A DNA stretch of 64,000 nt from Promethearchaeati archaeon (GTDB lineage Archaea > Asgardarchaeota > Heimdallarchaeia > Heimdallarchaeales > Heimdallarchaeaceae): positions 192,001-256,000 of the forward strand of contig JABLTJ010000001.1 of assembly GCA_013166775.1 (NCBI GenBank), given 5' to 3'. Each line of letters starts with the position of its first letter. The stretch's first letter is position 1. The translations under genes were made by a program, and so were the position numbers. The notes under the pieces are model-generated. The model had not been told where the DNA came from and did not search any database. It worked only from the letters and a program-made list of their open reading frames with translations. Positions 1-64,000 of the stretch are shown piece after piece.

Positions 1-371
1 AAAGATTTGTTATAGCACTGTTAAAAGAACAATTAGAAGCTTTCATTTAGGGTTAAATTCGAGCACTGGAATCACTTTATTTTTTGCATTCCAATAATTA
101 AAATGACATACTATATAAGTGTCTGAACAAGCGCAAGCTTGAGAGGTACAGCGAGGAAAATTAAAATTAGTCCGTCCATTAATTTCAGTTCTTTTAACGA
201 TCTGCTCCCTCCTGTACCTCCTTTCACCTTGCAAGCTTTATCGTATATTTTGTACTTTTTAATTAGGAAATTTTCTGTATTCCATTAATGTTACAAAGAA
301 TTAATAAAGGAGTTTCATTAGTTTCCATAGATAAAACAATTGAATCCATACAGAAGAAACAAGGCGATTGT

Positions 372-551
372 ATGAGCGAAATAGAAAAGGAAGAGTTACT
401 GAAAAACCTAAAACGACCTACAGATCAAACATCTACAATCGATATGGATGCAGTTGATTTTGTTCTTTTAAAATTAAATGAAATTAGACATGAAGTGAGT
501 CTTAAACTAAAAGATCATGAAAATAAAACAAAGAAAAAAAGCGTATCTTAA
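372..551 (+). CDS. small hypothetical protein (59 aa)
   Basis: ATG at 372 preceded by AAGGCGA; charged helical sequence; no recognisable motif. Confidence 0.45.
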   Translation: MSEIEKEELLKNLKRPTDQTSTIDMDAVDFVLLKLNEIRHEVSLKLKDHENKTKKKSVS

Positions 552-597
552 TTTCATCTGTTAACACTAAAATAAAACTGCTTTTGCTTTCAGAGAA

Positions 598-1809
598 ATG
601 AAATCTATGTTAGATTCGATAAAATATATATCTGATAATTTTGGACCTCGAATAGCGGGTTCAGAAGCTGATCATAAAGCTATTGAATACATTGAACAGC
701 AATTTAGATCATTCTCCTCTGATGTTGAACTAGAATCTTTCCCTGTTGTAGGTAGATCTCTACAATATTTGATACAATTTCTAGTTTGGGGATATTTCAT
801 CTCTACAGTCTTTTACTTTATCTTACCACCATTAGCAATTTTTATATCGATTTTAATGTTGTTAATTTATTATCTAGCTAGATTTCGAGATAAGAACTTA
901 GTTAATATGCTTGTGAAGAAGTCACAAAGTAAAAATGTAATAGCTAAATTTTCTCCAACTGATAAAAAGAAAAAATTGCTTATTTTTTCAGGGCATCATG
1001 ATTCAGCATTTCATATGCCTCTTTTTGAAAAGAATGTTGCGAAAGTTGATTTAATCCAAAATGGTGCAATCTTGGGTATTGTATTTCTACTTGTATCAGG
1101 AATATGGAAATCAATCGCATTCTTTCTACCTTCCGCGGGGATAGTTGAACTCTTTAGTTATAATGTTGGAGTGATTTCTATATCCTGGTGGATTTTGCCT
1201 GATATTCTTTTCATACCTGCGCTTTTTGGATTAATATTGGCATTTTATTTCTTATCGAATATGGTTACAAAAACACCTTTGATAGGTGCAAATGATAATT
1301 TGACTTCAGTTTCAATGCTGATAGCAATAGGGAATTATCTAAAAGAGAATCCTCCAAAAAACTTGGAGGTAAGATTAATATCGTTCGGTGGAGAAGAACC
1401 GGGATTGGTCGGAAGTACTCATTATGTCAATAAACGATTAAATGAACTAAATGATGTGATCAATATTAATTACGAGGTTTTAGGACGCGGAACCCTAGGT
1501 ATTATTTCCAAGGAGAGAGATAATAATGTGATACATGATGAAGAATTGGTTGTTTTCATCCAAGAAGTAGGAAAGAAATTAGAAATGGAATTGCGAGCAA
1601 TTCAAATACATTATGGCAATACAGATGCAGGAAGCTTCTCCAAGAGAGGATTCAAAGGAGCAACTATTGCTTGTTATGGGAAAAATAATGTTTTTGATCT
1701 GTGGCATTCAACAGAAGATACAGATGAAAATGTGGATGAAAAGCTTCTGCAAGAAGCCTATAAACTAACTATTGCAATTATCAAAGAAATGGAAACAGGT
1801 GCGTTTTAG
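598..1809 (+). CDS. membrane-embedded M28 family zinc peptidase
   Basis: GPRIAGS, SGHHDS, GANDN, GGEEPGLVGS, GNTDA and WHSTED motifs; internal TM segments. Confidence 0.85.
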   Translation: MKSMLDSIKYISDNFGPRIAGSEADHKAIEYIEQQFRSFSSDVELESFPVVGRSLQYLIQFLVWGYFISTVFYFILPPLAIFISILMLLIYYLARFRDKNLVNMLVKKSQSKNVIAKFSPTDKKKKLLIFSGHHDSAFHMPLFEKNVAKVDLIQNGAILGIVFLLVSGIWKSIAFFLPSAGIVELFSYNVGVISISWWILPDILFIPALFGLILAFYFLSNMVTKTPLIGANDNLTSVSMLIAIGNYLKENPPKNLEVRLISFGGEEPGLVGSTHYVNKRLNELNDVININYEVLGRGTLGIISKERDNNVIHDEELVVFIQEVGKKLEMELRAIQIHYGNTDAGSFSKRGFKGATIACYGKNNVFDLWHSTEDTDENVDEKLLQEAYKLTIAIIKEMETGAF

Positions 1810-2216
1810 CAATAACATGGTTCTTGAACATATATTGTGATTGTTTTATCGTTGCAATGAACAGTCCAATTTCCTGGGAGAGGAAAAATTATTTGAAATA
1901 AATAATTCATATGATAGAAAATTCCAGGACAGATGACTCTTCTCAGTAATTTAGATTTTATAGTAATAAGAACCGTGTATTCCTGCTTTTCAGAAATCTC
2001 CACAACAGGTGTTTTCATGCGATAACATCCACTAGTTCTAGCAGAAACATTTAGCGTCCATTCTTCTCCTGCTGTAGGATTGAGCTCATATGAGATTATT
2101 GTAACAGGAGGATAGTAGATGTTACTATAGTGAAAATATAGAGGAAGACCTACAGAAAACGAGACTATGATTGCAGCTGTAACAGCTGTAGTAATAATGA
2201 GATTTTTACGATTCAC
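1806..2216 (-). CDS. N-terminally anchored hypothetical exported protein
   Basis: N-terminal hydrophobic helix then a beta-rich domain with several Cys; GTG start. Confidence 0.6.
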   Translation of the reverse strand: MNRKNLIITTAVTAAIIVSFSVGLPLYFHYSNIYYPPVTIISYELNPTAGEEWTLNVSARTSGCYRMKTPVVEISEKQEYTVLITIKSKLLRRVICPGIFYHMNYLFQIIFPLPGNWTVHCNDKTITIYVQEPCYC

Positions 2217-2264
2217 TTTTGTTTAATTAGTGTAGAAACTGATAAAGATTTTGTAAAAGAAATT

Positions 2265-2366
2265 TGGTAGCGCCGAATGGACTTGAACCATTGATCTTCG
2301 GGTTTCTCAACCTTTAAGGTTAGAATTTATGAGCCCGACGGGTTTTCCATGCTACCCCACGGCGCT
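2265..2366 (-). tRNA. initiator tRNA-Met(CAT) with 24-nt intron (2304..2327) and encoded CCA
   Basis: Cloverleaf: AGCGCCG/CGGCGCT acceptor with A1-U72, GGG/CCC in the anticodon stem, anticodon CAT (2329-2331), TTCAAGT T-loop, ACCA end; CTCA/TGAG central helix with 3-nt bulges places the intron at 37/38. Confidence 0.95.
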
Positions 2367-2484
2367 GCGTCTATCAATTTCTTTCAACCTCATTCTTTTA
2401 AGTCTTTTTCTTACTGTTCAATTGAAGGATTTAAGGATTTAAATCATAAGATTTTTTTACTAATGAAATTTAAGATAATCAACG

Positions 2485-3396
2485 ATGCTGTGGATTATTG
2501 TAGCGATTTTATTGGGATTATCCTTACTCACGTGGATTTTCTTAATCTACTCTTTGTTTCAAGAATATCGCTATGCTACTCTTTTCATAGATATGTTACC
2601 TTTCTATCAGCCATTGAACTTCTTTGCTTTACTATCAGTGGTTGTTAGTAGCTATCTTATCCTCTACATCTATGAGTGGTCACCTCCTCAATGGATAGCG
2701 CCTCTAGTACTCAGTATCGGATTAATATTGAACCTTTCCTTAATCTATTTTTTCAGAAAATGGAGTAATTGCTACAAATTGAGTGTGTATGCTGACTTTC
2801 TAGACGAATTAAAAAAGGAACAATACTCAGTAAAGCGTTTTAGTGAATTTAATCAGACTCCACAACTTGATAAAAACAAGATACATGTTTTTCTTAGACA
2901 TGATGTTGATTTATCCCTCAATAGACTCTTAAACATAATAAAAATAGAAAAGGAAAAGAATATCTCTTCTACATTATTTTTCAGATTACATTCTGAAAAA
3001 TATATTTTTGAGAAATCAATACCTATTATACAATATTTGCATTCAGAAGGTTTTGAAATCGGTTTTCATTACGAAGTTTTAAGCCAAACAGAAGGAAATA
3101 CTGAAGAAGCCCTAGTCCTATTTACGAAGGAATTAAATAAATTAAGAGAGTATACACCAATCAAAGTGGTATCCCCTCACGGGGATAAATATTCAAACCA
3201 GAAGATTTGGTCTTTAGTAGACAAAGCAAAACTTGATGTTTGGTCTACTTATGATATGAAAAGAGATATCTATATAACAGATGCAGGTGGGAAGAACATG
3301 TTTAAACAACATGGGTCCCACATCTTTGACAAATTAAAAGAAGCTAAATTAGGAGATGTTGTTCAAATACTAATTCACGCTGATTGGTGGTATTAG
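2485..3396 (+). CDS. membrane-anchored polysaccharide deacetylase-like (NodB-fold) protein
   Basis: About 3 N-terminal TM helices; LRHDVD, EIGFHYE, PHG and LIHADWW motifs. Confidence 0.65.
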   Translation: MLWIIVAILLGLSLLTWIFLIYSLFQEYRYATLFIDMLPFYQPLNFFALLSVVVSSYLILYIYEWSPPQWIAPLVLSIGLILNLSLIYFFRKWSNCYKLSVYADFLDELKKEQYSVKRFSEFNQTPQLDKNKIHVFLRHDVDLSLNRLLNIIKIEKEKNISSTLFFRLHSEKYIFEKSIPIIQYLHSEGFEIGFHYEVLSQTEGNTEEALVLFTKELNKLREYTPIKVVSPHGDKYSNQKIWSLVDKAKLDVWSTYDMKRDIYITDAGGKNMFKQHGSHIFDKLKEAKLGDVVQILIHADWWY

Positions 3397-3417
3397 AGAT
3401 ACTGGAGTAAAAAGCTG

Positions 3418-5253
3418 ATGAGTCTAAAAAGAATTCTTTCAATAATGAAGCGGATGATTACTGACAAGAAGTTTAGAAATACGGTACTTACTAGACTCAC
3501 TCAAGAATATAAACAAGCAGCTCGGCCTATTAATATAGCAACTGAACTTCTCAAAGAAGATAAAGAATTCTTAGCACAACAAAGAATTGCATTTGTTGGC
3601 GGGTGTGAATTAGAATTTATGAAAGAGTTTTTTGAAGCAAATGGCGTTTCATGTTATTTAACATTTGATTATAATGAATCACCTGATCCTAATCTGGTTT
3701 TAAGTGATTTCAAAAGTGGAGTATATACATTCAATCCAAACATTGTTGTTTTGAGTGATGTTCAGTTTATTAGAAGTGAAATAGGTTCTATTCAACATAA
3801 TAAATCCGATTTCAAATCGCAAGATGAGCAGCTGGAATTCGTTAAACAACGACTTCATAATGGTATAAAGCAAGCTAAAACAAAGCTTAATGCAATATAC
3901 TTTATTATGACCTATCCTCTTGTAATAAGACCTGCTTTTGGAAGATTTGATTACAAGAATTTAGAGCGTAGTTATAGTTTAAGAGAGTTTTTGAATAGAT
4001 TGGAATCCTCTTTCTATGATTTAGCAAAACAAGATGAAGATTTGTATGTTCTATCTGTCAATGAAACTTTTCTCAAAGCAGCAACTGGACTTCAAATCAG
4101 AGAAAATGATGCTGATGGCGTTTATGAGCATTTCACAAGAGAGGGTGCAGTTACAATTTCAATGGAACTTGTAGATCATCTCAAGGTTGTGAAAGTTCAT
4201 GGTCGAAAGATAAAATGCGTAGTTTTAGATCTAGATAATACTCTGTGGGATGGAATATTGAGAGATGATGGAGTTGAGGGTATCAATGTCTATCATAATC
4301 GCTTAACAGTACTTAAATTCTTAACACGAAGAGGGATTATTTTAGCAATTGCAAGTAAAAATGACAGCACTATAGAACCATTAGTTAACAAGGTTTTAGG
4401 ACCAATTGCTGAATCTATTGTGGTCAAGAAAATCAGCTGGAATGATAAAGCCCAGAGTATTATGGAAATCGCTGAAGAGCTCAATATAGGACTAGATTCT
4501 GTAGCGTTCTTTGATGATAATCCCTATGAAAGAGATCAAATTGAATTATTTTTGCCAGAAGTCTTAGTTCTACCAGAAACTGACCTAATACACACACTAA
4601 ATAGAGTTGAATTCGAACCAGTTGGTAAATTAACTGATGAGAGTGCAAAACGAACTCAATTGTATGTTGAGCAAAAAAAACGAGAAGTAGATGAAAAGAA
4701 GTTTGCTTTGGATAAAGATGGTTTTCTACTTTCATGTGATTTAGAGATTTGGATGAGGAAAGCTAAAGATGAAAATATTGGAAGAGTAACCGAACTCATA
4801 CAAAGAACAAATCAGCTGAACGCAACTGCTGTACGCTATTCAAAAGATGAGTTATTGGAATTTCATAAGTCACAAGATTATGGAATTTATGTAGTCAATC
4901 TCTATGACCGATATGGAGAATATGGACTAATTGGTGTTACAATTGTTAAGAAAGAGGAAAATAAATGGACGATGGAAATCCTAACTTTCTCATGTAGAGC
5001 AATGGGTAAAACAGTAGAAGAAACATTCCTCTCTTATCTGATTAAAGAAGCAATGAAAGAGGATGTAAAAGTGGTTATTGGAAAATACCAAAAAACTGAA
5101 AGAAATGAAGCTATGGAGAGGCTTTTTACTGAATCGAATTTTAACAAAATTTCGACTGAGGGTGGATTGTTAATTTGGGAATACAATGCGGAAGAAAAGG
5201 GTGTTCCAACTTTTCCTAAATGGTTTAAAATCCTAAGCAAAGAAAAGAAGTAA
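3418..5253 (+). CDS. FkbH-like HAD-IIIC phosphatase/glyceryl transferase with C-terminal GNAT-like domain
   Basis: VVLDLDNTLWDG, ASKN, FFDDNPYER, QRTNQLN, DRYGEYGLIG and SCRAMG motifs. Confidence 0.85.
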   Translation: MSLKRILSIMKRMITDKKFRNTVLTRLTQEYKQAARPINIATELLKEDKEFLAQQRIAFVGGCELEFMKEFFEANGVSCYLTFDYNESPDPNLVLSDFKSGVYTFNPNIVVLSDVQFIRSEIGSIQHNKSDFKSQDEQLEFVKQRLHNGIKQAKTKLNAIYFIMTYPLVIRPAFGRFDYKNLERSYSLREFLNRLESSFYDLAKQDEDLYVLSVNETFLKAATGLQIRENDADGVYEHFTREGAVTISMELVDHLKVVKVHGRKIKCVVLDLDNTLWDGILRDDGVEGINVYHNRLTVLKFLTRRGIILAIASKNDSTIEPLVNKVLGPIAESIVVKKISWNDKAQSIMEIAEELNIGLDSVAFFDDNPYERDQIELFLPEVLVLPETDLIHTLNRVEFEPVGKLTDESAKRTQLYVEQKKREVDEKKFALDKDGFLLSCDLEIWMRKAKDENIGRVTELIQRTNQLNATAVRYSKDELLEFHKSQDYGIYVVNLYDRYGEYGLIGVTIVKKEENKWTMEILTFSCRAMGKTVEETFLSYLIKEAMKEDVKVVIGKYQKTERNEAMERLFTESNFNKISTEGGLLIWEYNAEEKGVPTFPKWFKILSKEKK

Positions 5254-5329
5254 GAAATTTGAGCTTGAGCTTGACCTTAGGTCGTTTTAACGAAAACTTC
5301 ATAACTTTCCTCGAAGAAGATTCTATTAA

Positions 5330-6142
5330 ATGTTTCAAGACTCAGATGAATCTTTATTTGTTCAAAAGGAACGTCTTAGAGTATCAACCATATTTCTCCT
5401 TCTCCTTATAGATGCTATAGTTTATTTTATACCGTACCGTAACAATGTTTCAATTGGAGAATTATTTGGTATATCTCTCTGGTTCTATTTCGGAGTTTTG
5501 AATGCTATGTTGTTGATCCTAGTATATACGCTTGTCAAAGGTCAAGTTATTTTGGATTTCTCATCAAAGAAATTAATTTTCAATGAATTTAAGAGAAAAA
5601 AGAGTTGGGATTTCTCTGAGCTTTTGGGTATCTACCTTTTAGCCTATGAAGGAGAATATCTGATCAGAGTAAGACCAAAACGACTTCTAACCTTGGATGT
5701 TCAAGTTAGTTTTGAACATGCATACAAACTATTAGAGAAATTTGAAGACCTAGGTTATAAATTCAAAACAGTAAGATCAAATGAACCAAAAAGAATTACC
5801 TATCCCTTTCCAGTACTCTTCTCTAAATTTGAGAAGAAATCAGGTGGTTTCAATCCTGAGATACCTGAATGGTATCGCGGAATCACATTTAGAACCAAAA
5901 TGATTTCTATCACTATATCTCCCCTTCTCTATGTAATAGGTGGAACTCTGATAGCACGAATGCCATACCTTGTCGAGGGTCTATCTGCTACAAAGGGGAT
6001 CGTATATTTCATATATATTTTCACTGTCTTTCTTCTCTTCGATGGCGGTTTATATTTTCTGTTTGGTGTATCTTTTCTTGTAGTACTTGCAAAACAAATA
6101 CGCAAGGTCTCTTCTGTATCCCATCAAAGCGATAAACTCTAG
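5330..6142 (+). CDS. hypothetical membrane protein (about 4 TM)
   Basis: Two TM pairs flanking a soluble beta-rich region. Confidence 0.6.
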   Translation: MFQDSDESLFVQKERLRVSTIFLLLLIDAIVYFIPYRNNVSIGELFGISLWFYFGVLNAMLLILVYTLVKGQVILDFSSKKLIFNEFKRKKSWDFSELLGIYLLAYEGEYLIRVRPKRLLTLDVQVSFEHAYKLLEKFEDLGYKFKTVRSNEPKRITYPFPVLFSKFEKKSGGFNPEIPEWYRGITFRTKMISITISPLLYVIGGTLIARMPYLVEGLSATKGIVYFIYIFTVFLLFDGGLYFLFGVSFLVVLAKQIRKVSSVSHQSDKL

Positions 6143-6194
6143 ATTATTGTATCAGAGAGTAAAGTTAATTTTGTATGAAATTCTAAATGTGTTG

Positions 6195-6746
6195 ATGGAG
6201 TATCCTGGTTTACTTATTTCAAGTGCAAGAACTTTGGAAAGAAGTGCTTCAAGTGAGGTTTATTATTTATTATCAGAAATTCTAGGTTGCTCTGATATTG
6301 ATGTAAAACCTGTTAGAGAAATACCTGGGTTATCAATTGCAACTTTTTCTGATGACCCTATCCTTATACTTGAAAAAATAAGAACAGAGATTGAACAAGA
6401 TCAATCGTTTTTCCAATATACACTGAAAATAATACCAATTCAATACAGAACAAGTACATCACTAGACAATCTTAGCCAAATAGCTTTAATCTTCAATGAT
6501 ATAATTGATAATGATAAAACTTGGAGGATAAATCTTCGTCGTCGACATTCGCAGCTTTCCAGAGAAGAAATTATAGGTGCTGTAGCTGAAAAAATTACTA
6601 AAGGCAAAGTAATGCTAGAAAACTCAGATTATTACATTTATATTGAAACTCTTGGGAAATGGACCTACTTATCAATATCAAACCAACCTGAATTCTCAAT
6701 CTCAAAACTAAAGATTGATGAGAATAATGATACTTTTACTTTCTAA
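6195..6746 (+). CDS. THUMP-domain RNA-binding protein (Tan1/THUMPD1-like)
   Basis: LKIIPIQ, TWRINLRRRH, SREEIIGAVA and DYYIYIETLG pattern; ATG 6195 preferred over TTG 6087. Confidence 0.75.
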   Translation: MEYPGLLISSARTLERSASSEVYYLLSEILGCSDIDVKPVREIPGLSIATFSDDPILILEKIRTEIEQDQSFFQYTLKIIPIQYRTSTSLDNLSQIALIFNDIIDNDKTWRINLRRRHSQLSREEIIGAVAEKITKGKVMLENSDYYIYIETLGKWTYLSISNQPEFSISKLKIDENNDTFTF

Positions 6747-6760
6747 TCTTGAAGGTTAAA

Positions 6761-6790
6761 GGAAAAAATAAAAAAATAAAGGGGAAAGTT
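6761..6790 (-). terminator. U-rich archaeal terminator downstream of the histone gene
   Basis: Minus strand reads TTTATTTTTTTATTTTTTCC about 50 nt after the histone stop. Confidence 0.45.
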
Positions 6791-6829
6791 TTAACTTTCT
6801 TTTACTTATCTTAGAGGTCTCTGGCTTTC

Positions 6830-7000
6830 TTAAAGGTCTCTTGCGGAAACTGTCTTTCTTCCATTTGCTTTAGCTCTGTTAGCTGCTAACTTAACGATTT
6901 TAGCTACTTTTTCGTCTAAAGCTTTTAGAAGATCTCCACCAACCTTATAATCACCGAGTTCTTTGACATAATCTCGAACTTTAGATTGCACGATCATCAT
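6830..7000 (-). CDS. short archaeal histone, truncated-alpha3 (face-to-face/HTkC-like) type, 56 aa; not in ORF track
   Basis: Translation MMIVQSKVRDYVKELGDYKVGGDLLKALDEKVAKIVKLAANRAKANGRKTVSARDL; RAxxxGRKTV...RDL histone L2/alpha3 signature; TATA-like TTTTTAATAA about 70 nt upstream. Confidence 0.9.
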   Translation of the reverse strand: MMIVQSKVRDYVKELGDYKVGGDLLKALDEKVAKIVKLAANRAKANGRKTVSARDL

Positions 7001-7308
7001 TTTAGATGCACTTCTGTCGGTTTTTGACTTACCTAGAGGGTAAGTACGTGATAACCTTGGAATCCTTATTAAAAACCTTTTCGGTCATGTCGAAAAATTC
7101 GCGTATTACAAACCGTCTAATTAAAGAATACAAGAAATTAGATTTTTTTAGGGCTTTAAACATTAATATTATCAAGCTAGAACTCATTTCGCTCTTAAAT
7201 TGCATTCTTTTAAGGATTCTGCCCGAGTTACAACGATTTAAATGCAACAGAAAATCGTCTCAAATTTCACTATAAAATGAGAGAAAAAATTGTTTATAAA
7301 TTAAGTTT

Positions 7309-8595
7309 TCATAGATTTTCGCTTAGAAGCTTTCCTAGTTTTCTAACACCAACATCAATCATTTCTTTGGGTAAGAGTGAGTAACCTATTCTCATTCCTC
7401 CTCTTATCACCTTCAGATGCTCTATTTTTCTCGCTTCTGGATCATATGAATGTCCACTAGGTGGATAAAAAGCAGAACCTGGAACAACTAGAATCTCGTT
7501 TGGGAGTAAAATTTCTTGGTTGAATTTATTGACGTCAAAGGTAAGAGCCTTTTCATCCTTTGGTTGCCACCAGATAAAGAATCCTCCTGTTGGATTAGTA
7601 TATTCACCTTCTGGAAAAGTATCTAAAAGCGCATTATATGCAGCCTCTTTTTGTCTTTTATATTTCTGAAGAATCGTGGGTAATTCCTTATCTATATATT
7701 TTACATAGTATAATTCGGCAATTCTTTGAGTGATTGTAGGAGTACACAGATCTAAATATCCTTTTGATTTTTCAGCTTCGTAATGAAGCCTATCAGGCAT
7801 AAATGTGTAACCTATTCGTAATGGTGCAGCTTCTTTTGAAGATGACGATGCATAAATAACTCGTGAATTATCTTTATCTAAGGTTTTTAGAGATGGAATT
7901 CTTTCTTCGAACTGCATCTCTTTATATGCACTATCACTGAGAATAATTACATCGTGCTCTTCTGCTATATTGTATAATTGTTCTCTTCTTCTAAATGGGA
8001 GTGTTGTACCTTTGGGATTGTCACTATCTTCGACTACGTATAGGATTTTCACTTTCCTACCAAATTTCTTTTCCGCTTTAATGATAGTGTCTTCAACATA
8101 TTCTGGTATCAAACCTTCAGAATCTGTAGGTGCTGTAACAACATGTCCTCGCTTTTTAACAATTGCAGTTACAAAACCTAAATATGCTGGTGAAGGCGTT
8201 ACGACAATATCTCCAGGATTAATCAAAATATCCAAGGCAATGTAAATTGCCTGCTGAGAACCTGTGGTTATTAATATCTTCTCCCAATCTTCAGCACCAC
8301 TGATATAATCTATTTTATCTCTTCTACGGATTCTTTCTGCAAGTACTTTTCTTAGTGAAGGAATTCCTGCAGTAGGACCATACTGAAATTCATTGATAAC
8401 ATTCTGCTCATCAGAATCATAGTAATCCGCAAGTTCTCTCAAAATCTCTGGAAAAATTTTTGTGGGGAGGTTTCCAGGTAATCCTCCTGCAAGATAATAT
8501 TTAGTTTTGCTCTTTAGTAATCTTCGTATTTCGCTTTCGGGGACTTCTTGTGTCCAATCAGCTAAAATCTTCCTCATTGGATCCATTTCATTCAC
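7309..8595 (-). CDS. PLP-dependent class I/II aminotransferase (LysN/ARO8-like)
   Basis: LAGGLP, QYGPTAG, ITTGSQQA, NPKGTT, DSAY, SSSK (PLP Lys) and GGFFIW motifs. Confidence 0.85.
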   Translation of the reverse strand: MNEMDPMRKILADWTQEVPESEIRRLLKSKTKYYLAGGLPGNLPTKIFPEILRELADYYDSDEQNVINEFQYGPTAGIPSLRKVLAERIRRRDKIDYISGAEDWEKILITTGSQQAIYIALDILINPGDIVVTPSPAYLGFVTAIVKKRGHVVTAPTDSEGLIPEYVEDTIIKAEKKFGRKVKILYVVEDSDNPKGTTLPFRRREQLYNIAEEHDVIILSDSAYKEMQFEERIPSLKTLDKDNSRVIYASSSSKEAAPLRIGYTFMPDRLHYEAEKSKGYLDLCTPTITQRIAELYYVKYIDKELPTILQKYKRQKEAAYNALLDTFPEGEYTNPTGGFFIWWQPKDEKALTFDVNKFNQEILLPNEILVVPGSAFYPPSGHSYDPEARKIEHLKVIRGGMRIGYSLLPKEMIDVGVRKLGKLLSENL

Positions 8596-8720
8596 TCCAT
8601 ACTCAAGTATGTGTTCTCAAACTGTGTTCAATAAAATCTGTATATCAAAAAAACCTTTCCCTATCACACTATATAAAAAAATCCCGTTAGATTTTTGAAT
8701 TACCCTCTTAAATATGAAAT

Positions 8721-9893
8721 ATGGAGGAAATTGATGTTGCAATAGTTGGCGGTGGTCCATCTGGATTGCAGGCTGCAATTTCCTTAGCTAGAAAAGGTCA
8801 TTCTCCTATAGTATTTGAGGAACATCCAATTATTGGGCAACCAATTCAATGCGGTGAAGGAATAAGCTTAAACGCTCTCGAGGAATTCGATTTAGTTAAA
8901 AAGAGCAAATCCTTTGTTGTGAGAGAGTATGAAAATTGTAAAATTTATTTTCCTTCTAATGATGTTATAATGGGGGATATCCATTCTTATACAATAAATA
9001 GGGATATTTTTGATCAACATTTAGCAAAAGAAGCACAAAGAGCGGGTGCGGAGGTAAAACTTTCTTCAAAAATAAATGGTGCATATAAAAAAAACGAGAG
9101 TATAATCATAAAAACTACGAGTGAAAAAAAACAAGAATACAAATGTGAAATGTTGATTCTTGCAGAAGGACCACAAGGTCGTCTTGCAAGTAATTTGGGT
9201 TTTTCTCCACCTTCTCCTTTGATAAGTGCATTCGAGTATAGGGTAGAAGGTGAATGGGGAGATACACTTGAATTTTATTTTGACAAAGAAAAATACCCTT
9301 TTGGATACTGTTGGATTTTTCCAAAGAAGGGTGAAACTAACGTAGGTATTGTAACAACCGCAAAAGAACGAAAAACAAGGTTAGATAGATTTCTTGAAGA
9401 GAAGAAAATAACTGGAAAAAAAATCAAAATGGTGGGAGGTCAAATCCCAATGAACGGTCCATCTAACAAACTATATGACAAACAGATAATGCTTGTTGGT
9501 GATGCAGCAGGTATGGTAAATCCTATTTTCTATGGAGGAATACGATTGGCGATGCTAAGTGGGAAAATAGCTGGTGAAGTTGCTGCTACTAATCTTGAAA
9601 GAAAAGAAAATGAGTTTTCTTATTCCTGTAAAGAATATGAATCAAAGTTGAAGAAATATGAATTTATGAAAAAAGTAAATCTCAAGTGCCACAATTCTTT
9701 CTATGGTTTTTCTAACAAATCACTTAGTAAAATCGGAACTATATTTAATAATAAATACATTAATCGAATAGAAAAATTGGAAAAACTGGAAATCTTTTGG
9801 AAGATTCTTAAGAATCCTTCCATTTCCAGAAAAATTAAAGACTTATATTACATGTACAGAGGGTTTAAAATTGCAAGAGATTGGGGTTTCTAA
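8721..9893 (+). CDS. geranylgeranyl reductase family flavoprotein
   Basis: GGGPSG Rossmann motif, PIQCGEG, PFGYCWIFPK and LVGDAAG..NP. Confidence 0.85.
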   Translation: MEEIDVAIVGGGPSGLQAAISLARKGHSPIVFEEHPIIGQPIQCGEGISLNALEEFDLVKKSKSFVVREYENCKIYFPSNDVIMGDIHSYTINRDIFDQHLAKEAQRAGAEVKLSSKINGAYKKNESIIIKTTSEKKQEYKCEMLILAEGPQGRLASNLGFSPPSPLISAFEYRVEGEWGDTLEFYFDKEKYPFGYCWIFPKKGETNVGIVTTAKERKTRLDRFLEEKKITGKKIKMVGGQIPMNGPSNKLYDKQIMLVGDAAGMVNPIFYGGIRLAMLSGKIAGEVAATNLERKENEFSYSCKEYESKLKKYEFMKKVNLKCHNSFYGFSNKSLSKIGTIFNNKYINRIEKLEKLEIFWKILKNPSISRKIKDLYYMYRGFKIARDWGF

Positions 9894-9947
9894 ATATCTA
9901 CAACCATAATAGTTAAATGTATATTAATTGAAAGAGGCTTGACTGAA

Positions 9948-10139
9948 ATGATTATTCCAGTAAGATGTTTTACTTGTGGATTCCTAATTGCTGATAAATG
10001 GGATGAGTACAAAAAGAGAATTGATGAAGGCGAAGACTCCGATAGAATCTTAGATGATTTAAACGTGAAAAGATGGTGCTGTCGTAGAATGCTAATTTCT
10101 CATGTAGATCTAATTGAAGAATTTCTACCATTTACTTAA
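9948..10139 (+). CDS. rpo10: RNA polymerase subunit N (Rpo10)
   Basis: [11 protein letters not shown]...[11 protein letters not shown]. Confidence 0.97.
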
Positions 10140-10255
10140 TTTTGCAGAAGAATCTAACTGAATGAACAGAAAGTTTTTAATCAAACCTTATGAGGTCTTA
10201 TTGCTCAAATATAGAGAGAATAACGTGTATAATTATAAAATATTGAGGATTTGAA

Positions 10256-10891
10256 ATGTCAGAAGAAACAGGAGAAAAAGCAGAAGAAGAAATGCTCCTG
10301 ATTCCAAGAGACACATATCTTGTCTCTGGAATTCATATAGGAACCAGTGTATGTACAAAATTCATGGAACCCTTCAAATACAGAGTTAGAAATGATGGAA
10401 TTTACGTCCTAGATGTGAATGCAACAGATGAGCGTATTCGTATTTCAGCTAAATTCATAAGTCGTTTCGAGGCATCAAGAGTTGCAGTTTTTGCCACAAG
10501 GCAATATGCATCTGTACCAAGTACAAAAATGGCAAGACTCTGTGGTTTCAAAGCAGTTCCAGGAAGATTTATCCCCGGAACATTAACAAATCCATCATAT
10601 GATGGTTATATTGAGCCGGAAATCGTTATTCTAACTGATCCAAGAGCAGATAAGCAAGCTTTAACTGAAGCTGCCTCTCGAGGAATTCCTATTGTTGCTT
10701 TATGTGATACTGATAATGCAACAAGCTATGTTGATTTAGTATTACCTGTTAACAACAAAGGAAGAAAATCACTAGCACAAGTATATTATCTTTTAACAAG
10801 AGAAATCCTGAGAGCAAGAGGAGAACTTGGAGAAACTGAAGAATTATCCGTCACAGTTGAAGATTTTGCATTCAAATTAATAAGAGAGTAA
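10256..10891 (+). CDS. rps2: 30S ribosomal protein uS2
   Basis: GIHIGT, GRFIPGTLTNP and PVNNKGRKSLA motifs. Confidence 0.97.
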   Translation: MSEETGEKAEEEMLLIPRDTYLVSGIHIGTSVCTKFMEPFKYRVRNDGIYVLDVNATDERIRISAKFISRFEASRVAVFATRQYASVPSTKMARLCGFKAVPGRFIPGTLTNPSYDGYIEPEIVILTDPRADKQALTEAASRGIPIVALCDTDNATSYVDLVLPVNNKGRKSLAQVYYLLTREILRARGELGETEELSVTVEDFAFKLIRE

Positions 10892-10946
10892 CTTTTTCTC
10901 TCCCTCTTTTGAAAAACATTTTATTTGATAACTTTCTATCTCAGAT

Positions 10947-11909
10947 ATGGATATTGAAAAAGTAACCTTCTCAGCTCCAGGAAAGGTTATTCTTTTTGGA
11001 GAACACTCTGTGGTTTACGGATATCCTGCTATAGCATCTGCCATAGGATTACGTGCAAAGTGTTCAATAAATTCAACATCACTAGAAAAGAACTCAATTT
11101 CAATACCTAACATAATACCTGCTAGGAAATTCATATTAGGAAACGAAATTCCTGGTGTTTTAAAATCACTTGAGTTTATTGTACATCATATTCTCAAGAA
11201 GACAAAAAACCAAAAAAAACTTGAAATGGAAATTCTTTCAGATTTACCAGTGTCAGCTGGATTGGGATCAAGCGCAGCTGTATCTGTATCAGTTGCTGCA
11301 AGCCTTTTTTCCATTTTAGGTATTGAACATAATTTGGAGAATGTAAATGAAGTTGCATTTGACGCTGAAAAGATTATTCATGGAACTCCCTCAGGGATAG
11401 ATAATACGATTTCCACTTTTGGAGGAAGTATTATTTTTGAAGAGAGCAACATCAAACAAATACCAATTAATCTTCCATTATCTCACTTTATAATAGTCAA
11501 TAGCTTGGTTCCAAGGAATACTAAGGATTTAGTATATTCTCTGAGAGATAGATATAACAAAGATACAAAGAAATACTCACAGCTTTTTGAGAAAATAGGG
11601 GAGATTGTTGAAGAGAGTCAGAAGAATCTTAAGCTTGGAGATTTGGAAAGAATAGGTGATTTAATGAATAGGAATCATATCTTACTCGACGAGCTAGGGG
11701 TGGGGAACAAGCATATAAAGAAGATAGTAAGTATATTGAATAATCAAAAAGCATTTGGTTGTAAGCTAACAGGAGCAGGGGGAGGCGGGTGCGTAATTGG
11801 GTTATTCGAAGATAGAGAAAACATCAATAATGTAATTGAATTACTTCATCAAGAAGGATATAATGCTTTCATTACAGATATTTCCACACAAGGGGTTAGA
11901 CATGAATAG
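10947..11909 (+). CDS. mvk: mevalonate kinase
   Basis: SAPGKVILFGEHSVVYG, PVSAGLGSSAA, HGTPSGID and KLTGAGGGG GHMP motifs. Confidence 0.95.
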   Translation: MDIEKVTFSAPGKVILFGEHSVVYGYPAIASAIGLRAKCSINSTSLEKNSISIPNIIPARKFILGNEIPGVLKSLEFIVHHILKKTKNQKKLEMEILSDLPVSAGLGSSAAVSVSVAASLFSILGIEHNLENVNEVAFDAEKIIHGTPSGIDNTISTFGGSIIFEESNIKQIPINLPLSHFIIVNSLVPRNTKDLVYSLRDRYNKDTKKYSQLFEKIGEIVEESQKNLKLGDLERIGDLMNRNHILLDELGVGNKHIKKIVSILNNQKAFGCKLTGAGGGGCVIGLFEDRENINNVIELLHQEGYNAFITDISTQGVRHE

Positions 11910-12717
11910 AGAAAGAATCGACATAATAAAACTAGGTGGTTCTGTAATCACTGATAAAACAAGTTATAAAAAACTGAAAAAAAACACACTGCAAGATTTA
12001 ATTAGAATAATAAGCATATGGGATAAGAAATGCATTGTTGTGCATGGTGCTGGTTCTTTTGGGCATATTTTAGCAGAAAAATATTCTATAGTCTCAGGAT
12101 ATCAAAATAAAGAACAGTTAGCGGGATTAGCACAAATAAGATATGATCTGAATGATTTAAAGCAGAAGATACTTGAGGTTTTTAATGAAAAGGGAATAAA
12201 TGTTCTTGATTTTCAAACAAGTGCTTTGGCTTACCAGAAAGCAGGAAGTGCTGATAAGGAAATTTTCATAGCGCCTGTTTTGAAAGCCTTGGAAATTGGT
12301 TTGTTACCATTATTGTCTGGAGATATACTCTTCACCGATGACGAATCATTCACAATCTATAGTGGTGATTCACTTATTGATCTTCTAGCCCAAAATTTCG
12401 ACGTGAGTCGTGTCATCTTTTTAACAGATGTTAATGGTTTAATGGTTACTGATTCTACTTCCAACATAGTTAAACTGCTGGAAAATGCAAGTTTTGAGGA
12501 ATTCAATAGAATTGAACCTGCTGATTATTCTTCTGAAGGAAAGGCTGACGTTACAGGTGGTATGCTTGGAAAGATTGACACTATTAAAGCAATTCTCAAT
12601 AATGTGGATGAAATCATTATCGTTAATGGAAATTATCCTGAGAGAATTCAAAAAATACTTGATCGTGATAGAACAATTTGTACTGTAATCACAGGAAGAA
12701 AATCTACAAAAAGATAA
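11902..12717 (+). CDS. ipk: isopentenyl phosphate kinase
   Basis: IKLGGSVITDK, HGAGSFGH, SGD and DVTGGM motifs; ATG overlaps the end of mvk. Confidence 0.92.
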   Translation: MNRERIDIIKLGGSVITDKTSYKKLKKNTLQDLIRIISIWDKKCIVVHGAGSFGHILAEKYSIVSGYQNKEQLAGLAQIRYDLNDLKQKILEVFNEKGINVLDFQTSALAYQKAGSADKEIFIAPVLKALEIGLLPLLSGDILFTDDESFTIYSGDSLIDLLAQNFDVSRVIFLTDVNGLMVTDSTSNIVKLLENASFEEFNRIEPADYSSEGKADVTGGMLGKIDTIKAILNNVDEIIIVNGNYPERIQKILDRDRTICTVITGRKSTKR

Positions 12718-12747
12718 GTCTTTTAAACTCAATATAAATTCTGTTTA

Positions 12748-12782
12748 TACCTAATGAAGGCACTTTCTTGGTGTCCGAGGTG
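12748..12782 (+). promoter_or_regulatory. kink-turn in rpl7ae 5' UTR covering the SD (putative L7Ae autoregulation)
   Basis: UACC-UAAU-GA-AGGCAC-loop-GUGUCC-GA-GGUG gives tandem G.A pairs next to a bulge; the 3' strand is the SD GAGGUGA. Confidence 0.65.
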
Positions 12783-12789
12783 AAATAAA

Positions 12790-13149
12790 ATGTATAAGAA
12801 GTTTGATATTCCTGAAGAAATTATTAAGGAGTCTTTGAATATTTTAGAGACTGCATCAAAAACTGGACAAATTAGAAAAGGAACAAATGAAGTTACCAAA
12901 GCTATTGAACGTGGTACTGCAAAATTAGTTTACATTGCAGAAGATGTAACTCCACCTGAGATTGTTATGCATCTCCCATTGCTGTGTGAAGAACACAAGA
13001 TTTCTTTCACATTCGTAGCAACAAAGGATGATTTGGGAAAAGCTGCTAGTCTTAAGGTTGGCTCCGCTTCAGTTGCTATAGTTAATGCTGGTGAAGCAAA
13101 AAACGCTTTGAAAGGATTAAATAGTAAATTGGACGAATTCAGAAAGTAG
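12790..13149 (+). CDS. rpl7ae: 50S ribosomal protein L7Ae (eL8)
   Basis: IRKGTNEVTKAIERG and IAEDVTPPEIVMHLPLLCEE. Confidence 0.97.
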   Translation: MYKKFDIPEEIIKESLNILETASKTGQIRKGTNEVTKAIERGTAKLVYIAEDVTPPEIVMHLPLLCEEHKISFTFVATKDDLGKAASLKVGSASVAIVNAGEAKNALKGLNSKLDEFRK

Positions 13150-13163
13150 ATTAGGTGAATTTA

Positions 13164-13391
13164 ATGAGCTCAAAATCTAGAGGCGATGACGAAGCTATTC
13201 CTGCAGAAATTATTCAGGTTCTTGATAGGACAGGAAGTGTAGGAGAAGTAACACAAGCAAGAGTAAAAGTGTTAGAAGGACGAGACAAGAATCGTATCCT
13301 CACTCGAAACCTGAAAGGCCCCATCAGAAAAGGGGACATTATAATGCTTAGGGAAACAGAGAGAGAAGCAAAGAAGATACGAAGAAGGTAA
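13164..13391 (+). CDS. rps28e: 30S ribosomal protein eS28
   Basis: [22 protein letters not shown] and LRETEREA; SD AGGTGA upstream of ATG 13164. Confidence 0.96.
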
Positions 13392-13401
13392 GTGATAAAC
13401 A

Positions 13402-13593
13402 ATGTCAAGAAGATCAAGAAAATGCTCATTCTGCGGAAAGGAAATTGAAACTGGAAGAGGCATGCTATTTGTTCAAAGAGCAGGTTCTGTTCTATATTTT
13501 TGCTCCAATAAATGCAAAAAATCTCAAATTAAGCATAAAAGAGATCCAAAGAAATTAAAATGGACAGAAAGGTACGAAAGAAAAATCATGTAA
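13402..13593 (+). CDS. rpl24e: 50S ribosomal protein eL24
   Basis: CSFCG..I..GRG, FCSNKC and KLKWT. Confidence 0.96.
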   Translation: MSRRSRKCSFCGKEIETGRGMLFVQRAGSVLYFCSNKCKKSQIKHKRDPKKLKWTERYERKIM

Positions 13594-13713
13594 ATATCTT
13601 CTTTACCTACTTCTTTTCATTTATTCTCAAAGAAAATTTTTCATTTTTATTGTTCAAAACAATTAATTTTTAATCTCCTTCAAAAAAGTTCCTTAATTAT
13701 AAGGTGAATAAGA

Positions 13714-14163
13714 TTGGAAAAAGAATTTATCATGATTAAGCCCGATGGAGTACAAAGAGGATTAGTTGGAGAAGTAATTAGAAGAATAGAGAAAGTAGGC
13801 TTCAAAATTATTGCAATGAAATTACATAAAGTTACAATGGAACAAGCTGAAAAACATTATGCAATACACAAAGGAAAACCATTCTATGAAGGACTGCTAG
13901 AATATATCACAAGCGGACCTGTGGTTTCAATGATAGTTGAAGGAAAGGAAGCAGTCAAAATAACTAGAAAAATTGTTGGTGCAACTAATCCAGTTGACGC
14001 AGAGCCGGGGTCAATTCGAGGAGATTATTCATTGGAAATTGGTAGAAATATAATTCATGCTGCTGATTCACCTGAAAATGCTATTATTGAATACAAGATT
14101 TACTTTGCTGAAGAAGAATTTGAAGTTTATCAAAAAAGCGATGAAGTTTGGATATATGAGTGA
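13714..14163 (+). CDS. ndk: nucleoside diphosphate kinase
   Basis: MIKPDGVQRGL, GATNP, PGSIRGD and NIIHAADS; TTG start. Confidence 0.96.
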   Translation: MEKEFIMIKPDGVQRGLVGEVIRRIEKVGFKIIAMKLHKVTMEQAEKHYAIHKGKPFYEGLLEYITSGPVVSMIVEGKEAVKITRKIVGATNPVDAEPGSIRGDYSLEIGRNIIHAADSPENAIIEYKIYFAEEEFEVYQKSDEVWIYE

Positions 14164-14232
14164 ATTATAGAACATTATTGTTCTCTTCGTCTTTTGTTTT
14201 AAAAAAAAATAAATTGTGATTTTCACAATTCA

Positions 14233-16464
14233 TCACTTTTTAATAAGAAATTTGAGCTTTCCTTTCTTGTTAAGATAGAAAAATGCTCCAGTACCACCTC
14301 CAAGTACTATCACTGGTATTGTGAGACCAAGAGCTAACGCTGTAGCAGGAAATTTAGGATAACTACTTGAATTGAGCGGATCTGTTCCTTTCTTTATTTC
14401 TTTGCCATCTGAATAACCGTCTCCATCAGTGTCTTCATTAAATGGATCAGTTCCGTATGTAAATTCCTCAAGATTAGTTAAATCATCTTTATCAGGGTCC
14501 TCAGCTGAATCATTCACTAAAGCATCAGTCCCATAAAAAACTTCCCAGAAATCATTCATACCATCGTCATCGCTATCATTGTCGAGTGGATCTGTTCCAT
14601 GAATATTTACCTCATCACCATCAATTAGATTATCGTCATCGCTGTCATCATCAAGTGGGTCAGTTCCATAATCAATGATCTCTTCTCCATCTAGGAGCTT
14701 ATCGTCATCAGTGTCATTATAGAAAGGATCTGTTCCATAATCAAATATTTCCTCGAGGTCATCTATTCTGTCTTTATCTGTATCACTTGATGGATAGTGA
14801 TCAAAAATAGGATCCCCTTCGCTGTAGATATAATAACTTCCAACGCCATTCCAGTCATCCCAGTAATTCCCTTCAAGCAAAAAAGCATCATACCATGTGT
14901 TTTCTGTTCCCTCATCCCTGGCTTGTGAAGAAAGCGTGATGCTATTGTTAAAGAATATGTTGTGGTCTATTTTATTGTACTCTGATAAATAATCTAAAGT
15001 TATTGCATAATTTAGATCATCTATTATTTTTGCATTATTTAGGAAAATATTATACCTTATTGTGCTATTATCTGCATCTTCAAAGTATATTCCAATTTCC
15101 AGATTATCATAGAATTTATTATAGTTTATTGTACAATTAGATAAATCAGAAGCATCTATTCCTATGGAATTATTAAAAAAGACATTGTTTGATATTATTG
15201 CATTATCACTTTCATCAATTACCAGAGCAGTTTCACTGTTATCTTCAAAACTATTATTCATTACTTGTATACAATGCTGTGTATAAAGTTCTATTCCCCA
15301 TCTATTGTTTCTGAAGGTGTTTCCAGTTATATTTGCTTCTAATACATAATTCATTTCACTTGACGACGCTGAAATTCCTGTATTCTCATTATTCTGAAAT
15401 ATATTATCTGCTATTTCTATGTAAAAAGTATCTTCTAATTCCAAACCTCTAACATTGTTATAGAATCCATTATCATGTATAAATGTATAATTCGATTTCT
15501 GAATATCTATCCCTTCTTCATTTTGTGCAAGATAGCAATTTTGAATTTCCGCACTATTCGATCCAACTATTTTCATTGCGTAATTCACTTGCTCAATATT
15601 CTGGTTAGTTATCTTGATATCTGAACAATCGAAAATGAATAATTGACCATATATACTTTGATCTATGATAATTGAATTTTGACCTTTGAAAAAACCATGA
15701 AGCTTATCATTAACATAATTATTCTCGAAGTTATATAAAAGATAATCATCTATTGAATACTCTTCTATATACATTCCACCATTATAGATTCTATTGTTGG
15801 TTATTTCAGAATTAAGTGCTGATCTTAATCCTATACAATCATCTTGTTTTGTTCCATATATTTTATTATTATCAATTTTACAATTGTTGGAATTAAAAAT
15901 GAAAACTGGTCTATTAGAAGTGCATTCTCTAATTTCATTGTTTGATATAGTTGTGTTATGTGCTTCTCTTGTATATATAGCTTCATTATTTTTCTGCATA
16001 GTATTATTATCTATTATACAACCTTCTATCCACATAAGCTGGATCGCTCTGTTTCCATTGTTTACAATGGTATTGTTCACAATTTTAGCAGTAAAAGGAC
16101 CAACATAAGAGAAGTAGATACCATCATTATCAGCATCAACATAACAATTTCTTAGTATGAAATGTTCATTTGTTTGTCTAATGGAGATTCCTCTAGAATC
16201 TGTTGTCGTGACATTATAATTCTCAATGATATAAGGATTGATTTCCGACCCATTTCCAGAAGTTGCATAAGTTGTGAAATCACTATCCGAATTAATAGTT
16301 ATGTTATCTATAGAGACTAAAGATTTGATTTGAATAGGTATATGGTAATTCCCTGTTTCTGCTATTATGTCTGTTTTTTCTGAATAAATATTCAATTGTA
16401 GTATAATCAAAAAACAAATTATGAACCCTATATGCATTTTTTTTATTTTTATTCTTTTATTCAT
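14233..16464 (-). CDS. cell-surface protein: signal peptide, parallel beta-helix (NosD/CASH-like) repeats, Ca-binding Asp-rich repeats, C-terminal TM anchor
   Basis: Asn-rich IxNNxFxNN repeats, GNYWDDW motif, DxDxD/GTDP repeats, hydrophobic C-terminus with basic tail. Confidence 0.8.
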   Translation of the reverse strand: MNKRIKIKKMHIGFIICFLIILQLNIYSEKTDIIAETGNYHIPIQIKSLVSIDNITINSDSDFTTYATSGNGSEINPYIIENYNVTTTDSRGISIRQTNEHFILRNCYVDADNDGIYFSYVGPFTAKIVNNTIVNNGNRAIQLMWIEGCIIDNNTMQKNNEAIYTREAHNTTISNNEIRECTSNRPVFIFNSNNCKIDNNKIYGTKQDDCIGLRSALNSEITNNRIYNGGMYIEEYSIDDYLLYNFENNYVNDKLHGFFKGQNSIIIDQSIYGQLFIFDCSDIKITNQNIEQVNYAMKIVGSNSAEIQNCYLAQNEEGIDIQKSNYTFIHDNGFYNNVRGLELEDTFYIEIADNIFQNNENTGISASSSEMNYVLEANITGNTFRNNRWGIELYTQHCIQVMNNSFEDNSETALVIDESDNAIISNNVFFNNSIGIDASDLSNCTINYNKFYDNLEIGIYFEDADNSTIRYNIFLNNAKIIDDLNYAITLDYLSEYNKIDHNIFFNNSITLSSQARDEGTENTWYDAFLLEGNYWDDWNGVGSYYIYSEGDPIFDHYPSSDTDKDRIDDLEEIFDYGTDPFYNDTDDDKLLDGEEIIDYGTDPLDDDSDDDNLIDGDEVNIHGTDPLDNDSDDDGMNDFWEVFYGTDALVNDSAEDPDKDDLTNLEEFTYGTDPFNEDTDGDGYSDGKEIKKGTDPLNSSSYPKFPATALALGLTIPVIVLGGGTGAFFYLNKKGKLKFLIKK
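14371..14784 (-). repeat. about 6 intragenic bacterial TSP3-like Ca-binding repeats (DxDxDxxxDxxE...GTDP)
   Basis: Roughly 23-aa period; GTDP or GTDA recurs six times in the translation. Confidence 0.8.
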
Positions 16465-16641
16465 TTGAAACTCTCTATAAAATTGAAAGTGTTAAATATA
16501 TTAAGAATTGTTCTCTAATTTTTTGAAGTATTCATTAAAGTATGTGATTTTATGTTCAACCAATTTGTTTTTATTTAAATTGTTAAGAAGTTGGATTATA
16601 TTATATCTGGATTACTCTAAAAACAAAATGCAGTGATTAGA

Positions 16642-18450
16642 ATGTCTAAAATAATTGATGAAAAGGAAGGAAAAAGAATCAGAAGTCCAATAGGAGTAAT
16701 CCTAGGACATGTGGATTCTGGAAAAACAAGTTTACTTGATAAGGTAAGAGGTACAGCGGTTCAAGCGAGAGAAGCAGCTGGTATTACTCAACATGTTGGG
16801 GCATCGTTTTTCCCTTCTGAAACAATTCTAAATGTTTGTGGAGCATTGATGGAAGCAACTAAAGTACAATTGAATATTCCGGGAATATTGATTGTAGATA
16901 CACCAGGGCACGCAGCTTTTATGAATTTAAGAAAAAGAGGAGCTTCAGTTGCAGATATAGCTATACTGGTTGTAGATGTTACTCGCGGTTTCCAAGCTCA
17001 AACCTATGAATCTTTAGATATTTTAAGAGCTAGAAAAACACCATTCATAATTGCAGCAAATAAAATTGACAGAATCTCTGCATGGAAATCAATTCCAAAT
17101 GCAACATTTCAGGAAACCTATAGTAAACAGAATGAAAAAGCAAGTGCAGACATGGATAACAGAATATATGAGATCATGGGAGAACTATCTGAGCTAAGAA
17201 TGGAGGGAGAAAGATATGATAGAGTAAAGGATTTTAGAAAATCAATTGCTATTGTACCAACTAGCGCACAAACTGGTGAAGGCATACCTGATTTGTTTTT
17301 AGTTCTTTCCGGTTTAACTCAACAATTTATGATGGATAAGTTGGAATACAGTGAAGGACCGGGAATAGGTACTGTTCTTGAGGTGAAGGAAGAGGAAGGT
17401 TTGGGAACAACTATAGACGTTATTCTATACGAGGGAGTAATGAAGAAAAATGATAAAATAGTGGTTGGAGGAAGGGAAAAACCAGCTCTTCTCAAAATTA
17501 GAGCTCTTCTAGAGCCAAAGGATCTCGATGAAATGAGAGATCCAAGAGATAAATTCAAAGGTGTTGATTCAGTTTTTGCATCAGCTGGTGTAAAAATATC
17601 TGCTCCTGGTTTAGAGGATGCACTAGCTGGTGCTCCTATACGAGTTGCTCCACCTGGAGAAGAAGATGATGTTTATAAGGCTGTTGAGAGCGAGCTTGAG
17701 AGTTTCAGAATCGAAACAAAAACAAATGGATTAATTCTTAAAGTGGATACTCTTGGAAGTCTTGAAGCAATTGTTGATATGATAAAAGAAAAAAACATCC
17801 CAATCCAGAAAGCTGATGTTGGAGAAGTTAACAAGAAAGATGTTATTGATGCTGCAATAGTAGCAGATAAAACACCAGAATATGCAGCAATTTTATGCTT
17901 CAATGTGAATGTTCATTCTGATGCTCAAGAAGAAATCGAAGTGAACGATATCAAAGTTTTCAGTAATAATGTTATTTACAATCTAATAGATGATTTTGAG
18001 AGATGGATGATAGACACTAGAGAAGCAATAAAAACTGATTCACTGAAAGATTTACAGATGCCAGCAAAGATTGAATTACTTCCTGATCATACTTTTCGAT
18101 CAAGTAAACCTGCAATTGTTGGTGTTGAAGTGTTAGGAGGGAAAATTCACCCTCAACAAATGTTGATAAGACAAGATAACAAGAGAGTGGGAAGAATACG
18201 TCAAATTCAAGAGAGACAAGAATCAGTTCAAGAAGCTACTAAAGGTAAACAAGTTGCAATATCAATCAGGGGTCCAACAGTTGGTAGACAAATAAAAGAA
18301 GGAGATGTTCTCTATGTTGATATTCCTGAAAGGCATGCAGTTTTACTGATGAAGAAATATAGAGATATGATAACTAATGATGATGCAAAGATTTTGGAAG
18401 AACTTGCAGTAATTAAAAGAGAAAACGTCAGTAAGTATTGGGGATGGTAA
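16642..18450 (+). CDS. infB: translation initiation factor aIF5B (IF-2)
   Basis: GHVDSGKT, GITQHVGA, DTPGH and NKID GTPase motifs; archaeal domain layout. Confidence 0.96.
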   Translation: MSKIIDEKEGKRIRSPIGVILGHVDSGKTSLLDKVRGTAVQAREAAGITQHVGASFFPSETILNVCGALMEATKVQLNIPGILIVDTPGHAAFMNLRKRGASVADIAILVVDVTRGFQAQTYESLDILRARKTPFIIAANKIDRISAWKSIPNATFQETYSKQNEKASADMDNRIYEIMGELSELRMEGERYDRVKDFRKSIAIVPTSAQTGEGIPDLFLVLSGLTQQFMMDKLEYSEGPGIGTVLEVKEEEGLGTTIDVILYEGVMKKNDKIVVGGREKPALLKIRALLEPKDLDEMRDPRDKFKGVDSVFASAGVKISAPGLEDALAGAPIRVAPPGEEDDVYKAVESELESFRIETKTNGLILKVDTLGSLEAIVDMIKEKNIPIQKADVGEVNKKDVIDAAIVADKTPEYAAILCFNVNVHSDAQEEIEVNDIKVFSNNVIYNLIDDFERWMIDTREAIKTDSLKDLQMPAKIELLPDHTFRSSKPAIVGVEVLGGKIHPQQMLIRQDNKRVGRIRQIQERQESVQEATKGKQVAISIRGPTVGRQIKEGDVLYVDIPERHAVLLMKKYRDMITNDDAKILEELAVIKRENVSKYWGW

Positions 18451-18566
18451 TCCGTCTAAAGCGCGGTAAGTTTAAATATTCTTTTACATTCTTTTTATTA
18501 ACTGAGTACTAGTTTTTCAACCTTTACTCAGTTAGTTCCTGAGGTCCACTTGGGAAGGGATTATTT

Positions 18567-19922
18567 TTACTTACTAGCGTACTTTTTCCACCAGTTATTT
18601 ACAAAATGAAAAGTGTTTTTTGAAGGCAATTTATACCTGATTAATGGTTTAACTAGATGTCTTTGTGCTTGAGCAGGTGGAATGTATAAACCTAGTTGGA
18701 TTTCTCGCACAATAGGAATTTTTAACTTGGAAATATGACGATTTTTCTGTCCACATTTTCTACATTTATATCCCTTCTCTTTTCCATCACTAGTCATTCG
18801 TTTTCCACATTCTGGGCAGAAAGGGGATTCTTCCTTAAATTGATCTGCAATGGAAATGATTTCACATTTTTCCAATTGAATTGTAAAAGACTGAAATTCT
18901 CTTTTATATCTTACACTACCATAGGCTAGAATTTTATCTCCAACCATTAATTTTTCAATTATTCTTCGAAAGCTCTTACTTGGCTCGAAAGCTGCTACGT
19001 CAACAATTTTGCTTGATTCTGTAACCGTACCTTTGAAAATTATATGACCTCCAACGAGAGCTCGAGGGGGATTGATAACCTCGATTTCACCCTTGAATGT
19101 ATTAAAGTTGCGAATTGCTGAAGTTGAATATTTAAAGTGTTGGTCAGTACCTTGATTCGTTCTAAAAATACAATAAGCTTCCATTGGTTCTTTTATTTGT
19201 ACTATCTCTAAAGCTTTCAACAGAACTTCTGCTTTTTCTCCTCTTATACCATAAAGCACTGGATCAAGTCCTGTGGGACATATAATCGCTTTTCCCGTTT
19301 CTTCATCAATGTTATTAAAAACAAGTGGTGATAGCTCACTATCCATTTTTTTTATGGATTCGAAATCTACTTTTCTTTTTGTACCAATAGAATGTGAAAT
19401 CCGATATGTCAAAAGCTCGAATGTAAAATCCTCTTCCTGTGGACTAAGAGTGTTTCCAATTGCTGCTAATGCACCAATTATCCCTCTACCGTTTCCAATT
19501 AAATGATATTCTAAACACAATTTCTTAGCTACTATCTTTGCATCATTAATTGAAATGACATCTGTAAGTGCTCTCTGAGCAAATTCTTTGAGTTCCAAAG
19601 GTATACTCCCTTTAATAACAGCAATACCTGGGTTTGTATTTGGATCCTTTTGGTAAAGTTCTTCAATTGTCTCAATAGACATAGAAATGATTTCTTTCAA
19701 ATCTTCTTCTTTAACCCCCAATGTCAAAGCAATGGCACCATTACCTCTTGTTCGCCATGGAACATTGGGATTATTACGAATTAATCTTGGATAATCTAGA
19801 AAATCTACTCTGTTGTATATTTTTTCTATAATCTTAGTTGCCAAATGTGTGGTACAATTTCCTTTAAGAGAATCTGTATCATCAAAACCAATGTGCAACG
19901 TAGTTTGTGAACTAGACGTCAA
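18567..19922 (-). CDS. tiaS: tRNA(Ile2)-agmatinylcytidine synthase
   Basis: GFDDTDS, CTTH, NPNVPWRTRGNGA, PVLYGIRG, TNQGTD, CPECG zinc ribbon and RHLVKP. Confidence 0.93.
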   Translation of the reverse strand: MTSSSQTTLHIGFDDTDSLKGNCTTHLATKIIEKIYNRVDFLDYPRLIRNNPNVPWRTRGNGAIALTLGVKEEDLKEIISMSIETIEELYQKDPNTNPGIAVIKGSIPLELKEFAQRALTDVISINDAKIVAKKLCLEYHLIGNGRGIIGALAAIGNTLSPQEEDFTFELLTYRISHSIGTKRKVDFESIKKMDSELSPLVFNNIDEETGKAIICPTGLDPVLYGIRGEKAEVLLKALEIVQIKEPMEAYCIFRTNQGTDQHFKYSTSAIRNFNTFKGEIEVINPPRALVGGHIIFKGTVTESSKIVDVAAFEPSKSFRRIIEKLMVGDKILAYGSVRYKREFQSFTIQLEKCEIISIADQFKEESPFCPECGKRMTSDGKEKGYKCRKCGQKNRHISKLKIPIVREIQLGLYIPPAQAQRHLVKPLIRYKLPSKNTFHFVNNWWKKYASK

Positions 19923-19961
19923 GATTTCTCAATTCAAAATAAAAAGAGGAAATATAAAAAA

Positions 19962-20726
19962 TTATATAGAGTACCAAATCTCACCGGATCTGTCTTTTGA
20001 GATATTTATGCATCCTATTTGTTTCGCTAGATTCTCTATTCTATCTTTTAGGTCTCCTCTCCAAATTCGCATTATCTCTGCTAACTCGGAAAGAGATACG
20101 CGATTTTTTGGTTTGGTGATAATTACTTTGAAGATATTTCTGAATATTTCTCTGTCATGGTAATCAAAGAGGATTTTTTCAATAATTTTGTTAAATCTAT
20201 AGTATGCTTCATTGATTTCTTCAGCATACTTATTGCGTTTCTGATCTAATTCTTTAATCTCTTGGGCTTTGTTTTTAATAAAAACTTGAATGTCTTTTGT
20301 TTCCTTTTTAAGCTCATCTATCAGTTTATTTCTATGTGCTTCTTGTTCTGATGCCTTAACTGGTTTTGTTTTTATTTCTTCTTCTATAATTTCTCCTGTG
20401 GGTAGATATTTAACATTGAATGTGCTTTGACCTACATCTATTATTAGTGAAAATGCTTTGTTGAGACTTGCATATCTTCTATCTGGACCTTTGCTACTTT
20501 TCTCTTCTCTAATGGAGATCAACCCTAATTTCTCCAAGTCCTCAAGATACTTACCAATAATACGCGGTGATACATTCATCATTCGAGATAATTGAAATGG
20601 ATATAGATCTTCCTCTCCAAGAAGTTCAAGGAGCTTTCTTCTTGTTGAGCTAGATAAAAACTCTAATAATTCAAAAACATCCATTTCTTCTTTATCATCT
20701 GTTCTGCCCATCATTTTTCTCACCAT
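19962..20726 (-). CDS. ArsR-type winged-helix regulator with coiled coil (HSR1/Phr-like heat-shock regulator)
   Basis: LSSSTRRKLLELL...YLEDLEKLGLI...GPDRRY; last gene of the hsp20-cdc48 operon. Confidence 0.75.
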   Translation of the reverse strand: MVRKMMGRTDDKEEMDVFELLEFLSSSTRRKLLELLGEEDLYPFQLSRMMNVSPRIIGKYLEDLEKLGLISIREEKSSKGPDRRYASLNKAFSLIIDVGQSTFNVKYLPTGEIIEEEIKTKPVKASEQEAHRNKLIDELKKETKDIQVFIKNKAQEIKELDQKRNKYAEEINEAYYRFNKIIEKILFDYHDREIFRNIFKVIITKPKNRVSLSELAEIMRIWRGDLKDRIENLAKQIGCINISKDRSGEIWYSI

Positions 20727-20745
20727 TAATACAAAAATTTAGGGT

Positions 20746-22974
20746 TTAAACAAACCCTGTCTCGTCTTTTGAAATCTCTTTTCTTGCTTCTTTCACCATT
20801 GCATTGGCTCTCTCATCTGTAGGTTTAATTTGTTCCAGTGCTTCTAGAAGAATTTCTTGAGTTATTTTACATTCGCATTTTTCTTCATCGAATTCTCCAC
20901 TCTCTAATTCTTCCTCATGTTCTGCAACATAATTTTTTATTGCGATAAGCTTTCCTTCACTACAAATTGCTGCAATGTCTGCCCCTGAAAATCCTTCAGT
21001 TTCACGTGCAAGGTCTTCTAAATTAACATTATCAGATTTAGGCGCATCCTTTAAGTGTATCTTAAATATTTCCTTCCTTCCTTCAAAGTTTGGTGTTATC
21101 ACTTTTACTAAACGATCGAATCTTCCTGGTCTCAACAATGCAGGATCTACCATATCTGGTCTATTTGTTGCAGCTATTACAACTACATTCCTTAATTCTT
21201 CAAGGCCATCTAACTCAGTTAGTAATTGACTGATTACTCTTTCAGTAACACCAGAATCAGAGCTTCTCCCTCTTATTGGGGTAATTGAATCTATTTCATC
21301 TAAGAATATAACACAGGGAGCAGCTTGCCGAGCTTTACGAAAGATTTCTCTTATAGCTTTTTCACTTTCTCCAACCCATTTAGAAAGTACTTCTGGACCT
21401 TTTATAGAAATGAAATTTGATTCAGATTCATGAGCAACTGCTTTGGCTATGAGTGTTTTACCTGTCCCGGGTGAACCATACAGTAGAATTCCTTTTGGCG
21501 CATCTGCTTTCATGGCTTTGTAAAGTCCTTTGTACTTCAATGGCCACTCAACTGCTTGACGCATCTCTTTCTTAACTTCGCTTAATCCTCCTATATCATC
21601 CCATGTTACATTAGGATCCTCAACAAAAACTTCTCTAAGCGCTGAAGGTTCCACTGTTTTTAGTGCATTCAGAAAATCTTCGTTTCTTACATCTATCTTC
21701 TGCAAAACATCTAGAGGGACTTCTTCATCTTCTAAATTAATCTCTGGTAAAACTCTTCGTAATGATTGCATGGCTGATTCTTTAACTAAAGCTGAGGTAT
21801 CAGCTCCTACAAAGCCATGTGTTAAATCTGCTAATCGTCCTAAATCTACATCTTTATCGATAGGCATTCCACGAGTGTGAATTAGTAGAATTTCATAACG
21901 TCCATCTCGATCAGGTATCCCTATTTCTATTTCTCTATCGAATCTTCCTGGTCTTCGCAATGCTGGATCTATGGCGTTTGGTCTATTAGTAGCTCCGATA
22001 ACAATTACTTGACCTCGAGATTCTAACCCGTCCATTAACGCAAGTAATTGAGCTACTACCCTTCTTTCAACCTCACCTGTTACTTCCTCCCTTTTAGGTG
22101 CAATAGCATCCAATTCATCTATGAATAAAATACTAGGTGCATTATCAGAAGCTTCCTTAAACAAATCTCTGAGTTTTTGTTCAGATTCGCCATAAAATTT
22201 GGACATTATTTCAGGTCCTGATAGTACATAGAAACTAGCTTCAGTTTCATTAGCAACTGCTCTAGCTAGGAGGGTCTTTCCAGTCCCTGGAGCTCCATGG
22301 AGCAGTACTCCTTTAGGAGGTTCAATTCCTAATCTCTTAAACAATTCAGGATGACGTAGAGGTAATTCTATCATCTCTCGAATACGCGAAATTTCTTCTG
22401 ATAAACCCCCAATATCTTCATAGGAAATTCTCTTCACATCTGCTGCTTTGACATCGTCCCAAGGTTTGTCACTGATTTGGACATTTGTTTCTGAAGTCAT
22501 AATTACTGCATCTGCTGCTGGAGTTATCGCTGCTACACCAAGATAGATTCTTCGTGACATTCCCAAACCGATTGGAATAATATCCCCAGCTGTTAGAACT
22601 CTGTCTTCTAGAGTTTGTTTCAACCAGGAATCAATCCCCTTAACTTGTACCTTTTCAGTTGGAGCAAAAACAATTTTCAGTGCTTTTTTAGCTGAAGATT
22701 TTTCTATTGCTGCTCGATCATCAATTCCTATTTCAGCATTCATTCTAACCATTCGATCAAGACGAACTATGCTCTTACCAAAATCTTCTGGAGTTCCTCT
22801 CCAAGCTCTTGCATAGGTTTTCTTCCCGCCTTCAATACTAACAATATCTCCAGTACCTATACCTAATTCATCAGCAACATCCTGTGATATCCTAATAATA
22901 CCCCTTCCAACATCTCTTTGAAGGGCTTCTTTGACTCTTAAAAACTTCTTATTTTCTTCTTCTTTTTCAGACAT
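20746..22974 (-). CDS. cdc48: CDC48/VAT/p97 AAA+ ATPase
   Basis: N domain (RDVGRGI); two AAA modules with [14 protein letters not shown] and [14 protein letters not shown]; RPGRFDR arginine fingers. Confidence 0.96.
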
Positions 22975-22996
22975 ATAAACACCTTGTTTTCAAAAA

Positions 22997-23662
22997 TTAG
23001 TTGATAGGGATGTCAGTTTCATCACCGTTTGCAGCATCAAGAAGTTTTAGTTTAACTTCAAGAATACCATGTTTCATTGTAGCAGAAATTTTCTCATCCC
23101 TATCAATTACTTGTTCAATGGGAATTCTGGTATTCACCTGTTTTTTCCCATTGTTGGCAGCAAGTAACAATCCGTTTTTTACCAGCTTCAGATTAACATG
23201 ATTTTTGGCAAAACCAGGTAATTCAACAATAAGATAAAGTTCATTTTTATCTTTATCAACTTGAAGATCATAAGCTACTTCATAAGATAAATTTTCATCT
23301 TTCACAGAACTAATTGCTTCTTCTTCTTTAGCAGATACAAGTTTAGGTTGTTCAAAACCACCAAATATTCTATCAAAAGATGGAAAGATTTCAGCGAAAC
23401 GTTCCAAAGTTTGAGAGAAAAAGTCATTATTCCAATCAAAGGATCTAGTGATATTGGTTAAACGATCTATGAAATCATTACCAAAATCTTCTGGTATTTC
23501 ACCTATTTCTCGATATTCTTCTTTTCCTTCAGAATCTCGTTTATAGTCGTAGCCATATTCTTTTTCTAAACCATTAATGTTAGAATAAAATCTTACACTT
23601 CTGAAAGCCTTATTTAATCCTTTAAGGTATTCATCTATGTCCTTCTTATCCTTCTTATTCAT
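22997..23662 (-). CDS. small heat-shock protein Hsp20
   Basis: VELPGF, ATMKHGILEV alpha-crystallin motifs and C-terminal IPI. Confidence 0.85.
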   Translation of the reverse strand: MNKKDKKDIDEYLKGLNKAFRSVRFYSNINGLEKEYGYDYKRDSEGKEEYREIGEIPEDFGNDFIDRLTNITRSFDWNNDFFSQTLERFAEIFPSFDRIFGGFEQPKLVSAKEEEAISSVKDENLSYEVAYDLQVDKDKNELYLIVELPGFAKNHVNLKLVKNGLLLAANNGKKQVNTRIPIEQVIDRDEKISATMKHGILEVKLKLLDAANGDETDIPIN

Positions 23663-23860
23663 TTTTACTCACTGTAAATCGTTTTAAACAAATGCCCAAA
23701 ACTCAAACCAGTATTTACTTTTGGGTTTTGAACCTTATGTATACTACTGTCGTTTATTGATATTTAAGTGTTTGTATTCATAAAATGAATGTGATTCCTA
23801 TTATAGATTTAAATTTCTTGCCTAAACTTCATTAAAAGAAGAATTAGAGATATTTGTTTA

Positions 23861-25954
23861 TTAAAGCTCAATGTTGCATCTGTCACAGAAGATTTTTATT
23901 GCATAAACTTCTTCATTGCATTTTTTACATATTGCTTTCCCACTATCAGACTTTTCTTCTTCATAAATATTCTTCAGCTTAACTATATCAATACCTGTGT
24001 CTTCGAATTGATAATCCAATAATTCAAGTCTGTCAAAATAATCCAACCATGCACTGATTGCTATGATTACTGCTCTTCTGACTTCAGGATTATTGTGTTC
24101 TAGATGTTCTTGTAGAACCCATATAACTTCGATACAATCATAGATATCAAAATTAGTTTGATTTTCTCTATACATCCTCTGTAGTATAGATGCAATATGT
24201 ATTTTAAGAAAATCATTTGACTTCTCAAATAAATCTAAGTAAGGTCTATAGAAACTATAACATTCAACCTCTTTGATTACTTCAAACAGTTCTTCTTGAA
24301 CGGTTTCATCATTTATTTCAATAGCGTCTAATATTGCTAAACATAAATCTTCTTGGAAAAAAAATTCTCCAATCCTGTAACACTTTTCGAATAATTTGTA
24401 AATCAAATTTCTAGCTGTATCATCTTTAAATTTCCCTTCTTTAAATAATTCTTTTATATATGATTGCAATGATTTTCGAAAATCAAATTTTCCTACTATT
24501 TCTAAGATTTTCCAAGCAATTTCATCAGATAGTCCCCATTCAAAAAGGAATAATAATTTGATTAAATCTGATGACTCTTTTACATTATATTTATCCTGTA
24601 TTTCGTATGAGAAGTAATCATTGAAAATTTCCATTATCGCATTTAATATCAATTCCTTCATTTTGATTTCTTCTTTCGAAGCACTCTCAATAAGAGGTTT
24701 TACTACTTCTGGATTACTAGTTTTGCTTAGGAATTTCACAGCCTTTTTTCTAATGTTCCCATCTTTACTTGATAAATCTTTTATGTAAGGTTCTAATATC
24801 TCTTTATCTCCTAGCTTCCCTAGAACTCTTTCTGCTTCTTTTTGTACATCAGAATTCTGATCCTTCAGCATTTCTCGAAGAATATTTTTAGAATCATAAG
24901 TATCCAGGAAACTCAGCAGTATTATCACATTTCTCCTTATTTCCCAGGATTCATCTTTTAACAATGAAAGAAAATAATCTATTGATGTTAGATTTTTATT
25001 CATCTTTTTAATAAGAGTTCTTACAATATGGAAATTTATCTCTCCATCTGCATCTACTATTCTATTAATAAGTGAATGAGTTGCTTTTGGTTCATCTAAT
25101 TCTCCTAAAGCCTTTACAGCATTTAAGTGTATAAAACTCATCTCTTCGTTTAATGCTTGAATAAAGATATTTAATGCCTTTTTAGTTTTTAATTCTCCTA
25201 AAATTTCTACAACATTACTTCTGACATGTGGATTTTTATCTTTATATGCATTTATTAATGCTTCAATAACTTTTGAATCACTGAAATTCCCTAGAGCAAG
25301 AACTGTAGCTTCTCTTACCTCATCACTAGTATCATCTAGCATTTCTATTAAGTATGGAATAGTTCTAGAATCACTTATTTTACCTATCGACTTAATTGTC
25401 CTTATCTTAATAGCTTCATCTTCATCTTTAAGTAGGTCAATTAGCTGGTCTATAGGCTCAGATATACCTATTGAGCCAAGTGCATCAATGACTTCAATTC
25501 TAGCTTTATCCTTATTATCATATAAATTATCCAATAGAATTGGAATTGAACGAGAATCTTGCAGCTCTCCGAGAGTCTTAATGATCCAAACTGACCTTGT
25601 AATCCCTCTATTCAATATCTCTATTAAAGATGGAACAACAGAGGAATCTCCAATTTTTCCTATTGTTTCAAGAATCTCTTCTTGAGTGAGTATTGTTTCA
25701 ATTTCGAGAAGTCTTAAAAGAAATGGTAAATACTTATTATTTCCAGATTTTCTTATATTCTTGATAATATAAGATTTATCATTGCTTTTTATTTGTCGAA
25801 AAGATTCTCCTAAAACTTCTAGAATTTCATCATTTGAATCAGTTTCAATCGCTTCATTTATCTCTTTCTCTAATTTTCTTAAATCTAGATTATACAGAAG
25901 ATCGTTTTTTTTCTTTTTAATTCTTTTAGAAATATCCTCCTCATTTCCTTCCAT
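23861..25954 (-). CDS. HEAT/PBS-lyase repeat protein with C-terminal zinc ribbon
   Basis: Many LxxLLxDxxxxVRxxAxxALG repeats; CKKC...CDRC at the C-terminus. Confidence 0.8.
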   Translation of the reverse strand: MEGNEEDISKRIKKKKNDLLYNLDLRKLEKEINEAIETDSNDEILEVLGESFRQIKSNDKSYIIKNIRKSGNNKYLPFLLRLLEIETILTQEEILETIGKIGDSSVVPSLIEILNRGITRSVWIIKTLGELQDSRSIPILLDNLYDNKDKARIEVIDALGSIGISEPIDQLIDLLKDEDEAIKIRTIKSIGKISDSRTIPYLIEMLDDTSDEVREATVLALGNFSDSKVIEALINAYKDKNPHVRSNVVEILGELKTKKALNIFIQALNEEMSFIHLNAVKALGELDEPKATHSLINRIVDADGEINFHIVRTLIKKMNKNLTSIDYFLSLLKDESWEIRRNVIILLSFLDTYDSKNILREMLKDQNSDVQKEAERVLGKLGDKEILEPYIKDLSSKDGNIRKKAVKFLSKTSNPEVVKPLIESASKEEIKMKELILNAIMEIFNDYFSYEIQDKYNVKESSDLIKLLFLFEWGLSDEIAWKILEIVGKFDFRKSLQSYIKELFKEGKFKDDTARNLIYKLFEKCYRIGEFFFQEDLCLAILDAIEINDETVQEELFEVIKEVECYSFYRPYLDLFEKSNDFLKIHIASILQRMYRENQTNFDIYDCIEVIWVLQEHLEHNNPEVRRAVIIAISAWLDYFDRLELLDYQFEDTGIDIVKLKNIYEEEKSDSGKAICKKCNEEVYAIKIFCDRCNIEL

Positions 25955-26130
25955 AGAATAGATATATTTTATTCATATAAAAATATCAAGTTCATTATTT
26001 GAATATACTGCAAATATTGAAATAACTTCAACCAAAAATGAGCCAAAAGTATTTTTTTCTGGAATGGGTGAATTCTTCTCAAACAGATATCTTTAACACT
26101 TTCAAGGACCCTAGATAATATTGAAGTTAT

Positions 26131-26301
26131 ATGTTAAAGCAGAAGACAATAAGAAGAGCAAGTTATTTCTTTAATGATGAATTAGATGAAAAGGATGTTC
26201 AAGCAATAACTAAGAAGCCTACAAGATCTATTTATGAACGTGTTGCTACAAAATCTCGGAAATGGATGAAGTACATCAAACTTCGCTTGAAGAACTCCTA
26301 A
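26131..26301 (+). CDS. possible 56-aa small protein or gene remnant; not in ORF track
   Basis: Open ATG..TAA frame MLKQKTIRRASYFFNDELDEKDVQAITKKPTRSIYERVATKSRKWMKYIKLRLKNS followed by T-tracts. Confidence 0.3.
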   Translation: MLKQKTIRRASYFFNDELDEKDVQAITKKPTRSIYERVATKSRKWMKYIKLRLKNS

Positions 26302-26343
26302 CCCATTTTTCCTGTTTTTCAGTAAATTCATAATTACAATTTA

Positions 26344-27132
26344 TTATTCATTCTTGATGTTTTGGTCTTTGTCTTTCAAAGGTTTATCAAAGATAGATGG
26401 CGCAATAACAAAAGAACAATTTTCTCTCCATTCACCGATTTTCTTTGAACTTATTATAAATGGTGCTGGTGTTATTTTGTTAGCATAGATTAGAGAATCT
26501 CCATGATTTCTTTCTAAAAAGTCTTGAACAATTCCATACAATTTTGGAGATAAATAATACTCAATCTCTGGATGATGAAGAACTGATATTATTTGATTTT
26601 TTTTATCTACTTTCTTGCTGCCTATTTTTCTTATAATTTTAAAATCAGTGACATTCAGCTGCTCGTAAGTGTCCAAAATTTCGTGTTCTTTATCTAAAGT
26701 CATAATCCCTAAAATCTTGTTTTCATCCATAATAATTTCAATTCCTTGAAAATCTGATACCTCTTTATCCATAATTATACCTGTTTCTTCCTCAAACTGT
26801 TCTGCAATATTTAAAATACTCATTTTTCCGCCTCTTAATATTTTTTCTAGTTCTTTCCATTTTTCGTCAATATCTTTGAGGTATTTGGAAATCTCTCTTC
26901 CTTTTTCTGTAAGTTTATACACTATACCTTCTTTAGTTATTATTGAATTCTTCAAAAGGAAATTAAGGTGATAGTTGAAATTTCCAGTACTATTTAATGG
27001 TAAAATATAGTCAGTGGAATCAAGTAAATCGGAATAAGCTGCTTTTTCAGCTTCATCCAATCTAGTAATAATAATATTTCTTGTAGGATTTGTTATTAAA
27101 GAGAAGATATCTTTTTTCCTCAAATCTATCAC
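26344..27132 (-). CDS. winged-helix (ArsR/DUF-type) domain protein
   Basis: NPTRNII...STGNFNYHLNFL...YKLTEKG; C-terminal domain not recognised. Confidence 0.7.
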   Translation of the reverse strand: MIDLRKKDIFSLITNPTRNIIITRLDEAEKAAYSDLLDSTDYILPLNSTGNFNYHLNFLLKNSIITKEGIVYKLTEKGREISKYLKDIDEKWKELEKILRGGKMSILNIAEQFEEETGIIMDKEVSDFQGIEIIMDENKILGIMTLDKEHEILDTYEQLNVTDFKIIRKIGSKKVDKKNQIISVLHHPEIEYYLSPKLYGIVQDFLERNHGDSLIYANKITPAPFIISSKKIGEWRENCSFVIAPSIFDKPLKDKDQNIKNE

Positions 27133-27271
27133 TATTTTATATTTTTCAGAATTTTATTTAGGGATTTTTGACTAAGAGTTAGTCTTCAAAGCAAAATTAT
27201 CAAGATATTTCATTATAAAATGTTGTGAAGAAAAAGAAATTCTTATTATGTCTTAAGAGACGAGTTTAGAT

Positions 27272-27850
27272 ATGGTAAAAATAATAAAAAGATGTTGGGG
27301 AGAGAAAGATGATTTAGCTAGAGCATATCATGATGAAGAATGGGGTGTTCCTGTTCATGATGATAAAACACTGTTTGAGTTTATAATATTAGAAGGTGCT
27401 CAAGCAGGTTTAAACTGGATGACGATTCTTAGAAGAAGAAAAGGGTATCATAGAGCTTTTGATGAATTCGATTTTAATAAAATAGCAAAGTATGATCAGA
27501 AAGATGTAGAAAGATTACTTCAAGATGAAGGTATTATACGAAATAAGTTGAAAGTAGCTGCAACTATTCAAAATGCTAAAGTATTTTTAGAAATAAGAGC
27601 GGAATTTGGTACTTTTGATAAATATATCTGGGATTTCGTAGACAATAAACCTATAAATAACAATCCTAAAACTTGGAAAGAAGTACATCCAACAACAGAA
27701 GTTTCGGATGCTATTTCAAAGGATTTAAAGAAACGAGGGATGAAATTTGTGGGAAGCACGATTATCTATGCTTTCATGCAAGCTGTTGGCATGGTAAATG
27801 ATCACCTTATAGAATGTTTCAGACATAAGGAAATTGTCTCATCGTATTAA
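27272..27850 (+). CDS. tag: DNA-3-methyladenine glycosylase I
   Basis: RCW, YHDEEWG, LEGAQAGLNW, GIIRNKLK, FVGSTI and NDHLIEC (Zn ligands). Confidence 0.93.
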   Translation: MVKIIKRCWGEKDDLARAYHDEEWGVPVHDDKTLFEFIILEGAQAGLNWMTILRRRKGYHRAFDEFDFNKIAKYDQKDVERLLQDEGIIRNKLKVAATIQNAKVFLEIRAEFGTFDKYIWDFVDNKPINNNPKTWKEVHPTTEVSDAISKDLKKRGMKFVGSTIIYAFMQAVGMVNDHLIECFRHKEIVSSY

Positions 27851-27939
27851 GATTAATACCTTGTTTCAATGTAAGATTTATGAACTAGTGGAATCAGCAA
27901 AATTACTAAATTCAATAAAATAAAACATAGGTAGTAACA

Positions 27940-28578
27940 TTGCTAGAACGTGAAAGATTTGCTGTATATTCTCATTTAATTGGACTTATAATAGCTATAG
28001 GAGGTTCAGCATTTATGGTTTACACCGCTATTATAAATGCTACTCACCGTTTTATAGCTCCTTTATACAGTTTTTCTGTTATCTTGATTTTTGCTTCTAG
28101 TACTCTTTATCATTTTTTTAAGAAAAAAGAAGACGAAATTTCTTTTTGGAGAATTCTAGATCATGTAGCTATATTTGTAATGATAGCAGGATCTTATACT
28201 CCTTTATCTTACATCTATTTATCTGGAGCTTGGCGTTGGGGTATAATATCTGCTCAATGGTTTCTGGTTCTATTAGGATTAATTCTCAAACCTTTTTCTC
28301 TCCATATACCTAGATGGATCGAGACATGTATTTATTTGCTAATGGGGTGGATGGCTATTTTTCCAATTAGACAATTTATCTCAATTATGCCAATAACTGT
28401 AATGATTTTAGTTTTCACAGGAGGCTTAGCTTATACTGTTGGAGCAATTCTCCACATAATGAATAAACAGGTTATTCCTGGAGTTTTTAGCTTCCATGAC
28501 ATTTTTCATATTTTTATCATTATAGGAGCAGCTTGTCACTATTTTGCGGTCTATATTGCAATTACTACTCCTTTTTGA
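27940..28578 (+). CDS. hemolysin III / PAQR family membrane protein
   Basis: SSTLYH, LDHVAIFVMIAGSYTP, YLLMGW and HDIFHIF motifs. Confidence 0.9.
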   Translation: MLERERFAVYSHLIGLIIAIGGSAFMVYTAIINATHRFIAPLYSFSVILIFASSTLYHFFKKKEDEISFWRILDHVAIFVMIAGSYTPLSYIYLSGAWRWGIISAQWFLVLLGLILKPFSLHIPRWIETCIYLLMGWMAIFPIRQFISIMPITVMILVFTGGLAYTVGAILHIMNKQVIPGVFSFHDIFHIFIIIGAACHYFAVYIAITTPF

Positions 28579-28593
28579 TTTGACTGAATTTCT

Positions 28594-30315
28594 TTAATTA
28601 ATGGGTAATAACGTGGACAAAGTCCAAGCAAATAAGAAAGCATTCAACAATGCTCCTGATTCAAGAGTTCCTGTTCTATCATACAACCAAGTAGTAATTA
28701 TTGTATAAATTATAAACAAGGGCAGTAGCATAATTATGAACAGCATACTAAAACCTAGAAACCCAGATAGTATTTTGAAGTCGAAGAGTATAAGCGGAAT
28801 ATATTGTATTAATAACACTAATACTAGAGGTAAGATCTTAATTCCAACAATCTTCGCGATTGTTAATATTCTCGCCGATAATGTTTTTTCTTTAATCTTA
28901 GCTTTGTAAATACCAGAGATAAATATTCCATCTACTGAGAAAAATAAGAACATAAATGGTAGGAGAATTAAAAGCATCGCCATTCTCAACCAAGAGAAAT
29001 TATTGAATAAAGGAACTATTAATTTCATACTTATTCCTGGAATTTGCTCTACTATTAGATCGATTATAACGAGAATCAGAAAGCACTCAAGAGCAAAAAT
29101 TAGCATCCTCCAATTCGAGAAACGTTTTGCTATATCTTTAATTATTTCTTTATAGCCTGTATCTGGATTCTTTCGCTTAAGATTAATTAGAATCCATATA
29201 CTTCCTACTATTGCTAATGAAAATACCCAAAATATAGCCGTGAAACCTAAAGAAAGTGGTATTATTACAGACCCCATACCAAACAGAAGTATAGGGGGAA
29301 CAAACAGAACTATATGAAGAAAACTCCAGATTAATCCTGTTTTCCATAAACTAAACTCTACATCCACTTGTTCTTCTTCTGTTTTTTGTTTTCTGAAAAA
29401 AGAGATATCAGAAGCAATGCTAGCCAGAGGAATAAAGAATCCTACAAACAAAAAGAAGCTAACAGTAATGAAAATATCACGATAAGGATATAATAAAACG
29501 CTTTTGTTATCTTCACCATCAAAAGCTTGTAACATCCAATCAATTGATTCCTTTACTAACTTTCTATTACTAGGTTCAAAAAGATGATTGGTTTTCGGTA
29601 CTATCAATTTTCTTGCAGATAAATCTGAGAAACTACCATAAACCTGATCAATTACTACCTTTTCTGTAGTTCCAAATACTGGTTTCAGCTCGCTTTCTAC
29701 TTCATCTAAATCATCAAATACTTCATCGTATTGTCCAATTGCAATTAAGAGATTGCTTGGTGTCGAATTATTTAACTCACCATAAATTGTAGCATCTGAG
29801 GAAAGAGACAAACCTCCAATGAAAATATGTGCCTTTACATTTCCTTCTATTAAAGATGCTGCACGTATCGCACCTACTCCCATACTATGACCAGCAAGAC
29901 CTATGTTACTTGAATTAACATAGGTAAGGGATCTTAGGTATTGTATTGCTGAAGATACTCCTAACGTTGAATCTTCTGTACTATCTCGTCTTCCTCCTGT
30001 ATTACCATGACCTATAGCGTCTATTGTTAGAGCAATAACACCTCTTCTAGCAAGTTCTAATGATATTCCACTCATAGTTTCTTTAGCATTCATAACACCA
30101 TGAATAAGCACAACAGCTGGCAAATTACCCAATGCTTCAGCGTTTTTGGGTTCGTATAAATACCCATTCACTGGGATACCTGCGTTATCCAGAACTATAG
30201 ATTGAACTCTTACTTTACCAAATCCAGAATTAAATAATTGTGCAAACGCAATTAACGAGCTAAAAACTAAAATGTAGACTAATAGGATTATCAATAGTTT
30301 GCTGATTTTTCTCAT
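28594..30315 (-). CDS. membrane-associated alpha/beta hydrolase
   Basis: IHG, DAIGHG, GHSMG nucleophile elbow and NHLFE; multi-TM C-terminal half. Confidence 0.8.
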   Translation of the reverse strand: MRKISKLLIILLVYILVFSSLIAFAQLFNSGFGKVRVQSIVLDNAGIPVNGYLYEPKNAEALGNLPAVVLIHGVMNAKETMSGISLELARRGVIALTIDAIGHGNTGGRRDSTEDSTLGVSSAIQYLRSLTYVNSSNIGLAGHSMGVGAIRAASLIEGNVKAHIFIGGLSLSSDATIYGELNNSTPSNLLIAIGQYDEVFDDLDEVESELKPVFGTTEKVVIDQVYGSFSDLSARKLIVPKTNHLFEPSNRKLVKESIDWMLQAFDGEDNKSVLLYPYRDIFITVSFFLFVGFFIPLASIASDISFFRKQKTEEEQVDVEFSLWKTGLIWSFLHIVLFVPPILLFGMGSVIIPLSLGFTAIFWVFSLAIVGSIWILINLKRKNPDTGYKEIIKDIAKRFSNWRMLIFALECFLILVIIDLIVEQIPGISMKLIVPLFNNFSWLRMAMLLILLPFMFLFFSVDGIFISGIYKAKIKEKTLSARILTIAKIVGIKILPLVLVLLIQYIPLILFDFKILSGFLGFSMLFIIMLLPLFIIYTIITTWLYDRTGTLESGALLNAFLFAWTLSTLLPIN

Positions 30316-30407
30316 TAGAGCATCTTTAAAATAGCTAAAATAAAAATTTAATCCAAGCATCTGAAACTAAAAAAATGCTCTGGCTATTCATTTTACAGTC
30401 GTTCAGA

Positions 30408-31094
30408 TTAATTGTTTAATGGTTCCTTAAGCTGATTGTAAATCATATTCATACGATCATAGAACCCTTTGGTATGAAATGTGCTGTTCAGTTTTAATTT
30501 GTGTTTGTCGTAATGATGGCCCCACTCATGAATTAGTGTTCGTAGAAACGTTTTTGGTGCTACATATTTCTGTGTTTTAGCAGTTCTACTATATACCGAA
30601 ACTGAATGTCTTGTTTCTTGACTTCCTCTTGTTCTATATACACCATAATATTGACCCCCACTTCGAGTCATTCTTCGTTTTCCACCAGTATATACCTTAA
30701 GGTGTGGTAATCTGTAGATTAAATTCAATTCTGCTATCATCTCATTAGTAAATTCATTAATAGCAGCTTCTTCACCGTTTTTTAGAGCCTCGCCTAATAA
30801 TCTAACTGCGATATGAAGAGTCCTTAATCTTTTATTTGTAATTGGATTTATCACAGTTGATAGAGATTTTTGATAATCTTTAGATTGTGTTTGAGACCAT
30901 TCTCTTGATTTCTTGCTTGTTTGTTTTGTTGTCTTCGGTTTGGGTGGTTTTAGCTTTGGTGTAAGCAGAGGATAAGGAACGCGAAATGTGTGTTGATCAG
31001 TCTCTACAGTAACTGTTTTTCTGTTTAATCTAATCACAGTTCCAATTAAAGACTCACCTTTGTATGGAAAACTCACAGTTGTTTTTTCATTCAT
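30408..31094 (-). CDS. SprT/Wss1-like zinc metalloprotease with N-terminal SH3/KOW-like domain
   Basis: TLIHEWGHH followed by HTKGF; basic composition; N-terminal GTVIRLNRKTVTV. Confidence 0.6.
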   Translation of the reverse strand: MNEKTTVSFPYKGESLIGTVIRLNRKTVTVETDQHTFRVPYPLLTPKLKPPKPKTTKQTSKKSREWSQTQSKDYQKSLSTVINPITNKRLRTLHIAVRLLGEALKNGEEAAINEFTNEMIAELNLIYRLPHLKVYTGGKRRMTRSGGQYYGVYRTRGSQETRHSVSVYSRTAKTQKYVAPKTFLRTLIHEWGHHYDKHKLKLNSTFHTKGFYDRMNMIYNQLKEPLNN

Positions 31095-31161
31095 TGTAGA
31101 TCTCACTTTATTGATCTCATGTAACGCTTTTAATTTCTGTAATTCTCGAATGATATAATAT

Positions 31162-32226
31162 TTATCTATTTTTTATTGAACTGATAAATTCCTCGAGTTT
31201 AGGTATGGATAAATTAGTTTTCTCTCTTACTAATGAATATATGTTTTCGATATGGAAGACTGTGTCTTTAATTTGTTGAAGTGCTTCTTCCCTACTGCCA
31301 TGTTCGTTTGGACTGAATTTAAACATTATTAAAATATCAGAAAATCTTCTGAAAGCAGCTAAAACTTCAAAATAATCTATTTCTTCTACTTTAGAACCTA
31401 GTTTATTTTCATATGCCTTTAGGATAGCATTGCGTATTTCACTAGAAGTGTATGCTGAAACTAACAGTAGTGTCCAACCTAGATCTTGGCGGAAATCACC
31501 TACATTACAAGATGGCCAATCGACGACAAATGGTTTTCCATCATCAGCTATAATTATATTATGAGGATGAAAATCTTGGTGAAGTACTGATATTTTTTCA
31601 GAGGGAACATTATCTCTTCTTTCCTTAAGCCAATTTAGAATAGATTGAAGTTCATGAAGTTCATACTCCTCGATCTTCTTTTCAAAGGAAGCTAATCTTC
31701 TATCAATGAAGAAATAGGGATTAATTGTTTCCTTTTTAATGATATCTGCTGGTATAATCCTCCAATCCAAATCATGTAACTCTACAAATAATTTACATAC
31801 TAAGGGCAGAAGTTTTTCAGTTAGTGTTTCCATATCTTTTGTTTCAATGGCATTAAAGAATTCCTCACCCATATCGACGCCAGCTATTCTATCCATGATT
31901 ATGAAGGGTTTTCCGAAGAACTCCTCATCTAATTCAAGTAAATGCGTTCTTGGAACTGGGTATCCAGCATTGAATAAAGCTATAAGAACATCATATTCCC
32001 ATTTAATTTTATTTTGCATATTCTTACCTGGATAAATGCGAAGTATCAAATGATCTACTTTTTTCTGCCCTTCTTCTTGGTAGCTGAAAACAAAAGAAAA
32101 TAGTTCTGTTTCCCACCCTTTTGCAAGTGATTTCACATCTGAAATTTCAATATCCTTTTGTGTAAAATGAATCTTTTGAAAATACTTCTCCAGAATCTTC
32201 TTCACTCGCAAAACTGATAAGGACAT
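31162..32226 (-). CDS. aminoglycoside phosphotransferase (APH)-like kinase
   Basis: GYPVP, FIIMDRI, LHQDFHPHNI and VVDW motifs. Confidence 0.8.
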   Translation of the reverse strand: MSLSVLRVKKILEKYFQKIHFTQKDIEISDVKSLAKGWETELFSFVFSYQEEGQKKVDHLILRIYPGKNMQNKIKWEYDVLIALFNAGYPVPRTHLLELDEEFFGKPFIIMDRIAGVDMGEEFFNAIETKDMETLTEKLLPLVCKLFVELHDLDWRIIPADIIKKETINPYFFIDRRLASFEKKIEEYELHELQSILNWLKERRDNVPSEKISVLHQDFHPHNIIIADDGKPFVVDWPSCNVGDFRQDLGWTLLLVSAYTSSEIRNAILKAYENKLGSKVEEIDYFEVLAAFRRFSDILIMFKFSPNEHGSREEALQQIKDTVFHIENIYSLVREKTNLSIPKLEEFISSIKNR

Positions 32227-32288
32227 TTGACAAACAACTCTTAATTACATCTTTAAATATTAAAATAATAGAAAAACATTGTGATAAA

Positions 32289-32789
32289 ATGAAATTAATA
32301 GTTTCAAGAAATGATGATACTTGGAGTGGTATTCTTCTTAACCAAGGAAAATTGTTCTATACTGCAAGTTCCTTTAAAAGCAAAGATGAAGCCATCTCTC
32401 GTTTATCAAAGATTGCAGATGTTGAAGTGGAAATAGAGGAGAGAACCCATCCCATTATAGAAGCAATGAATGGTATTGTTAATGGTACATCATTCGATTT
32501 ACCTGAAATTGAATTCGACTTTAGTGGTTTTACAGAGAAAGAAATATCTGTTTTAAAGGAACTTCTCAAAGTGCCTGCAGGTGAAATAGTATCTTATGGG
32601 GAATTAGCAAAAAGAGTTGGTATATCCCATGGTGCTCGCTTTGTTGGAAATGTAATGATGAAGAATAGATTCGGCCCTATCGTCCCTTGTCATCGTGTTA
32701 TACGATCAAATGGAGATTTAGGAAAATTTGCAGGAAGATTACACCACCCCTTGAAAGAGCAGTATCTAAAACAAGAAAAGGCTATTTAG
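32289..32789 (+). CDS. ogt: methylated-DNA-protein-cysteine methyltransferase
   Basis: VSYGELA, ARFVG and VPCHRVI active site. Confidence 0.9.
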   Translation: MKLIVSRNDDTWSGILLNQGKLFYTASSFKSKDEAISRLSKIADVEVEIEERTHPIIEAMNGIVNGTSFDLPEIEFDFSGFTEKEISVLKELLKVPAGEIVSYGELAKRVGISHGARFVGNVMMKNRFGPIVPCHRVIRSNGDLGKFAGRLHHPLKEQYLKQEKAI

Positions 32790-32804
32790 AACATCTCAAG
32801 ACTC

Positions 32805-33611
32805 TTAGCTGCTCAATTTTTTCTCTATTTTGTTTGTAATTTCCAGGAATATTTTTTCACTTTCCTCATCTACAAGAACAGCGGGTTTACCCACATCACC
32901 CGCAACACAGATTGCAGGAATCAAAGGTACTGCTCCAAGAAATTCTATTGAAAGTTCTTCAGCTATGTTCTTTCCTCCGTCTTTCTTGAAGATATTAGTT
33001 GTTTCACCACAATGAGGACATACAAATCCAGACATATTTTCAACAATTCCTATAACAGGAGTATTTGCAACCTCTGCAAAATTAATTGATTTTGTAATAT
33101 CTAGAAGAGAAACTTGTTGAGGTGTAGTTACTACAACCATACCATCTAAGTCTTTAATGGTTTGAACAATTGAAAGCGGTTCATCTGAACTTCCTGGAGG
33201 AAGATCAACTATTAGAAAATCCAATTTTCCCCACTCAACATCAGCTATTAGTTGTTTAAGAGCTTTGATTTTCATAGGTCCTCTCCAGATTATTGCTTTA
33301 CTCTTGTCTTCAAGAAGAAATTCCATAGAAACAATCTTGACACCATGAGCTTCTATTGGGATGATTTTATTATCTTCTGATGTTAATTGCTCAAATTCTG
33401 CTCCAAACATTAAAGGTATATTCGGACCTGTAATATCAGCATCGAGAACACCAACTGCTAATCCTTTATTGGCTAGTGTTTGTGCAATATTAACGCTGAC
33501 GGTAGTTTTACCAGTCCCTCCTTTTCCAGATAAAACTGCAATTTTATGTTTTATCTTTGAAAGTGTTTCTTGAATCCTCTTGAGTTCTTCTTTCTGTATA
33601 TCGGTTTGCAT
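32805..33611 (-). CDS. Mrp/NBP35 Fe-S cluster carrier ATPase
   Basis: SGKGGTGKT, IWRGPM, DLPPG and ENMSGFVCPHC. Confidence 0.92.
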   Translation of the reverse strand: MQTDIQKEELKRIQETLSKIKHKIAVLSGKGGTGKTTVSVNIAQTLANKGLAVGVLDADITGPNIPLMFGAEFEQLTSEDNKIIPIEAHGVKIVSMEFLLEDKSKAIIWRGPMKIKALKQLIADVEWGKLDFLIVDLPPGSSDEPLSIVQTIKDLDGMVVVTTPQQVSLLDITKSINFAEVANTPVIGIVENMSGFVCPHCGETTNIFKKDGGKNIAEELSIEFLGAVPLIPAICVAGDVGKPAVLVDEESEKIFLEITNKIEKKLSS

Positions 33612-33760
33612 TTCCTCACCTTCTACTAGTGATTTGTATATTCTAATATGCTTAAAAATTCAGTGATATAATAGTCATTTCATGTTTTTGGATAAACACT
33701 TTTAAATCGTTTCGATTTTCTTATTCTGTAATTCGAAGAGACGCATAAAGTGAATCTACA

Positions 33761-35104
33761 ATGAGTGAAAAAGAATATGATATAGTAATTATAGGTGCTG
33801 GATTATTCGGAATGGCAACAGCTTATCATTTAATAGAAGAGAATAATGAATTAAAGATTCTAGTTGTTGATAAAGCATCAATGGCAGGTGCGGGAAATAC
33901 CGCTCAATCTGCTGCAATGTATCGTGATACATTCTCTTCAGAAGTGAATTTATTATTAAGTAGTTCAACCAGAGATTTCTTCAGGCATATACAAAACGAT
34001 CTGGGGATTGAATTATCTCTCAAAGATATCAAATATTTGTGGTTAATGGATAGAGAACAATTTGAGCATAACAAAACAGCAGTAGAAACCATGTTGAATA
34101 ATAATTTAAGGATTGAAATTCTAGAGAAAGATGATATCGAAAGAAAAATACCAGAATTAGTTACTAATTTTGATGAAAATGAAGATGCACAGATGCTTGG
34201 ATTAAAAAACATTGATTACGCAATTCTTGGTTATGATTGTGGTGAACTAGATGCTGATAAAATTACCCGAGATTTTTATGAAAATGAATACAAGAGACTA
34301 GGCGGAGACGTATTATACTCAACAAAAGTCACTAAATTCATACTTGAACCAGTAGGTGAAAAACTTGGAATCCCAGGCGAGCCAGTAGGTTGGCAGAAAA
34401 AGAAAATTGGATTTGTGGAAACAGAAAAGGGTGAATTACTGAAAGCAGATACATTCATCATTGCTACTGGTGCATGGGCAAATGAATTATTGTTACCTTT
34501 AGGTGTGGATAGCCATACAATGCCTCTAAAAAAATCATTGTTCAGAGTTCAACATTCAAGACTCGCTGGTTTACTTAACAATGAAAACTTCAATGAAGAA
34601 AAGACAATTCCATTCATTATTTTTCCAATGTATGGAATACACATGAAACCTGTAAAATACAATGACAGTATTTGGATAGGCGGGGGTAATGTTATCGGTA
34701 AACCGTTTGAGATGACTAATCCAAGAGATATAACAAAAGATGATAATCCTCTGGATAGTACAGAAGCAGATCCTCGAAAATATGAGTATGATCTCTACCT
34801 TATGCTGTCTGAATATCTGCCCGTGTTAAAAGATCTCCCACTCACAAACTGCTGGGCAGGTTTTTACGCTATGAATACAATAGATAAAAATCCTGTAGTT
34901 TTCAAACCTGATGGAATTCAGGGTTTACTTGTTGTTACTTCTGGTTCAGGTAGCGGAATAATGAAAGCAGATGCTGTTGGAAGAATAGCTGAAGCTCTCT
35001 ACAGAGATCAGAAATATGCAGAATTATTTGGTGGAACTAAATTCAAAGTTTCGAGATTAGGATTAAAAGAAAGAAATGTAGACAAAGAATATTTTGTAAT
35101 TTAA
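33761..35104 (+). CDS. FAD-dependent oxidoreductase (DAO/sarcosine oxidase beta-like)
   Basis: IIGAGLFG, GNTAQSAA, ATGAW, WAGFY and GSGIMKAD. Confidence 0.8.
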   Translation: MSEKEYDIVIIGAGLFGMATAYHLIEENNELKILVVDKASMAGAGNTAQSAAMYRDTFSSEVNLLLSSSTRDFFRHIQNDLGIELSLKDIKYLWLMDREQFEHNKTAVETMLNNNLRIEILEKDDIERKIPELVTNFDENEDAQMLGLKNIDYAILGYDCGELDADKITRDFYENEYKRLGGDVLYSTKVTKFILEPVGEKLGIPGEPVGWQKKKIGFVETEKGELLKADTFIIATGAWANELLLPLGVDSHTMPLKKSLFRVQHSRLAGLLNNENFNEEKTIPFIIFPMYGIHMKPVKYNDSIWIGGGNVIGKPFEMTNPRDITKDDNPLDSTEADPRKYEYDLYLMLSEYLPVLKDLPLTNCWAGFYAMNTIDKNPVVFKPDGIQGLLVVTSGSGSGIMKADAVGRIAEALYRDQKYAELFGGTKFKVSRLGLKERNVDKEYFVI

Positions 35105-35162
35105 TAAAATATTCTCTCCTTTTCATCCAATGAAAACAACAAAAATAAAGACAAGGAAATAT

Positions 35163-35846
35163 TTAATTTCCATTTTGAAGGTTATCAAATTCTTCTTCAA
35201 TATGAGAGATTTTGATTCCTAAACTATCCATGAGCTGGAAGCACCAACCCAACCAGACATTAACGAAACCCATTGCACCTGCATCAACTACTCCAGCTTC
35301 CTTTAATACTGGAAGAAGGTTAGGAGTGTTTTCTAGTGATACAACAGCTGTTTTATAAGTTTCTGAAATCATTTCTTTCCAATCGCCACCTTTATCGGCA
35401 ATTGATTTTGCTTTTGCAGCAGTATCTTTGATTACTGTAAGAATAGTTCCTTCAGTTGGATGAAGAACAGCTTCATAAGACCATTCACAACCAGCTTCAA
35501 GAGCTTTTGCGAATTCCTCGATTCCTACTTCTTGGTGATCTTCAATTTCTGCACTGAATCCTTGAAAGAACTGAGAAATTATAACACCAGAATTTCCTTT
35601 AGCTCCAAGAAAGCTCCCTTTAGTAATTAATTGCGCTGCTTCTTGAATGGATGAGGGATTAATTTCATCAAATTGCTCGACAACAGTTCGCATTGTTAAA
35701 AAGAGGTTAACGCCTGTATCTCCATCTGGTATAGGAAAAACGTTAATTTCATTGAGATGCTCTTTAGTCTGTTCGAGATTACTAGCAGCACTGATCATCA
35801 TTTTTTTGAGTGTAAGTCCATCAATCTTAGAGTTCGGTAACATCAT
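35163..35846 (-). CDS. stand-alone DAK2 domain protein (fatty-acid kinase FakA N-terminal domain-like)
   Basis: LNEINVFPIPDGDTGVNL, GAKGNSGVI, EGTILTV and LKEAGVVDAGA. Confidence 0.85.
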   Translation of the reverse strand: MMLPNSKIDGLTLKKMMISAASNLEQTKEHLNEINVFPIPDGDTGVNLFLTMRTVVEQFDEINPSSIQEAAQLITKGSFLGAKGNSGVIISQFFQGFSAEIEDHQEVGIEEFAKALEAGCEWSYEAVLHPTEGTILTVIKDTAAKAKSIADKGGDWKEMISETYKTAVVSLENTPNLLPVLKEAGVVDAGAMGFVNVWLGWCFQLMDSLGIKISHIEEEFDNLQNGN

Positions 35847-36138
35847 TTAATTAGCCCCATTTTGTCTTCGTATGATATAATCTATTCCGCATATTATTTC
35901 TGCCAAAGCAGTATTTAATGGTTCCGTGTTTTCATGAACAAAGAATATTTGTACATATAAACACAATTCCACTAATCCGTAATCACTCTCGTGAAAAACG
36001 TTTAAAAAATTATCCTTTGTGCTTATTATATCTTCAGAGAATATTGTTTTCTCGAGAAATAGGGAAAATGAGAAAAAAAGAAATTTCTGCATTTTTATAA
36101 ATTTTCTATATAGCTTTCTTGTATTTTTAGTCTAATTT

Positions 36139-39072
36139 CTACTCAAGTAGTAAGGCAGGTTTCATTGGTCTAGATTTTTGAGATTTGTTTTGCGGATCAT
36201 ATATATCTTTGTCATCTGATAGATGTATTAGTATTTCTGCATTCTCGAATCTACTGCTGATAAATTCTCTATATCCTAAAATTGCACTTTCTTGATCTTT
36301 TGCATTCAGCATTTCAATCCTGAAAATTGTAGGATCCCTTAACATCAGTTTTGCTTCATCAGCTATCTCTTTTATGTATTTGTTTAGTTTGTCACTCTCT
36401 TTAGCTGATGCCATTATCTTACCTATTTGCACTGCTTCATCTTTGAAGATATTTTTAGCAAGTTCGTATAGATCATTCTTCCAATCTGCGTTGATATATA
36501 TGTGAACCTTCTTTGGTTTGGTTTTGACTAATTTCACGATTTGATCAATATCATTTATCAGATCTGTCATGTACTTTGCTTGTAAAGCATATAGTATATC
36601 TTTATTATCAATCTCAATATCGGGTATTTGTTTAAGAGAAATATAGTCTTTATTTCCCATTCTTTCATTCAATTCCTCGCTAATATGAGGAATTGCAGGT
36701 GCCATGGTCACTACCATAATTTCGATAATTTCTCGTAATGCTGCTTTTTTCTCTGCTTCTGGCAAATGCTCTGCAAATTTGTGATACTCATCAATTACTC
36801 TGATGTTTGAATAGTATCCTTCTAAGATATATTCTCGAGCACTGAACCGCTCGATTGCTTCATTTGCTTTGCTTAAATTCGCTTTTACTGATGCAATGAA
36901 TACCTTAGAAAGGAAGGAATATTCAACTTTCTCGTTTAGAGAGATATTGGTTACGCTCAAGGCATATTCCCAGAATTTTCTTAATCTTTGAAGTGCGAAA
37001 TTCACTTCCTCTTCTTTCCACTCAAGAACAGTTTCAGGTGTAGCAATAGATGCTAGATGCAATCTTGTTAAGTCAACACTATATTTGTTTGGAACTTGTG
37101 CAATAGGGATAACATTTGGTTTACTCTTACTCATAGCTTCTCCATCACGACTCAACATTTCATTTAATGAGTAAGCAGGCAACCAATATTTCTCAGGAAA
37201 AACTGCAGCGTGATGAAATATAGCGAACGATAAGTGATTAGATATATGATGAACAGCTGTATGTCTAAGATCGTTAGGATACCAATATTCAAATTCATTT
37301 TTCATCAGATCTAATGTTTGCTTAGATACTCCAGTACTGTTACTTACTTCTTTGATACTTCCTTTTGACAGGAATACATAATCAAATAATTCTGGTTTTA
37401 ACTGCTCGGGTTGTATTTTATTTTCCTTTATGAGTCTGATAATTGTATAATATGCCATATAAATAACTGAATCACTCAACGATTCTATTATCCAACCTTC
37501 ACCTTTTGTGAAAGGAAATTCTGTTCCTAGTCCTCTTCTTCTGACACAAGGTCTCTTATCTAACCAATCAAATGTATTTTCAAAGCTTAGCCTATACTTA
37601 TCTGGAGTAATGAACATCTGATTTAATGCTTTGAATGCTTTTTCTTTCCATTCAGGATTACCATAATTTAGGAAATACTGGTTTTGAATTACTGCAACAA
37701 TGATCTGACCTCCACATCTGCAAAAAGCTTTAGTTGAAGGCTCGTAAATTGGTGTAGCTAAGTTTATCTCATATAGAGTGTCCGCAACTTTGTTCTTAGC
37801 TTCTTCTACTTTCAATCCTACATAGTCTCCAGTATTACTTTTCATAACGCCGGAATAATATTCATCCTTGTATATTGTTTGAGTTGCTTCCTCTAGTTTA
37901 TCTCTGTCTTCTTGAGATTTGACTCCTAGTTTCTGGCATATTTCAACAGCAGGAAATTCTCCATAACCCTTTACTTCTATAAGAGAAATTGGTTCAATTT
38001 GTTTCAGATTTTCAGAATTTAAATTATACTTAGAAATTGTTTTTTCATCTTTCTGCAAATCGACAATTGCTGCGCAATCATAAGGAGCATGCCCAGGAAC
38101 ACTATATACTACACCTGTTGCATGATTTGTGTCAACAAAAACGGCAGGATATACAGGTATTTTTCTTCCTGTTATTGGAACTTCTACATATACATCTAAT
38201 AACTCTTCACCCTTCAATTCACTCTTAATTTTAATCTCATGATTCTGTTCTAATAACTTCATGGTGGCTTCTTTTGAAACAATCCATATTTCTCCATCAA
38301 TAGAGATCTCATTATAACTTGCTTTAGGGTGTATCCAAATATTGGTGGCACCAAATATTGTTTCAGGTCGAAGAGTTGCAGCAACAAGGAAGATATTGTT
38401 ATCAAGTTTGAACTTAATGCCAACAAATTCATTAACTTCTACATTAAGTTCATCCCCATCTTGTATATCATCCTCTCCAACAGCATTCTTGTCATTTACA
38501 CACCATAAAATTGGATAATCTCCCTGTACTATCAGATTTTTATTATTTAGTATAGAATATTGCCATTCAATGAATTTGTTATATTCCGGATCACCTGTTG
38601 TGAATTGCCTGGTAGTATCAAGTGAATATCCCATTCCTAAGAAATCTTGGATGATTTTTTCGGCAAAATAATTAGCAACATTTTCTGGTTCTACAAAGGA
38701 AGAGACTACTTCATCAATTCTCTCTATAGTACTTTCATAATATGAGATAAAACCTCTCATTTTTTCCCATTCTTTCTCATCATTATTTTTAATTTTCCAA
38801 GATACTGCGAGAACTGGAGTTCCAGTTATATGAAAGCCCATTGGCCATAGAACATTGTATCCTTTTTGTCTTTTGAATCTTGCAAATATGTCTCCTAATC
38901 CATAAGTTCTGGCATGTCCTATATGAAGAGGAGAAGTTGCATAGGGATACGATACTGTTAGAAACCATTTTGGTTTTGAGCTGTCTACATTTGCGATAAA
39001 AATTTCATCTTCTTGCCATTTCTTCTGCCATTTTTTCTCTATTTTTCGAATTTCATCTAGAAAAGACACCAT
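36139..39072 (-). CDS. leuS: leucyl-tRNA synthetase (archaeal/eukaryotic type)
   Basis: PLHIGH, ATLRPET (CP1), SVPGHAPYD, IESLSDS and AMSKS. Confidence 0.95.
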   Translation of the reverse strand: MVSFLDEIRKIEKKWQKKWQEDEIFIANVDSSKPKWFLTVSYPYATSPLHIGHARTYGLGDIFARFKRQKGYNVLWPMGFHITGTPVLAVSWKIKNNDEKEWEKMRGFISYYESTIERIDEVVSSFVEPENVANYFAEKIIQDFLGMGYSLDTTRQFTTGDPEYNKFIEWQYSILNNKNLIVQGDYPILWCVNDKNAVGEDDIQDGDELNVEVNEFVGIKFKLDNNIFLVAATLRPETIFGATNIWIHPKASYNEISIDGEIWIVSKEATMKLLEQNHEIKIKSELKGEELLDVYVEVPITGRKIPVYPAVFVDTNHATGVVYSVPGHAPYDCAAIVDLQKDEKTISKYNLNSENLKQIEPISLIEVKGYGEFPAVEICQKLGVKSQEDRDKLEEATQTIYKDEYYSGVMKSNTGDYVGLKVEEAKNKVADTLYEINLATPIYEPSTKAFCRCGGQIIVAVIQNQYFLNYGNPEWKEKAFKALNQMFITPDKYRLSFENTFDWLDKRPCVRRRGLGTEFPFTKGEGWIIESLSDSVIYMAYYTIIRLIKENKIQPEQLKPELFDYVFLSKGSIKEVSNSTGVSKQTLDLMKNEFEYWYPNDLRHTAVHHISNHLSFAIFHHAAVFPEKYWLPAYSLNEMLSRDGEAMSKSKPNVIPIAQVPNKYSVDLTRLHLASIATPETVLEWKEEEVNFALQRLRKFWEYALSVTNISLNEKVEYSFLSKVFIASVKANLSKANEAIERFSAREYILEGYYSNIRVIDEYHKFAEHLPEAEKKAALREIIEIMVVTMAPAIPHISEELNERMGNKDYISLKQIPDIEIDNKDILYALQAKYMTDLINDIDQIVKLVKTKPKKVHIYINADWKNDLYELAKNIFKDEAVQIGKIMASAKESDKLNKYIKEIADEAKLMLRDPTIFRIEMLNAKDQESAILGYREFISSRFENAEILIHLSDDKDIYDPQNKSQKSRPMKPALLLE

Positions 39073-39285
39073 TTACATCTCCTTGAATTGTGTTTTTTTC
39101 TTGTGCTCTGAAACAGCTTCTATAATTATGTTTTGAAAAGCTAAAGTAATCAATAAAAGACTTGTCTACTGACATAATAATGCTGTTAAAAACACAAGAA
39201 ACCTGGAAACCACTAAAATAGCTTTCCTTCTTATCTTGAAAGAAGAACACGATACCCCATTTTGGTTTCCTCAATATACAGGTGA
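39073..39285 (-). promoter_or_regulatory. structured about 200-nt leuS leader containing uORF MGYRVLLSR (39231..39260)
   Basis: Nested helices ACCTG/CAGGT, GGAAACCA/TGGTTTCC, AAAATGG/CTATTTT, TTCTTCT/AGAAGGA; second domain TTCTTGTGTTTT/AGAGCACAAGAA, AACAGC/GCTGTT, ATTATGT/ACATAAT. Confidence 0.55.
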
Positions 39286-39335
39286 TTGTAGCATTTATTA
39301 ATATTTTCTAATTTGTTAAAAACAAATCTTACAGA

Positions 39336-40424
39336 TTAATCATGTAATATTGATTTAAAAACCAAGTATTTTTCAACCAAAACTGTCATTTCTTCTTCAG
39401 TCATATTTGGATTTAAGTCAGCTAATATGTTTTTGATTCCTTGTTTAACGTATGCTGTAGGATTTTTACAACTAATTAAACAAATGAAGTTATCATGTTC
39501 CTCAATAATTAAAGAATAAACTCCTAAATCGATTTCTTTGGGAAAAACTTCTTTACCAATCAGTTCTCCAGCGAAAGAAGAAAAAGCTCTTGTAATGCTT
39601 GGTATCATCATTCCCTCCAAACCTGATCCTTTTTGAAGTGATGCTGAATAAACAACATAGCCATCTTTGTTATAAATAAAAATTGAGGATATTTCAGATG
39701 AGTAATAAAAAGCTTCAACTCCACCAAGGTAAATTGAATAACTCATAAGAAGAGCTCCCACAGCTACTGAAATTAATTCCATATGGAGCAAAACTATTTC
39801 GTTCGTAATTGCGAAGATTACTTTTCTTACTATGTAGATAATAATACTGGCAAAATAAGCAATAATCACACCCACAATCATAACTAATAATGTTTTTCTA
39901 TGGTTTTTTTCTAAGAACAAAATCTGTCTTATCAGGTAACCGAGTAAAACTGAACCTGCAAAAATAACTAGAAATCCATCAAAGAAAATCCACACATAAC
40001 CAGTATTAGCTATATAGAAATCCAGTTTACCAGAAGTGACCTCTTGTAAAATAATGCTATAATCAGATGACAAAGTTGTACCTACTAACCCTCCAAATAG
40101 GAAGAATGCTATAACAACAAGAGTTGAATTCAATAATTGTCTCGACGTAAGGGTTCTTACAAATAATATTGTAGCAACCATTGCTATCATACTACTAATT
40201 GTGTTGAATTTTGACAAGAATAATGCAGCACTTTCATTATGGATTTGGCTCACATAAACCAGTATCATATCCCCTATTATCCACAACATGATAAAAACAA
40301 TTAATGATATGAAATAATAAACAGAGGTTGAGGAAGTTTTTATTTGCTTCATAATTACTAGGATCAAACCAATAATAAGTGCGATGATTGAAAAAATACC
40401 TATCCCGTAAGACACCCAAACCAT
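39336..40424 (-). CDS. 7-TM membrane protein with C-terminal longin/roadblock-like domain
   Basis: About 7 hydrophobic helices, then ISSIFIYNKDGYVVYS...AFSSFAGEL...KEIDLG beta-beta-alpha-beta pattern. Confidence 0.55.
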   Translation of the reverse strand: MVWVSYGIGIFSIIALIIGLILVIMKQIKTSSTSVYYFISLIVFIMLWIIGDMILVYVSQIHNESAALFLSKFNTISSMIAMVATILFVRTLTSRQLLNSTLVVIAFFLFGGLVGTTLSSDYSIILQEVTSGKLDFYIANTGYVWIFFDGFLVIFAGSVLLGYLIRQILFLEKNHRKTLLVMIVGVIIAYFASIIIYIVRKVIFAITNEIVLLHMELISVAVGALLMSYSIYLGGVEAFYYSSEISSIFIYNKDGYVVYSASLQKGSGLEGMMIPSITRAFSSFAGELIGKEVFPKEIDLGVYSLIIEEHDNFICLISCKNPTAYVKQGIKNILADLNPNMTEEEMTVLVEKYLVFKSILHD

Positions 40425-40504
40425 TGAACGAAGTTTCTATTACTTCTTTAAAATATTTACTCAACATTCATGTTATCAGGAAAAAAAGATAAATGAGTGG
40501 TGTA

Positions 40505-42424
40505 TTATTCATAATTTTCCATTTGCTTGTGAATTTTTTCAATAAGATTCTTTATTTTTACACCGAATTCAACTTTATTTCCTCTCGATCTGACAGCTAT
40601 AGTTTGTGCTTCGACTTCCTTGTCTCCAACGTTTATGATATAGGGGATTTTTTGCATAGTAGCCTGACGAATTTTATATTCCATTCTTTCCCCACTTAAA
40701 TCTGCTTCAGCACGAATTCCTTCATTTTGAAAATTTAAGGAAACTTGTTTAGCATACTCTATGTGTTCATCAGTTATTGGAATGACAGTAACTTGAATTG
40801 GACTTAACCAAACTGGTAATTTACCTGCATAATGCTCTATAAGTATAGCTAGGAATCTTTCAGTTGCTCCAAAGATTACCCTATGAATAACAAACGGTCT
40901 GTGTTTCTGTCCATCTTCTCCAATATAGTTTATATCGAATCGATCAGGAAGATTGAAATCTACTTGAATTGTGGCTAGTTGCCATCTTCTTCCTATGGCA
41001 TCTTTGACATCTACATCTATTTTGGGACCATAAAATACTCCTTCACCAGCTTTAATTTTATATGGCAGATCCAATCTAACTAGAGCATTCTTGAGAGAAC
41101 TAGTTGCGTGTTCCCATCCTTCTTCAGTTCCAATCGCTTCTTCTGGTTTGGTGCTTATGAAAAATTCCCAGTCAGTAAAACCAAAAGCTTTGTAGAAATG
41201 GTTAATCATCTGAATAACATCAACAATCTCATCTTCTAGTTGTTCGGATAACATGAAAAGATGAGCATCATCTTGCGTAAAACTTCTAATTCTGAATAAT
41301 CCGTGAAGAGCTCCAGAAAGTTCATATCTATATACAGTCCCCATCTCACCAATTCTGATAGGAAGTTCTTTGTACGAATAGGTACGGCGATTAAAAATCA
41401 TCATGTGCCCTGGACAGTTCATAGGTTTCACGTACCATTTTTCTCCTTTCAGATTTACAGGAAACATATTTTCAACGTAATATTCCGTATGACCACTAGT
41501 CTGCCAGACATTTTCCTTGTAAACATGAGGGGTTTGAACGATTTCGTATCCTGCTTTTTCATGTTCTTTATTCCAAAAATCTCTCATTACTTCCAATATT
41601 GCCCTACCTTTTGGAAAAATAAGTGGCATACCTGGTCCCCATTCATCGGCCGTATCGAATAGATCAAGTTGTCTTCCAATTATGCGATGATCTCTTTTCT
41701 TCGCTTCTTCGAGCATATTAACGTGCTTCCTCAATTCCTTTGGATTGAAGAATGCTACACCATAGACTCTCTGCAGGGATTCTCTATTAGCATCAGCTCG
41801 CCAAAATGCAGCTGAAGCATTAAGTATCTTTATAGCTTTAACTCTCTTTGTTGATGGAACGTGGGGTCCACGACATAAATCTTTGAAAGCTCCATTTCCA
41901 TGCGAATAGAAGGAAACTTCTTCCGTTTCCATCTCTTTCAGAATCTCTACTTTGAATTTATTATCTTCTACTTTCTGATAATATTTGATAGCTTCTGCTA
42001 AAGACATTTCTTCTCTTAGAAATTTAGTATCTTCAGCTATTATTTCATCTACTTTTTTTTGAATTCGATCTAAATCCTCCTGAGTAAAAGGCTTTTCAAT
42101 ATAGAAATCATAGTAGAAACCAACAGGCTCTATACTTGGTCCTATAGTTGGTCTTGCATTAGGAAATAATTCAACAACTGCTTCAGCCATTATATGTGCT
42201 GCACTGTGATTAAGTACATGTAATGCTTCTTCTGATTTCTCTGTCAAGATCTCAAAGTCTGCATCATTTTCGATTACATAATGTAAATCTACTAGCTTTC
42301 CATTAATTTTAGCTGCTATGGAAGCATCTGCTAAACCTTGTCCAATTTGCAGTGCTGCATCTCGAACAGTTTTTCCCTTTGAAATTTCTAATATATTTTC
42401 ATCTGGTAAAGTTAATTTAACCAT
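40505..42424 (-). CDS. thrS: threonyl-tRNA synthetase, bacterial/eukaryotic type (TGS + SAD editing domain)
   Basis: TGS N-terminus, HSAAH, DLCRGPHV, KPMNCPGH, FTQDDAH and FYGPKID; SD AGGTGA before ATG 42424. Confidence 0.95.
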   Translation of the reverse strand: MVKLTLPDENILEISKGKTVRDAALQIGQGLADASIAAKINGKLVDLHYVIENDADFEILTEKSEEALHVLNHSAAHIMAEAVVELFPNARPTIGPSIEPVGFYYDFYIEKPFTQEDLDRIQKKVDEIIAEDTKFLREEMSLAEAIKYYQKVEDNKFKVEILKEMETEEVSFYSHGNGAFKDLCRGPHVPSTKRVKAIKILNASAAFWRADANRESLQRVYGVAFFNPKELRKHVNMLEEAKKRDHRIIGRQLDLFDTADEWGPGMPLIFPKGRAILEVMRDFWNKEHEKAGYEIVQTPHVYKENVWQTSGHTEYYVENMFPVNLKGEKWYVKPMNCPGHMMIFNRRTYSYKELPIRIGEMGTVYRYELSGALHGLFRIRSFTQDDAHLFMLSEQLEDEIVDVIQMINHFYKAFGFTDWEFFISTKPEEAIGTEEGWEHATSSLKNALVRLDLPYKIKAGEGVFYGPKIDVDVKDAIGRRWQLATIQVDFNLPDRFDINYIGEDGQKHRPFVIHRVIFGATERFLAILIEHYAGKLPVWLSPIQVTVIPITDEHIEYAKQVSLNFQNEGIRAEADLSGERMEYKIRQATMQKIPYIINVGDKEVEAQTIAVRSRGNKVEFGVKIKNLIEKIHKQMENYE

Positions 42425-42535
42425 CTTATCACCTGTAAAATTTTTCTCAAGAGGACCGCGCACCTACTTAACAGTAGGGAAATTAAAAAACTGCTATTTA
42501 ATTGTTTCATATTCACCTAGCATTGTCCTCAAACG
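42425..42535 (-). promoter_or_regulatory. structured thrS leader containing uORF MLGEYETIK (42494..42523)
   Basis: Closing helix GAGGAC/GTCCTC; hairpin CCTAC-TGTTAA-GTAGG; competing TGCTA/TAGCA and AATTAAA/TTTAATT; TATA-like TTTTTAAAT about 20 nt upstream. Confidence 0.45.
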
Positions 42536-42669
42536 ATTTATCTCAATTTCATTTAAAAAATTTATTACTTGTTCAATTTCCAGAAATTTGATGAAAAGAA
42601 GCAAAAAGTTAATATTATTTTCGTTTTCTTTGGAAACAGAAAATACCTTTTTGTATTTTGATACATGAT

Positions 42670-44220
42670 ATGGAGTTACTTGATATGAAACGGAAACATT
42701 TTGCTAGCCTTTCTATTTTTCAAATAATGGCTATGTTCCGAAGAGGTATTTTTTACTTTTTCCTTAGTATTTATCTTAAAGAATATCTTCACGTCTCAAA
42801 TACTGAAATGACATTGTTTGCAACTCTACCAATGATCGCTAATATTGCATCACAGTCAGGTTTATGGGGACGAATTTCTGATAAATTCAAGAAAAGAAGA
42901 CTCTTGATTGTTTTTGGGGAACTTTATGCTGCGATAGGTTATTTGGTTGTATATTGGATTCACAAAGGATACGAAAAAGAAGGAGCTTTAAGAGCTGCTG
43001 CATTTGCAATTATAATAGGTTTTACAATAGTTGAAGCAGGTTGGAGTAGTAGTAATCTAGGGTGGTCAACTCTTATTGCTGACCTGACAAGAGATTCTGA
43101 AAGAAGTAGAATAATGGGATTACTTCAATTCATCGGTGGGATTGGGAATATTTTAGGAGTTACAGCAAGTGGATTTCTGTATCTTGGTGGAAAAGGTTTT
43201 TCTGAAGGTTATTTATTCTTCATCTCATCAGGAATAATGATTTTTAGTATTGTAGCTCTATTCATGATACCGGAATCTTACGCAGATTTGGAAAAAAGTG
43301 ATGATAAAGAGATTGTTGAGCTCGTAGAAGAACAACAAAATATGATAAGGGAAGCAAAAGAGAACTCTGGTTCATTCAAATGGGAATGGAAAGTATTTGT
43401 CTGGCTTCTAGTTATCCTTGCTATAATTAATATTGGAGGAAACAGCATAAATCAAATGGTGAACATACACGTACGTTTACCTAGTACATTCAATGCTTCA
43501 GACATAATTGTTGCTCAGTTGCGGAATACTACGAATATATCAATGATTATTGCAGGTTTAGTAATCGGTTTTCTTGCAAAGAAATTTGGTGATGGTAAGA
43601 TGTTACTTGCAGGATTTGTCCTTGCTTTTATTGGAACCATAGCTCTACCATTTGCACCTAGCATAGTATTTGTCTTCGTCTATATGGCAACTAGAGGCTT
43701 TACAAGAGTCTGGGTACAAACAACGGCTTATTCAATGGTTAACCGAGTGGTTCCTTTAGAAAAAAGAGGAAGAATGATGGGTTATTATAATGCTACTTTT
43801 TACCTCTCGTGGGGTTTGGGAGGAACAATACTTACTGGTCCTATTGCTGATGCTATTGTAGGATCTAATTTGATAGTCATACTTACTTATACTATTCTTG
43901 GTATAATCGCAGTTGGAGCCTGGTCTTTCCTTATTATTTCTAAATTCACTAATATAAGGAGTAAAATGAAATTATTTATTGGAACTGCAATTGGGTGGTT
44001 TGGTCTATCCGGAGTTTTAGCTGCTTTTGTTGCTAAATCCTTTGCTTCATTTGTTATTTCCTACGGATCTTCAGATTCTTATGCTTACAAAGTTACATTT
44101 CTTATTGCTGCTGTTTTAATCGCAATAGGAACACTTACTTATATACTCTATCGACCCAAGAAGTATAATGTTCTGATTCTCGACAAAGCTGTTGGCACAT
44201 TGAATGAAGCTAACAGTTAA
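42670..44220 (+). CDS. MFS transporter
   Basis: WGRISDKFKKRR motif A; 12-14 TM helices; EKRGRMMG. Confidence 0.85.
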   Translation: MELLDMKRKHFASLSIFQIMAMFRRGIFYFFLSIYLKEYLHVSNTEMTLFATLPMIANIASQSGLWGRISDKFKKRRLLIVFGELYAAIGYLVVYWIHKGYEKEGALRAAAFAIIIGFTIVEAGWSSSNLGWSTLIADLTRDSERSRIMGLLQFIGGIGNILGVTASGFLYLGGKGFSEGYLFFISSGIMIFSIVALFMIPESYADLEKSDDKEIVELVEEQQNMIREAKENSGSFKWEWKVFVWLLVILAIINIGGNSINQMVNIHVRLPSTFNASDIIVAQLRNTTNISMIIAGLVIGFLAKKFGDGKMLLAGFVLAFIGTIALPFAPSIVFVFVYMATRGFTRVWVQTTAYSMVNRVVPLEKRGRMMGYYNATFYLSWGLGGTILTGPIADAIVGSNLIVILTYTILGIIAVGAWSFLIISKFTNIRSKMKLFIGTAIGWFGLSGVLAAFVAKSFASFVISYGSSDSYAYKVTFLIAAVLIAIGTLTYILYRPKKYNVLILDKAVGTLNEANS

Positions 44221-44242
44221 GAATATTTACTGAATTTACAGT

Positions 44243-45394
44243 ATGAATACTATGAAAATTGAGAAACAAGATGTTATTCCAATTCTAAAGAAGCTAATTA
44301 ATATTAAGACCGAAAATCCACCTGGTTTTACTATTGAAGCTGTCCAGTATCTTTCTAATATTTTCAATGAAGTTGGGATAAAAAATAGAATCCAAGCATA
44401 TGGAGAAAAAAGAGCTAATATTATTGCGGAATATGGTGAGGGAGAAAAGACGATTATTCTAACTGGGCATCTCGATACGATTCCAGCAGGTGATGAAACT
44501 AAATGGAAATTTCCTCCTTTTTCAGGAAAAGAAGAAGAAGGAAGAATCTATGGTAGAGGATCAACTGATATGAAAGGAGCAATTGCTGCATATGTTGCAG
44601 TAATGACTCTATTGAAGCAAAAGAACGTGAAATTAAGTAAGAAAGTTATCTTTCTCGGAACATCTGATGAAGAACTAAACATGGATGGGTCTCTATTTGC
44701 AAAAAATGAAGGGATAATGGAGGGATGTGAGTTTGTCGTAATTGGTGAACCAACAGAGTTGAAAATTGGGGTAGCTGAAAAAGGAACTTTGTGGATTAAG
44801 ATAAGGATTGAAGGAAAGTCTGCTCATGGATCAACTCCTCATTTAGGTGTCAGTGCAATTGAAGCAGCAGCTAAATTAATTCCAGATTTAAAGGAAGTAG
44901 TGCCAGCTTTTGAACATAAGATTCTAGGAAAATCCTCTCTGAATATAGGTAAAATTTCAGGCGGAACTGTTGTAAATGTGGTTCCAGAACTCTGCGAAAT
45001 TGAATGCGATTTTAGACTAGTAGCTGACGATCTTCGCGATGAGATTAAGGAAAAATTCAATGCTGTTCTTAATAAATTCAATCAAGAGGAAGAAGCGAAG
45101 GCCAGTTTCGCAATTTTACATGAGCTACCTGCTATAGAAATGAAATATGTATCAAAATTCTTAGAGGATCTTAAGATTAAAGCAAAGAAAGCAGGTGCAG
45201 CAGAAATAATTGGTGTTAATTATGGAACTGATGGTGCTATGTTAGTTCCTGATTATGGAACACCATTTGTAATTATGGGGCCAGGAAAATTAGATCAATT
45301 ACATGTAACTGATGAATACACGGAAATAGAAGAAGTAATTGACTACGCAAACATAATTTATGAAGCTTTAATAGACAATTTTTCTGTGACATGA
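44243..45394 (+). CDS. M20 family metallohydrolase (ArgE/DapE-like)
   Basis: GHLDT, GRGSTDMKG, DEE, GEPT, SAHGSTP and QLHVTDE. Confidence 0.88.
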   Translation: MNTMKIEKQDVIPILKKLINIKTENPPGFTIEAVQYLSNIFNEVGIKNRIQAYGEKRANIIAEYGEGEKTIILTGHLDTIPAGDETKWKFPPFSGKEEEGRIYGRGSTDMKGAIAAYVAVMTLLKQKNVKLSKKVIFLGTSDEELNMDGSLFAKNEGIMEGCEFVVIGEPTELKIGVAEKGTLWIKIRIEGKSAHGSTPHLGVSAIEAAAKLIPDLKEVVPAFEHKILGKSSLNIGKISGGTVVNVVPELCEIECDFRLVADDLRDEIKEKFNAVLNKFNQEEEAKASFAILHELPAIEMKYVSKFLEDLKIKAKKAGAAEIIGVNYGTDGAMLVPDYGTPFVIMGPGKLDQLHVTDEYTEIEEVIDYANIIYEALIDNFSVT

Positions 45395-45479
45395 GCTAAA
45401 ATCCTTTTTTTCCTCTTTTGTTCGGGAAATGCAAATATTAAAAAGAAAGAATGAGCCATAATTACCTTGAAACTGGAAT

Positions 45480-46346
45480 GTGTTTCAGATTAACGCTAAT
45501 CACTCAAATCAAGAAAAATTCAAAGAAAGATATCAGAAATTGATTAAGATTACTGATATTTCAAAAAAAATTCAAAGAGATGATATTAGTCTACCTCCTA
45601 ATGAATCTCGTATATTACTAGACTTTGAAGAAGCTATTTTGGAATGTATGAATTATTCTTGGGAAATAGACTCCATGCTAGAAGATGAAAATCTCTCACC
45701 TTATGAGTATGATCAATTAGTTTCCCGTCTGGAAAAACTATCTGAAGTAATTGATATTCTGTTGGAAAAACACAAGAGCAATGTCGAAACTCTAAACAAA
45801 GTTATTTCAATTTATAAGATTTTAAAGAGTCTAATTAAGGAAATTCAATTTGTTGAAGATATAGTAATTATCTTAACAAAGACGTACACCGTTGAAAAGA
45901 AAACTGCTTACACAATTAATGAAAGTGAATATTTGATTGCTCTAGAGGCTTTAGATTCGTTCTTTAAGAAGAGCAAAATTAAGGCAGAGGAAAGAAAAGA
46001 ATCCAAATTAGAAAGAGAATTACTTGAGCTTGCTAAAATTATTGGGAAACTAGAAGAAAAACATGCCTTCAATTCACTTTATACTTCCCCAACAATCTTA
46101 ATGAATGAAATCATTTCTTCTCTGGAAATCCTTGAAGCGATGATAGAACCCTTCTATCATATGGTTAAAGGTAATTACTATTCAGAAGAAATTAGTTCTG
46201 CAAAAATTGGTTTAGTTCTACTCTCTCAAAATAAAGAACTTGATGTTGGTGAAACTATTAAGATACGAGGTTTATTTAGTAGAAAAAGAGGAATTGAGGA
46301 ATTAGAAGAATTGAGTGATGTTTTACGTTCTTTAGAAATCGATTAA
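45480..46346 (+). CDS. helical/coiled-coil hypothetical protein
   Basis: Long ORF rich in E/K/L/I; no recognised motif. Confidence 0.6.
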   Translation: MFQINANHSNQEKFKERYQKLIKITDISKKIQRDDISLPPNESRILLDFEEAILECMNYSWEIDSMLEDENLSPYEYDQLVSRLEKLSEVIDILLEKHKSNVETLNKVISIYKILKSLIKEIQFVEDIVIILTKTYTVEKKTAYTINESEYLIALEALDSFFKKSKIKAEERKESKLERELLELAKIIGKLEEKHAFNSLYTSPTILMNEIISSLEILEAMIEPFYHMVKGNYYSEEISSAKIGLVLLSQNKELDVGETIKIRGLFSRKRGIEELEELSDVLRSLEID

Positions 46347-46398
46347 CTTTTGTTTTTTCAAGAATAAAGTTTTTAACAAATACATTAAAATTGAGTGT

Positions 46399-47871
46399 AT
46401 GCAAGAAAGCTCCAGTAATTTAGAAGACCTTGTAGCTTACGGAATTAAGTGTTGCGAGAAAAAGGGAGTAGAGTATGCTGATGTAAAATATATGGATACA
46501 AGAATGCAAAATATATCTTACAAGAATGAAGCTTTAGAACAGCTAAGTAATATCGATAAGCGAGGTATAGGGATTAGATGTATACTAAATAAGAGTTGGG
46601 GATTCGCTAGTACAAATGAGTTAACAAGAGATAGCATTACTGAATTAGCGGAAAAAGCAATGAAGATTACGAAGGCTTCTTCAATGGTTAAGAAATTTGA
46701 TATTGAACTTGCTGACGAACCTGTTCATGAAGATAATAAAATGACCCCCATTAAGAAAGATCCTTTTAAAATTGAGTTAGCTGAAAAAATGGATGTTCTT
46801 CAGCAAAGTGCTAAAATAATACGTGAATATTCAGATAGAATCAAAGTAGCTACTAGTCATTTTGTTAGTAGACAAGATCATATGATATTGTATACAACTG
46901 AAGGATCAAAAATAGATCAAACTATTCTTTGGTGTGGTGGAGGAGTATCTGCAACAGCAGTTGAAGGTGGAGAAGTACAAACACGTAGTTTACCAGCAAG
47001 TTTCAGAGGTGATTTTCACACTGAGGGTTATGAATACTTTGAGAATTTAAAACTCATAGAAATTTCAGAACAAACAGCTAAAGAATCTGTAAAGCTTTTA
47101 TCAGCAAAGAAGATGCCTACTGAACAAGCTACTGTAATATTAGGTCACTCTCAATTAGCACTACAGGTTCATGAGAGCTGTGGTCACCCAACTGAACTGG
47201 ATAGAGCTTTAGGGTATGAAGCTGCTTATGCTGGAACAAGTTTCCTAACAACAGACCTACTAGATACCAATTTCAAATATGGAAACGAATTAGTAACAAT
47301 GGTTGCTGATGCTACGGTTCTTGGAGGATTGGGCACTTTCTTCTATGATCACGAAGGTGTTAAAGCTCAAAGAAATATCATGGTCGATAAAGGAATTTTT
47401 ACAGGCTTTATGTCCTCAAGAGAAACTGCAAAAGCCATAGGATTGAATAGAAGTTCTGGTGCTGCGAGATCAATGGGATATGATAGAATTCCTATTGTAA
47501 GAATGACTAATGTTAATCTAGAACCTGGAGACTGGGAATTTGATGAACTAATTGGTGATACAAAGAAAGGATATTTCTTGGAAACTAATAGAAGCTGGAG
47601 TATAGATGATATCCGAATGAATTTCCAATTTGGTACTGAAATAGGTTGGAAAATAGAAAACGGAGAAATGACCGAAATGATAAAGAATCCTACATATGAA
47701 GGAATAACACCAGAATTTTGGGGAAATGTTAGTGGAATATGTAATAAAAACCATTGGAAGATTTTTGGAACACCAAACTGTGGAAAAGGAGAACCTGGAC
47801 AAGCAGCTTACGTAGGTCATGGAATCGCTCCTACAAGATTCGATAATGTTCGTGTAGGAATTCTAAAATAA
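46399..47871 (+). CDS. tldD: TldD metalloprotease subunit
   Basis: VHESCGHPTELD (HExxxH), RMTNVNL and CGKGEPGQ. Confidence 0.9.
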   Translation: MQESSSNLEDLVAYGIKCCEKKGVEYADVKYMDTRMQNISYKNEALEQLSNIDKRGIGIRCILNKSWGFASTNELTRDSITELAEKAMKITKASSMVKKFDIELADEPVHEDNKMTPIKKDPFKIELAEKMDVLQQSAKIIREYSDRIKVATSHFVSRQDHMILYTTEGSKIDQTILWCGGGVSATAVEGGEVQTRSLPASFRGDFHTEGYEYFENLKLIEISEQTAKESVKLLSAKKMPTEQATVILGHSQLALQVHESCGHPTELDRALGYEAAYAGTSFLTTDLLDTNFKYGNELVTMVADATVLGGLGTFFYDHEGVKAQRNIMVDKGIFTGFMSSRETAKAIGLNRSSGAARSMGYDRIPIVRMTNVNLEPGDWEFDELIGDTKKGYFLETNRSWSIDDIRMNFQFGTEIGWKIENGEMTEMIKNPTYEGITPEFWGNVSGICNKNHWKIFGTPNCGKGEPGQAAYVGHGIAPTRFDNVRVGILK

Positions 47872-48762
47872 AATATTCCGAATAAACTCTCCTATTTTCT
47901 TTATAGCTTTCTTGCTCTCAGGCATGAGATTTCCAAAAATTTGAAACACATGCCACATTCCTGGCCAAATGTCAGCTGTTACATCCACTTTTGCTTTTAT
48001 TGCTTTTTCAGCGAAGCGTGTCGTATCATCAAGAATAATCTCTTCTGTACCTGTTTGTAGTAATAGAGGTGGTAATCCTTCTAAATCTGCATAAAGTGGA
48101 GAAGCTAGCGGATTCTTACTGTCTGTGCCCTTAAGATATATTTCAGCTGATTGTTGAAGTTCAATCTTAGTTGCCATTATTTCCTCCTTTGTTTTCGTCT
48201 CAACAGAATCACCAGTTAATGCTAAATCTGTCCAAGGAGATAGACATACTGCAGCAGCTGGAAGAGATATAGTTTCCTCACGTAGTTTGATCAAAGTTGC
48301 TAGTGCTAATCCTCCACCAGCAGAATCTCCCGCAATTATTATTTTGTTGGACTTAATCCCTTTTTGATCTATTAACCATTTGTAAGCAGTAATTACATCC
48401 TCTAAACCAGCTGGAAATGGATTTTCTGGGGCAAGACTGTAATCCAGACACAGGACTGGAATTTCTGAAGTTTTACCTATGCGAGCTGCTATACCTCGAT
48501 GAGTATTTAGGGAACCTGCATTATAAGATCCTCCGTGTAGATATATGATTGCGCAATCTTTGTAACTCTTTGGAGGAAACAGCCACTCACCAGAAATTCC
48601 TTCGATCGATACTTGTTCAACTTTTACATTTTTTGGCTTTCGAAATAGAAAAACTCTGTTTTCTAGATTTTTTCTGTTTTCTTCTACATTCAAAATACCT
48701 TCATCTTTCATTGACATTAATCTCATGATTATGATGAATAATCTTGCACGTAAGCTAACCAT
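47863..48762 (-). CDS. HSL-family alpha/beta hydrolase (esterase/lipase)
   Basis: YLHGG oxyanion motif, GDSAGG, LSPWTDL and GMWHVF. Confidence 0.9.
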   Translation of the reverse strand: MVSLRARLFIIIMRLMSMKDEGILNVEENRKNLENRVFLFRKPKNVKVEQVSIEGISGEWLFPPKSYKDCAIIYLHGGSYNAGSLNTHRGIAARIGKTSEIPVLCLDYSLAPENPFPAGLEDVITAYKWLIDQKGIKSNKIIIAGDSAGGGLALATLIKLREETISLPAAAVCLSPWTDLALTGDSVETKTKEEIMATKIELQQSAEIYLKGTDSKNPLASPLYADLEGLPPLLLQTGTEEIILDDTTRFAEKAIKAKVDVTADIWPGMWHVFQIFGNLMPESKKAIKKIGEFIRNILF

Positions 48763-48829
48763 GATAGATTTGAAATAAAAAGAAAGTAAATAAATGTTAG
48801 TTCTTCATCAAGGTTTTGCTAAAGAATAG

Positions 48830-50560
48830 TTATAGAAGTAGTTTGAAATACTTTGTAAATTTCAAAATATACTTCAGGCCTTTAACTTTCAGATTTCCTG
48901 TGAGAATTGCTATTACAGGATTTGTTTTTCCTAAACCTAAACCCATGAAAGTAGATCTATTTGTAGTGATTGATCCATCACATTCTTTCTTAGCTTTTTT
49001 AACTCTGCTTGTTGTGTTTTCAATTTGAGTGAAATCAATCTTTCCATTTCCTATATCCAAGATTACAGCCTTTGGATCTTCTTTTGCAACAATGAGTAGA
49101 GTATATTTATCTTCCTTAAATTTCTGAAATTCAGGATTTACGTTAAGTGATTTAAGCATTGCAAAGATTAGAGATGCAAACCCCTCGTAATCTTTGATTT
49201 GATTGTATAAAGGCAGTATCATTTCCATTGCTTTTTCGTAGCGTTTTACAATTTCATCAACAACTGATTCATCCATGGGAGTTGAAAGAATGAATGCTGT
49301 TACTCCTCTAGATACTGCGTAAATTCCATTGATGGCTAATGATAATGTCAAATACTTTGATAGCTCTAAAGTGGGTATAAGCTTGAAAACAGTCTGTCTT
49401 CCATCTTCAACTGGTTCCTCAAATAGATAAACATAAACAAGTGATTGGAGTCCACTAACCTGTCCCTTGATATCTAGTTCTTTTAACACATTTCGTAATC
49501 CTTCTCTTAGTCTATCACCCAGTTTTCCTAGTCGCTCAACCTCTTTTTCATTATACAACTCCATAGCTGTTTTCCCAGCAATCATAGTCATAGCATTTCC
49601 ACTAAATGTCCCTGAATGAGTTATGAATTCCTTCTTTGTCGGATTAAATTGATTGATTATTTCGTGTTTTCCTCCAAAAGCCCCTACTGGTAAACCTCCA
49701 CCTATTGTCTTTCCAAGAGCAGTTAGGTCAGGTACAACTCCATAGTACTTTTGCATCCCTCCAGTTGATATACGGAAAGTGATGACTTCATCAAAAATTA
49801 GCAAAATATTATATTTTATAGTTAGCTCTCTTAATCCTTGGAGATATTCTTTGGTTGCAATTGCTCCTCCACCTGATCCCATAATCGGTTCGAGAATCAT
49901 TGCTGCAATTTTCTTATGATGTTTTTTCATTACCTCTTCAGCAGCTGCTAAATCATTAAAGGGTACAATAAATACATCTTTCAGAATTGTTTTTGGTACG
50001 CCTTTTTCCACAGTTGCTATCGGCATCTCATCAGCTGTTAGATTTGGAGTAATATTGACTTCTACATAGTCATGAGAACCGTGATAGCCACCTTCTGTTT
50101 TTATGATTTTATCTTTTCCAGTGTATTTCCTCGCAGCCCTGATTGCAAACATTGTTGCTTCTGTTCCGGAATTGCAAAATCTAAGCAGCTCGATTGATGG
50201 TGTTCTTTCACATATTATCTTTGCAAGTTGGTGTTGAACTTCCATTGGAGCTGCATGAGCTGTTCCTTCGCTTGCTTGTTTTTGCATATTTTCAACAATT
50301 TTTTGATGAGCATGACCATGAATGTTCACAGTCATACTATTAAGACAGTCAATGTATTCATTGCCATCAAAATCATAAAGATAGCAACCTTCTCCTTTAG
50401 TTACGAAGAAAGGATAGGGGTAAAAATGTGCTACATTTCTTGTTCCTCCTCCTGGAAGCCATTTCTGTGCTTCTTCAAAATGTTTCTTTGATCCTTGCGT
50501 CTTATTTTTGTATTCATTTATAATATTGCTCTTTATATTCTCTAAATCTTCAATAGACAT
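48830..50560 (-). CDS. class III aminotransferase (GSA-mutase/beta-transaminase-like) fused to a C-terminal SCP2-like domain
   Basis: CNSGTEA, GGYHG, IFDEVITFR, LGKTIGGG and HSGTFSGN; last 115 aa end in NPVIAILTGNLKVKG (SCP2 signature). Confidence 0.8.
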   Translation of the reverse strand: MSIEDLENIKSNIINEYKNKTQGSKKHFEEAQKWLPGGGTRNVAHFYPYPFFVTKGEGCYLYDFDGNEYIDCLNSMTVNIHGHAHQKIVENMQKQASEGTAHAAPMEVQHQLAKIICERTPSIELLRFCNSGTEATMFAIRAARKYTGKDKIIKTEGGYHGSHDYVEVNITPNLTADEMPIATVEKGVPKTILKDVFIVPFNDLAAAEEVMKKHHKKIAAMILEPIMGSGGGAIATKEYLQGLRELTIKYNILLIFDEVITFRISTGGMQKYYGVVPDLTALGKTIGGGLPVGAFGGKHEIINQFNPTKKEFITHSGTFSGNAMTMIAGKTAMELYNEKEVERLGKLGDRLREGLRNVLKELDIKGQVSGLQSLVYVYLFEEPVEDGRQTVFKLIPTLELSKYLTLSLAINGIYAVSRGVTAFILSTPMDESVVDEIVKRYEKAMEMILPLYNQIKDYEGFASLIFAMLKSLNVNPEFQKFKEDKYTLLIVAKEDPKAVILDIGNGKIDFTQIENTTSRVKKAKKECDGSITTNRSTFMGLGLGKTNPVIAILTGNLKVKGLKYILKFTKYFKLLL

Positions 50561-50719
50561 ATTCTCTACCTTCTTTATCCTCTCTTAGGTAATGTAATGC
50601 TGGAAACTAAATCTTTAGAAGAATAGTGTGATAAAAGATTTTCCTCTTAACCATATTCAAATACTTTTGATATATGATAGTTCTTAAAAGCTTAAAATTA
50701 AATTGTTTCTTTGATTTAA

Positions 50720-51541
50720 ATGAAATTCATTGCAAAAATTATAATTCAAATAGGTATAGTACTTGGTTTCATTGGAACAGTAGTAGTTAATGCGCTTTCT
50801 TCTGTTGGACTTATTAACAATGTAGATCCTGGAACACTGTCTGACAATATACCCAATTTCTTTGTTCCATCAGGTTTGACTTTTTCAATATGGGGCGTAA
50901 TTTATATTGGATTGGCTGCTTTAGCAGTTTATAGTACTGTAGCTCTTTTCAAGAAGAGGGAAGAAGAGAGTTATTTTCTAAATAAAATGGGTATTGAGTT
51001 CATCGTAGCTTCAATAGCAAATATAACATGGATTTTCTTATGGCATTATCAAACTCCAGCAAACTATATGGTAGAATTTTCCCTTGTTGCTATGGTAATT
51101 CTATTAGCAGCTTTACTCACAATGTATATTAGACTTGGTATAGGCAAAGAAGAAGTATCAAAAAAAGAAAAATGGTTTGTACATATCCCAATTAGTCTAT
51201 ATCTAGGATGGATTACTATAGCTACAGTAGCTAATGCAACAGCTGTATTAGTTGACTTATCTATCAATAAATTATTGTACTTAAGTTATGGTTTAACTGA
51301 AGTATACTGGACTAATTTTATGCTTCTAGTTGCTACAATTATCACATTATTGATGCTCTTTATTAGAAAAGATATTGCGTATAGTTTAGTTGTTATTTGG
51401 GCTTTTGTAGGAATATTAACTAAAAGAATTAGTGATATTCCAACTCAACTTGAAATAATAACAACCTCTGCAATTGGTATAGGTTTAATATTAGTTATGA
51501 TTGGTTATATTACTTATAAATTGATAAAGAAAAAATCTTAA
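50720..51541 (+). CDS. TspO/MBR-like (tryptophan-rich sensory) membrane protein
   Basis: FVPSGLTFSIWGVIY, NITWIFLWH and SLYLGWITIA motifs. Confidence 0.7.
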   Translation: MKFIAKIIIQIGIVLGFIGTVVVNALSSVGLINNVDPGTLSDNIPNFFVPSGLTFSIWGVIYIGLAALAVYSTVALFKKREEESYFLNKMGIEFIVASIANITWIFLWHYQTPANYMVEFSLVAMVILLAALLTMYIRLGIGKEEVSKKEKWFVHIPISLYLGWITIATVANATAVLVDLSINKLLYLSYGLTEVYWTNFMLLVATIITLLMLFIRKDIAYSLVVIWAFVGILTKRISDIPTQLEIITTSAIGIGLILVMIGYITYKLIKKKS

Positions 51542-51614
51542 ACTATTTCTTATTCTTTTTTTTGTTTCTGATAACATTTTTAAATTAGAGAAATATATAT
51601 TTATAATGATTTAA

Positions 51615-52499
51615 ATGGTAAATTTTGCTGTTATCACAGATTCAGGTGCTGATCTTAGCAAAGAACTAATTGAAAAATACAACTTAAAAATAATGCCTTT
51701 CTCTGTTATATTACCCGATACTAATGAAGTTCTAAAAGAAAAAATAGATATAACAAATGAGGAATATTATGAAAGAGTTATTACTGCAAAGAAGCACCCT
51801 AGTACGTCACAGCCAAATCCTAATGATATGCTGGAAATTATTAATGAAGTAGATGAAAAAGAAATCGAGAATATCCTGTATATAACAATGGCTGCAAGTA
51901 TCACAGGTACCTATAGTACAGCACATTTAGCAAAGAAATTGTATGAAAAGAAAGGTGGAAAAGCTAGGTTAGAGATTTTTGATTCTTATCAAGCTTCCAT
52001 GGCGGTAGGCTTACAAGCAATTAAAGCACATATTCTTTTTCAACAAGGTAAAAGTATGGATGAAGTGATTGAAACGCTCAATTATTTTAAATTGAATGAA
52101 TTAAAATCAACATTAACGGTTGAAACGCTCAAATATTTGATGAAAGGAGGAAGGGTGAGTAAATTCAGATATGCTATTGGTTCCTTATTGAATCTCACAC
52201 CATGTTTAGAAGGAACCTATGAAGGTAAATTGGAGGGTTTTGCAGCTGCACGATCTTATGAGGATGCAATTAAAAAAATAATTGATCACGCATATGAAGA
52301 TATAAAAGTTAAAGAGAACCTCGCAGTGTATTTTAATGCAGGAAAAGCTGAAAGGGGGATAGAAATCGCTAAGAATTATCTTGCAGAGAAATATCCAGAG
52401 ATAAGAATAATGGATGTCTTACAGATTGGTTCTGCTATTTTCACTCACACAGGACCAGGAATTGTTGCTTTAATACTTTTCAAATATTTTGAGCATTAA
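51615..52499 (+). CDS. DegV family fatty-acid-binding protein (FakB-like)
   Basis: ITDSGADL, PSTSQP, ITGTY, LKYLMKGGRV and THTGPG. Confidence 0.9.
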   Translation: MVNFAVITDSGADLSKELIEKYNLKIMPFSVILPDTNEVLKEKIDITNEEYYERVITAKKHPSTSQPNPNDMLEIINEVDEKEIENILYITMAASITGTYSTAHLAKKLYEKKGGKARLEIFDSYQASMAVGLQAIKAHILFQQGKSMDEVIETLNYFKLNELKSTLTVETLKYLMKGGRVSKFRYAIGSLLNLTPCLEGTYEGKLEGFAAARSYEDAIKKIIDHAYEDIKVKENLAVYFNAGKAERGIEIAKNYLAEKYPEIRIMDVLQIGSAIFTHTGPGIVALILFKYFEH

Positions 52500-52552
52500 A
52501 TATTTTTAAGAAAAATATTTAAATTTCTATATGGTTTTTTTTTCTGATAATT

Positions 52553-52954
52553 ATGACTGTAGTCGAAGAAGAAATTCTTAAGGAGTTAACAAAAATACGA
52601 GAACTCCTTGAACCTAAAGAAGAGCTAAAAGAAGAAAAAGAAAAACCAAAAGGAATAAAGCATCGAGCTTTAAGATTCAAAGATGATTTCGTTAGTTTCC
52701 TCAAATCTTATGGAGTTATTGGATTAACTGTAGCTTTCATCATGGGTCTTTATTTAAAAGATCTAGTTGATGCCTTAGTAGGTGATTTAATCATGCCTAT
52801 CATTGCTTATATTCCTGGAGTAGAAACTTGGGATACTTTTCTAGTGGGTGAGTTTGCAATAGGTCATTTTCTTGGAATTTTATTGATGTTCATAATGATA
52901 ACATTGGTTGTTTTCTCACTAGTTAAAATCTCAAAGAGAATAGGATTAGATTAA
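52553..52954 (+). CDS. mscL: large-conductance mechanosensitive channel
   Basis: FVSFLKSYGVIGLTVAFIMG, LVDALVGDLIMPII and GHFLG. Confidence 0.8.
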   Translation: MTVVEEEILKELTKIRELLEPKEELKEEKEKPKGIKHRALRFKDDFVSFLKSYGVIGLTVAFIMGLYLKDLVDALVGDLIMPIIAYIPGVETWDTFLVGEFAIGHFLGILLMFIMITLVVFSLVKISKRIGLD

Positions 52955-53021
52955 ACATTCTCCTTTATTTTCTTTTATTTCTAGAGAAAAATTAAAGATA
53001 TGATTTCACTTTAGTTTACCA

Positions 53022-54479
53022 ATGATAGATTTAAGTATAGACGAAATTGAGTTAAAAGAAGCTGTAGAAAGAGCTCAAGAAAAAAACATAATCATACCAA
53101 CTTTTGCACAACAAAGGAATCCAAATTTAATAGAAAAACACATAGTTGAGGAATTAGCACAAATAGGGCTTTGGGATATTCATCCAAGAAATTTGTTCAG
53201 AATCACATGGAAAAATGAACCTATAATTAAGGGAGGACGATTTGGTGACGTAAATTATATTGAGTTACCTCCAGAGTTGACTGGTGTTGAAGCACGAATC
53301 ATTGGATTAATAGGAAAATATTTTCCAACTGGTGCTCATAAGGTTGGAGCAACTTTTGGATGTTTAGTTCCTAGGTTAGTAACTGGACAATTCAATCCTA
53401 TAGTACATAAAGCAGTGTGGCCAAGTACCGGAAATTATTGTAGAGGAGGTGCATACGATTCAACACTCCTTGCTTGTGAATCTATAGCTATCCTTCCAGA
53501 AGAGATGTCACTGGAGAGATTTGAGTGGTTGAGTTCCGTAGCTGGAGAGATTATTAAAACACCTGGAAGTGAGAGCAATGTTAAAGAGATATTTGACAAA
53601 GTCTGGGAACTCAGGCGAACTAGAGAAAATATCTTTGTATTCAATCAGTTTGAGGAATTTGGCAATTACTTGTGGCATTATGATATTACTGGTCATGCAA
53701 TGGAAGAAGTACTGGAAAGGGAGCTGAAAGGTTGTAAATTCAAAGGAATTGTATTAACTACTGGCTCAGCGGGAACAATAGGTTGTGGAGATTATCTGAA
53801 AAATAAATATCCTTCAATGAAAATCGCAGCAGGTGAAGCTTTACAATGTCCAACTATGCTTGTAAATGGATACGGAGCACATGGGATTGAAGGAATTGGT
53901 GATAAGCATATTCCCTGGATTCATAATGTGAAGAATACTGATATGGTTATAGCAATTGATGATAATGACACAAAAAGAATTATGCGATTGTTTAACGAAA
54001 AAGAAGGTCAACTGTATTTAGAAGAGATAGGTGTTCCTAAGCACATAGTAGAGAAATTGCCACTTCTAGGAATTTCGAGCATAGCGAATCTACTCATGGC
54101 TATAAAATTTGCTAAATATTATGAGTTAACAAGTACTGATGTTATCCTAACTGTATTTACTGATTCTATGGAATTATACCAATCCAGATTGAAGGAAATG
54201 CATGCTGAATTTGGTTCTTACAAACGTGATGATGCAATTAGGGATTCCAATACTAATCTTCAAGGTCAAAAAATTGACAACATGCTTGAACTAGACTACT
54301 ATGGTAAGAAAAGAATACATAATCTGAAGTATTTCACTTGGATCGAACAACAAGGGAAGGATTTGGATGAATTGAATAAGCAATGGTATGATCCTAATTA
54401 CTGGAAATCAATACAATCATTGTCACAACCAATCGATGAGTTAATTGATGATTTTAACAAAAAAGTTGGATTGATTTAA
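53022..54479 (+). CDS. fold-type II PLP-dependent enzyme (cysteine synthase-like family)
   Basis: PTGAHKVG (PLP Lys), PSTGNY, TGSAGT and IEGIGD. Confidence 0.75.
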   Translation: MIDLSIDEIELKEAVERAQEKNIIIPTFAQQRNPNLIEKHIVEELAQIGLWDIHPRNLFRITWKNEPIIKGGRFGDVNYIELPPELTGVEARIIGLIGKYFPTGAHKVGATFGCLVPRLVTGQFNPIVHKAVWPSTGNYCRGGAYDSTLLACESIAILPEEMSLERFEWLSSVAGEIIKTPGSESNVKEIFDKVWELRRTRENIFVFNQFEEFGNYLWHYDITGHAMEEVLERELKGCKFKGIVLTTGSAGTIGCGDYLKNKYPSMKIAAGEALQCPTMLVNGYGAHGIEGIGDKHIPWIHNVKNTDMVIAIDDNDTKRIMRLFNEKEGQLYLEEIGVPKHIVEKLPLLGISSIANLLMAIKFAKYYELTSTDVILTVFTDSMELYQSRLKEMHAEFGSYKRDDAIRDSNTNLQGQKIDNMLELDYYGKKRIHNLKYFTWIEQQGKDLDELNKQWYDPNYWKSIQSLSQPIDELIDDFNKKVGLI

Positions 54480-54584
54480 CACATTTTCTATTTTTTCAAT
54501 TTATGTTTATTGAAAATACTATTTTTTGTTTTTTTCTCTCTCCTATTTAAACCAAATTACGGATATTGGTTTTGAGGATATGGC

Positions 54585-55400
54585 ATGAGTGAAGTCACAA
54601 GAGATGATTTTGATGATATAAAGGATGGTATAATTTCATCTCTTGTAGATTCTGAATTAGAAGACCAAACACGATTTACTAGCTCCTTAGAAAGGATGGA
54701 GGAACGAGTTCAAGAATGCATAGATGAGATAATTGTCATTTTACAGGATTATATCCCTAAGGAAATATTAATTCAAGCTGTAACTCAGTTTGAAAGTATT
54801 CAACTTTTACTAATAACAGATAAGATAAATCGTAAAAAACACTTTACAAAAAATCAAATCGTAACTATCTTTCTAGCTATTTTAGACAATGTTTTATCTT
54901 TGATATATGAAAACATTGCAAGCTTCCATTTCAAACTTCTCAGAAAAAATATGAGAGGATTGAGTAATGGAAAATCTTTCAGCTATAACAACATGAAAAA
55001 AATACAAATTGAATTAATTCAATCAGAATCTATAACAAAGATTAGAAAAATTGGTTATACTTTAAAACTAAAAGACAGTTACTGTCAAATCATCAGTAAT
55101 ATGATGTCTGTTTATCCACAATATAAGAATCAACTGAGTGAAATAGAAGTAGCAGGCTATGATTTAATTCACTCAAGAGCCATTCCTAAACTCGAAGTGA
55201 CGAAATCAGCTGTTGTTGTCATAGCTTCTCTTCTCCCAGTTTATTTTAAGAAAAAGGAGGAAAAACAAAATCTATGGAAATATATTGAGGAAATTGTAGA
55301 TGAAGATGAAGATCAATTGAAAAGAAAAATCTATCGTTTTCGATCCAATCTTCGAAAAATGGAAAATGTTGACTTATTTAGTTATAAAAATGAGCTGTAG
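54585..55400 (+). CDS. hypothetical all-helical protein, possible degenerate TFB/cyclin fold
   Basis: Intact ORF with SD GAGGA; helix spacing loosely resembles two cyclin repeats. Confidence 0.5.
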   Translation: MSEVTRDDFDDIKDGIISSLVDSELEDQTRFTSSLERMEERVQECIDEIIVILQDYIPKEILIQAVTQFESIQLLLITDKINRKKHFTKNQIVTIFLAILDNVLSLIYENIASFHFKLLRKNMRGLSNGKSFSYNNMKKIQIELIQSESITKIRKIGYTLKLKDSYCQIISNMMSVYPQYKNQLSEIEVAGYDLIHSRAIPKLEVTKSAVVVIASLLPVYFKKKEEKQNLWKYIEEIVDEDEDQLKRKIYRFRSNLRKMENVDLFSYKNEL

Positions 55401-55451
55401 GGGAAATTTTGTAGTTAAATTACTCTTATTAGAGATTAATTCGTTGTTAAA

Positions 55452-55856
55452 ATGATTGAGATGAGTATACCAGAAGACTATGTAGATTTACTTCTCAACC
55501 CTAATTTCGCTCATGTAGCTACAGTTAATCCTGATGGATCTCCGCAAGTCACTCCAGTCTGGATAGATTACGATAAAGATAGAAACGAAGTGCTTGTTAA
55601 TACAGCGTTGGGAAGAAAGAAGTCTCGAAATCTGAAAATTGGTTCCTATGTTGCTTTAAGCATACAAGATCAAGAGAAATCTTACAGATATATAGGAATT
55701 CAAGGTGAAGTTGTGGAGTTAACAGAAGAAGGTGCAAGAGAACATATAGATAAATTGGCCCTGAAATACTTAGGAAAATCAGAGTATCCCTTCTATAGAG
55801 GAGAAACTAGGTTACTAGTAAAAATAAAACCCAAATATGTGCATATAATGGGTTGA
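55452..55856 (+). CDS. PPOX-class F420-dependent oxidoreductase
   Basis: ATVNPDGSPQVTPVW, GRKKSRNL and HIDKLALKYLG. Confidence 0.85.
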   Translation: MIEMSIPEDYVDLLLNPNFAHVATVNPDGSPQVTPVWIDYDKDRNEVLVNTALGRKKSRNLKIGSYVALSIQDQEKSYRYIGIQGEVVELTEEGAREHIDKLALKYLGKSEYPFYRGETRLLVKIKPKYVHIMG

Positions 55857-55928
55857 AATCTATTTTTTTCCGATTACCAATTCCACAAGTCTTTTGTATT
55901 CAAAATCGAATATGTTTTTTTGATTTAA

Positions 55929-58418
55929 ATGAAAAGAAATCAAAAAGTATTTACTTTTGGAGTTATTGTCGCTTTTCTCTTAGCATTTTCTATTTACTCT
56001 CCGATCAGATCATATGCATATGATTGGAATGTCACACACAGTACTTTACTAGAGGAAATTGATAATGTTGGTTACGGATATCTGACAGGTAATCATGATT
56101 TAGAAAATCAATATCTTGAAGCAGATTATGCAACAGACATTCGATATGTAAGAGAAGGAGCAGGAAATCCACGTGTCGATTCTATGGATAATGGCTCTTC
56201 AGAATTCAGATCTACTATTTTTTCTTCCTCCTTTTATCGATCCTATGATAAGTTTAACTATCTTGATAATGAATGGGAAACATACCCAACATACATACAA
56301 GCTTTCAATAAAACAAATCTTGGTCCTAATCTAAATTTCACAACAGGCTTTAACGATATGGGGATATTACCACTTAACAGTAAGACTTCTCTTGTGTTAG
56401 AAGGAGGTATTGTTTATGTTTTCAATGTAAATCTCAAAGCAAATGACATCTATGATCTTAATATTAAAACCACTAGAACATTATATTACATAATATACTA
56501 TGAGGATACCTTTTCTTTCTTTGGTGGTGTAGATGGCGTTGTGAGATTTATCCAACCATTAATAGCTAGAGGATCTGGAGATCATATCATATACTTATAT
56601 TCTGATTTCGAAAATGATGTAATTATTAATCCTAAGGAAATTGAAATCCAGAAAATAGGCTCTGGAGATACAGTTTCAAAAAGATTTGTTAATGAACCTG
56701 ATGAGATATGGAATGAAACTAGAAACATTGATCAAGATAATCTAAACAGAGAAACTACCCATGCGTATTTCATAGACATACCAAAGGGTGATTATCAGAT
56801 AAAATATGTAAGATTCGATACCGGTATTGATGCTTGGGCGGATATATTCTCGTCTTCGAAATATTATGAAGAATCAATACAATCTTCCTTTATGGATTTT
56901 TCATTAGGAACTGACATGCCTACTGGTTATATTGATAAATATAAACTACATTTTGAACAAGATTTTCAAGCTATTGTGTTAATCACTGCAGAATCTCATC
57001 AAACAGATTACATAGAATTTGACTATATTTTCTCTATAAAGGAAATTGAGATTCCAATTCTGGAATCTGGTGTAGTTTATGAATATCAAGATGATATTAT
57101 ATCATTTGGAATTAACATCCAGCAGACTCAAGCAGTTTATTTCAATCTATCAACTGGAGATAATTACGATCTAGATGTTGTGAGATATGCTAATGAAGGA
57201 AAGAACTTTGGATTTAGTTATACTCTGGAGGAGATGTTTGCAGAGGACGCTATAAAGATATTATTAGAACCAGGGCTATACTACTTCTACTTTGTAGAAG
57301 ATATTTTCGCGCCAGTTAATTATGACTTTGAAATAGTTATGAACTCCATAGATTATGAAGTCTTTACTGATAATATGGAACTCACTTTAGAACAAGAGAA
57401 TGGTGATCCTCTAAACTACAAATTAATCATGCTAAACTATACCCAATTTGAGTTCTATTGTTACAATTTCAGTTTATTTATGAATGAAAACTATTCTGTC
57501 GATGTTAACTATGAACTCTTCCTGGAGAAATTTGACTCGAGTATAGATAGTAGATCTTTCACACTAGGTAACCAAGAAGACATTAATGGAACATTCCAAG
57601 CGTTCGATTTTAATAACACCCAAGAATTGACACTATATTCTCCTGAAATAGAGAACATTAGATATCTACTAGTTAGTGTAACAGAAGTTTACAATACCAC
57701 TGAAGAACTATCTTCACCTGGAACACCCTTCGTAAATCAAACTAGCGTAACATTAAATCTATTTCTTGATACAGGATATCCTGATGATTTCAATGATATT
57801 AACATAGTAGAAATAGAACTAACACTCGATGATCTAGGATATGCAATCATCAATCAAGATTTCAACACATCTATAAACGAGAAAGAGCTCTATGTTATTT
57901 CAGTAACTTTTCCTGAATATACTTGGTACAAAGTTAATATAACTATAACAAATGGAACAATGGATCTATCAGATTACTATTTTGCTAATAGTGAACTACT
58001 AAGACCACAACGTTTTACAAGCGCACTTATTTACAGCAAAGCCTACTGGAAGCGAGAAGATTCTAATAGCTATATTCATCAATATTGGGAAAATACAACC
58101 GGTCCAACTTATGAAGCATTGGATTTAGTTGAATTTGGCATTCTTTCTCCTGATGCTGTATTTATGTATGCTATAGATCATACTCATCTAACTGCTATGA
58201 ACGGTTCCGTAATCTTTGAGTTTATTCCATTTAATTGTACTGAAATTGGGTCAATTGTTTTTGTTTCGAAAGGATTGTCTAAAGGAGTAATCATTGGTCT
58301 TTCAGTAGCCGGTGGTGTTATTGTAGTAGGAACAGCAGCTGGAGTGATGGTACGATACCTTGGTCCAAAGGGTAAGACTCCCTCTCAACCCGCAACTCCC
58401 CCACCTCCAAGATATTAA
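55929..58418 (+). CDS. large type I membrane/surface glycoprotein with Pro-rich cytoplasmic tail
   Basis: Signal peptide; beta-rich ectodomain with many NxS/T sequons; TM GVIIGLSVAGGVIVVGTAAGVMV; tail ending PATPPPPRY. Confidence 0.75.
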   Translation: MKRNQKVFTFGVIVAFLLAFSIYSPIRSYAYDWNVTHSTLLEEIDNVGYGYLTGNHDLENQYLEADYATDIRYVREGAGNPRVDSMDNGSSEFRSTIFSSSFYRSYDKFNYLDNEWETYPTYIQAFNKTNLGPNLNFTTGFNDMGILPLNSKTSLVLEGGIVYVFNVNLKANDIYDLNIKTTRTLYYIIYYEDTFSFFGGVDGVVRFIQPLIARGSGDHIIYLYSDFENDVIINPKEIEIQKIGSGDTVSKRFVNEPDEIWNETRNIDQDNLNRETTHAYFIDIPKGDYQIKYVRFDTGIDAWADIFSSSKYYEESIQSSFMDFSLGTDMPTGYIDKYKLHFEQDFQAIVLITAESHQTDYIEFDYIFSIKEIEIPILESGVVYEYQDDIISFGINIQQTQAVYFNLSTGDNYDLDVVRYANEGKNFGFSYTLEEMFAEDAIKILLEPGLYYFYFVEDIFAPVNYDFEIVMNSIDYEVFTDNMELTLEQENGDPLNYKLIMLNYTQFEFYCYNFSLFMNENYSVDVNYELFLEKFDSSIDSRSFTLGNQEDINGTFQAFDFNNTQELTLYSPEIENIRYLLVSVTEVYNTTEELSSPGTPFVNQTSVTLNLFLDTGYPDDFNDINIVEIELTLDDLGYAIINQDFNTSINEKELYVISVTFPEYTWYKVNITITNGTMDLSDYYFANSELLRPQRFTSALIYSKAYWKREDSNSYIHQYWENTTGPTYEALDLVEFGILSPDAVFMYAIDHTHLTAMNGSVIFEFIPFNCTEIGSIVFVSKGLSKGVIIGLSVAGGVIVVGTAAGVMVRYLGPKGKTPSQPATPPPPRY

Positions 58419-58438
58419 TTCTTTTCTCTTTTTCTTTT

Positions 58439-59401
58439 TTATTTTATTTTGTTTCTTATTAGTTCAAAAAAATTAGTTAAATCAATATTTCCTCCTGATA
58501 TTACTACACCTACTCTTTTTTGATGTAGATCTATTTTGTCTGATAAAACACCTGCTAATGATACAGCTCCAGAAGGTTCTACGACATGCTTCATTCGTGC
58601 CCAGAGAAATTCCATTGCGTTTACAATTTCCTCTTCAGTTACTGTGATTATCTTATCTACATTTTCACGTATAACCTTGAATGTATAGTTGCCAAGAGAT
58701 GTTTTTAATCCATCAGCAATTGTATTTGGATTAATTGATGGATAGATTTTACCGTCTCTAAAAGACCTAAAAGCATCATCCGCGTTCTTAGGTTCTACAC
58801 CAATAACCTTACCTTCTGAACAGAGGCTTTTTGTGGCTATGGCAGTACCAGAAAGCAGCCCTCCACCACCACATGGAGCAAAAACATAATCTAACTCACC
58901 TACTTCCTTGATTAATTCATAGGTTGCTGTGCTTTGACCGTAAATTATGTTCATATCGTTGGATGAATGAATCAAAGTATAGTCATATTCATCGATCAAA
59001 GATTGTGCCATTTCTTCCCTATCTCCTGGTTTTGTACCACAAAAAACAACTTCAGCACCATAACCTTTTGTTGCCGCTACTTTGATTTTTGGCGCGTTTT
59101 CTGGCATAACTACCGTTGCTTTCACTCTAGCCATTTTAGATGCTAAAGATAATGCTTGTGCAAAATTGCCAGAAGAATGAGTTGTGACTCCCTTTGCTTT
59201 TTTTTCCTCTGATAAACAGATTATGGCGTTTAAAGCTCCCCTGATTTTAAATGAGCCAGTTCTCTGATAGTTTTCCATTTTGAGGAAGCAAATTGCATTT
59301 GTTTCGTTGTTTAGAGTTGTTGATGTCATAACAGGAGTATGATTTATGTCCTCTCTAATCCTACTGTATACTTCTTCTATTTTCTCGAGCAATAATTTCA
59401 C
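58439..59401 (-). CDS. serine/threonine dehydratase or serine racemase family
   Basis: ENYQRTGSFKIRGA, HSSGN, PCGGGGLLSG, TIADG and SGGNID. Confidence 0.88.
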   Translation of the reverse strand: MKLLLEKIEEVYSRIREDINHTPVMTSTTLNNETNAICFLKMENYQRTGSFKIRGALNAIICLSEEKKAKGVTTHSSGNFAQALSLASKMARVKATVVMPENAPKIKVAATKGYGAEVVFCGTKPGDREEMAQSLIDEYDYTLIHSSNDMNIIYGQSTATYELIKEVGELDYVFAPCGGGGLLSGTAIATKSLCSEGKVIGVEPKNADDAFRSFRDGKIYPSINPNTIADGLKTSLGNYTFKVIRENVDKIITVTEEEIVNAMEFLWARMKHVVEPSGAVSLAGVLSDKIDLHQKRVGVVISGGNIDLTNFFELIRNKIK

Positions 59402-59404
59402 CGA

Positions 59405-60766
59405 TTAATGTTTACTTTTACCAGTAAATCTGAATGAATTTAATTTTAAGGCTGGAGTGACTGTTGTAATTCCTGCTTCTTCATCTCTCCCAATTAAAGC
59501 TACTTCTTTGAGAAATCTTGGAATATTATCAGTGAATCTAAAATTCTTAGCAGCAGAAACAACCTCACCGTTTTCTATGTATAATAAACCATCTCTAGTT
59601 AAACCAGTAATGGCGCCTAATCTTCTATTAACGAAATTTGTATAATGTAATCTATTAATGTAGAAACCTTTTTCGGTCTCTTCAATCATTTCAGGTACTG
59701 AAGAATCACCAGGATAAAGAATAAGATTTATAGGCATAACCATTCCGAAGATGTAATCTGAAAAAGGTATTACTTGGTGTCCTGTTGTTCTACTTTTATC
59801 ATTCAGATATCTTGATGCCATAAATGTATTGTAGAGAATTGTTTTAGGTACTCCATCCTCAACAAGGAATATAGGTTTTTTAGTAACACCTTCTCCATCT
59901 ATTGAGGAAGCTAATAGAGTACTATCATTAAGTGGGTCATCTAATAATGTTAATTTTTCATCGAAGAGTTGTGCTCCAATCTGATCAGCAATAAAGCTTC
60001 GAGATTCATGGTATTGTGCTCCAATGTAACCAAATGATAGAAAACGCATTAGAGTTCTAACAGCTGCTGGAGATAAAATAACTTCATAATCTCCTGAAGG
60101 ATAATCTTTCGCTGAACAAGTATTCACCGATAATTCAGTAGCTTTTCTTGAAAGCTCAACTGGGTTGAGTTTACTTGGATCTCTTACATGTTGTTCTTCT
60201 TTTGCGTATCCTTTGTTTTCACCTTCAGTCAAAGAATTAATTGTTAAACTATTGTAAGTCAATCTATGAGAAGAATCAATTCCATTAGAATTAATGATTC
60301 TAAAGCGAAGATCTGTTATTGAAACCGCACCAGCTAATTTTACTTTTTTCTCTATTTTTTCAGCTTCATTTATAGCTGCTTCCACAACATCTGCTCTCTG
60401 AAATTCATCCAGTAAATTATCAACTGTTGAGAGATTTTGTGCTTCTATATCCTTAGATTCAGGAAAACCTTGGAAAAAGGGAATGGCAGGAACAAATTCA
60501 AGTGAAGTATCTAGTTGTGTTATAGTTTTATCTATGGAAGAAAGTGTAAGCACTGTCAAAGAACTTGAGTTCATCTTTTTATCCTTCTCAACTCTAAAGA
60601 GAAATCTATATGTGTGATCAGAAACATTCTGATGGATGGTTGAATTAGCGAATCTAGTTAAGGCTTCCAATCTATCAATGCAACTCATTTCATAAGAATC
60701 AAAATCCCTAGATTCAAGTTTCTTTAAAGCATGTTCAATTACTGTATTTATTTTATCTGAAAACAT
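59405..60766 (-). CDS. tldE: TldE/PmbA subunit
   Basis: LTRFANSTIHQN, DGEGV, TTGH and TGLTRDG; lacks HExxH. Confidence 0.85.
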   Translation of the reverse strand: MFSDKINTVIEHALKKLESRDFDSYEMSCIDRLEALTRFANSTIHQNVSDHTYRFLFRVEKDKKMNSSSLTVLTLSSIDKTITQLDTSLEFVPAIPFFQGFPESKDIEAQNLSTVDNLLDEFQRADVVEAAINEAEKIEKKVKLAGAVSITDLRFRIINSNGIDSSHRLTYNSLTINSLTEGENKGYAKEEQHVRDPSKLNPVELSRKATELSVNTCSAKDYPSGDYEVILSPAAVRTLMRFLSFGYIGAQYHESRSFIADQIGAQLFDEKLTLLDDPLNDSTLLASSIDGEGVTKKPIFLVEDGVPKTILYNTFMASRYLNDKSRTTGHQVIPFSDYIFGMVMPINLILYPGDSSVPEMIEETEKGFYINRLHYTNFVNRRLGAITGLTRDGLLYIENGEVVSAAKNFRFTDNIPRFLKEVALIGRDEEAGITTVTPALKLNSFRFTGKSKH

Positions 60767-60905
60767 TTTATCACATTCAAATTACATGCTAAGAACATAG
60801 TTTCTTTTGCATTCTAAACGGATTTCGCATCAATTTAAATATTTCTCTGATGAGTTCGTTCTTCGAGAAGATTTCGGGTAAATCACCACAACTGTTTTAT
60901 TTCAT

Positions 60906-61556
60906 ATGTTTTCATTGAGAGATATGTCCGAATCATCTCATTCTGGATTCTTTGTTTGTATTGAGGGTATTGATGGTTCTGGAAAAACCACTCATGCTAG
61001 ACTCCTTGTTAAGAACTTATGTTCTCTTGGGTATGATGCTGTATATACAACTGAACCAACGAGATATTCCATTCCAGGAAGAAAGTTGCGGGAAAGCTTC
61101 TTTGCTCCTGAGAGGTTACCTGTAGAAGAAGAGTTTAGGCTTTTTCTTGACGATAGGGTTATTCATCTTAAAGATGAAGTTATACCTCAATTAGAACAAG
61201 GTAAAATTGTTGTAACTGATAGATATTATTTCTCATCAGTTGCTTATCAAGGGTCAAGAGGTTTGGACTGGAAATATATTCTTGAAGAAAATTTGAAAGT
61301 CTCTATTAAACCCAATATTGTTATTCTACTGGATATACCTGTTGATGATGCTATTGAGAGAATAGCTTCTGATCGAACAGAAGGAGTTAACACATTTGAG
61401 AAAAAAGAAACCCTTCAAAAGGTTAAGAAAATCTACTTACTTCTTGCTGAGGACGATCCATATTCTATCTATATAGTCAATGGTTCAAAACCGATTCCTA
61501 CAGTTCAAGATGAAATAAAAGATCTTTTCTTGAGTAGATATAGTAAACCTAGTTAA
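60906..61556 (+). CDS. tmk: thymidylate kinase
   Basis: EGIDGSGKTT, TEP and DRYYFSSVAYQG; the start may be 60924. Confidence 0.93.
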   Translation: MFSLRDMSESSHSGFFVCIEGIDGSGKTTHARLLVKNLCSLGYDAVYTTEPTRYSIPGRKLRESFFAPERLPVEEEFRLFLDDRVIHLKDEVIPQLEQGKIVVTDRYYFSSVAYQGSRGLDWKYILEENLKVSIKPNIVILLDIPVDDAIERIASDRTEGVNTFEKKETLQKVKKIYLLLAEDDPYSIYIVNGSKPIPTVQDEIKDLFLSRYSKPS

Positions 61557-62297
61557 TTATATCTTAAGAAAAATAATTATCAAAACAACAGAGGTTATTG
61601 ATAGAAGTATACAGAACACATCAAATAAACTAATTCTTAGATTCAGAACATGATTTTTTCTTCTTTTAGGTCTGAAACCTTTTACAACCATTACTTCAGC
61701 TAAGTCAACTCCTCGATTTATCGCTCCCGTAATTAGAGGATTTAGTGTTTTTTTCAATACATAGAAATGTCTTTTAAAATTCCACTTTTCTGAAACTAAC
61801 CCTCTAACTTTTCTAATGTCATTAATTGTCTTTGCTTCCTTGCCCAGTACAGGAACTAATTGGTAAATGGTAGTTAAGAACCATACAAATTTACCTGGAA
61901 AATACATTTTCTCTAAACTTACTGCTAGTTCATATGGGTCAACTGTATAGAAAAACCATGCAATGAAAAGAAAAGAAGCGATGAATCTGCATTCAATTAT
62001 TCCAAAAGTTGTATAGGGATTCTCTTTGCTTATCATGAAATATGCTATTACGGTTGCAATTAATGAAAAGAAAGTGAACAAGACTAGTGACCCAACTAGT
62101 ATTTTAAAACTAATTCGTGCAATCAATGTTACAAGTAATGAAAGGATTAGAACTCCTATGAGAACATACAGATTTTTTGTATATAGTACAATGATGAGAG
62201 ATGAAATGACAATAATCATTTTTGAACGGGGATCAAGATAGAAATTTCCATCGTATTTTTGTAAGGAAATGCTCCCATCAGTGCTTATTGTTGTCAT
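61557..62297 (-). CDS. ecfT: ECF transporter transmembrane component T
   Basis: LDPRSK start, multiple TMs and VRG/VKG coupling-helix motifs. Confidence 0.8.
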   Translation of the reverse strand: MTTISTDGSISLQKYDGNFYLDPRSKMIIVISSLIIVLYTKNLYVLIGVLILSLLVTLIARISFKILVGSLVLFTFFSLIATVIAYFMISKENPYTTFGIIECRFIASFLFIAWFFYTVDPYELAVSLEKMYFPGKFVWFLTTIYQLVPVLGKEAKTINDIRKVRGLVSEKWNFKRHFYVLKKTLNPLITGAINRGVDLAEVMVVKGFRPKRRKNHVLNLRISLFDVFCILLSITSVVLIIIFLKI

Positions 62298-63799
62298 ATC
62301 TCCACCTCATTCTTCTTATTTCCAAATCGGTTTAGTTGTTCATTTAGAAAAGAAGTGAACTGCTTTACATCCATTTTAGATTTGATTTTGCCTTCATCAA
62401 GATAAAATACTCTATCAACTAATCCCTCTAACCACTCCCAATCATGAGATATCGCAAGAATAATCTTCCCTTTTTGTTTCAAATCAAATAATTTGTTCCT
62501 TATCCAGTTCTTGTTGGACTTATCAAGACCATTTGTTATTTCGTCTAATATTATGATTTCAGGATCATGGAAGGTTGATGCAAGAAAGGCCAATCTTCTT
62601 TTTTCTCCATGTGAAAGTGAGTGGGGATTATTCTCCTCGTATTTCTCTAAACCACTTTCTTTTAGTAAATTAGTAATGTCAGAGATTACAATTTCGTCCC
62701 CAACATTCCTTTTTGTTAAAGCAATTTCGTCCTTGACTGTTTCCTCAAAAAATTGTAGTTCTGGGTTTTGAAAAACTATTCCAAGGTTTTTAGACCTTTC
62801 CTGCCAGCTTAAATCCTTGGAATCTTTGTTATTTATTTCAAGCATACCTTGCTTTGGTTTTAATATTCCTCCTATAATATTAAGCAAAGTGGTTTTTCCA
62901 GAACCATTGTCACCTATAATCCCAATTATCTCACCACTACTTACAGAAAGTGATATATTTGACAGTCTAAATGAATCTGAGAAGTTAAACAAGATTTCCT
63001 TCAAATTCAACAAGGTTTTATTAGATCCTGCAGGAAGTTTTCTTTTAAGAGAATCTCTTTTCTCAATCCCAATTTTTCTTGATTTAGATATATCTAGATG
63101 ATCTTCATCTATAGGAGAAATTTCTTCTATTACTGTTCCTTGTTCAAGGTTTACAATTTTTGAAGCAATTGGTAAGTATTCCTCATACTCATGTGATGCT
63201 ATAATAATTGTTTTTCCTTCTTCTTTCAATTTTCGGAAAATTGATTTAATCATAGTCCTATTTTTTTTATCTAAATTTGCTAGAGGTTCATCAGCTAAAA
63301 TGATACTAGGATTTCTAATAAGAGCACAGCCAATTGCTATTTTCTGTTTTTCTCCTTCTGATATTTTTTGTGGATTTCTTGGTAGTAAGGATTCCAATTT
63401 TAATTGCTTGGAGACACTTTCTATCCTTTCATGCATATCGTTCTCTTTGTAATCATGATATTCAAGCGGGAACGCTAGTTCTGTAAAAACATAAGGGGTA
63501 ATAAGAGAACTTTCAACTCTCTGTGGAATATAGCCTATTAATTCTGATACTGAGAAAATTGATTGGAGATTTGTATTTTGATTATCTATTGTTATTCTCC
63601 CTTTTAGCTCACCAGCATAGAAATTGGGTACTAAACCAAGTATAGAATAGCATAGAGTACTCTTTCCTGATCCACTCGAACCTGTTATCACAATAAACTC
63701 TCCTTTTGAAATTTGAAGATTAATATTCTTAAGAGCCCAGTTTTCTCTCAGATGAAATCTAAAACTAAAATCTTCAAAAGAGATTACAGGGGTGGTCAT
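62294..63799 (-). CDS. ECF transporter duplicated ATPase (A-A' fusion)
   Basis: Two ABC domains: GSSGSGKS/SEGEKQK/LADEP and GDNGSGKT/SHGEKRR/ILDE. Confidence 0.88.
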   Translation of the reverse strand: MTTPVISFEDFSFRFHLRENWALKNINLQISKGEFIVITGSSGSGKSTLCYSILGLVPNFYAGELKGRITIDNQNTNLQSIFSVSELIGYIPQRVESSLITPYVFTELAFPLEYHDYKENDMHERIESVSKQLKLESLLPRNPQKISEGEKQKIAIGCALIRNPSIILADEPLANLDKKNRTMIKSIFRKLKEEGKTIIIASHEYEEYLPIASKIVNLEQGTVIEEISPIDEDHLDISKSRKIGIEKRDSLKRKLPAGSNKTLLNLKEILFNFSDSFRLSNISLSVSSGEIIGIIGDNGSGKTTLLNIIGGILKPKQGMLEINNKDSKDLSWQERSKNLGIVFQNPELQFFEETVKDEIALTKRNVGDEIVISDITNLLKESGLEKYEENNPHSLSHGEKRRLAFLASTFHDPEIIILDEITNGLDKSNKNWIRNKLFDLKQKGKIILAISHDWEWLEGLVDRVFYLDEGKIKSKMDVKQFTSFLNEQLNRFGNKKNEVEI

Positions 63800-63819
63800 A
63801 GAGTTTCTCACATTTATTG

Positions 63820-64000
63820 CTATTTTTTAATTTCTTTTAGAAATAGATCCACAATTAATTCCAATTGCTTTTCTTTTTTTTCTGGAAAATCTTTGTTTTT
63901 TGAAATATTCATTCCAGCTGCAGTTTGGTGACCTCCACCTGATCCACCTAAATGTAATGCTAGATTATTGGATATATCTCCTAAGTTTAGATTATTTTTT
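63820..64000 (-). CDS. DHH/DHHA1 phosphoesterase, 3' end only (truncated by window edge)
   Basis: Frame reads ...NLGDISNNLALHLGGSGGGHQTAAGMNI...EIKK*; GGGHxxAAG is the DHHA1 signature. Confidence 0.8.
   Translation of the reverse strand, partial: KNNLNLGDISNNLALHLGGSGGGHQTAAGMNISKNKDFPEKKEKQLELIVDLFLKEIKK

Follow-up and report, generated by a model that had tools for sequence, protein, structure and literature searches.

Leader mini-ORFs of Asgard aminoacyl-tRNA synthetase genes as candidate +1 frameshift gauges of tRNA charging

The leuS and thrS genes of this Promethearchaeati genome are preceded by conserved leaders whose anatomy suggests an undescribed way of sensing tRNA charging, in which the ribosome would slip +1 when it meets the cognate codon in a short leader mini-ORF. 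On the basis of sequence comparison, we assign a probability of roughly 0.6 to the reading that programmed +1 frameshifting, set off by a hungry codon, serves as a gauge of the cognate aminoacyl-tRNA. To our knowledge, no archaeal mechanism that tunes aminoacyl-tRNA synthetase levels to tRNA charging has been described; in bacteria this role is filled by T-boxes, leader peptides, and operators, and in eukaryotes by GCN2/GCN4. If the device proves to be a phylum-wide family, which we rate as an even bet, Archaea would gain their first known sensor of tRNA charging, and for the first time in any domain, hunger at a single sense codon would be seen to switch a downstream gene in a programmed manner. 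Such a family would fill a gap in archaeal synthetase control and extend the uses of recoding, and it would do so in the archaea that are most closely related to eukaryotes. In archaea, only one frameshift, a −1 event in Saccharolobus, is listed as demonstrated in a 2021 review of recoding (PMC8211752). The proposal is directly testable, as the device is present in the cultured strain MK-D1 (leuS) and in complete Ca. Heimdallarchaeum genomes.

Anatomy and conservation of the leaders

Coordinates refer to the window, the entire 64,000-nucleotide stretch of DNA that was analyzed, and all features lie on its reverse strand. The leuS gene (36139..39072, ATG at 39072) encodes a 977-aa LeuRS with the Pfam domains tRNA-synt_1 and Anticodon_1 and a LeuRS editing domain. 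The thrS gene (40505..42424) encodes a ThrRS of 639 aa (Pfam TGS, tRNA_SAD, tRNA-synt_2b, and HGTP_anticodon) when read from the Shine-Dalgarno (SD)-preceded ATG at 42424; the listed ORF start, a GTG at 42463, lies 5′ of this codon. A first-pass annotation had reported a 9-codon upstream ORF preceded by TTGAGGA in each leader, and sequence checks placed both elements exactly where it had put them. In leuS, TTGAGGA (39274..39268) is followed by the mini-ORF MGYRVLLSR* (39260..39231), with Leu codons CTT at 39245..39243 and 39242..39240; in thrS, TTGAGGA (42532..42526) is followed by MLGEYETIK* (42523..42494). A TATA-like box lies upstream of each. The leuS box, ATATTAATAAAT (39293..39305), is ∼33 nt 5′ of the mini-ORF ATG and has a conserved counterpart, TTTAATAA, at the same distance in relatives; the thrS box, AAATTTTTTAAAT (42551..42563), is conserved in relatives as well. 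We infer the transcription start sites of both leaders from the sequence, with transcription beginning ∼25 nt past the TATA box, near TTGAGGA.

Within each mini-ORF, the same three elements recur in a fixed order. The leuS mini-ORF contains an SD-like GGGGU (39258..39254), a candidate P-site codon GUU (39248..39246), and a sensing Leu codon CUU (39245..39243), and the thrS mini-ORF contains AGGUGA (42518..42513), GAA (42508..42506), and a sensing Thr codon ACA (42505..42503). The thrS mini-ORF has a constant length of 9 codons, and its ACA is invariant in 13/13 leaders.

Both mini-ORFs are kept in every genus member in which the region is present (13 thrS leaders and 18 leuS leaders). The leuS-type mini-ORF extends to other families of the order, where LeuRS is just 31 to 57% identical; its motif, RTG-RGG-WAT-YRY-KTT-CTW, was retrieved in 27/47 genomes of the order, compared to 0 for a reversed-pattern control. 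A genome-wide scan for the shared motif gave 17 intergenic matches, 4 of which precede synthetase genes, each with the cognate codon. The first-pass annotation had cautioned that short ORFs arise by chance; conservation and the motif scan together place these ORFs far beyond that expectation. The device was also found upstream of ileS, proS, metS, trpS, and pheS, and in all seven synthetase leaders the cognate codon of the gene occupies a fixed position behind the shared motif. Comparison of relatives thus upheld the cognate codon as an invariant feature of conserved, translated-looking leader mini-ORFs, although each carries only one or two copies. The lineages represented include the Heimdall group; MAGs of Hod, Thor, and Hermod; cultured Promethearchaeum syntrophicum MK-D1; and Ca. 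Heimdallarchaeum aukensis and endolithica. An ileS-type pattern was detected in 164/399 Asgard genomes, against ∼1 genome in 10 for the reversed-pattern control. As seven synthetase genes carry such leaders across many Asgard lineages, the leaders constitute a system rather than two coincidences, in agreement with what had been proposed from leuS and thrS.

The first-pass annotation had also located the SD of each mini-ORF in the closing helix of a folded domain, and this arrangement is conserved. In leuS, the P1 5′ strand GGAAACC (39264..39270), which doubles as the mini-ORF SD, pairs with GGTTTCC (39205..39211), and T-runs follow (39192..39188); in thrS, GAGGAC (42525..42530), also SD-like, pairs with GTCCTC (42451..42456). 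The three leuS helices are 93.8% paired across relatives, versus 36 to 48% when one strand is slid. Covariation was as high as observed in 0/500 shuffles; for instance, one P1 pair (alignment columns 14/73) is AU in 7 cases, GU in 4, and GC in 2. The thrS closing helix is paired in 98.7% of cells across relatives and is retained in Ca. Heimdallarchaeum aukensis. It shows one compensatory change (GAGGAU/AUCCUC in G007), its covariation is statistically weak, with 99/500 shuffles reaching the observed value, and the thrS leader as a whole folds no better than shuffles (z = 0.14). Consensus folds of the leuS and thrS leaders comprise nested helices only (P1, P2, and a distal helix), with U-runs present and without mutually exclusive antiterminator/terminator hairpins.

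The U-run behind leuS P1 is a putative archaeal terminator. A T6 run, UUUUUUAAU (42485..42490), lies directly behind the thrS mini-ORF stop and may act as a terminator or a TATA box. The leuS leader contains a second T-run/TATA-like element, CTTTTATT (39152..39159), within a conserved alignment block (columns 112 to 130); it reads AACGCTTTTAAT in relatives and is retained in three leaders that have lost the sensor (L003, L011, and L019). This element may be a proximal promoter or a terminator.

The open +1 frame and the candidate shift site

With metS set aside, ∼70 leaders were checked, and none has a +1-frame stop between the sensing codon and the start of the synthetase gene. This holds for leuS in 31/31 leaders (18/18 within the genus and 13/13 from other families), thrS in 13/13, ileS in 4/4, and proS in 2/2; over these 50 leaders, frame 0 contains 319 stops and the +2 frame 192, compared to 0 in the +1 frame. 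All trpS and pheS leaders examined are likewise open. The exception is metS, where just 3/5 genomes, this one not among them, have a +1 frame that extends to the start, which counts against the frameshift reading. When long leaders were shuffled, a stop-free +1 frame arose in 0.2 to 1.5% of trials (0.3 to 1.5% for leuS, 0.002 for MK-D1, and 0.003 for H. aukensis), and the +1 frame was not open at chance matches to the motif within coding DNA (n = 4). Relative to the main start, the +1 stop is positioned within −25 to +47 nt, and 4-nt ATGA or TTGA overlaps occur in several leaders. In this genome, the leuS +1 frame (39053..39244; 63 sense codons and TGA) terminates 20 nt within leuS and hence overlaps its start at 39072, and the thrS +1 frame (42412..42504; 30 sense codons and TAA) terminates 13 nt within thrS. 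The overlap of frames 0 and +1 is just ∼20 nt in thrS and proS. In two genomes (G020 and G030), the +1 frame continues straight into the LeuRS ORF.

Every indel in the thrS +1 ORF is a multiple of 3, and variability is flat by codon position; the frame is thus held open without conservation of the peptide. No Pfam family matched the leuS or thrS +1 products. The leaders and their +1 ORFs are easily miscalled as small genes during annotation.

Start codons for the +1 frame are frequently missing. No ATG, GTG, or TTG in this frame lies upstream of the sensing codon in ileS (0/4), and the same is true of leuS in three leaders from the genus and in the majority of those from other families. For leaders of the GGUGA class (thrS, proS, and MK-D1 leuS), a +1-frame GUG lies 9 nt after the leader SD, and direct initiation there could feed the +1 ORF without a shift. 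The tight SD-ATG spacing in thrS, which the first-pass annotation had listed as a caveat, is real, and the SD is better spaced (9 nt) to this GUG.

The codon preceding the sensing codon co-varies with the first base of the latter, in the forms NAA-A, NUU-C, and AAU-U. It is GAA or CAA where the sensing codon begins with A (ACA, AUU, AUC, or AUG); GUU, UUU, or CUU where it begins with C (CUN or CCN); and AAU, or ACU once, where it begins with U (UGG or UUY). Judged from base pairing, the wobble pair would be kept after a +1 slip in every class. Re-pairing would be complete for UUU-C and CUU-C and would retain two of three pairs for GAA-A, GUU-C, and AAU-U. Two weak points of the frameshift reading lie here: the first-position mismatch (GAA to AAA and GUU to UUC) is poorer than at classical sites, and AAU-U and ACU-U, found in trpS and pheS, re-pair badly. 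SD-like runs (AGGUGA, GGGGU, AGGGA, or AGGAA) lie 4 to 6 nt 5′ of the P-site codon, a wider spacing than the 3 nt of prfB and a further weak point, and are complementary to GGAUCACCUCCU, the 16S 3′ end of this genome, whose complementarity covers the internal AGGUGA and GGGGU of thrS and leuS. It also speaks against the frameshift reading that the sensing codons are not rare (CUU accounts for 22% of Leu codons, ACA for 45% of Thr codons, and AUU for 48% of Ile codons). The invariant codon is the one cognate to the downstream synthetase, which would fit conditional slow decoding.

Proposed mechanism and alternative explanations

Four observed features, namely, conserved anatomy, an open +1 frame, a lack of +1 start codons in many leaders, and codon co-variation, suggest the following series of events. 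A ribosome would initiate on the mini-ORF, and the sensing codon (Leu CUU in leuS and Thr ACA in thrS) would reach the A site after 4 to 6 codons, at which point the SD-like GGGGU or AGGUGA would sit 4 to 6 nt 5′ of a shift-prone P-site codon (GUU-C or GAA-A). With charged cognate tRNA plentiful, the codon would be read and the ribosome would terminate 2 to 4 codons further on. With charged cognate tRNA scarce, the waiting ribosome would slip +1, translate the entire leader in the +1 frame, and terminate atop the synthetase start codon. In doing so, it would melt the leader helices, carry RNA polymerase past the U-runs, and, through termination-reinitiation, supply the synthetase start with ribosomes, yielding more synthetase when its product is short. 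Shifted ribosomes would perhaps deliver antitermination to the synthetase gene. That the shift occurs and that hunger triggers it are predictions of this scheme, as are the regulatory direction and the parts played by P1 and the U-runs. A point against the frameshift gauge is that sensor-free transcripts could arise from the second TATA-like element that each leader contains.

Extended to the phylum, the comparisons make it an even bet that these leaders represent an ancient Asgard family in which sense codons serve as +1 frameshift gauges, one for each of at least Leu, Ile, Met, Thr, Pro, Trp, and Phe. Here, a pioneer ribosome would load before the closing helix forms. If that ribosome stops, the transcript would end at the U-run; if it slips +1, it would accompany the polymerase as far as the synthetase gene, where it would reinitiate.

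Other explanations for the leaders were weighed against the frameshift gauge. The first-pass annotation had interpreted the leaders as attenuators in which ribosome stalling at the cognate codon remodels the leader. In this classical form, a pause without frameshift would alter the fold or RNA polymerase coupling and decide between U-run termination and read-through or between an exposed and a hidden synthetase SD. The inputs of that interpretation stood, as the mini-ORFs are conserved everywhere with their cognate codon and P1 holds the mini-ORF SD ahead of a terminator-like U-run; bacterial precedents also exist in pheST and in the trp, leu, and thr leaders. Its output is not supported in the form proposed. 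Stalling leaves the strongest signal unexplained, giving no reason for a +1 frame that is stop-free up to the synthetase start in ∼70 leaders (0 stops versus 319 and 192) or for in-frame indels, and it is further weakened by the lack of predicted mutually exclusive helices, by a thrS leader that folds no better than shuffles, and by cognate codons numbering just one or two. We therefore regard stalling without a shift as unlikely. A similarly low likelihood applies to two overlapping upstream ORFs without frameshifting, where the long ORF would start directly (at the GUG in AGGUGA or at a noncanonical codon) and be coupled to the synthetase, and the frame-0 mini-ORF would compete with or gate it, e.g., through a waiting ribosome that blocks or frees the other start. 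The +1 GUG found 9 nt after the leader SD in thrS, proS, MK-D1 leuS, and H. aukensis leuS, where the AUG is just 2 nt from the SD, favors such an arrangement, as do +1 stops that overlap the main starts in the manner of translational coupling. However, ileS (0/4) and many leuS leaders offer no +1 ATG, GTG, or TTG before the sensing codon, and simple competition predicts neither an opening that begins right at the sensing codon nor the co-variation of the preceding codon.

A ribosome-free RNA sensor, in which a T-box-like specifier pairs with the anticodon or a tRNA-mimic operator is bound by the synthetase, appears very improbable. Conservation of the motif at the nucleotide level, including wobble positions, a cognate codon at a fixed distance, and a ThrRS of the bacterial type (by Pfam domains) would be in keeping with it. 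Such a sensor would, however, need no in-frame start, early frame-0 stop, or open +1 frame. A T-box riboswitch was rejected, as a search of 38800..42900 against Rfam returned neither a T-box nor any other family at E values up to 5. An E. coli-type thrS operator mimicking a tRNA anticodon arm was rejected as well: the putative UGU loop varies among relatives (TGTTAA, ATGAGA, or AGTTAA), and the hairpin that bears it is missing in four genomes (G005, G008, G010, and G012).

Comparison with known systems

The T-boxes of Gram-positive bacteria bind uncharged tRNA directly, without ribosomes; they have a Stem I with specifier loop and K-turn and a conserved T-box sequence that pairs with the tRNA 3′ end. 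The Asgard leaders resemble them in preceding synthetase genes, in displaying a single cognate "specifier" codon at a set position within a conserved context, and in having one member per amino acid but, judging from Rfam, contain no Stem I, K-turn, or T-box sequence. The E. coli thrS operator and the thrS leader described here share a structured domain near the SD; they differ in that the latter has no conserved anticodon-like loop and the mini-ORF is its conserved part.

The leaders of E. coli pheST/pheM, trp, leu, thr, his, and ilv combine runs of cognate codons with alternative terminator/antiterminator hairpins. In these attenuators, as is proposed for the Asgard leaders, tRNA charging is sensed by the ribosome that translates a short ORF containing cognate codons, and expression of the downstream gene is set accordingly; pheST is itself a synthetase operon. 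Unlike the attenuators, the Asgard leaders carry a conserved +1 ORF and only one or two cognate codons, and their consensus folds show no mutually exclusive hairpins with a U-run terminator. The first-pass annotation knew of no archaeal equivalent of such synthetase leader peptides; literature searches likewise found no archaeal case and no published description of frameshift-type synthetase leaders in Asgard archaea.

Among recoding systems, the eukaryotic Ty1, EST3, ABP140, and antizyme sites, together with the "hungry codon" shifts of E. coli, share with the proposed device a +1 shift arising from slow 0-frame decoding in the A site. How slow this decoding is varies with the availability of a given tRNA or ligand (Atkins et al. 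2016, PMC5009743; PMC8211752). Those systems differ in yielding a trans-frame protein or in being unprogrammed errors. None of them is reported to lie in a leader or to control a synthetase gene, and the term "tRNA synthetase" does not occur in the portion of PMC5009743 that was searched.

A close counterpart is the autoregulatory programmed +1 frameshift of bacterial prfB (release factor 2), in which a slippery codon and a slow A site are combined with an SD 3 nt upstream (PMC10798248). As in prfB, the supply of a translation factor would be gauged by how quickly one A-site codon is serviced, and a candidate slippery codon in the P site precedes the sensing codon, with an upstream SD-like run that would pair with the 16S tail; the shift would likewise be +1 (PMC10798248). 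The conserved +1 overlap of two reading frames that characterizes prfB is found in leuS, thrS, ileS, proS, trpS, and pheS, and in G020 and G030 the +1 frame even runs on into the LeuRS ORF, as it does in prfB. In the Asgard leaders, the codon that does the sensing specifies an amino acid and is decoded by an aminoacyl-tRNA, whereas that of prfB is a stop codon read by a protein, and the SD spacing is 4 to 6 nt rather than 3 nt (PMC10798248). The Asgard site lies in a leader mini-ORF, and its shifted frame is a nonconserved transit ORF that ends on the main start. Finally, the Asgard device is archaeal and forms a family serving seven synthetases.

Leaders of leuS and thrS

The source MAG comprises 3.85 Mb in 115 contigs (33% G+C), and the window corresponds to positions 192001-256000 of its contig C1. 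The minus strand carries both synthetase genes, thrS at 42424..40505 and leuS at 39072..36139; between them is a 362-aa multi-pass membrane ORF without a Pfam family (40424..39336, minus strand), and an MFS transporter gene is divergent from thrS at ~42658. The first-pass annotation had described, in each leader, a TATA-like box followed by the same TTGAGGA and a 30-nt uORF. All of these were recovered: the boxes are in place, TTGAGGA lies at 39274..39268 (leuS) and 42532..42526 (thrS), and the uORFs, referred to here as mini-ORFs, encode MGYRVLLSR* (leuS, 39260..39231) and MLGEYETIK* (thrS, 42523..42494). The mini-ORF SD region is paired with a downstream strand in both leaders (GGAAACC/GGTTTCC in leuS, GAGGAC/GTCCTC in thrS), forming the closing helix P1. 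No tRNA gene was found within the window, and an Rfam search of the region at a permissive threshold gave two chance-level matches only (MIR396 and RAGATH-30). A homologue of the membrane ORF lies directly 5' of leuS in most relatives from the same genus. The co-orientation of thrS and leuS is confined to the source genome and one relative (G006), the genes being convergent elsewhere, which points to a local rearrangement.

Conservation was gauged in 30 relatives by reading the regions upstream of their leuS and thrS genes. For named relatives, LeuRS identities to the source protein are 76% ('Candidatus Heimdallarchaeota' MAGs such as AB_125), 63% (Ca. Heimdallarchaeum), and 55% (Promethearchaeum syntrophicum MK-D1). 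The thrS mini-ORF is kept in all genus genomes having the region (13/13). Every copy has 9 codons and fits the pattern MLGE[YCW]ET[IL][KYS]*, with ACA invariant at codon 7 and the position of the stop fixed despite a change from TAG to TGA. The leuS mini-ORF (ATGGGGTATCGYKTTCTTCTT...) is kept in 18 genus genomes, and versions of it (ATG-RGG-WAT-YRY-KTT-CTW) are recognisable in other families of the order, where LeuRS is just 31-57% identical. The exact leuS pattern occurs in 27 of the 47 genomes of the order and its reversed control in none; extra matches in G010, G012, G038, and G040 lack a long +1 frame and were set aside as chance or unrelated. LeuRS within this one order falls into two types that are 31-37% identical (L020-L030 versus L001-L019), and a Leu-sensing leader of the same kind is found with each type.

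The leuS mini-ORF module has been lost from three genus genomes (loci L003, L011, and L019 in G010, G001, and G016, respectively). These retain the proximal leader with its AAAGATAACKCTTTTAAT block, which suggests that leuS is expressible without the sensor. A second T-rich, TATA-like block is found inside every leader (AACGCTTTTAAT in leuS, GGTTTTTTAAT in thrS). This inner block may act as a U-tract in termination, as a proximal promoter for constitutive transcription, or in both ways; its survival in the three genomes lacking the leuS sensor favours the promoter role.

In leuS, pairing over 14 sequences is 93.8% for the three helices (36-48% with one strand slid), with compensatory changes and a level of covariation reached in 0/500 shuffles. 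In thrS, pairing of the closing helix is 98.7%, and its covariation is weak, consisting of one compensatory change at a level matched by 99/500 shuffles; over its full length, the thrS leader has no folding advantage over shuffled sequences (z = 0.14).

A family of synthetase leaders

Other synthetase genes were located by Pfam in the source genome and four relatives, and their upstream regions were read. Short leader ORFs carrying the cognate ("sensing") codon of the downstream synthetase also precede five further genes: ileS (ATGGATCGCGAA-ATT; mini-ORF MDREIR(Y)*), proS (ATGATAGGTGAATTTGTT-CCG; MIGEFVPK*), metS (..AGGGAWNNNGAA-ATG), trpS (..GTGATTAAT-TGG; MRVINWTGINQL*), and pheS (..ACTTGGAAT-TTC). 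The 12 bases 5' of the sensing codon share the motif G-G-[GUA]-[AUG]-[AU]-[AU]-N-N-Y-G-(AA|UU). When the intergenic DNA of the source genome was scanned with this shared motif, 17 matches were returned, among which only the leuS, thrS, ileS, and proS leaders combine a promoter-like context with a downstream gene, each with the right codon. Additional matches from genome-wide scans of the source genome for members 5' of non-synthetase genes were either within ordinary coding DNA or without a promoter and a gene downstream, and were rejected.

The weakest member is metS, where the leader (L136, G000:C54) has GGTGGTAAAGTGGTC...GACCACC around the Met-sensing motif. Its +1 frame, that is, the frame shifted +1 from the mini-ORF and read from the sensing codon, reaches the synthetase start in 3/5 genomes; in the source genome it stops after 17 codons. 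The source genome also has a shorter metS open frame, of 573 aa against about 684 aa in relatives. The trpS leaders (L120 and L122-L124) have a more elaborate fold than the others, in which the Trp codon of the mini-ORF opens a long inverted repeat (UGGACUGG ... CCAGUCCA) enclosing a second hairpin.

No such element was seen in the upstream regions read for valS, two PF00152 synthetases, gluS/glnS, argS, hisS, and cysS. Some of these regions have conserved features of another kind. Upstream of valS (L066-L070; G000:C1, ~55.4 kb), a conserved perfect hairpin, TTGAGTG..CACTCAA, adjoins a TTTTTAAAG box ~40 nt before the start. The region upstream of cysS (L299-L301; G000:C22) has a conserved GCGAAACGCTTTTTTAAG block preceded by the inverted repeat AAGTTAA...TTAACTT, and argS (L126 and L128-L130; G000:C94) has the conserved block AAAGTTTATGTAAAACA ... 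GAAGGAAAGTTTAAGTATTTTT ~100 nt upstream, with no cognate mini-ORF.

Beyond the order, the element was found at leuS, thrS, proS, and ileS in Ca. Heimdallarchaeum aukensis, at leuS in Ca. Heimdallarchaeum endolithica, and at leuS in P. syntrophicum MK-D1 (ATGGGTGAATATTTT-CTC). It also occurs in MAGs of Thorarchaeota (leuS, proS, and ileS), Hermodarchaeota (leuS, proS, and an ileS-type gene), and Hodarchaeota (leuS, proS, and metS). The ileS-type pattern ATGGATYGYSAAATY is present in 164 of 399 Asgard genomes, its reversed control giving ~1 match per ten genomes; matches without a long +1 frame in G002, G004, G007, G011, and G017 were considered chance or unrelated. The leuS element was not seen in DPANN, Methanobacteriales, or Njord records.

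The open +1 frame and its putative shift site

For each leader, we measured the point at which each reading frame closes 3' of the sensing codon. Frame 0 closes 1-7 codons after it and frame +2 also closes early, and frame +1 is open up to the synthetase start. This holds for leuS in the genus (18/18; 58-70 codons) and in other families (13/13), for thrS (13/13; 30-33 codons), for ileS (4/4), and for proS (2/2); in the window, the +1 frames span 39244..39053 (leuS) and 42504..42412 (thrS) on the minus strand. In MK-D1 (locus L182), the +1 leader ORF extends from position 979 to the start of leuS at 1201. Stop counts over 50 leaders total 319 (frame 0), 192 (frame +2), and 0 (frame +1). Shuffled genus leuS leaders were stop-free in the +1 frame in 0.3-1.5% of trials; the corresponding fractions were 0.002 (MK-D1) and 0.003 (H. 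aukensis). Because leaders cannot be aligned between families or between synthetases, they amount to many independent observations. Chance matches to the leuS motif within coding DNA showed no such open +1 frame.

The position of the +1 stop ranges from 25 nt 5' to 47 nt 3' of the main start. A 4-nt ATGA or TTGA overlap of the +1 stop with the start is seen in several leaders, among them that of MK-D1 leuS and three of pheS. In two genomes (G020, locus L023; G030, locus L025), the +1 frame from the Leu sensing codon runs uninterrupted into the LeuRS frame, such that a +1 shift would add an N-terminal extension to LeuRS, as in prfB. Indel lengths in the +1 frame of thrS are 3, 6, or 9 nt, and variability is flat across codon positions, indicating that the frame is preserved and the peptide is not. 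A real small protein encoded by the +1 ORF was rejected, as it has no Pfam family, no codon-position periodicity, and no sequence relationship between synthetases. A separate small-RNA gene is also unlikely, since the +1 frame ties the element to the synthetase start.

The codon preceding the sensing codon (the P-site codon) covaries with the first base of the sensing codon, with no exception among the leaders read. Sensing codons starting with A (ACA, AUU, AUC, and AUG) follow GAA or CAA; those starting with C (CUU, CUA, CUC, CCG, CCA, and CCU) follow GUU, UUU, or CUU; and those starting with U (UGG, UUC, and UUU) follow AAU (ACU once). Archaea usually decode NNA with U34 and NNY with G34, so the position-34 pair would be kept after a +1 slip. 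UUU-C and CUU-C allow full re-pairing, and in NUU-C a G-U wobble would become a G-C pair. The GUU/UUU/CUU variation makes good sense as N-UU-C and little sense as a constraint on the peptide (Val/Phe/Leu). An SD-like run (AGGUGA, GGGGU, AGGGA, or AGGAA), complementary to the 16S 3' end of the source genome (GGAUCACCUCCU), lies 4-6 nt 5' of the P-site codon. A C/D-box or K-turn reading of the motif was dropped, as the box C and D consensus is absent.

Proposed mechanism and comparison with known systems

We propose that, when cognate aminoacyl-tRNA is low, the ribosome on the mini-ORF would wait at the sensing codon, slip +1, translate the leader, and terminate on the synthetase start. This would allow reinitiation, open the leader helices, and protect the transcript from termination at the U-runs 3' of each mini-ORF. 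With well-charged tRNA, the ribosome would instead complete the mini-ORF and leave. More speculatively, since the mini-ORF SD is part of P1, the 3' strand of which is transcribed afterwards, sensing would be restricted to the pioneer ribosome.

The first-pass annotation had proposed that stalling at the cognate codon remodels the leader. Such a pure attenuator, without a frameshift, leaves the open +1 frame unexplained, and alternative hairpins were looked for and not found. The +1 ORF might also be initiated directly. This route is possible for leaders of the GGUGA class, which have a GUG 9 nt 3' of the leader SD, and impossible for leaders lacking a +1 start: ATG, GTG, and TTG are absent from the +1 frame 5' of the sensing codon in ileS (0/4), three genus leuS leaders, and most other-family leuS leaders, where the mini-ORF is the sole point of entry to the +1 frame. 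Any shift in thrS and proS would be confined to ~20 nt around the sensing codon, since a +1-frame stop is located 11 nt 5' of this codon and a frame-0 stop 6-9 nt 3' of it. An RNA-only sensor, either T-box-like or a tRNA mimic, is contradicted by the reading-frame features, by the Rfam result, and by the unconserved thrS loop; an anticodon-mimic hairpin in the thrS leader was rejected because neither its loop nor its stem is conserved.

The principle that a +1 shift can report A-site occupancy is known from prfB, Ty1, and antizyme, and the Asgard leaders, with functions predicted here from sequence, would share it. In full-text literature searches and reviews, neither archaeal synthetase leaders nor synthetase genes controlled by a frameshift were found described. 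The available portion of Atkins et al. 2016 (PMC5009743) does not mention tRNA synthetases, and according to De Lise et al. 2021 (PMC8211752) a single -1 frameshift is on record for Archaea. In prfB, an SD lies upstream of a slippery codon that is followed by a slow A site (PMC10798248). The Asgard leaders would match this arrangement with a putatively slippery P-site codon, the sensing codon in the A site, and the SD-like run as a candidate stimulator upstream; they differ in having a sense codon in the A site and a longer spacer. What would be new in the Asgard leaders, as we propose from these sequence features, is the placement in a leader, the use of a sense codon as the sensor, the output by coupling, and the existence of a family across seven synthetases.

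Follow-up and report, generated by a model that had tools for sequence, protein, structure and literature searches.

A leader ORF with a fixed leucine codon, enclosed in a nested hairpin upstream of leuS in Heimdallarchaeia, as a likely gauge of leucyl-tRNA charging

The leuS gene of a Heimdallarchaeaceae archaeon is preceded by a hairpin, domain 1, that encloses a Shine-Dalgarno (SD) sequence and a nine-codon ORF with a conserved leucine codon. Judging from sequence, we favor, with some reserve, a role for domain 1 in the cis control of leuS: its leader peptide would gauge the charging of Leu-tRNA, and the output would most likely be premature termination. The DNA analyzed is a stretch of 64,000 nucleotides, which we call the window. 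A preliminary description of it had proposed an unannotated, minus-strand cis-regulatory element of leuS. That general inference stands, but its specifics fail beyond the closest relatives. The SD and nine-codon ORF inside domain 1, the decisive feature here, were absent from that reading.

In the window, leuS lies at 36139..39072 on the minus strand and encodes an archaeal-type leucyl-tRNA synthetase (LeuRS) of 977 aa. The protein matches the LeuRS profiles NF008957 (1055.6 bits) and TIGR00395 (885 bits), and its closest named record comes from a 'Candidatus Heimdallarchaeota' MAG, with 82% identity over the N-terminus. A spacer of 263 nt separates leuS from the upstream gene (39336..40424) and contains both hairpin domains, domain 1 and domain 2. 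Taken whole, it folds better on the minus strand (z -3.04) than on the plus strand (z -1.33). The upstream gene, a 362-aa minus-strand ORF flanked by thrS and leuS, matched nothing in NCBIfam, and most of the genus keeps its C-terminal end beside leuS. Elsewhere in the window, at 2268..2366 on the minus strand, is an intron-containing tRNA gene (Rfam, 52 bits) that ARAGORN misses in its default mode.

Might the spacer belong to a known RNA family? At gathering scores, an Rfam scan of the spacer matched no family; at E <= 10 it returned chance miRNA-like hairpin matches only, and the T-box was still absent. The T-box riboswitch (RF00230) is hence not supported, in agreement with the preliminary description, which had seen no T-box consensus; we saw no T-box features either. 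A UGGU complementary to a tRNA ACCA end had also been pointed out. It is indeed in the window, but relatives have AGGU, UAGU or UUGU, and the T-box hallmark UGGN is therefore not kept.

The features of domain 1 and its surroundings are as follows.

39294..39301, minus strand: TATA box TTAATAAA of the leader promoter, starting 41 nt upstream of the ATG of the upstream ORF (uORF)
39264..39272, minus strand: SD of the uORF, GAGGAAACC, which is also the 5' arm of helix P1; its core GAGG is at 39272..39269 and it pairs with 39205..39212 in the MFE fold
39231..39260, minus strand: leader ORF MGYRVLLSR* (9 codons), ATG GGG TAT CGT GTT CTT CTT TCA AGA TAA
39240..39245, minus strand: two Leu codons, CUU CUU, within the 5' arm of helix P3; the conserved sensor, codon 6, is the first of them (39245..39243)
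39205..39212, minus strand: P1 3' arm, UGGUUUCC; as an anti-SD it closes the hairpin over the uORF, in the MFE fold and in relatives
39188..39192, minus strand: T5 run, candidate oligo-T pause or termination signal, 12 nt after P1
39079..39084, minus strand: leuS SD, AAGGAG; relatives have GGAGG or GGTGA 5-9 nt before the leuS start

The sequence TTAATAA or TTTAATAA is kept at the TATA position across genus-level leaders. Across the genome, the frequency of TATA-like words is highest 36-50 nt before start codons that follow an SD; the TATA box 41 nt before the uORF ATG is therefore a promoter at a normal distance for a small ORF, and the transcript is expected to start at about GAGG. The spacing from GAGG to the ATG in the window's leader is 8 nt. 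As in an attenuator, a short co-oriented leader ORF with its own ribosome-binding site thus lies upstream of the gene, and from these sequence signals we infer that the ORF is translated.

Domain 1 (39201..39275, minus strand) has an MFE of -20.8 kcal/mol and a z-score of -2.93, with 1 of 200 shuffles folding as well. The nested hairpin reads as had been described. It is made of P1 (GGAAACCA/UGGUUUCC), whose 5' arm holds the SD; P2 (UGGGGUA/UAUUUUA), whose 5' arm is the start-codon region; and P3 (UUCUUCUU/AAGAAGGA; 39240..39247 paired with 39225..39232), whose 5' arm holds the Leu codons. In the MFE fold, the uORF stop codon falls at the junction of the apical loop and the P3 3' arm. P3 is present in this fold and in the consensus folds of families f5 and f7.

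We fetched leuS upstream regions from 83 Heimdallarchaeia genomes of families f1-f7 and examined 71 leaders. The same arrangement precedes leuS in 60 of the 71 across f1-f7, these sequences from relatives not being independent of one another: an SD, a start codon, three to four variable codons, Val-Leu, and a stop 0-7 codons after. The SD core is 7-9 nt from the start codon in 57 of the 60, and the start codon is ATG in 55, GTG in 4 and TTG in 1. Val-Leu (GUU CUN) forms codons 5-6, or codons 6-7 in three genera. The sensor codon is CUN in every one of the 60 leaders (CUU 41, CUC 16, CUA 3), and the codon preceding it is GUU in 55. Codon -2 relative to the sensor takes ten forms, including the synonymous pairs CGT/CGC, TGT/TGC, TAC/TAT and AGT/AGC. 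Codon +1 takes 18 forms, the residue after Leu being free, and therefore just one Leu codon is conserved. The leader peptides include MGYRVLL.. (the window's genus), MTGECVLPI, MKGDYVLLGKQLFY, MRNSVLL.., MRNYVLP., MRDSVLL.. and MRYCVLLS.

The leader occurs with both LeuRS types of the class, which are mutually 35-40% identical over the N-terminal 200 aa. Over the same stretch, the class's enzymes are either 55-100% or 35-40% identical to that of the window. A few genomes carry both types (class-level leuS search; G020:C14, G070:C333). In G020, the window-type leuS copy has no uORF, and the second copy has the uORF MRNCLLNN*.

A phylum sample placed the leader also in Asgard families f25, f19, f10, f26, f17 and part of f11; in this sample it was not seen in f14, f23 or f16. 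We found it as well before leuS in a Bathyarchaeia MAG (JBEKHN010000013, L058), with a GTG start, the peptide MRNSVLCS* and a P1 of UGUCUGA/UCAGACA, and in the Promethearchaeota MAG H2M.186 (L111), with a GTG start and the peptide MGYCILLR*. Leaders outside the class point to either an old origin or transfer of leuS together with its leader. The Nitrosopumilaceae peptides MKNSILQ and MRNSILQ, encoded ~290 nt upstream of leuS, were excluded; they appear inside the upstream gene.

Five genomes of the window's genus, g1 (L008, L020-L023), and some f3 genomes are without the element. Compared with L006, the first of these (L008, genome G010) lacks the uORF as well as the 5' half of domain 1. The breakpoint falls between a copy of GATATCTGTTT at the upstream gene's end and a second copy in domain 1, a pattern that suggests either deletion between direct repeats or an assembly artifact.

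A covariance model of the genus-level element, R1, placed the P1 3' arm two columns off and therefore worked mainly through sequence. It matched 17 of the 24 genomes of the genus and one other genus, and missed diverged versions. There was one R1 match per genome, and every match whose coordinates were compared sits just upstream of leuS. The spacer is likewise present once in its own 3.85-Mb assembly. Because the element is single-copy, we rejected the reading as a MITE-like or dispersed repeat, a recurrence that had earlier been raised as a danger to the regulatory interpretation.

How well is the structure kept? In most of the 60 leaders, the SD, the AUG and the sensor stretch GUUCU are paired, in the MFE fold, with RNA that follows the ORF. 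Consensus folds of g1, f5 and f7 retain P1-P3, with 3' arms that differ between families; equivalent anti-SD arms (CCUC, UUUCC, GUCCUC) are found in other families and in the leaders of thrS, proS and ileS. The pairings in orthologous leaders are kept with some compensatory changes, as would be expected from the preliminary description: A-U to G-C in P1 of relatives, GGUAUC/GAUAUC to GGAAUC/GAUUUU between families (read by eye), and ACGUUCUC/GAGAACGU to GCGUUCUU/GAGAACGC within f5. Within families such changes are few because the 5' side barely varies. Duplex z-scores of P1 and P3 are strong in f5 only, power being low elsewhere. In f5, the anti-SD CCUCA can pair with either UGAGG copy, the SD or AUG-AGG.

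One nested hairpin (P1-P3), which a stalled ribosome would prevent, is thus the conserved structure. We sought a conserved antiterminator alternative (2:3-type pairing) in the leaders and found none. Pairing of CUUCUU, the Leu codons, with the leuS SD AAGGAG is possible in the window; we dropped it as a general mechanism because inspection of the thrS and proS leaders gave no equivalent.

The sensor codon is CUN throughout although TTR makes up 48% of the Leu codons in the genome, and the Val codon is GUU in 55 of 60 leaders although GUU makes up 48% of Val codons. GUUCU is thus conserved beyond coding need, and therefore an RNA-level constraint, P3 pairing, overlaps the coding constraint. Perhaps, then, the core is a structured RNA read directly by LeuRS, by tRNA(Leu) in T-box-like codon-anticodon pairing, or by another protein, with an incidental ORF? 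Conservation of GUUCU and of the purine-rich AUGAGGAAU / AUGGGGUAU beyond synonymous-site expectation would suit such a reading, as would a sensor codon within a helix and the UGGU of the window. However, that UGGU is not conserved, the T-box gives no match even at E <= 10, and in every version an ORF can be read from an in-frame ATG, GTG or TTG, with an SD 7-9 nt away, to a stop. Insertions and deletions between the start and the core are moreover whole codons. We consider direct reading of the RNA improbable, and the leaders of other synthetase genes, described below, also bear on it.

Other synthetase genes of the window's own genome have the same leader design, and these leaders are conserved in relatives. 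Their uORFs are as follows.

42494..42523, minus strand: thrS uORF MLGEYETIK*, with Thr as codon 7, preceded by TTGAGGACA
Own genome, before proS (C1:266221-267657; L177/L221): uORF MIGEFVPK*, conserved in relatives
Own genome, before ileS (C1:153737-156910; L189/L251): uORF MDREIRY*, conserved in relatives
Own genome, before trpS (C52:45447-46574; L182/L331): uORF MRVINWTGINQL*, conserved in relatives

Every one of the family's five genera has a thrS uORF of the form M-x-G-E-[YCW]-E-T; the leader in the window also has a P1 of GAGGAC/GUCCUC, and T-runs after the stop and before the thrS SD. Translation of thrS itself probably begins not at the GTG at 42463 but ~39 nt further downstream, at ATG GTT. 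The proS leader reads M-x(0-2)-G-[ED]-[FYCG]-[VL]-P in f1-f4. For ileS, the peptide begins MDREI in f1, with the variants MDHQI and MDRQI in f2 and f4 and MC[CY]FI in f3. The trpS uORF, M[RS]V[IV][NT]W, is apparently leaderless. The leuS leaders of three other genera are in the thrS/proS frame, as G-E-C-V-L and G-D-Y-V-L (MTGECVL, MKGDYVLL); the three genes thus share a frame whose fifth residue, Leu, Thr or Pro, matches the gene downstream. Background frequencies of the residues concerned are 0.098 for L, 0.055 for T, 0.037 for P, 0.096 for I and 0.011 for W. As in an attenuator, a cognate regulatory codon stands at a conserved position, here as a single codon and not as a run.

From the AUG to the conserved core, leaders differ in length by whole codons (0, 1 or 2 extra). 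Of all the arguments for ribosomes reading the ORFs, and for the conserved codon as a reporter of its cognate charged tRNA, this one is the strongest. Nor would a protein-specific operator predict that four or five synthetases, from both classes, use one frame and differ in the cognate codon alone.

Further candidate uORFs with the cognate residue at or near the expected place are, all in the own genome, MVEQREYEMVSRKGI* before metG (C54:53178), MMPLEYQ* before tyrS (C54:122311), followed by CCTCC, and GTG-TWNFINSF* before pheS (C56:5559). In the own genome, no cognate uORF was found before serS, glyS, hisS, aspS or asnS, and none was clear before valS. The proS and ileS genes of f7 and the ileS gene of f5 are without a uORF. 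A genome-wide regular-expression search for SD-led M-x-G-[ED] uORFs returned proS and noise only.

The uORFs are followed by oligo-T. Within 20 nt after P1, 28 of 53 leuS leaders have a run of T>=5, compared with 3 of 53 for A>=5. Runs of T>=5 that start 10-30 nt after the sensor codon occur in 17 of 22 thrS, 26 of 38 ileS and 18 of 27 trpS leaders, with A-run controls of 0-1; by the same measure, 15 of 60 leuS leaders have a T-run and 6 of 60 an A-run. Archaeal polymerases terminate at oligo(dT) tracts or through FttA, the latter needing uncoupling from translation (PMC13681488). Extrapolating from bacterial footprints, we estimate that a polymerase at the U-run would stand about one ribosome-plus-polymerase footprint beyond the sensor codon, which would fit a decision made while the lead ribosome decodes that codon.

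Comparison across leaders establishes the predicted ORF with its SD, a cognate codon at a fixed place, nested helices and U-run enrichment, from which a mechanism can be proposed. Transcription would start ~25 nt after the TATA box, at or near GAGG, and the first ~70 nt of RNA would carry the SD and the nine-codon ORF. The SD, start-codon region and Val-Leu codons would be the 5' arms of nested P1-P3; since the 3' arms are made only once the ORF has been transcribed, the first ribosome would load only co-transcriptionally. Leu codon 6 would gauge Leu-tRNA(Leu), the product of LeuRS. With charged tRNA scarce, the ribosome would wait on GUU-CUN and hold the 5' arms, and the hairpin would be blocked. 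With charged tRNA plentiful, the ribosome would reach the apical-loop stop and leave, and the hairpin would close. The state of the RNA, or the position of the ribosome relative to polymerase at the oligo-U runs, would then set the flow of polymerase into leuS.

Stalling would thus be the signal and premature termination the output. By analogy with pheM-pheST and T-boxes, a shortage of Leu-tRNA would be expected to raise leuS expression. If a closed hairpin aids termination, a stalled ribosome would give read-through, a homeostatic response of the pheM-pheST kind. FttA-like termination, which would need naked RNA, could reverse the sign, with stalling leading to termination.

Must the output be premature termination? 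A translated and regulatory uORF could act otherwise, through stalling that remodels the 5' hairpin and alters mRNA stability or later ribosome loading, or as a constitutive damper that senses nothing. Stem-loops at the 5' end affect 5'-3' exonucleases, and P1 begins close to where the transcript is predicted to start. The f5 anti-SD CCUCA, with its two UGAGG partners, resembles a translation-type switch. The leaders of f7 and f4 often have no T5 run after P1, and archaeal oligo-T termination is not known to require a hairpin (PMC13681488). Yet U-runs are strongly enriched over A-runs beside the sensor or P1, the uORF lies anywhere from 84 to 291 nt from the leuS SD, depending on the leader, with no conserved pairing to that main SD, and a constitutive damper would leave the fixed cognate codon in five synthetase leaders unexplained. 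We therefore hold an output other than termination to be rather unlikely, and keep to the reading in which the uORF governs premature termination.

Domain 2 behaves differently from domain 1 in relatives. Its features in the window are as follows.

39098..39200, minus strand: domain 2, a long genus-specific hairpin with a 12-bp outer helix, AACAGC/GCUGUU and AUUAUGU/ACAUAAU
39151..39166, minus strand: T-rich, TATA-like motif in the domain 2 loop, GACAAGTCTTTTATTG in the window and AAGATAACGCTTTTAAT in relatives

The domain folds well in the window (39085..39200, minus strand; MFE -25.6 kcal/mol, z -3.56, 0 of 200 shuffles as good), so that both domains are better than shuffled sequence. The plus strand folds worse for domain 1 (z -2.24) and for domain 2 (z -1.53), which bears out the earlier preference for a minus-strand RNA. 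The helices that had been described for domain 2 do form in the window, but it is absent outside the window's genus, and among 17 genus-level leaders only AACAGC (39182..39187) / GCUGUU (39112..39117) is conserved: AACAGY/RCUGUU is 98% paired, with A-U to U-A swaps in six, while the 12-bp outer helix pairs in ~63% of cells (a tally of per-pair counts) and the 7-bp inner helix in 58%. A similar fate befell the proposed 10-bp alternative register with AAAAACACAA (39088..39097), which exists in the window but is 61% paired in the 17 leaders.

The T-rich motif in the domain 2 loop is retained in L020-L023, four genomes without domain 1, and a motif [AG]GT[AG]AC[TG]CTTTTAA recurs downstream of the leuS, ileS and metG uORFs. 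The motif of domain 2 may be a second promoter (BRE/TATA-like), or a U-run, shared RNA or termination element. A second promoter here could bypass the leader.

Such a promoter suggests another arrangement, in which domain 1 is an independent short transcript, a small RNA or micropeptide gene, that ends at the T-run following P1, leuS is transcribed from its own promoter in domain 2, and their linkage is shared history. Persistence of the TATA-like AAGATAACGCTTTTAAT in L020-L023 despite the domain 1 deletion agrees with this, and so do the similar motifs after the ileS and metG uORFs. On the other hand, the domain 2 TATA-like motif lies farther from the leuS start (~90 nt) than the usual 36-50 nt, and in f3 only 84-97 nt separate the uORF stop from the start of leuS, an interval in which no second TATA-like element was seen. 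The linkage to leuS also extends across two LeuRS types and several Asgard families, and the cognate-codon rule binds each uORF to its downstream synthetase. We give an independent transcript little credence and prefer domain 1 as a leader of leuS.

Does the design extend beyond leuS? It seems to us an even call that Asgard and at least some other archaea have lineage-wide leader-peptide gauges for synthetase genes, built on a shared scaffold (TATA, SD, 6-14 codon ORF, SD-sequestering nested hairpin, oligo-U) in which the sensor codon alone is swapped (Leu, Thr, Pro, Ile, Trp). If true, this would be ribosome-mediated attenuation in Archaea that uses an oligo-T/FttA termination machinery related to the eukaryotic one. 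The ribosome may be held at the decision point by an SD-like run of purines that lies 7-8 nt upstream of the sensor codon. The leader family would explain how these organisms, with no T-boxes, adjust synthetase supply to tRNA charging. It would offer, within the archaea most closely related to eukaryotes, a sequence-defined natural system for crosstalk between ribosome and RNA polymerase at oligo-T/FttA sites. It would also yield an annotation rule for unannotated archaeal regulatory ORFs: an SD, a short ORF and a cognate codon at codon 5-7.

Leader-peptide attenuation is a bacterial mechanism that relies on coupled transcription and translation, and the literature we searched contained no published example from archaea. 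The number of regulatory codons in classical attenuators is two to seven, with two in the trp leader. Such attenuators have been predicted before leuS and trpS of Streptomyces (PMC1262725). Together with E. coli pheM-pheST, these are the closest known systems. They share with the leader described here a short ORF with its own ribosome-binding site directly upstream of a synthetase gene, cognate codons in that ORF, RNA helices around it and a U-run after it. In contrast, the present leader is archaeal, has one conserved regulatory codon and no identified antiterminator, and places the whole ORF and its SD in a single nested hairpin instead of 1:2, 2:3 and 3:4 alternatives. Termination in archaea, by oligo-T and/or FttA, also differs from hairpin-dependent intrinsic terminators.

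The T-box (RF00230), by which Firmicutes control synthetases through tRNA sensing, likewise uses a single cognate specifier codon at a fixed place, on a scaffold reused among synthetases. The leader here differs in having no sequence or structure match to the T-box, no conserved UGGN bulge and no T-box sequence. Its codon is in frame with an SD-led start and a stop, as if read by a ribosome and not by a naked tRNA. The fungal arginine attenuator peptide, a eukaryotic regulatory uORF, and bacterial arrest peptides are similar in having a very short upstream ORF with conserved residues before the sensing position, which here are G-[ED]-[YFC]-[VE]-X or M-R-N-x-V-L. However, these residues coincide with SD-like purine runs (GGUGA, GAGGA) and helix arms, and so the constraint may be on the RNA. 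Unlike those systems, nothing here suggests small-molecule-dependent arrest, and initiation is SD-dependent and not by scanning. Finally, in the E. coli thrS-type operator, leader hairpins that imitate the anticodon arm of the cognate tRNA are bound by the synthetase; the design common to five synthetases argues against an enzyme-specific operator of that kind.
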